20,991 bases of DNA from Azolla caroliniana (lineage: Eukaryota > Plantae > Polypodiophyta). This document shows positions 1 through 20,991 of this stretch, one piece after another. A program made the position numbers and the translations under genes. The DNA is taken from the NCBI GenBank assembly GCA_043228905.1, contig JBHGNT010000550.1, forward strand, positions 1-20,991. Reading direction: 5' to 3'. Each line of letters starts with the position of its first letter. Within the stretch, counting starts at the first letter, position 1. The notes below the pieces were generated by a model that was given only the letters and a program-made list of their open reading frames with translations, was not told the origin of the DNA and ran no database searches.

Positions 1-316
1 AAGCTCAAAAGGTCCGGGAAATTTGGATGTTGATTGCAGGCTTCACCCTATGGTATGTATGGAAAGCACGTTTCCTAAAGGTCTTCCAAGATCTGGTATG
101 CCCTCCAGAGGAAGTGATCATGGATATATGGTTCGCGATTATTAGGTGCTTGTGAGGCAAATTGGACGAGGTTTGCGGTCACTGCAACGATGTGTTCACT
201 GCCCATTTGCACTTTTGGCAAAAATGGCAGAACACACCCATGGTGATGCAACGAGGAACTGGCATGAGGTGGTGCTACCAGCCCCCACGCTGGCTATTTC
301 CTACTCACCTCCCACT
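1..316 (+). mobile_element. 3' end of a decayed L1-type LINE ORF2
   Basis: Frame 3 reads ...IWMLIAGFTLWYVWKARFLKVFQ...WCYQPPRWLFP, matching the WxxWKxRNxxxF motif at the C-terminus of plant L1 ORF2. It has one in-frame TGA and is cut by the LTR starting at 317. Confidence 0.7.
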
Positions 317-336
317 TGTCATAGAAAGGATGCCAC

Positions 337-410
337 GATGGAATGTAGGGGGTTGAACTCATGACCTCCTGGTCTTATTGGGCAACCTTATCAATCAAGC
401 TACATCCATC
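337..410 (-). other. Degenerate tRNA-like (Pol III A-box/B-box) unit in U3 of LTR A, antisense to the element
   Basis: Minus strand reads GATGGATG-TAGCTTGATTGATAAGG...GAGGTCATGAGTTCAACCCC...CATTCCATC. It is 74 nt, T8-to-G53 spacing is 44 nt (canonical 45), and the ends are self-complementary like an acceptor stem. Confidence 0.6.
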
Positions 411-465
411 TATGCATTATTGTATTATATAAGATTCAACTTATTACATTGTAGGTTAATCACTA

Positions 466-519
466 GAACTTTCAAGATACTTCTAGAGAATGCATCTTCA
501 TGCGCTCTCTAGAAGTTTC
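466..519. promoter_or_regulatory. Degenerate heat-shock-element arrays in LTR A
   Basis: GAA-ct-TTC-aa-GAT-ac-TTC-ta-GAG (466-488) and CTC-ta-GAA-gt-TTC (507-519), upstream of the TATA at 550. Confidence 0.5.
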
Positions 520-688
520 CTAGGTTACATGCATACCTCCACATTCTTGTATAAATACTTGGGTGCACCTTGATTACAATTAAGGTGAACAACACCAATT
601 ACGGAAGCATAATATCAGTTCTTGTTCTCTTGTCTATATTCTCTCTCTCTCTCTTAGTATTTAGCTTCATCTACTCGTCCGTGATAGT

Positions 689-699
689 TTGTTCACCTT
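689..699 (+). other. Self-complementary primer binding site of element A
   Basis: TTGTTCACCTT lies 2 nt after the LTR end and is the exact reverse complement of AAGGTGAACAA (582-592). There is no TGG tRNA-type PBS. Confidence 0.8.
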
Positions 700-715
700 C
701 ATTCTTCTTGCTACC

Positions 716-1763
716 ATGTCCGACTTTGTTAACAACTTAAACCAAGTAATGGCAACCTTGGAACAACTTCAACTAGAAAATGAAATCCTTTGTGGATCTT
801 TACGAGAGCTTCAAAATGGCAAATCCAACAACCCCCCACCCGCCGAGCCTCACCCTTCGTCAGCACCAAGCCCAACCCCTTCCTCTTCCCATCCATATGT
901 TCTTGAACCTAGTGTCAGCCTACCCGACAAATTCAACGGCTCGAGGGTGCATCTTCGCGGCTTCATCAATCAAATTCGGGTTATCATCTATTTTCAACCC
1001 CAACATTATGCTAGATATTTCTCTCAGGTCGGCCTCGTTGGCACCCTTCTCTCTGGACCGGCACAAGCGTGGTTTGCGCCATTGATTGAGACCTCATCCC
1101 CACTCTTAGACAACTTCCTTTCCTTCCTTGAAGAGTTTGAAGCCACATTCGGGAGAGACAGACCAATGACGAACGACACTCACGAAGCTCTATTCCTTAC
1201 AACAAGGCTCCCATCCGGCCTCCATCTATGCTTCAAAGTTTCGTCAGATTGCGTGCGATGTTAGCTGGGATGACCAAACCTTACACGACCATTTTCGTCG
1301 AGGCCTCCGAAACGATGTCAAGACTCTTCTCTTAAACTTTTTGGAGCCCACATCGTTGTCTCAAGTAATCTCCCAAGACGTTCAATGTGATAATCATCTT
1401 TTTGAGCTTCGATAGGAGGAACATGGGACTCGAGGATTTCAGTCTTCCTCCCACAACGCTCACATCACAAGGTCATATGTACCAATTTCACCAACAACGC
1501 CACGGTTGCCATCCTCCAATGATACTCATACCCAGATGGAGATCGACCCCCATACCCCAATGGAGATCGACCATGCTTGGTTCCAACCATTAACCGATGC
1601 CCAACGACGACATCGACGCGACAATGGCCTCTGCCTCTATTGTCATACCCCCGGCCATGTCATCCGCCATTACCCAGTGTGAAGCCCTCATCATCAATCC
1701 TACCGTGCACGTCTTGCGGAGGTTTCTTGACAACAAGAAAACGACCAAGTCCGGCTGCAGTAG
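716..1763 (+). pseudogene. gag: gag of element A (frameshifted)
   Basis: EPSVSLPDKFNGSR...LLSGPAQAWFAPL capsid-like segment, duplicated PMEID-type motif, and zinc knuckle CLYCHTPGHVIRHY with the last Cys lost. Ends ENDQVRLQ-TAG. Confidence 0.85.
1527..1572 (+). repeat. 24-bp tandem duplication in gag A
   Basis: CATACCCAGATGGAGATCGACCCC followed by CATACCCCAATGGAGATCGACC; duplicates the xMEID motif. Confidence 0.85.
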
Positions 1764-1788
1764 GAGCCATGCCGTTGGATGCTTCCTA
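1736..1788 (+). promoter_or_regulatory. Putative -1 ribosomal frameshift signal (slippery site plus pseudoknot), element A
   Basis: A-GAA-AAC, 6-nt spacer, stem 1749-1759/1770-1780, and loop TAGGA pairing with TCCTA (1784-1788). Pol is in the -1 frame relative to gag. Confidence 0.65.
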
Positions 1789-2309
1789 TTACCCTACTTC
1801 TCCGTGCTCCTACAATTCAGTTACACCAGCAGGAGGTTTTACTTTGCAAGTAAGTCTTTATTTTGGGTCTACTTCAATACAATCCCATGCCTTCCTCGAT
1901 TCTGGTGCATCTACTTGTTTCATTGATATCTTGTTCGTCCAAGCACATAATATCCCCACCGTCCGCACAACACAACCCATATCCGTTGAAGCTATTGACA
2001 GACGGGTTCTCTCTTCGAGGGCGGTTACCGAAGCCACTGTCCCATTGGTACTTCAAGTAGGGTCCCACCATGAGGTGTTAATGTTCTACCTCATTGTAAC
2101 CCCTTGACATCCGATTGTTTTAGGGCTATCTTGGTTGGAAACACACAATCCGACGATGGATTGGTTCAACCGTTCCATCACTTTTTCATAGACACCAATG
2201 CAGGGTCACGACTCCCCACACTGTTACTTGTGTGGGGGTTGCTTTCAGCTTGGTTGCGCATTCTTCCGATTTCAACTCAGTCTCCAACACTGTTGATTCC
2301 GTTGTGGCT
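1736..2309 (+). pseudogene. pol: pol N-terminus (aspartic protease) of element A
   Basis: AFLDSGASTCFID motif, then after an in-frame stop HPIVLGLSWLETHNP. Confidence 0.85.
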
Positions 2310-2722
2310 TGTCGAGACTCGTGGGTAGGAGAGAGTGAGAGCGAGAGCGAGAGCGGAAGAGAGAGGGTGTGTGTGTGCGTGAGAGAGTGAGAGAGAGTGA
2401 GAGAGATAAGACTTGAAATAGAAATGAGATTATATTATGGTGAAACAAGATTACAATGAGTAGGCTAAGGGCTAAAGATTGGTGTTGAACCGAATGAGTT
2501 GAAAGGAATGTATGGACACTTATTTATAGATCCTTATGGAGTATTCTAGAATGTTCTAGAATATTTTAGATTTTTATGATAACAAATATAATCATGAAAT
2601 ATTAAAGGATGTTCTAGAATATTCTAATATCTCGTAATAACTAAAAATATAATTATTATAATCACACAACATTTATGTTATTTCAATGGTTAAGGGTTCA
2701 ACACATAGACCAAGAAGTGACA
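2310..2722 (-). repeat. 3' LTR of element B (413 bp)
   Basis: Direct repeat of 7320-7786 with roughly 15 substitutions by eye. It lacks a 20-bp HSE unit and a 40-bp segment near the U3 start. Confidence 0.95.
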
Positions 2723-2735
2723 TTATCCCCCCTTT
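2723..2735 (-). other. Polypurine tract of element B
   Basis: AAAGGGGGGATAA on the minus strand immediately before the TGTCA of the 3' LTR. Confidence 0.85.
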
Positions 2736-2785
2736 CGATGACGAGTTCCACGAGTCGGAAGACAAGAGTTTGGACTTGGTTTATG

Positions 2786-2944
2786 GGGATATTTGTCATG
2801 AAATGCAACAACCATGTCGGAGGCATTAGCAAGATGCTCAACATGCTCCCTTGTTCGATCATTAGGTGTATAACCTAACCAATCAACCAAATAATATAGT
2901 TTGTTGCAGATGATCTTGGAGTCAAGAATGGCAGTAACCTCATA
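2786..2944 (-). other. Chromodomain at the integrase C-terminus
   Basis: YEVTAILDSK...YYLVDWLGY...EHLANASDMVVAFH; the Y/W/Y aromatic cage residues of group I chromodomains are retained. Confidence 0.9.
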
Positions 2945-5900
2945 TTTAGAGCCATTGGAAACTTCGATTGGAGGTGGGGGAGGTGTAAGACGTCCCGAAA
3001 TAGATCTTGTTGTGTAGGGCTCCAAAAGTGAAACATGGAAGACCGGGTGAAGACGCATATGAGGAGGGAGATCAAGACGAAATGTCACATCATTGATGTT
3101 ACCAGAGATCACATATGGGCCGAAACGTTGATAATCCAATTTGTAGCAAGGTCAGGTGGTTTTAATGCTACCTTCTAAGAGCCATACACGATCTCCTACT
3201 TGAAACGTAGTCGATGAATCACGCTGATGATGATCAACAATCTTCTTTTGAGTGTTTTGGGCATCACATAAATGATGCAAAAGTATATCCTGAACTTCTT
3301 AGAGTCGAGTGAGTTGATCTTCAGCAGTTGGGTTTTGCGGGAGTTCAGGATGTTCAAGCATCGTCCAATGAGGATGGTACCCAATGTTAGCGAAAAATGG
3401 GGAATATCCAGTAGAAGAATGTTCGGAGTTGTTATAAGCAAATTCCACCAAATGTAATAAATCCACTCAATCATCTTGTTGATAGTTGACAAAACAACGT
3501 AGATATTGTTCGACTGTTTGGTTGGTGCGCTCACTCTGCCCATTAGTCTTTGGATGGTAGCCGGAAGAGACTTTACAAGAAGTATGTAAGAGTTTGAACA
3601 TGTGCCGCCAAAATTTCGAGATGAATTGGGGACCCCGATCACTGATAACATCATCTGGAAGACCATGATGGCGAAACACCTCCCGCATGAGTAAATCGGT
3701 TGTCTCTTGACTAGTAATGGTCTTCGTGCATGGAAGGAAATGCGTCATCTTCGTAAAACAATCGACTACCATGAGAATAGAATCAAATCCCTTGGAAGGT
3801 GGAAGATCTGTAATAAAGTCCAAGGAAATAGATTTCCATGGGCTCTTTGGAATAGGCATTGGCTGTAATACGCCATATGGATGATGTCGAGGCTTTTTTG
3901 ATCGACAACATGTATCACAACTACGAACATAATCCGTAACAAAATGGCGAAGCCGTGGCCACCAATATCGGTTAGAAATCAACTCAAAAGTCTTATAGAT
4001 GCCGAAATGTCTAACCATTAGCGTGTCATGACATTGTTGCACGACTTTGAGTCGAGAAGGACCGTCAAGCACATACAAGAGAGTTTGTCGAAAAAGCAAA
4101 CCATCATGCCAATTGAACTAGGTGTAGTCTAGACAAGGATTTTGAGATTGGGAGCTGGAAGCACAATCTGGGATAATATGTCTCAAAACCTCTCGGGCGA
4201 ATGCATCAGTCGCAATCTGCTCCCGAATGGAATCAAGAAGCCTTGAATCTCCCGGTGTGTTGATAGTATGTATTGCCATTACTCGTAGACGATGAGGACC
4301 TAAGAGGATTTGCTTTTGACTTTCAAATACAGCCTCTCCTGGTTGAAGTTCCATATACGAACGTCGAGACAAAGCATCTGCTTTTCCTTGTTGAATCCCA
4401 GGGCAATATAGAATTACAAAATCAAAACGAGGTAAGAATTGCACCCAACGAGCTTGTCGACAATTCAAGACTCGAGCACTTTGGAAGTATGTTAGATTTT
4501 TGTGATCATTGTAGACAATAATCTGTTGAGAAAAACCCTGCAAAAAATGACGCCATTGTTGAAAAGAATCCACAATTGCAAGAAACTCTTTGTCGTGAAT
4601 CTCATAGTTGATTTCCGCAGTTTCAAATTTCCGTGAGTGAAAAGCCACAGGGTGCAATTCTCCATCTTCGCCAATCTGGGATAGTACGCTTCTGAGTGCG
4701 AAATCAGATGCATCAGTTTCAAGTATAAAGCACCTCATTGGATCGACATGCATTAAAATTGGTGCAGATGTAAACGCTTGCTTTAAACCCTCAAATGCAG
4801 AGTTCGCATCTATACCCCATACAAATGGTTGATTCTTGCAAGTTAGTTGAGTGAGGGGCAATACAGTCTTTGAATAATCTTTGATGAACTTGCGATAAAA
4901 GTTTGCGAACCCCAAAAAACATTGTACATCTCGCACAAACTGTGGTTTTTGCCAATCCAAAATTGTTTGAACCTTTGATGGATCCATAGAGATGCCATTT
5001 GAAGAGACTATGTACCCCAAAAATTCCACTTGAGACTGGTCGAAACTACACTTCTCCAATTTTGCATAGAGACCATATTCTTGTAACCGTTGCAAAACTT
5101 GGCGAACATGTATCTAATGCTCCTCTTGAGTTTTTGAGTAGATCAAGATATCATCCAAGTAAACTATGATGAAGATATTGAGGAAGTCTCGAAAAATGTC
5201 ATTCTCCATATGTTGGAAAACTGTTGGTGCATTCGTGAGACCAAATGGCATCATTGTATACTCAAAATGACCATAGCGAGTGCGGAACGCGGTCTTCCAT
5301 TCATCCCCAGGACGAATTCGAACAAGGTTGTAGGCACCTCGAAGATCTAACTTTGTGAAATACTTTGCACCCATGGAGGCTCTTTTCCTGGTTGCAAATC
5401 AATCGGGCAATCATATGGTCGATGCTCTGGTAATCTATTAGCCTTCACCTTATCGAACACATCGGAGAATTCTATGTACTTCTTTGGTAATTGGGACCCC
5501 AATTCTTGTGAGCTAGATGAGGGAGTTGCTAAAACCGCAAACACCATCATGTCTTCCTTCCTTCCATCCTCTCGTAACTGATGTATAGAGATTGTTGTAA
5601 TCGTGTGCAATCCTAGATCCATTGTTGGAGTTTCAAGAGACTCGGACTGTACTGTGACCTCTTCAATAGTTCTTTTTCTCCAATCAATAGTTGGGTTGTG
5701 TAACTCAAACCAAGGAAGACCAAGAACTAGAGAGTGCTCTGTACTACTAATGATGTTGAATGAGATGATACTAGCCAAATTACTTAGGACTACACGAATT
5801 GGTTCAGACTCTTCGACTATATCACCTGATGCTATAGGGCGACCATCGATGACTCCTATAGCTACTAGGTTCGGGAGCTTGTTCAAGATGATGTCTTGGG

Positions 5901-6068
5901 TCAATGCAAACTCGTGATCCATGAAACAAGAATTGGCTCCAGAATCTAGGAGGGCAGAGGCTAGGACTCGATGACCTGTAGATGTGCTAAGCTCAACTTG
6001 TGTAGAAAAAACTCTAATAACTTGATTTGATGAAATGGAACCACAACTAGGTACTAACTCTACATATC

Positions 6069-6120
6069 TAGGATGGTCCAACCAAATGGCTCCTATTTTG
6101 GTTGGACTTATTCATTTAAC
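6069..6120 (-). promoter_or_regulatory. Putative -1 frameshift signal (slippery site plus pseudoknot), element B
   Basis: G-TTA-AAT (6120-6114), 6-nt spacer, perfect 11-bp stem GTCCAACCAAA/TTTGGTTGGAC, loop ATAGGAGCCA, downstream TCCTA. Confidence 0.7.
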
Positions 6121-7235
6121 ACATCCTCTAATTGGCTCAAGACATCAAATCTATTCTCATGGCATGGGTTATTAGGCTTAATAGTTAAGTTATTAGAATT
6201 GATAGTATAACTCGAGGTAGGGTTGTCATATGCACTTACTTGGTAAACTTGACGTCTAGGTTTATGTGGACAATTCACAGCAATATGTTCTGGACCACCA
6301 CAATAGAGGCATAGGCGATGCGCCCGACGTCGTTGTTTCTTAGCATTTGATAAAGGCCCTCGACATTGTGTTGACTCTATTTCCATCAAAGTGGGATCAT
6401 CCCTCGTAATGGGTCTGGGAACTTGTGGCGGTGTTGCGACTATTGAAGCATACGTCTGTTCTGGTTGGTGGCGTAGCATTTGTTGACGTTCAGAACATCA
6501 CTCAAATAGGTGATTATCACATCACACAGCTCGACTAATGGCCTTTGTAAGAGACTTTGGATCTTCGTGGAAAGTAAGAAGAAGATCTTTGACATCGTTA
6601 CCCAAACCCTGACGAAATTGATCCATTAAGGCTGCCTCATCCCAAGGTATCTCACATGCTAAGAGACGGAAATGTGTTGCGTAGGCTGAAACGGGACGAT
6701 CTCCTTGTCAGAGTCTTCGAATCTTGTTTATTGCCATTCTAGTGCTATCAGTGTCTCCAAAACTAGCTTGAAACTCTTTAACGAATGCCTCGAAATCCTC
6801 CAACAATGGTGATTTCTTCTCTAGAAGTGGTGCAAACCATGCTAATGATGTACCACTTAGCAAGGTTCCTATTAATCCCACATGAGCAGCATCAGTTGGG
6901 TGTCCATTGGGATGTAACTGAATCACCAAGCGGACTTGATTCAGGAAACCTCGAAACAAAGATCGGGTACCATCAAACTTGGCAGGGAGGCTAATATTTG
7001 GTTCCCTTGGGGAGTTTTGAACCCCCGCCGCTTGTTCTCGTAATGTTAATATAGTAGCCTCGAGTTGATGAACCCGTTGTGATAACTCCTCATATTGATG
7101 AGCTTTCTTGGTACTCACTTGTTGTAAATCCCCGAGTAGCCTATGATTTTCTTGCTCTAATGCCACAAACTTAGTTGTGAGCATGTCGAGCTTAGAAAGG
7201 ACACGCATATACTCTTGCTTGCTCACAGATTCCAT
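6093..7235 (-). pseudogene. gag: gag of element B
   Basis: MESVSKQEY, coiled coil, EPNISLPAKFDGTR, CCHC knuckle CLYCGGPEHIAVNC. In-frame TGA stops are consistent with CGA deamination. Confidence 0.92.
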
Positions 7236-7306
7236 AACTAAGGGGGGGAAATAAAGAAGGGAAAAGAAGAAAGCTTGCTAGGGTTATTGGAAAAGGAAAC
7301 AGAAAG

Positions 7307-7317
7307 ATTCGGTTCAA
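7307..7317 (-). other. Self-complementary primer binding site of element B
   Basis: TTGAACCGAAT lies 2 nt after the LTR end and is complementary to ATTCGGTTCAA (7499-7489, minus strand). Confidence 0.82.
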
Positions 7318-7547
7318 ACTGTCGAGACTCGTGGGTAGGAGATAGAGCGAGAGCGAGAGTGATAGCGAAAGAGAGAGGGTGTGTGTGTGCATGAGAGAGA
7401 GTGAGAGAGATAAGACTTGAAATAGAAATGAGATTATATTATGATGAAACAAGATTACAATGAGTAGGCTAAGGGCTAAAGACTGGTGTTGAACCGAATT
7501 AGTTGAAATGAATGTATGGACACTTATTTATAGATCCTTATGGAGTA

Positions 7548-7648
7548 TTCTAGAATGTTCTAGAATATTTTAGATTTTTATAATAACAAATATAACCATG
7601 AAATATTAAAGGATGTTCTAGAATAATCTAGAATGTTCTAGAATATTC
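7548..7648. promoter_or_regulatory. Heat-shock-element arrays in LTR B
   Basis: TTC-ta-GAA-tg-TTC-ta-GAA (7548-7565) and TTC-ta-GAA-ta-aTC-ta-GAA-tg-TTC-ta-GAA-ta-TTC (7616-7648). Copies at 2544-2561 and 2612-2624. Confidence 0.7.
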
Positions 7649-7695
7649 TAATATATCGTAATAACTAAAAATATAATTATAATAATCACATAACA

Positions 7696-7767
7696 TATAT
7701 GTTATTTCAATGGTTAAGGGTTCAACACATAGACCAAGAAGTCATGGGTTCGATTCTTGATAAGCCA
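7696..7767 (+). other. Degenerate tRNA-like (Pol III A-box/B-box) unit in U3 of LTR B, antisense to the element
   Basis: TATTTCAATGGTTAAGG (A-box-like, from 7703) ... GAAGTCATGGGTTCGATTCT (B box 7747-7757) ... GCCA. T8-to-G53 spacing is 45 nt. Confidence 0.62.
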
Positions 7768-8009
7768 AAATGTTGTCTTCATGACATGGCTGATTCCAAC
7801 TTGGTCGCTTCTGTGCCATGGGACATCTTTGTTCCTATCATCAATTTGCCCGCAAGATGTAGCGACTTTTTGGATATGTTCGAAAAGTGAAATGCGAACA
7901 GGTTACCGACACATCGCCCCTAAGATTGCCCAATCGAACTCCAAGATGGTGCGCATCCACCATTTGGGCCCATCTATGGGCTATCTGAACCCGAAGTTGA
8001 CGCTCTTCA

Positions 8010-8500
8010 TGTGCGGAATAACGCTCAGCAAAAACCGAGTCTTAAACTCAATGGAAGAACAAAATAGAAATGGAAGAACACTTACACAAACAATAGAGAG
8101 GACACTGGATGTTTATGTGGAAAACCCTAAATGGGAAAAAAAACCACGGGAGGCCACAAACTCCAACTACCACTATGAGAAGAAGGGTACAAGGAGAGAC
8201 TCAGAGGCAACGACCTCGAGCTCTATACCTTCCCCAACCGGCAGTAACAACAGAAAGACTTGAATTTGTATCTCTCTTTCTCTCTCTCTCTCTCTCTCTG
8301 CAACCTCTGTACAACAATATATCGACACACACATAAAGTCATTGCCCTAAGTCCTATTTATACTTATATGACTTTAGGACTATTTACAAATGTGGCCATG
8401 ACAGGCACACTAGAAACATATTTACATATATGTTCCTGGATCCTGTTCACACTAGATTCGCCCTATCCGAATCTCATCCGAAGGGACTGAATTCCCAACA
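8010..8500 (-). repeat. 3' LTR of copia C
   Basis: Begins TGTTGGGAAT on the minus strand after PPT GAAGGGGGGGTT (8512-8501). Homologous to 13151-13642, contains a (CT)n tract. Left boundary uncertain by about 10 bp. Confidence 0.88.
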
Positions 8501-8510
8501 AACCCCCCCT

Positions 8511-10213
8511 TCACTCTGGCATGGGATGCCTTGTCAATCTGATTCGTCTCTTGCACATGCCTAGCTTGTCAGTCGATAGCACCTTGGTCAGCATGTCCGA
8601 CCCGTTCTCCTCAGTATGGATCTTCCTCAGCAAGAAATCTTTATCTTCTACCTTCTCCCGGAGCTAGTGATATCACCTTTGGATGTGCTTCGCTCGAGAG
8701 TAGTATGTTACGTTCTTCGCAAGGTGAATGGGCTTTGACTGTCACAGTAGAGCCGGCATTCCTCATGCCGGATCCCTAGCTCTCCCATAAAGTCCTTCAT
8801 CCAGATTACCTCTTTGTCAGCTTCTACAACCGCCATGTACGATGCTTCCATTGTCGATAGTGCAACGGACTTCTGCAACCTCGGCTGCCACGATACGGCT
8901 CCCCCTGCATATGTTATTACATATCTGGAAGTTGAACAATTGGTATCCGCATCAGCCGACATATCCGAATCCTTGAATACTTCAAGTTGGGGTTTTCCAT
9001 AGCCGAATCGGAGGCACATACTCGAGGTGACTTTCAAGTACCAGAGTATCCACGTGACCGCGGTCCAATGTTCTCTTCCCGAATTGCTCATGAACCGACT
9101 GACCACTCCGACAACATATCTGATATCCGGTCGGGTACACACCATTGCGTACATCAAGCTTCCGACGGTAGAGGCATATGGTATCTTCATCATCTTTGAT
9201 TTCTCTGTCTTGTTCTTCGGACTTTGCTTTCTGGACAACTTGCAGTTTGTCGGAAGTGTCGATCCGACCGACTTAGCATCCGACATGCTGAACCTTTGAA
9301 GCACCTTTGTCATGTACTTTTCCTATGACAGCCACAAATGCTTCTTCGACCGGTCCCAAACTATGTGCATCCCTAGGATCTATCTCGTCGAACCCATATC
9401 TTTCATTGCGATGACTGGCTCAAAGCCTTCTTCAGCATTCTGATCTTGATATGGTCTCATCTGACGATCAGCATGTTGTCCACATATAGCAATAGTATCA
9501 AGAAGTCTCCTCCATCAAACTTCTTCACAAATACGCAGTGGTCGGCTTGCATCTTGTGGTATCCTTGGTCGGTCATGAAGGAGTCGAACTTTCGGTACCA
9601 TTGCCCAGGAGCTTGTTTTAGTCCGTATAAGCTCTTCTTCAATCGGCATACCATGTGCTCATTCCCTTTCTTGACGAATCCTTTCGGTTGTTGCATGTAG
9701 ATCTCTTCTTCGAGGTCGCCATGTAGGAACGTCGTCTTGACATCTAGTTGCTCTACCTTGAGGTCCATGTTTGCCGCTATGCTCAACACCGTCTAAATGG
9801 ATGTCATCTTCACTACCAGGACAAACATCTCATCGAAGTCCACTCCTTTCTTATGTTGGAAGCCCTTCACCACAATGCGAGCCTTATACCTTGGTGGATT
9901 TCTGGAGTCTCCCGATTTTAGCTTGTACACCCACTTGTTCCGGAGCGCTCTCTTTCCTTTCGGCAGCTCTGTCAATTCATATGTGTGGTTCTCATGTAGG
10001 GAATCCATCTCATCCTACATGACACTTAACCACTTGCGGCTGTGGGTGTCTCTCTTGGCTCCTTCGAAGCTTTCCGACTCCCCCTCGTCGGTCAACAACA
10101 CATGCTCTACATCGGAAATCTCCAGGGGGGCTCTTCTCCTCCTGAGAGGATATCTCCTTCCTTAGCCTTTGGCCACCGGTTCCTTCGTTTGTTCTTCATC
10201 CGAATCCAATTCG
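8511..10213 (-). pseudogene. pol: copia pol (RT-RNase H), disrupted
   Basis: KWVYKLK, YKARIVVKGF, QLDVKTTFLHG, LKKSLYGLKQAP, YVDNML, TRPDI, DSDMSAD, YCDSQ, DMLTK; multiple stops and frameshifts. Confidence 0.95.
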
Positions 10214-10620
10214 GTATATATTGTGAACTGCACATAAGCACATGCACACCACAATATCATGCAAAAAACAATTTAGTTTATGTGAATAGATGAAGAAAAA
10301 CTTCCATTAAATTTGTATGAAAAACTTTAGTAATTTGTAAGCATTATATCGAGCCGTCTCTAAGAGTTAAGAGTGCCAAGTGAATGCCATGAGGTGTAAC
10401 TTGTGTGCCTACAACTACAAACTTGTGATGTAAAAAATGAACACATTTAAATTAAGGTGTTGAATTCAATACTACTATTAGGGACCCTTAAATGTAAATG
10501 AATTATAAGGTGAGTACATACCCTAAAACTAAATGTCGAAACACTAAAGAAGAAAGAACGAAGAAGTGGAAAACAAAAAAGAAAGAAGGAAAAGAAGAAA
10601 AAAAGAAGTTAAAAGAAAAA

Positions 10621-10679
10621 GTTTTTGAACTCTACAACTATCACAATCTTAAGAACTATAACCACTAGGCCATTCACTT
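10621..10679 (-). other. Possible tRNA-derived SINE-like head
   Basis: Minus strand TGGCCTAGTGGTTATAG (A-box) ... GAGTTCAAAAAC (weak B box), spacing 42 nt, followed by T-runs. Confidence 0.35.
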
Positions 10680-10820
10680 TCAATGATAATATTTTGTGTA
10701 CTTTATTACTTTTAATTTTTTGAAGTCAGACACGAGAAAACTTTGAGTGGGGCTCCTCGTAACAGACACCGCCTGCCGTGAGCTTTTTATCCACATCGGA
10801 CAGTGCAAATCAGTTGAGCG

Positions 10821-10884
10821 ACGAGCGACATCTTTAATATTTGGTACTAGTAACGAGCGACATCTTTAATATTTGGTACTAGTA
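10821..10884. repeat. Perfect 32-bp tandem duplication
   Basis: ACGAGCGACATCTTTAATATTTGGTACTAGTA twice. Confidence 0.95.
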
Positions 10885-11104
10885 TGTATGTACATATGTA
10901 CGTATGCTTAAGTTAGACATGAGAGAGAGAGAGAGAGAGAGAGTATGTATGTATGTATGTATGTAATAATGTATGTATGTATGTACATATATGCTTGTCT
11001 CTCTCCTCCTCTGTTCTCCTCCTCCTGTGTGTGTTGTGTGTGTGTAGAAGTAGTAGTAGTAGCTCAGAGACAGAAATCCGCAGACAGAGAGAGAGAGAGA
11101 GAGA
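10884..11104. repeat. Compound microsatellites (TATG)n, (GA)n, (GT)n, (AGT)n upstream of the BAHD ATG
   Basis: Directly visible; a (GA)n tract abuts the ATG at 11106. Confidence 0.9.
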
Positions 11105-11105
11105 A

Positions 11106-11510
11106 ATGAAGATCGAGCGCTTCTCTCCACGCCTGGTCTTCCCCCTCACCCCTTCCCCTCACCCTGCCCACCATATCCCTCTCAGCAGCTCCGACCTGGC
11201 TGTCCCCCGAGTCCATGTGGAGGTCATCTATGCCTTCTCCTCTCCACCTCCTTCAGGACATGCCTCCTCGCCTAGTAGTAGTATAGAAACCGGTCTGGCG
11301 GAGGTGCTGTGCTCGTATCGGGAATGGGCGGGCCGCCTCGACTTGGGCCACCCCCGCCCATCCATTGTACTCAACGATGCCGGGGCCCTCTTCCTCGAAG
11401 CCTCGGCCGATGGGCCCCTCTCTGAGTTATCTCCTTCCTTCCAACCTTCGCGCCTCCTCCTCGACCTCGTCCCCGTGAATCGAGGCTCCCCTCATCTCCT
11501 CCTTGTCCAG
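11106..11510 (+). CDS. BAHD acyltransferase exon 1 (135 codons)
   Basis: MKIERFSP...VIYAF...YREWAGRL...LNDAGALFLEASAD...LLLVQ, ending CAG|GTAAGA at the conserved phase-0 'Q' intron of BAHD genes. Confidence 0.92.
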
Positions 11511-11680
11511 GTAAGAACAAAAAGAACAACAATCAACCTATAGGCTACCCTCTCCCTTCTCTCTTGTTGGATATTTTACCTGTATACCCCCACACTTCCC
11601 GCCCATGATTCAATTCCCCCCTCCTTGTTGATTTTATACATACATCTTGGATACTTGATTTTATACATACATACACACAC

Positions 11681-11726
<46 letters not shown>

Positions 11727-12260
11727 ATAGATCCTGGTTGTTTCAGTTTTTTGGCTTGTACTCAGCACTGTCTCGATACTTGCTTGTGGGACCTTTAGGG
11801 TTCGGGGATCCTCGCAATTAGCCTAATGTCAGACCTTGGTGTTGCTTGATTGTTTTCCTTGGGTTTGGATCTGGCTGTGTTCATTGAACAATTACACTTG
11901 AAGGACTTCTTTAGCTTCGACAAGAAGCGAAGGTACTTAGCCTCTTGGGCATATTTCTGATGTTTGAAATCTTGATGGTCTAGATACCTGTAATTTGTCA
12001 GGGTATCTTGTGAGTGGCAAAACGTTCCAACTAATTCAGAATGAAGGTAGGTTATATACCATACCACTACCTCTAAATTTGTCAAGGTGTCTTGTGAGTG
12101 GCGAAAAGCGCAACTAATTCAGAATGAAGGTAGGTTTTTTAACCTTACTTATAGCACACCAAGTCCTTATGTCATGATATACCATACCATTCTAGGCACA
12201 TTGTTAGATTTGGATCTCATCGTATGGATGAAGAGGATTGAATTCCTTTTGTATATGTAG
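11511..12260 (+). other. 750-bp GT-AG intron of the BAHD gene
   Basis: GTAAGA...TATGTAG; splicing restores LLVQ|VTTFTCGG. Contains (TATATG)n at ~11681-11725 and a ~62-bp imperfect direct repeat (11992-12053 and 12076-12136). Confidence 0.92.
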
Positions 12261-13061
12261 GTGACAACATTTACTTGTGGTGGAATGACTTTGGGTATAG
12301 CTCGACATCACCAAGTTGCCGATGGGGAGGCAGCAAGTGAATTCATGAATGCGTGGGGACGTACAGTTCGAGGCGTGCTAGTGCCTGTGTCAACACCACC
12401 ATTGCATGATCGCTCGGCACTCATGCCACGAGACCCTCCCATGCCTATGTTTGATCACATTGAATATAAGAAACTGCCTCCTAAGTCGGACCCAGATTCA
12501 ACTACCCAAGAGTACCCCGAACTCAGCATCAACAAGATCAATTTTAGCATAGAAATGCTCAAGAAAATCAAGGTGCAAGCTTCAAAAGGGGCTAGCGAAG
12601 GCGTTTTCTACTCCACCTTCGTGAGCTTGTTGGCACATTTGTGGCGGTGCATCACGAAATCACGCGGATTGGAAGATGACGACGAGTGTGAAACGAAGGC
12701 GCTTGTGGCTGTGAACGTGAGGAAACGGATTGATCCTCCTCTTCCCGAGGGTTATTTCGGTAATGCAATGTGCCATACAAGCCCCCATACCACAATCAAA
12801 AACTTATTGGAGCAACCTCTCTCATTCGCAGCTAGTATTATAAATGCTTCCATAAAGAATATTACAAGTGACTACGTTCGTTCCGCGCTTGATTTCATCG
12901 AACTCCAACAAAAGAGCCATGTCGATGAAGCACCGGATGTATGCCGTCATCTTCATGTGCATCACCTCCCACACCGTGGCCTCGATCTTGTCCGGTCTCT
13001 TGTCCCCGAACTGAACCGGCAACCAAAGATCTTTAACCACCAGCATATCCCTCATCTTTGA
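12261..13061 (+). pseudogene. BAHD acyltransferase exon 2, truncated at ~12915 and running into antisense copia gag to a stop at 13061
   Basis: HxxxD motif HQVADG, STFVSLLAHLWRC, PPLPEGYFGNA, DYVRSALDFIELQ. No DFGWG motif; about 48 unrelated residues follow. Confidence 0.85.
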
Positions 13062-13135
13062 CTTCCACACTGAGTAGTTGGAGCCGGTGAGCTTGAACAT
13101 GCCGCCAAAAGATTCTTCCATTTTCTGTGTTGTTC

Positions 13136-13147
13136 GCTCTGATATCA
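13136..13147 (-). other. tRNA-iMet primer binding site of copia D
   Basis: TGATATCAGAGC, one mismatch from TGGTATCAGAGC, 3 nt from the LTR end. Confidence 0.85.
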
Positions 13148-13150
13148 GTT

Positions 13151-13642
13151 TGAAGAGAAATGCGCGGAATATCGCTTGGCCGCAACTGAGTAGTAAATCA
13201 CTTCTATAAGAATCAAACACAAAAATGGGAAGGGGAGTGTACACAAAAAAAATGACGCAGGATATTTACGTGGAAAACCCTATTAGGGAAAAACCACGGG
13301 TGCCCATAGATTCCAAACTATCACTATGAAGAGAAGGGGTACAATCAGAGACTTGGAGGCAACGACTTGGCTCTGTTTCTTCGCATTGATGAGGTTACAA
13401 CAGAGTATATGTTTGTATCTCTCTCTCATTGTACAACGGTTACCACAACATGAACACAACTACACTAAAGTGATTGTCGTAAGTCATATTTATACTTATA
13501 TGAACTGAGGACTATTTCCAAATATAGCCTCAATGGGCTTACTCAGAAACATATTTACAAATATGTCTTCTACATCCGGTTCTCACCGGGTCTTCTACAT
13601 CCGGTTCTCAAGATCCCATCTGGAGGGACCGAAATCCCAATA
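13151..13642 (-). repeat. 5' LTR of copia D
   Basis: Collinear with 8010-8500 but clearly diverged. Contains a 21-bp direct repeat (13565-13585 and 13590-13610). Confidence 0.88.
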
Positions 13643-16048
13643 AGAAGAACGTAACCATGGTCTTCCCAACAGAATTGGATATGCTCCCGGATCATCTAAT
13701 GCGATTACCACCGCAAAGATGTCAAAGTGATGGCCTCCGACGACAATTCCTTATTTCCGAATTAACCCAAGGGGCCTGATGGAACGGGTGTTTGCCATAC
13801 AGAGCCAGAAGGGCCATGCTTCCCAATCTATAATGCCCAGTCGAGTACACGTGCTTGTGCTAATTACGTTTTCGTCGGACCCCCCATCGACGATGCCACC
13901 AATTTAATCGACGGGTTACTACTACTGGGTTGGTACTAGACTCTGCAAAATTGTCCAATACATCTAATCTGGTTGTGCCTCGTAAACAATTCTACACCAC
14001 TTGTCGGAATCGTGGGACGAAGCGGAGGAGCTTATCCATGGTCAACGTTATTTTATAGTCTGCACAATGCTTGCCATATGGGGTGCGGTGCTAATGCGTT
14101 ATCGTTCGTCTGTGAGCAGGTGTTTGTTGATTCTTGTTTCATATGCTCCGCATTCACCACATTTGCTACCCAAGACTGGGCTTTTTTGTGTATCTCATCT
14201 TGTTCTGCACATTCTGTGTTTTTCTCCTGTTGTCGTGCCGTGACCTGCTCGATTTCTGTCGTGATTGTATTGATGGCTAGTTCCTTACCTTTGCAACGTG
14301 GACACTGCGTCGCGTAATGGTCGGGCTGCTGGCATGTGAAACAATGTACGCTTGACTCGCCTCTCTCTAATATTGATGTTGTATTTGTTTCTTCCGATGC
14401 GGCTTGCTCTTCCTGGGGTTGTTGAATTGGCTTGTTATTCTAGGGTTGTTGACGATATTCTTGGTGCAGCACAGGGCGTTGTTCGTCTTTTGAGCTCTCC
14501 TCATAACGGCGTTGGTCCCTAGGCGGACGATTGTTACCATTTGGATGAGGTCCGTTGAGTCCTCCGCGATTGTGAGTGGGCCGTTGATTGTCGTAGTGAT
14601 GCCCCTAGCGATTATAACGGTTGGTCTTTTGGTACTCTTCCTCTTCCGTTGTTGTTATGGTGGTGACAGTATTGACGCTCCGTTCTTTGACAGAATCGAT
14701 GTTCCTCTTCTTGGGGCAATGCCTACCGTAGCGATGCCATGGACACTCCTTCATTTTCCTCCTCTAACTCAAGCTGTAATGCTCGCTCGATGACCATATC
14801 CGACATCTCCCCTTTCACACTGTGCATGTTCAGTGTCGTCCGGATAGGCCGTCTTAGGGGCGCCAAAAACATTTCTTAGGCCTCTTCGTCCGTCGGGGCC
14901 CGTTTAAGGTTCCGTCATAGACTCTAGAAACACAATTTGAAATCCGCTACGGATTGTATGGGATGTTTCTTGATGGTATAGAACTGCCTGATTATTTCAC
15001 GTTGTGGCACCCTCCGATGAAAAAAACGCAAGAACGCCGATTGCAATTGGTTGAAGGTTGTGATTGCTACCAGATTCATGTGGGAATGCTAGCACGTAGC
15101 CCGACTGTCCAAAGTTAACCCGAACTCGGCGATCTTCGAAGAGTGACCTTCCACATCTGGAAACCACTGCGCAATGTGATTAGCATTCTAGACATTTAGG
15201 AATGATCGTATGTGGCTCGCAACATCGGTTTCTCCGTTAAAACGGGGCTACGAGAAAGTGAATCTGGTCACGATGGTGACGGTAGGCCAACAAAGGCTAC
15301 CTACCCCATGGTGTGGGCTATTGTGGCATTTGTTCGCACTACTTTGATAGTGTGGCTATAAGACTTTGTGATCGAAGTTGTTCTATTTTGTGAGCGTGGA
15401 GTGTACCGTATACTCTTGGAAAGAGGAGGTATGGTTGTTGAGGCAGTGTTTTCCCGTAGCGCATTCTTCTGTCTGTCTAGTGATGGATCTAGTTAGTGGT
15501 CGATCTTGTCGCGTAGGTTCTTTGATATGTCAGTGACTAGACCTCCATTCCTTGCTTGCTCGGCTGTGAGAATTCACAGACCACCAGGCGTGCCAAAAGT
15601 TTTACCGGTTAGGAACACAAGCTACCCTGAGTCCTTCGGGGTAACTTACAAGGTGATTGTGGTGCAAGGGAATATAGATGTGTAGTGCGTGATCAGTAGG
15701 CCGTAAGGAGGAGATGGCTACAACCTAGCCTCCTTAGGGCATAGTACCCAACGCGTCCTTACTTTGTGTTAACTGTAACACAGTCTTGTACAGAGAACGA
15801 GACACGGAAACAAGATACCAATCAACCAATGGACAGGACACCAAGATCAGAGAAGATAAACTATATTAAAACTTCACTCTTAGAATATGCTAGCTATTAC
15901 AATGGTCTCTCGCCCTTTATATATATAGGTTCTCTAATCAGTTACGCTCCCTACGTACGACTGTTACACGCATTAATTTTAACGCTCCTAATATAATACT
16001 CTATAGCTCATGTGTTATATCCGGCGGTGACAATTCTGGCGGACAACA
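13643..16048 (-). mobile_element. 5' part of non-chromoviral Ty3/gypsy element E (LTR, PBS, decayed gag and protease)
   Basis: LTR ~15598-16048 with TATATATAAAG near 15915-15927. PBS TGGCACGCCTGGTGG (15595-15581, tRNA-Arg-like). Knuckle CFTCQQPDHYATQC near 14300-14350; IVDGGS and GAYPILLGRPWLR at 13650-13900. Confidence 0.82.
15598..16048 (-). repeat. 5' LTR of element E
   Basis: Starts TGTTGTCCG on the minus strand at 16048 and ends next to the PBS (terminal CA mutated). No second copy in the window. Confidence 0.7.
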
Positions 16049-16975
16049 TAGGCCCGATCTCTTGCCTTGGATCTTGTCCCTCGGAGCTGGGACTCTGTGT
16101 GTTGTCCTCTACCGGACCCGACTCGTCCCCTTGTTGCTCCGCATCGCTTCTCTTCTAACGTCGTAGGCAATTGTCGGCGGGTTCTTCCTCCGCCTCCTCC
16201 TCTTGGGTTCCGATGTTAATTCTTTGAGCCAAGGTGGGTGGATCTCGCTCTTGCCAACGTAGTTTAATTTTAAGAGGCTTTACTAGTGGTTCTACCGGGG
16301 CCTCGGTCTTTGCCTACCGCTTCCAGCTGCCCGCTATTCCTTTTTCTTTTGTGCCGATACTCCCTCTGTCCAACCCGGACTGTGGTTGGTGAGGAGTTGT
16401 TGCTGCTTCAACGGCTTGCTTGGAATTGCATCCGCTACTCGGGCCCGCTTCTTCGCCTTTATTGTCGGCACTAGTGGTGCGAGGAGGGTGAGCCATTGGA
16501 CCACCGCCGTCCATACTTTCTTGCCATCCACTACGGATTGGATGGCCACTCATAGAGAATCGGCGATGATTGCTGACCGGTCCTCTTTCACCCCTTCGTA
16601 TGTTGCGATGATGAACCCGACTCTATGCTTAGGCATTGCCGGGAGTCGGGGGTGCACGAACCCGTACTCGTGGAGCACACGAGCTACTTCTCGGAACAAG
16701 GCGTCATCACTGCCCTATGTCCGATACGCTTTGTTGGCAAGGGAGTACTCGTCAAAGAACTTTCTTAGTGTCTCTGGAGAAGGATTGTCAATAGAGTAGA
16801 GCCCTCCCTCTAGCAATCTTATTAGGGCTCGGGTAGCCTCCTCTGTTATTTCCTCTAGGTCGATCTTCTTTGCGACCTTTTCCGGTTCTTCGTGGGGAGG
16901 TGCTTCTGCTATCCGGCAATAACCCTCCAATCCATGATGTGTAAACCAATTCTTGGCAGTCTCGGAGAGCGCCAT
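16049..16975 (-). pseudogene. Additional sense ORF downstream of integrase in element F, unknown function
   Basis: One frame reads through stops at 16715 and 16550: MALSETAKNWF...NKAYRT*GSDDALFREVARVLHEYGF...FIIATYEGVKEDRSAIIADSL*VAIQSVVDGKKVWTAVVQWLTLLAP, then a basic/acidic tail after a probable frameshift. Confidence 0.65.
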
Positions 16976-17246
16976 GGGCTCCAGTGTGTCCTCTTCTTCA
17001 GTGGCGGTTGTAAGCTTTGGGGTGTCTGCGGTAGTGTCTTGTTCGCCTAATCACCTGTATCCGCCTTTGTGTGCTAAGTGCTTTGTGTTCGCGACATGAG
17101 AGAGACTCTGTAAAGCAGATGTTTTGTGTTCCTATCTTGCCGCCTTTTCCTGATTCCCACGCATGCACGTTGTGTACTATTATAGAAGTTGTACCCCACG
17201 TGGTGCGCTTTAAATACCTGACGTCACGTTGTTTCATGGTGTCCGT

Positions 17247-20200
17247 TCATTTACTACCACTCTTTCTCATGCTTTTCTTTTTCTTTTTCTTTTCTAAGGA
17301 CACGTGTTATTCCTTTTCCATCGTATCCGGCAACACCAGATCCGTAGTAGGTTCCTCTGGGTTGCCGTCTATCCGAATACTGCTTCCGGTTCCTGCTCCA
17401 TCCTCTGTTTGTTTGAATGGGTTCCCGTTTACCCACTTCTCCTAGATTTTGCGAGCCAGTGTTCCTAGCTGATACGACCCTTTGAACTCATGTGTTATCC
17501 AGTACAGTCCGGTCCACCAAAACCGTAACTTTCTTGGCATCTTGCCCATACGGGTCTGAAACACCAGAACCGGCTTCTCGATTTTGAACATTTTCTCATT
17601 TCCCTTTCAGTGCCGGTCGACAAACGCTTTCCGTCATCGTTGCTCGAGCTCTAACTGCAGAACGCTAGCTATCCAGAGCTCTTCTAGTTCATACAATGTC
17701 GCTAGCTGGATTTTTTCTGATTCCTTCTCACTTCACCTTTCCCAGACTTGAATCCGCAAACTTGGAATTTGAAACTCCATCAGCATTTCCGTTTCGAATC
17801 CGAAAGCTAACTGGAATGGTGTTGTCCGGATACTCGTCTTGTAAGCAATTCGGTAAGCCCAGAGCGCACTCTGTAGTTTCGTGTCCCAGTCGGTCCGGTT
17901 TTCATTAACTATTTTTCGAAGAATATTCTACAAGGTCTTGTTGGTGGATTCGGCCAATCCGTTGGCCTGCGGATAATATGGTGTACTCCGTTTGTGCACC
18001 ATCGCATAAAATGATGTTAAGCTGTCCACCACTTGTCAGGGGAAGTGTCCACCTTGATCACTGATTAGTTCGATTGGACATCCGTAACGACACTAGATGT
18101 AGTCGTATAGGAACTTGGTCGTTGACGTCGCGGTATTGTCCTTCAGTGCCTTTGCTTCAATCCACTTTGTGCAGTAGTCCATTGCCACATTAATTTGCCG
18201 GTTTCCAGTTCTTATTGTCGGAGGCTTAAAGGGTCCGACAAAGTCCAATCCCCATTTTTGAAACGGCTCTAGTGATAACCCTAGCTGATGTGGCATCCTC
18301 GCTTGCTCTGTCGGTTGGCCCATTCATTGACATAAGTCGCATTCCTTTGCATCTCGCATCGACTCCTTCAGTGTTGTAGGCCACCATAATCTGCTTTATC
18401 ATATCTTCATTGCTGTTGCATCTCCAATGTAGTGTCCTCCAATGACTCCACAGTGAGCTTCCCGTAAAATTGTGTCCTTTTCATCGCTCCGGATTGCTCT
18501 TCGCTATATACCATCCGCTTCCTTGTGGTACAATGTATCCTGGAATAAACAAAAGAGCCAACCTTGTACCGCCAACTATTTCCGCCCGTCTCGGTTTAAC
18601 TCTTTCAGACGTAGTCCGGTGCTGAGGAAGTGATGCATATTCATCAGTAATTTGTCCTCCTCGGCGATTGTCCTGGCGATCGTGTTTTCTACTGTTACCC
18701 TAAACAGTTGCGCGTCCGGTAGTTCGTCGCGGACTCCGTCACCTACCTCTCTAGATTCTAACTGACTGAAGTAATCCGCTACTGCATGTTGTACTCCCGA
18801 TCTGTGGTAGATTTCAAATTTGAACTCCTGTAGAAGCAACGTCCATCGTGCTAGTTTGCCGGTTAACGATGATTTGGAGACCAAGTACAACAATGTCGAA
18901 TGATCCACATGGAATAAGAATTTCTGTCCCAGCAAGTAATGATGGTACTTCGTTATAGTATATACCATTCCCAATGCTTCCCTTTCCATTGTCGAATAAT
19001 TCCGTTCTGCCTAGGAGAGCTTCTGACTGGTGTAGTAAACTGGCCAGTACCACTTTGGTTCGGTGAGGTACATAAGAACATTGCCAATCGCAATATCAGA
19101 TGCATCCACAAACACATGAAATTCCTTTGACCAATCTGAGGGTTGTACCACCAGTGCCTGGGATAGCATTACTTTGAGCGCATGGTATGCCCTATCCTCT
19201 AGTTCCATCCATTGAAAGGGTGTCCAGTGTACGACTGCATGTAGTGGTGTCCCAAGGTCGGCCAAGTATCGGAGCATCCGGCTATGCCACCGGATCTGTC
19301 CTAAATACCAGCTTAAAGCTTTGGCGATCGTCGGTGAAGGTGCTTCCAAATGGATCTAACTTTATCTAGGTTTGCTGCGATCCTATCCTTACTAACCATA
19401 TGACCTAGTAGTGTGCTGCTGGTTACCCCGAATACGCATTTCGCCGGATTCAGACTTAGTCAGTAACCTCTGCATTTTTCCAGGCATAACCGAAGATGGT
19501 CAAGTTGTTCTCCTTTCTTGCTATACACCGCAAAGTCATCTAAAAACACCTGCATAAACAATGGGGTAAACTCCCCGAAAATTTCCATGATGATTCATTG
19601 GAACATTGTTGGTGCCATCTTTAGTCTGAACATCATCACGACCGCTATGAAGACTCACCATTCAGTTACGTTCGCTGTTATCTCCTGGCCGTCAGGGTGC
19701 ATCCTGATTTGGTTATACCCGTTGAATCCGTCAAGGAAACTATACACCTTGTGACCTACCACCACATCCAAGACTCCATCCGTAAATGGAAGTGAAAATC
19801 CATTGGTGACAGTGACAACGTTTAATTTCCGGTAATCTACACAGACCCGTATTTTTCCGTTTTTCATAAGTACGACCACAATCAGGCTTAAAGGTGAAAC
19901 CGACCTGCAACAACTTATCGATCTCCTCCACCTTAGCCGCATAATTCGAATTCATCCGGTAACATCTCTGTGCTACCAATTTCGCATCCTTGCTCAAATG
20001 GATCTGGTGCTCATACAATTGTGGGTCCTGTCCCCGCATATCCTCATATGACCACACAAATACATCCCGAAATTTTTTCAATAATGTTACCATTCCGATT
20101 TCTCCTCCGGTGGCATTTCTTTGGCCACATGTACCGGTCTTGTTTCTTCCCCAATTCCTAAATTCACTTCTTCCAACTGTGATGCTTTCACACGTTGTGA

Positions 20201-20991
20201 TACCGCCATCTCCCGCTCTAGGGCTTCTTGTGCTTGGCGCAGTTCCCGAATTGCGTCCGGATCCGGCTCCTCACCGGCATCGTCCAGGTGCACGATATAT
20301 GGGGAGACAGCTTCGACAATGTCTACTTTTAACGAAGGGACTATCTTAGGGTTCTCCTCGAGGTATCGATCTACTTCTTCATCAGCAAGCGCTTCCAGCA
20401 TGTTCACGCTTTTGGCATACACCTCCTTGCTTGGGCCTGCACAGGTTTGTGTTGGTACTCTCACCTTAGTTTTGCCTCTTCGGAACGTAATATTGTTCTT
20501 CTACCAGTTTTGTTTAATATGAGCAGTACGTAACCATGGTCGTCCCAGCAACAGAGGATATGCTCCTTCATGTTTAACTGGAGAACCACCGCAAAAATCC
20601 GGAAGGCATGGCCTCCAATTGTCACTTCCAAGTCCCAAATCAATCCGGCCAGTCGTACTGATTTGGTGTCCGCAATCCAGAGCCAAAACGGGCATGGTTC
20701 CCATTCCTAGATTCCGAGAGTGTCACATGTTCATAGGCTTATTACATTTACTCCCGATCCACCATCAACAATTGTCCCCGGTACATCTCGTCCTTTGATG
20801 ATGGCGGTGATTGTTGGACTGCTCGTGTCGACCGCTACCGGTCCCTCTTCCGAATTTGAGAAGAACGCCGGAGCTGGTGCGGAACTTGGTGAGGCCAATG
20901 CTGATTTTAACCCATCGTTGAATTGGAGCACTAATTGCAGCAACCGACCTAGGGGTAGCATGATCTGGCATTCTTGTAGTGCCTACCATGT
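17247..20991 (-). pseudogene. pol: pol of element F, disrupted
   Basis: IVDGGSGVNVI; RVCVDYRKLN, FLDGFNGYNQI, FLDD; FVDASDIAIG, EREAL; WGLDFVGPF. Many stops and frameshifts; no chromodomain. Confidence 0.93.

What the first reader, a model, noticed from the sequence alone, without database searches (positions are those of the whole stretch)
337..7767. tRNA-like Pol III promoter module built into the U3 of two different chromovirus LTR families
Seen: about 20 bp inside the LTR start, both A (337-410) and B (7696-7767) carry a 72-74 nt tRNA-shaped unit, antisense to the element. Each has A-box-like and B-box-like motifs at tRNA spacing (44 and 45 nt) and a shared core AGACCARGARGTCATGRGTTCRA, while the flanking LTR sequence is poorly alignable. 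Neither has a TTTT terminator before the LTR edge. Known: Cassandra elements carry 5S rRNA in their LTRs, and TFIIIC-bound B boxes can act as chromatin barriers. I do not know of a described tRNA equivalent in chromoviruses, but cannot exclude one. Inference: this is an inherited LTR module, not two chance SINE insertions. It could insulate the LTR promoter from silencing or drive Pol III transcription outward (5' LTR) or antisense into the PPT/chromodomain region (3' LTR). These elements appear not to need a tRNA primer, so priming would not explain it.
Basis: partly seen in the sequence, partly recalled or inferred. Interest (0 to 1): 0.85.

Follow-up and report, generated by a model that had tools for sequence, protein, structure and literature searches.

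The report
Backwards tRNA promoter in retrotransposon ends
A whole branch of protein-coding plant jumping genes carries, back to front at the outer edge of its end repeats, the two promoter boxes of a tRNA gene, kept while the tRNA fold and neighbouring DNA decayed, so they likely bind the host's tRNA-gene factor TFIIIC and shield the element's own promoter, although binding and transcription are untested.

Summary
The units are real and inherited. A (337-409) and B (7696-7767) match host tRNA genes on one strand only. The same antisense unit starts the LTR of every Tcn1-like chromovirus family sampled in this genome (29 representatives; 1525 of 2193 PPT-LTR junctions). It is absent from 28 of 28 LTRs of other chromoviruses. 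Silent sites between deep families are at chance, yet the A box (18 of 29 vs 1 of 145 controls) and B box persist, with free position 59 and unpaired arms: a DNA promoter, not a tRNA. The elements show self-priming complementarity. Corrections: no cloverleaf; A's U3 is recombinant, and its unit is 87-89% identical to the head of a free-standing repeat (575 matches). Best reading: a selected TFIIIC site acting as a boundary (0.5). No binding or RNA data. Closest known: Helenus/Cassandra, which are non-coding. The scan noted similar LTR units before in fungal genomes (unchecked notes).

The parts
317..686 (+). 5' LTR of element A (Tcn1-like chromovirus, decayed and interrupted copy); no 3' LTR found in the window or the next 20 kb
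337..409 (-). tRNA-gene-derived unit of A, antisense to the element
350..358 (-). B box of A's unit (tRNA positions 53-61)
390..402 (-). A box of A's unit; decayed in this copy, 8 of 8 in three family representatives
550..592 (+). TATA box (550) and 11-nt predicted self-primer (582-592) of A
689..699 (+). PBS of A, complementary to 582-592
2310..2722 (-). 3' LTR of element B, 390 of 405 aligned bases identical to the 5' LTR; unit remnant at about 2678-2717 keeps the A box and lacks the B box
2726..7277 (-). B coding region in pieces: gag, protease, RT/RNase H, integrase, SH3 and chromodomain with the three aromatic cage residues
7307..7317 (-). PBS of B, complementary to 7489-7499
7320..7786 (-). 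5' LTR of element B; TATA box 7525-7532, predicted self-primer 7489-7499; B is inserted in A with a 5-bp target duplication
7696..7767 (+). tRNA-gene-derived unit of B, antisense to the element; A box 7702-7713, B box 7748-7756

Best explanation
The unit is the internal promoter (A box and B box) of a tRNA gene, fixed antisense at the outer end of U3 across one clade of protein-coding Tcn1-like chromoviruses, and it is likely kept by selection as a DNA site for TFIIIC that would act as a portable boundary between flanking chromatin and the element's own Pol II promoter. Shown: tRNA origin, position, orientation, presence across the clade, conservation of box positions and loss of arm pairing. 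Inferred: (1) one ancestral capture of a tRNA gene or SINE head; (2) TFIIIC binds; (3) the bound complex keeps the 150-250 bp between the unit and the TATA box open and blocks spreading silencing or read-in transcription, which would help elements whose caged chromodomain is thought to aim them at heterochromatin; (4) the outward orientation keeps any Pol III transcript away from the Pol II start. Odds by step: inherited tRNA-derived module 0.95; selected as a Pol III promoter element 0.75; boundary role rather than a role of a transcript about 0.5 overall.
For: Breadth: 1525 of 2193 PPT-TGTCA junctions have the reverse B-box core within 2-32 nt, reversed-pattern control 0. Of 21 unexplained junctions among the first 100 listed that missed it, 17 have a chromodomain upstream and all 17 show the unit (core mutated or further in), one more shows it without a domain hit, and 3 have neither. 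0 of 28 LTR starts from three other chromovirus families have it. Selection: integrase identity A vs B 0.56, fourfold sites 0.23 of 53 (chance 0.26); B vs C1 0.31 of 61; C1 vs M 0.29 of 65. In 20 own-genome representatives T47 is 20 of 20, Y60 20 of 20, C61 17 of 20, and position 59 is free (0.0 bits); the profile follows that of host tRNAs at 21 unforced positions (rho 0.74). A box at least 7 of 8 at tRNA spacing in 18 of 29 vs 1 of 145 control windows. The unit aligns in 31 of 36 deep pairs, the next flank in 2 of 36. DNA, not RNA fold: mean pairs 2.6 of 7 acceptor and 1.3 of 5 anticodon over 22 units, against 7 and 5 in 6 of 7 host tRNAs. Present in young copies with identical LTRs in families C, F and H. 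Precedent: TFIIIC sites act as barriers and insulators (PMC4228148, abstract and passages); B2 SINEs as mobile boundaries (PMC8136502, abstract); group I chromodomain of MAGGY binds H3K9me2/3 (PMC3350952, passages).
Against: No ChIP, reporter or strand-specific RNA data. Positions 53-57 were forced by my anchor, and the 9 metagenome representatives were found with a pattern that holds the B box, so only the other positions count. The A box is weak or shifted to 41-42 nt in the D/E/J/mP group (scores 3-5). Family H2 spread to 203 matches with T54 changed, and one LTR pair is 429 of 434 identical; the K representative has a broken B box. SM-Tcn1 of Selaginella lacks the unit by eye, so Tcn1 elements can live without it. 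U3 moves between families by recombination, which can mimic conservation. The T stem keeps 3.4 of 5 pairs if G-U is allowed, so some RNA role is not excluded. In yeast such sites also block passing Pol II and can repress nearby promoters, a cost at the 3' LTR that the genomic RNA must cross.
Confidence: 0.5

Rival explanations
1. The boxes are a working Pol III promoter and the product matters: an RNA that runs out of the 5' LTR into the flank, or from the 3' LTR antisense across the PPT and chromodomain region, limiting or tuning the element.
For: The A box is kept as well as the B box in most families; a bare TFIIIC site needs mainly the B box (recalled). No T4 before the LTR edge in 18 of 18. 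A free-standing repeat of about 215 bp begins with an A-type unit, has no internal T4 on either strand and sits in GA tracts, as a retroposed Pol III RNA would.
Against: First T4 beyond the 3' LTR lies 9 to 435 nt away, so there is no shared product. G and K have a T run right after the B box. CAA is upstream in 9 of 14 host tRNA genes but 3 of 20 units, controls 14 of 100; four C-side families have CAA about 7 nt before the A box, just outside my window. The direction of exchange with the free repeat is unresolved.
Confidence: 0.2
2. The sequence works in the genomic RNA: U3 is complementary to a host tRNA's T and D arms and binds it, like the 3' part of the bipartite PBS of Ty3 or the tRNA-Lys3-like sequence in HIV-1 U3-R.
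For: Explains the antisense orientation and the U3 position directly. Ty3 has such a site in U3 (PMC5371799, passages); the HIV case is known to me from a citing review and its reference list only (PMC6468702). Positions 44-48, outside the B box, are conserved (0.81 pairwise). One metagenome family has 21 exact bases of host tRNA-Lys(UUU). A-family duplexes with tRNA-Ile are predicted at -69 to -83 kcal/mol (no shuffle control).
Against: The elements show self-priming complementarity, so no tRNA is held at the 5' end to bridge the ends (PMC6317226). No single isotype is best across families (Ile, Lys, Arg, Gly, Thr, Asp), though my tRNA set is incomplete. Positions 50 and 59 take all four bases in the middle of the would-be duplex.
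Confidence: 0.13
3. It is a passenger: an old tRNA or SINE piece carried along, looking conserved because U3 is swapped between families or refreshed from SINEs and tRNA genes.
For: A's LTR is a recombinant, and its unit is 87-89% identical to a free repeat against at most 65% for 26 other representatives. Boxes are altered in H2 and K and weak in D/E. An unchecked scan note reads a fungal case this way (e1-9852194).
Against: Swapping would carry flanks and non-box positions too; instead the anticodon arm is at 0.33 and position 59 at 0.25 pairwise identity beside near-invariant box bases in 9 deep lineages, and flanks do not align. Leaving A out, B, C, M and N are still saturated at silent sites and keep both boxes.
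Confidence: 0.12
4. The unit is a landing pad or decoy for elements that insert upstream of Pol III genes.
For: Unchecked scan notes from gut-fungus-like genomes (e1-10420520, e1-10420559).
Against: In 178 kb of unselected DNA the 7 whole LTR matches are unbroken and the 2 cut ones break elsewhere. The sample is small.
Confidence: 0.05

Closest known systems
Helenus, Ajax and Cassandra (TRIMp3; Kojima 2024, PMC10886601; parts 1-4 of 6 of the text and searched passages read, supplements not read)
   Same: Small-RNA-gene sequence inside LTRs; in Helenus tRNA-derived, with boxes A and B conserved, no working tRNA and no role in priming.
   Different: Those are non-coding elements of 311-1263 bp thought to be transcribed from the Pol III promoter. 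Here the carriers are 5.2-6.1 kb gag-pol chromoviruses with a TATA box and self-primer, and the unit points outward. The paper argues that autonomous partners must use Pol II and are unlikely to share such LTR sequence. It also says that 'not a few' Repbase LTRs hold tRNA-like parts and followed up only the short ones. I found no statement of Helenus orientation.
Tcn1 chromoviruses of non-seed plants (PMC2864245, passages and supplement S3; PMC6317226, passages; PMC3350952, passages)
   Same: gag-pol with a caged group I chromodomain, no tRNA PBS, predicted self-priming, 5-bp target duplication.
   Different: No tRNA-like LTR unit in the passages searched ('tRNA-like' 0 hits in PMC6317226); SM-Tcn1's LTR has tandem repeats there instead (by eye). 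Large supplements of these papers could not be read.
Ty3 bipartite PBS (PMC5371799, passages) and the tRNA-Lys3-like sequence in HIV-1 U3-R (Piekna-Przybylska 2010; seen only as cited in PMC6468702)
   Same: tRNA-complementary sequence in U3 of a replication-competent LTR element.
   Different: There it pairs with the primer tRNA. Here priming is predicted to be tRNA-free, no one isotype fits, and the kept positions are those of the promoter boxes at gene spacing.
TFIIIC boundary sites: yeast tDNA and ETC sites (PMC4228148), mouse B2 SINE (PMC8136502)
   Same: A/B-box or B-box DNA with effects on neighbouring chromatin and Pol II transcription.
   Different: Those are host loci or SINEs; here the site is a fixed part of an LTR. 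The activity is inferred, not shown.
Twin SINE of Culex (as described in PMC3286476, one passage)
   Same: Two tRNA-related regions in one short repeat, like the free repeat that shares A's unit.
   Different: The two units of the free repeat face each other, it lies in GA tracts, and one unit is shared with an LTR.

Membership tests
Tcn1 chromovirus (carrier elements) | gag, PR, RT, RH, INT, chromodomain order between LTRs | tested here: met
Tcn1 chromovirus (carrier elements) | Group I chromodomain with aromatic cage | tested here: met
   Three cage residues in B, C1, C2, F, M, mQ; the script did not recover the domain for H, D, O
Tcn1 chromovirus (carrier elements) | No tRNA PBS; self-priming complementarity | tested here: met
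   10 of 11 copies, 11-13 nt, 31-33 nt after TATA
Tcn1 chromovirus (carrier elements) | Placement in the Tcn1 clade with reference elements | not tested
   The tree held only own and metagenome rows; likeness to SM-Tcn1 seen by eye
Helenus / TRIMp3 | tRNA-derived sequence with boxes A and B in the LTR | tested here: met
Helenus / TRIMp3 | Short, non-coding element | tested here: not met
   Whole copies are 5.2-6.1 kb with gag-pol
Helenus / TRIMp3 | tRNA-complementary PBS | tested here: not met
   PBS is complementary to the element's own R region
Helenus / TRIMp3 | Element RNA made from the Pol III promoter | not testable with these tools
   The unit points away from the element, so it cannot make the genomic RNA; no RNA data
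tRNA gene | Cloverleaf | tested here: not met
Ordinary SINE insertion into an LTR | Present in some copies only, with own target duplication and tail | tested here: not met
   Present in family copies and families at the same place; no tail seen; but A's unit is shared with a free repeat
TFIIIC boundary element | B-box consensus | tested here: met
   altered in H2 and K
TFIIIC boundary element | TFIIIC occupancy and barrier activity | not testable with these tools
   needs ChIP and reporters
Ty3-type 3' PBS in U3 | Conserved complementarity to the primer tRNA | tested here: inconclusive
   No shared isotype among those held, tRNA set incomplete; no tRNA primer predicted

The most novel reading that the evidence does not exclude
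Autonomous, heterochromatin-seeking retrotransposons carry their own Pol III boundary in each LTR, an active outward-facing tRNA promoter that protects the Pol II promoter, seeds thousands of TFIIIC sites in the genome and has given birth to a SINE-like family made of two LTR-borne units facing each other; with the fungal cases noted by the scan, this may be a recurrent design in Tf1/Tcn1-type elements.
Probability: 0.3. Interest if true: 0.85.

Novelty: new variant of a known kind. Interest (0 to 1): 0.66.

Why it matters
How an element that inserts into silent chromatin still gets transcribed is an open question for chromoviruses. A conserved TFIIIC site at the LTR edge gives a direct, testable answer. 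It would extend Pol III promoters in LTRs from non-coding TRIMs to autonomous elements, against the stated expectation, and offers a source for TRIMp3 elements and for new SINEs. At least 2504 exact copies of one pattern, nearly all of one family among the 100 listed, would also be a large pool of TFIIIC sites in this genome.

Tried and rejected
ARAGORN and Rfam: no unit called. Single-strand folding: z -1.3 to -2.0, no cloverleaf. Expression: no RNA holder listed; the four runs laid are contigs and say nothing on strand or level. Viral contigs: no integrase relative; 3 pattern matches not examined. Metagenome pattern scan: 55 stretches, 31 with a chromodomain upstream, all from one series of assemblies, so no reach beyond near hosts was shown; the other 24 were dropped. 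The chromodomain column was empty through a script error and was redone. Protein search gave relatives without DNA context. One search was a badly formed pattern with overlapping matches; its count is not used. Alignment A3 had one row with wrong coordinates and is not used. The unit as primer: rejected, since A and D have another PBS type but the same unit. A shared terminator in the PPT: rejected. H2 as a fully broken B box: corrected to a T54 change. Direction of exchange between A and the free repeat: unresolved (65-column tree; the second unit resembles family F at z 4.5, best of 29 comparisons). Literature: searches showed no description of a tRNA promoter in LTRs of autonomous chromoviruses; they cover open-access text only.
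Full report
Setting. The window is the start of contig C550 of a 523-Mb genome and is matched at 100% on C17. The host is probably a non-seed plant (inferred from the Tcn1-like elements). Element A starts at 317 on the plus strand. Element B (2310-7786, minus strand, 5-bp target duplication, LTRs 390 of 405 identical) is inserted in A and encodes gag, RT/RNase H, integrase, SH3 and chromodomain in pieces.

The observation. Against 83 host tRNA genes they score above dinucleotide shuffles on the tRNA strand only: A 1 of 200, B 0 of 200, five family copies 0 of 200, opposite strand 9-150 of 200. They are not tRNAs. ARAGORN and Rfam call none. A model from 16 host tRNAs ranks A first in the window at only 12.3 bits and B third at 8.7. 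Six A-family copies score 14.6-29.6 bits, three B copies 8.5, C copies 11-13.5.

It is a clade trait. The 30 loci fetched for each of A and B show the unit at the LTR start, apart from a few copies cut at the end. A pattern of LTR start plus reverse B box has 2504 exact matches, control 0, nearly all of a third family among the 100 listed. Sampling by PPT-LTR junction alone gave many more families. 1525 of 2193 junctions have the core within 2-32 nt. Of 21 unexplained misses among the first 100 junctions, 17 have a chromodomain upstream and all 17 carry the unit, 9 further in and 8 with a point change; one more carries it without a domain hit; 3 are not LTRs. Carriers include whole copies with identical LTRs. 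A domain-only search returned 30 loci of other chromovirus families; 28 had a readable LTR start and none has the unit. The 20 carrier rows form one side of a 100/100 branch against 4 outgroup rows. SM-Tcn1 lacks the unit by eye. 31 of 55 metagenome matches are chromodomain-linked relatives from one series of assemblies.

It looks selected as DNA. Fourfold-degenerate integrase sites between deep families are at chance (0.23-0.37 for the pairs A-B, B-C1, C1-M, A-D, B-D; chance 0.26; 50-70 sites each). I took one real copy for each of 29 families or subfamilies, 20 from this genome and 9 from metagenomes, anchored on the B-box core. Positions 53-57 are forced by that anchor. Outside them, T47 is 20 of 20, Y60 20 of 20, C61 17 of 20 and position 59 has all four bases; the profile follows host tRNAs (rho 0.74, 21 positions). 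An A box of at least 7 of 8 lies at tRNA spacing in 18 of 29 against 1 of 145 control windows. The unit aligns in 31 of 36 pairs of 9 deep lineages, the next 55 nt in 2 of 36, the 55 nt after that in 9 of 36. Arms are not kept: 2.6 of 7 acceptor, 2.4 of 4 D, 1.3 of 5 anticodon, 3.4 of 5 T pairs with G-U allowed; strict pairs in the T stem fall from 17 of 20 at 53-61 to 1 of 20 at 49-65. Against: the A box is weak or displaced in D, E, J and mP; H2 has T54 changed in 203 matches and a young LTR pair; K's box is broken.

Priming is explained without it. In 10 of 11 copies an 11-13-nt complement of the PBS begins 31-33 nt after the TATA box, and three PBS types change together with their complements. 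This fits the self-priming predicted for Tcn1 (PMC6317226). By eye SM-Tcn1 has a 15-nt complement too, though its describers found none.

A complication in family A. A's U3 beyond the unit aligns with B, C1, F and M (z 3.9-6.6) and not with D, O or E2 (z -0.3 to 1.5), while its TATA-R-U5 part aligns with D (z 12.7) and its integrase lies on the D side. In 178 kb of unselected DNA a profile of the unit gave 14 hits: 9 at LTR starts, 3 unplaced, and 2 in a free-standing repeat. That repeat is about 215 bp, lies in GA tracts, holds two tRNA-like units facing each other, has no coding neighbour in common among 20 loci, and its head has 575 matches. Its head is 87-89% identical to A's unit and at most 65% to the 26 others. 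Either the LTR unit gave rise to the repeat, which would imply Pol III activity, or the repeat refreshed A's unit. A short tree does not settle it; the second unit resembles family F's LTR (z 4.5), a weak hint for an LTR origin.

Mechanism. What is kept is what TFIIIC reads, at the border between host DNA and the Pol II promoter, facing away from it. TFIIIC sites act as barriers, insulators and roadblocks in yeast (PMC4228148), and the carriers have a caged chromodomain of the kind that binds H3K9 methyl in MAGGY. I therefore favour a portable boundary (0.5). A functional outward or antisense Pol III RNA is second (0.2): the A box is kept and no T4 lies before the edge in 18 of 18, but the first T4 beyond the 3' LTR is 9-435 nt away and the plant CAA motif (PMC3082873, section read) is not enriched (3 of 20, controls 14 of 100, host genes 9 of 14). 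Pairing of U3 with a host tRNA, as in Ty3, explains the orientation but not the free positions or the self-priming (0.13). A passenger spread by recombination (0.12) and a landing pad (0.05) fit less well. No expression or binding data could be had.

Comparison and novelty. Helenus has tRNA-derived A and B boxes in the LTRs of short non-coding elements, one family in Selaginella. These carriers fail two of its defining features (size and coding, PBS type), so they are not Helenus. Ten paper searches showed no account of such a unit in autonomous chromoviruses; Kojima's remark that other Repbase LTRs hold tRNA-like parts, and supplements I could not read, may bear on this. Unchecked notes of this scan report LTR-borne tRNA-type promoters in fungal chromoviruses; none was found for this sequence. 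Verdict: a new variant of a known kind, real and probably selected, function inferred; interest 0.66.

Noticed in passing
L315:1780-2110; L329-L348: Free-standing repeat of about 215 bp in GA tracts with two tRNA-like units facing each other, sometimes in tandem; head shared with family A's LTR unit; 575 matches to the head.
   Followed up: partly
window 317-686: Family A's LTR is a recombinant: U3 from the B/C side, R-U5, PBS and integrase from the D side.
   Followed up: yes
window 582-592 and 689-699; 7489-7499 and 7307-7317; L138-L169: Self-priming complementarity with three co-varying PBS types; also visible by eye in the published SM-Tcn1 sequence, where it was reported as not found.
   Followed up: yes
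L198:221-330: One metagenome relative of B has 21 exact bases of host tRNA-Lys(UUU), more than its close relatives; old state or a recent refresh.
   Followed up: partly
L010:1500-1580: Subfamily A2 has a perfect inverted repeat of about 12 bp around the unit, longer than an acceptor stem.
   Followed up: no
L151:5049-6111: Tandem array with a 354-bp period made of chromodomain end, PPT and LTR start of family G.
   Followed up: no
L061, L069, L078-L080, L135: Tandem clusters of tRNA-Lys(TTT), -Ile(TAT) and -Arg(TCT) genes with many decayed copies.
   Followed up: no
window 12261-13061: Transferase-family (PF02458) reading frame abutting a copia-type element on the other strand.
   Followed up: no
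window 8010-13530: Two related copia-type repeats about 5.1 kb apart, the first interrupting A's pol.
   Followed up: no
window 1-20991: The two stretches searched are matched at 100% on contig C17 at the same spacing, so the contig is probably an assembly duplicate.
   Followed up: partly

What the first reader, a model, noticed from the sequence alone, without database searches (positions are those of the whole stretch)
7307..7499. Independent 11-nt self-priming match in element B: covariation with A
Seen: B has a different PBS (TTGAACCGAAT), again exactly complementary over 11 nt to a site 33 nt after the start of its TATA (ATTCGGTTCAA). In both families the PBS follows the LTR after the spacer GT, and the 11-mer ends in CAA followed by CACCA. 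Inference: compensatory change in most positions makes chance unlikely. The conserved CAA|CACCA may define the cleavage site and resembles a tRNA 3' end.
Basis: partly seen in the sequence, partly recalled or inferred. Interest (0 to 1): 0.72.

Follow-up and report, generated by a model that had tools for sequence, protein, structure and literature searches.

The report
Self-primed plant retrotransposons, reversed tRNA box
This plant jumping gene has an RNA start that exactly matches its primer site, so it likely primes its own copying as the yeast element Tf1 does (already predicted for this group), and its terminal repeat also carries a reversed tRNA-derived sequence that may act as a promoter or chromatin boundary.

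Summary
Observation confirmed. Element B (7786-2310, minus strand, 5-bp target duplication) is a Tf1/sushi-type (Tcn1-like) chromovirus nested in element A. The 11-mer 33 nt after its TATA is the exact complement of the site after LTR+GT. The match holds genome-wide: 66 of 112 gag-anchored loci exact, controls 0 of 112. With metagenome loci there are 15 primer types of 10-12 nt, all A...CAA. This is Tf1-type self-priming, already predicted for 83% of 1500 plant Tcn1 elements (Neumann 2019), so the core is known. Corrections: the cut would follow CAA (nt 10-12), not always nt 11. CACCA is not a tRNA end; it varies (CGCCA, CRCAT) and pairs with the spacer. The covariation is likely templated, since plus-strand synthesis recopies the primer site from the primer. 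A hypervariable base just after the site (7 variants in 22 copies) fits that. Side finding, not met in my literature searches: most families carry a reversed tRNA-derived A-box/B-box unit at the LTR edge (110 of 128 copies antisense, 0 sense), with conserved boxes and a diverged middle. No RNA data; cleavage and function untested. The earlier scan notes returned concerned other elements.

The parts
7320..7786 (-). Element B 5' LTR (467 bp, TGTCA...GACA)
   Evidence: matches the 3' LTR at 389 of 404 aligned bases
7489..7499 (-). B self-primer ATTCGGTTCAA (inferred 5' end of the RNA)
   Evidence: starts at an A preceded by C in 22 of 24 family-B copies
7481..7488 (-). Junction CACCA + GTC: AC predicted to pair with the GT spacer, GTC with GAC of the LTR end
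7318..7319 (-). 2-nt spacer GT between LTR end and primer-binding site; mirrored by 2 nt between PPT and U3
7307..7317 (-). B primer-binding site TTGAACCGAAT
7525..7532 (-). TATA box, 33 nt before the primer
7548..7565 (-). Heat-shock-element-like TTCTAGAA repeats in U3 (motif identity recalled)
   Evidence: perfect 3-unit pattern in 24 of 24 family-B copies
7696..7770 (+). Reversed tRNA-derived unit in U3 of B: A-box GG at 7712-7713, B-box GGTTCGATTC at 7747-7756; limits approximate
6711..7236 (-). B gag N-terminal part (DUF4939, Ty3 capsid-like); gag continues in further frames
2726..6111 (-). B pol: protease-like, RT (YLDD), RNase H, integrase, SH3, chromodomain with Y/W/Y cage residues; interrupted by stops and frameshifts
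   Evidence: the protease assignment rests on the LDSG motif (recalled), with no Pfam hit
2725..2736 (-). B polypurine tract GAAAGGGGGGAT
2310..2722 (-). B 3' LTR (413 bp; a U3 deletion of about 55 bp removes the B-box part of the tRNA-like unit)
2305..2309 (+). Target-site duplication TGGCT (second copy at 7787-7791); B sits inside A's pol
317..686 (+). Element A 5' LTR
340..407 (-). Reversed tRNA-derived unit in U3 of A
563..575 (+). U3 near-copy of the primer-binding site between TATA and primer in A; predicted to hairpin with the 3' copy of the primer
582..592 (+). A self-primer AAGGTGAACAA
689..699 (+). A primer-binding site TTGTTCACCTT after spacer GT (687-688)

Best explanation
B and A are Tf1/sushi-group (Tcn1-like) LTR retrotransposons whose LTR carries an exact complement of the primer-binding site about 32-33 nt after the TATA box, and they likely start reverse transcription by Tf1-type self-priming. 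Steps: (1, inferred) Pol II starts at the A of a pyrimidine-A dinucleotide, so the complement is the RNA 5' end. (2, predicted) The first 10-12 nt pair with the primer-binding site; the next bases form a bulged C, two pairs with the GT spacer, a small loop and a 3-8 bp stem with the LTR end. (3, inferred from Tf1) The element's RNase H cuts after CAA, giving the 3'-OH primer. (4, inferred) Plus-strand synthesis copies the primer back into the primer-binding site and adds one or two untemplated or cap-templated bases, which enforces the covariation and leaves a variable base right after the site. (5, inferred) Integrase trims the 2-nt extensions at both ends.
For: TATA-anchored search with no CAA or CACCA requirement: 66 of 112 loci exact over 11 nt, 88 of 112 with at most 1 mismatch; reverse-only and complement-only controls 0 of 112 exact, 9 and 5 with at most 1 mismatch. 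Metagenome loci: 26 of 57 with at least 450 nt upstream, controls 0 of 57. 15 distinct exact primer types, all starting with A and ending CAA. Base before the primer is C in 123 of 128 selected copies. Family E: primer position 5 and its partner are concordant in 57 of 60. Second stem covaries between A and C (8 bp in 10 of 18 and 8 of 12 copies). 7 different strings follow the site in 22 copies of one subfamily whose next 8 columns are invariant, and they occur in both primer subtypes. PPT is followed by 2 variable nt, then TG. Domain order, chromodomain and DUF4939 gag. Nearest named Pol relatives are fungal, 57-63%. Literature: Tcn1 83% self-priming predicted; Tf1 cut between bases 11 and 12 by RNase H (review passage); Tf1 cDNA keeps a copied primer site and untemplated 3' bases.
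Against: No transcript start, cleavage product or cDNA end was observed. The third duplex of the Tf1 'pretzel' was not found (mean p 0.47-0.88 across five families). The second stem is only 3 bp in families B, D and E, and family C's GA spacer cannot make both spacer pairs. 24 of 112 loci and 31 of 57 metagenome loci gave no match; some are decayed or truncated, but not all were explained. The variable base after the site is weak in B (19 of 24 are A) and A (16 of 18 are C). The window copy of B has A rather than a pyrimidine before its primer.
Confidence: 0.9

Rival explanations
1. The junction mimics a tRNA 3' end: a tRNA-processing or tRNA-recognising activity reads CAA|CACCA and makes the cut, or the primer runs to CCA.
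For: CACCA is the commonest linker in families A-D (12 of 18, 18 of 24, 9 of 12, 13 of 14).
Against: CGCCA in 40 of 60 family-E copies; CGCAT, CACAT and CACAA in loci L295, L299, L282. The LTR end offers GACAGT, not TGG, to pair with CCA. The A-to-G change keeps a pair with the spacer T as G-U. CCA lies on the downstream product of the inferred cut.
Confidence: 0.04
2. A host tRNA or tRNA fragment primes at this site, and the LTR match is only a regulatory hairpin.
For: The complement of B's site shares 9 nt with a tRNA T-loop (GGTTCAAAC); Neumann lists 5% of Tcn1 with tRNA-Met sites.
Against: The match is internal, not a 3' end; A gives only 6 nt (39 host tRNA sequences, an incomplete set). 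15 site types each track their own LTR. Sites begin TTG, not TGG.
Confidence: 0.04
3. The transcript starts further upstream, and the duplex is an internal structure for packaging or translation, with priming by another route.
For: No start site was measured.
Against: The duplex begins at a pyrimidine-A at a fixed 31-35 nt from TATA in nearly all families, and the variable base falls exactly at the duplex end.
Confidence: 0.02

Closest known systems
Plant chromovirus clade Tcn1 (Neumann et al. 2019, PMC6317226; Novikova et al. 2010, PMC2864245)
   Same: 5-bp target duplication, size within 5466-9444 bp (B is 5477), chromodomain with aromatic cage, fungal nearest relatives, LTR self-primer complementary to a site 0-5 nt after the 5' LTR.
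   Different: The passages and the supplement table I read give no cleavage-site motif, primer-length range or U3 tRNA-like unit. Their per-element table and sequence file were too large to read and may hold the primer sequences.
Tf1/Tf2 of Schizosaccharomyces pombe, Tj1 and Tosmo elements (passages of PMC7175516, PMC4600332, bioRxiv 2022.12.06.519325)
   Same: RNA 5' end complementary to the primer-binding site, about 11 nt, with a flanking stem between LTR sequence after the primer and the LTR end.
   Different: Primer is 10-12 nt by family; only two of the three pretzel duplexes are detected; a 2-nt spacer sits at both ends (that Tf1 lacks it is recalled, not checked); families A, C and E have a U3 near-copy of the site.
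Helenus, Ajax and Cassandra TRIMs with small-RNA-derived LTR promoters (Kojima 2024, PMC10886601)
   Same: tRNA-derived A and B boxes conserved inside an LTR, with the tRNA fold not kept.
   Different: Those are short non-autonomous elements primed by tRNA; the one plant family printed (Helenus-1_SMo) has the unit in sense. Here it is antisense, at the outer edge of U3, in gag-bearing families that also keep a TATA promoter. Kojima notes in one sentence that 'not a few' Repbase LTRs resemble tRNA parts, without analysing them.

Membership tests
Tcn1 chromovirus (Tf1/sushi group) | gag-PR-RT-RH-INT order with a C-terminal chromodomain | tested here: met
   Pfam DUF4939, RT_RNaseH, Integrase_H2C2, rve, SH3_Tf2-1 and Chromo in order; YLDD seen
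Tcn1 chromovirus (Tf1/sushi group) | Aromatic cage in the chromodomain | tested here: met
   Y (YEV), W (VDW) and Y (LGY) in the 2726-3151 translation; cage positions recalled
Tcn1 chromovirus (Tf1/sushi group) | 5-bp target duplication, TG...CA LTRs, 5.5-9.4 kb | tested here: met
   TGGCT at both ends, 5477 bp; range
Tcn1 chromovirus (Tf1/sushi group) | Pol clusters with reference Tcn1 elements and fungal or vertebrate Tf1/sushi elements | tested here: inconclusive
   Identity 57-63% to chytrid and Mucoromycota proteins, 47-49% to fish and frog, 44% to a seed-plant protein; quick tree only, 45 of 121 rows, no labelled Tcn1 reference
Tcn1 chromovirus (Tf1/sushi group) | Host is a moss or lycophyte | not tested
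   Host not identified; plant origin inferred from the element types in the window
Tf1-type self-priming | At least 10 nt of LTR complementary to the site just after the 5' LTR | tested here: met
Tf1-type self-priming | The complement is the RNA 5' end | tested here: inconclusive
   Indirect only: fixed TATA distance, pyrimidine-A start, variable base after the site
Tf1-type self-priming | Stem between LTR sequence after the primer and the LTR end | tested here: met
   8 bp in A and C, 3 bp in B, D and E
Tf1-type self-priming | Third pretzel duplex with the leader 3' of the site | tested here: not met
   No better than shuffles in five families, 12-14 copies each. My reading of which strands form it comes from a secondary description
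Tf1-type self-priming | RNase H cleavage releasing the primer | not testable with these tools
   Needs biochemistry
Helenus/TRIMp3 | Short non-coding TRIM with a sense Pol III unit and a tRNA primer | tested here: not met
   Coding element, antisense unit, self-primer
tRNA-type (type 2) Pol III promoter | A box and B box at tRNA spacing | tested here: met
   34-36 nt in 90 of 91 scored units, against 34-36 in 27 of 30 host tRNAs; between-family identity 0.69 and 0.73 in the boxes, 0.37 in the middle, 0.34 and 0.25 in the flanks (5 families; box windows were the anchors, which inflates them)
tRNA-type (type 2) Pol III promoter | TFIIIC or Pol III occupancy, or a transcript | not testable with these tools
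   No T4 terminator before the LTR edge in 94 of 94 units

The most novel reading that the evidence does not exclude
Protein-coding, self-primed Tcn1-like retrotransposons have kept a captured tRNA-gene promoter, reversed and facing outward at the edge of each LTR, as a working part: a built-in TFIIIC/Pol III boundary that shields the heat-shock-element and TATA promoter from the heterochromatin into which the chromodomain steers insertion, or a source of antisense RNA from the 3' LTR.
Probability: 0.35. Interest if true: 0.62.

Novelty: new member of a known kind. Interest (0 to 1): 0.36.

Why it matters
The self-priming itself confirms a published prediction for this clade. What is added is a natural series of 15 primer types that shows what is fixed at the cut site (A...CAA, then C-purine-C, a 2-nt spacer, a stem with the LTR end) and what is free (length, middle sequence, third duplex). 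It also shows a genomic footprint that can map the RNA start without RNA data. If the reversed tRNA-type boxes are functional, these would be coding retrotransposons carrying their own chromatin boundary, which would help explain how elements that target heterochromatin stay expressible.

Tried and rejected
Rfam: no tRNA or other credible family in the window or over either tRNA-like unit, so the unit is not a foldable tRNA. Third pretzel duplex not found. The U3 near-copy of the primer site is absent in families B and D and weak in E (mean z 0.2, 0.8, -1.0; A -2.7, C -2.0), so it is not a general feature. Family C lacks the tRNA-like unit and the heat-shock pattern (0 of 12). L288 (10-nt match, off pattern) was dropped before counting primer types. 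A leading C was trimmed from four metagenome duplexes (L256, L276, L277, L299), read as an added G after the site. The idea that the U3 unit base-pairs with the primer was dropped because it fits only primers containing GGTTC. The bacterial promoter scan is irrelevant. Primary Tf1 papers (Levin 1996; Lin and Levin 1997, 1998; Esnault and Levin 2015) were not held; Butler 2001 and Goodwin and Poulter 2001 were not read and may already describe the spacer and junction. Look-ups of earlier scan notes returned unrelated elements or nothing.

Full report
Observation. On the minus strand B's 5' LTR ends at 7320, GT follows, then TTGAACCGAAT (7317-7307). Its exact complement ATTCGGTTCAA lies at 7499-7489, 33 nt after the TATA at 7532, followed by CACCA. 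A has the same layout on the plus strand (TATA 550, primer 582-592, GT, site 689-699). The two 11-mers differ at 6 of 11 positions, and chance of an exact complement anywhere in B's LTR is about 1e-4.

What the element is. B runs from 7786 to 2310 with a TGGCT duplication and sits inside A's pol gene. It has a DUF4939 gag, RT, RNase H, integrase, SH3 and chromodomain, and is interrupted by stops and frameshifts. Its LTRs agree at 389 of 404 aligned bases. The nearest named Pol proteins are fungal (57-63%), then fish and frog (47-49%), then a seed plant (44%); the tree was the quick version on 45 rows, without a labelled Tcn1 reference. This fits plant Tcn1, part of the Tf1/sushi group. Neumann et al. 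2019 (PMC6317226; passages; Additional file 5 in full) predict self-priming for 83% of 1500 Tcn1 elements, by the same test of at least 10 complementary bases 0-5 nt after the LTR. Their per-element table and sequence file were too large to read. Novikova et al. 2010 (passages) found no primer site in one Selaginella element.

Covariation test. A genome search with DUF4939 gave 4242 candidates, 150 scored; I took 110 of the 150 plus A and B. A TATA-anchored search that did not ask for CAA, CACCA or GT found an exact 11-nt complement in 66 of 112 and at most one mismatch in 88; reverse-only and complement-only controls gave 0 exact and 9 and 5 near matches. These loci are dominated by one family and are not independent. 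A metagenome scan returned 80 loci; 57 had at least 450 nt upstream, 26 of them matched, controls 0. Their hosts are unknown and several belong to the same families. After dropping L288, adding L246 from a relaxed search and trimming one leading C in four loci, there are 15 exact primer types: one of 10 nt, seven of 11, seven of 12, all beginning with A and ending CAA. A set of 128 copies selected for at most 2-3 mismatches was used for detail; 92 of these are exact over the full primer.

The junction. In folded leaders the primer duplex has probability 0.92-0.96 in 12 of 12 representatives. After CAA comes a bulged C, then AC or GC facing the GT spacer (B 21 of 24, D 14 of 14, E 56 of 60, A 12 of 18; family C has GA and cannot make both pairs), then a stem with the LTR end: 8 bp and covarying in A and C, 3 bp in B, D and E. 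The conserved block is thus explained by structure and by the integrase end motif, not by tRNA mimicry. CGCCA is the main form in family E, CRCAT and CACAA occur, and no TGG is on offer. The third duplex of the Tf1 pretzel, as described second-hand in a preprint (passages), was not detected. The 2-nt spacer is mirrored by two variable bases between PPT and U3, as expected for ends trimmed by integrase (established for retroviruses, recalled).

Why the match stays exact. In LTR replication the plus strand copies the primer, so the site is rewritten from it. Tf1 cDNA keeps such a copy and carries untemplated 3' bases (PMC11042837, passages). One family-E subfamily shows 7 different one- or two-base strings right after the site in 22 copies (T 8, C 4, G 4, TC 3, CC, GC, TA), with the next 8 columns invariant and the variants spread over both primer subtypes. 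I infer that G reflects a start one base earlier and C a copied cap or an untemplated base. The effect is weak in A and B. This marks the RNA 5' end indirectly and means the compensations are likely templated rather than separately selected. The RNase H cut is taken from Tf1 (review passage) and not shown here.

Side finding. The first 100 nt or so of U3 hold a reversed tRNA-like sequence. A profile built from 39 host tRNA sequences hit 110 of 128 U3 regions on the antisense strand and 0 on the sense strand at 5 bits or more (92 and 0 at 10 bits), and 11 of 24 metagenome regions, all antisense. A-to-B spacing equals that of host tRNAs. Across five families the boxes are about 70% alike and the middle and flanks 25-37% (anchoring inflates the box values). 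Rfam sees no tRNA, and no T4 run precedes the LTR edge in 94 of 94 units. Family C lacks the unit and also the heat-shock-type repeats found in B, D, E and half of A. B's own 3' LTR has lost the B box. Conserved boxes with a free middle suggest selection for factor binding, but CpG decay, shared ancestry and the small number of families leave a relic reading open. Kojima 2024 (PMC10886601; parts 1-4 of 6 and supplement passages) describes such units in non-coding TRIMs only. Searches (listings) and passages of PMC7466625 and PMC3601003 gave no description of a reversed unit in coding elements; the library lacks most subscription journals and Repbase reports.

Verdict. The finding is real and its main reading is right, but it is a known mechanism already predicted for this clade: new member of a known kind. 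The tRNA-end idea is not supported. The reversed tRNA-type boxes are the part worth following.

Noticed in passing
window 7696-7770 (+) and 340-407 (-); families A, B, D, E and L228: Reversed tRNA-derived A-box/B-box unit at the outer edge of U3; absent in family C
   Followed up: partly
window 563-592; L056, L021, L030: U3 near-copy of the primer-binding site between TATA and start in families A and C, weakly in E; could sequester the 3' copy of the primer in a hairpin
   Followed up: partly
window 7548-7645 and 2545-2620: TTCTAGAA arrays like heat-shock elements in U3 of B, D, E and half of A, absent in C
   Followed up: partly
family E loci, e.g. L036, L064, L128: The pyrimidine tract after the primer-binding site looks built up by repeated short additions over successive cycles; speculative
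   Followed up: no
window 8009-8452 and 13160-13586; 8711-9792: Two LTR-like repeats only 69% alike around Copia RT and RNase H remains, interrupting A again
   Followed up: no
window 12261-13061 (-): Open frame resembling a plant BAHD acyltransferase exon (HxxxD motif, recalled), among the retrotransposon remains
   Followed up: no
window 18576-20500 (-): A third, degenerate gypsy-type pol with RNase H domains
   Followed up: no
G000:C550 versus G000:C17 near 7.0 Mb: The window's contig matches C17 at 100% in three searches, probably a redundant contig
   Followed up: no
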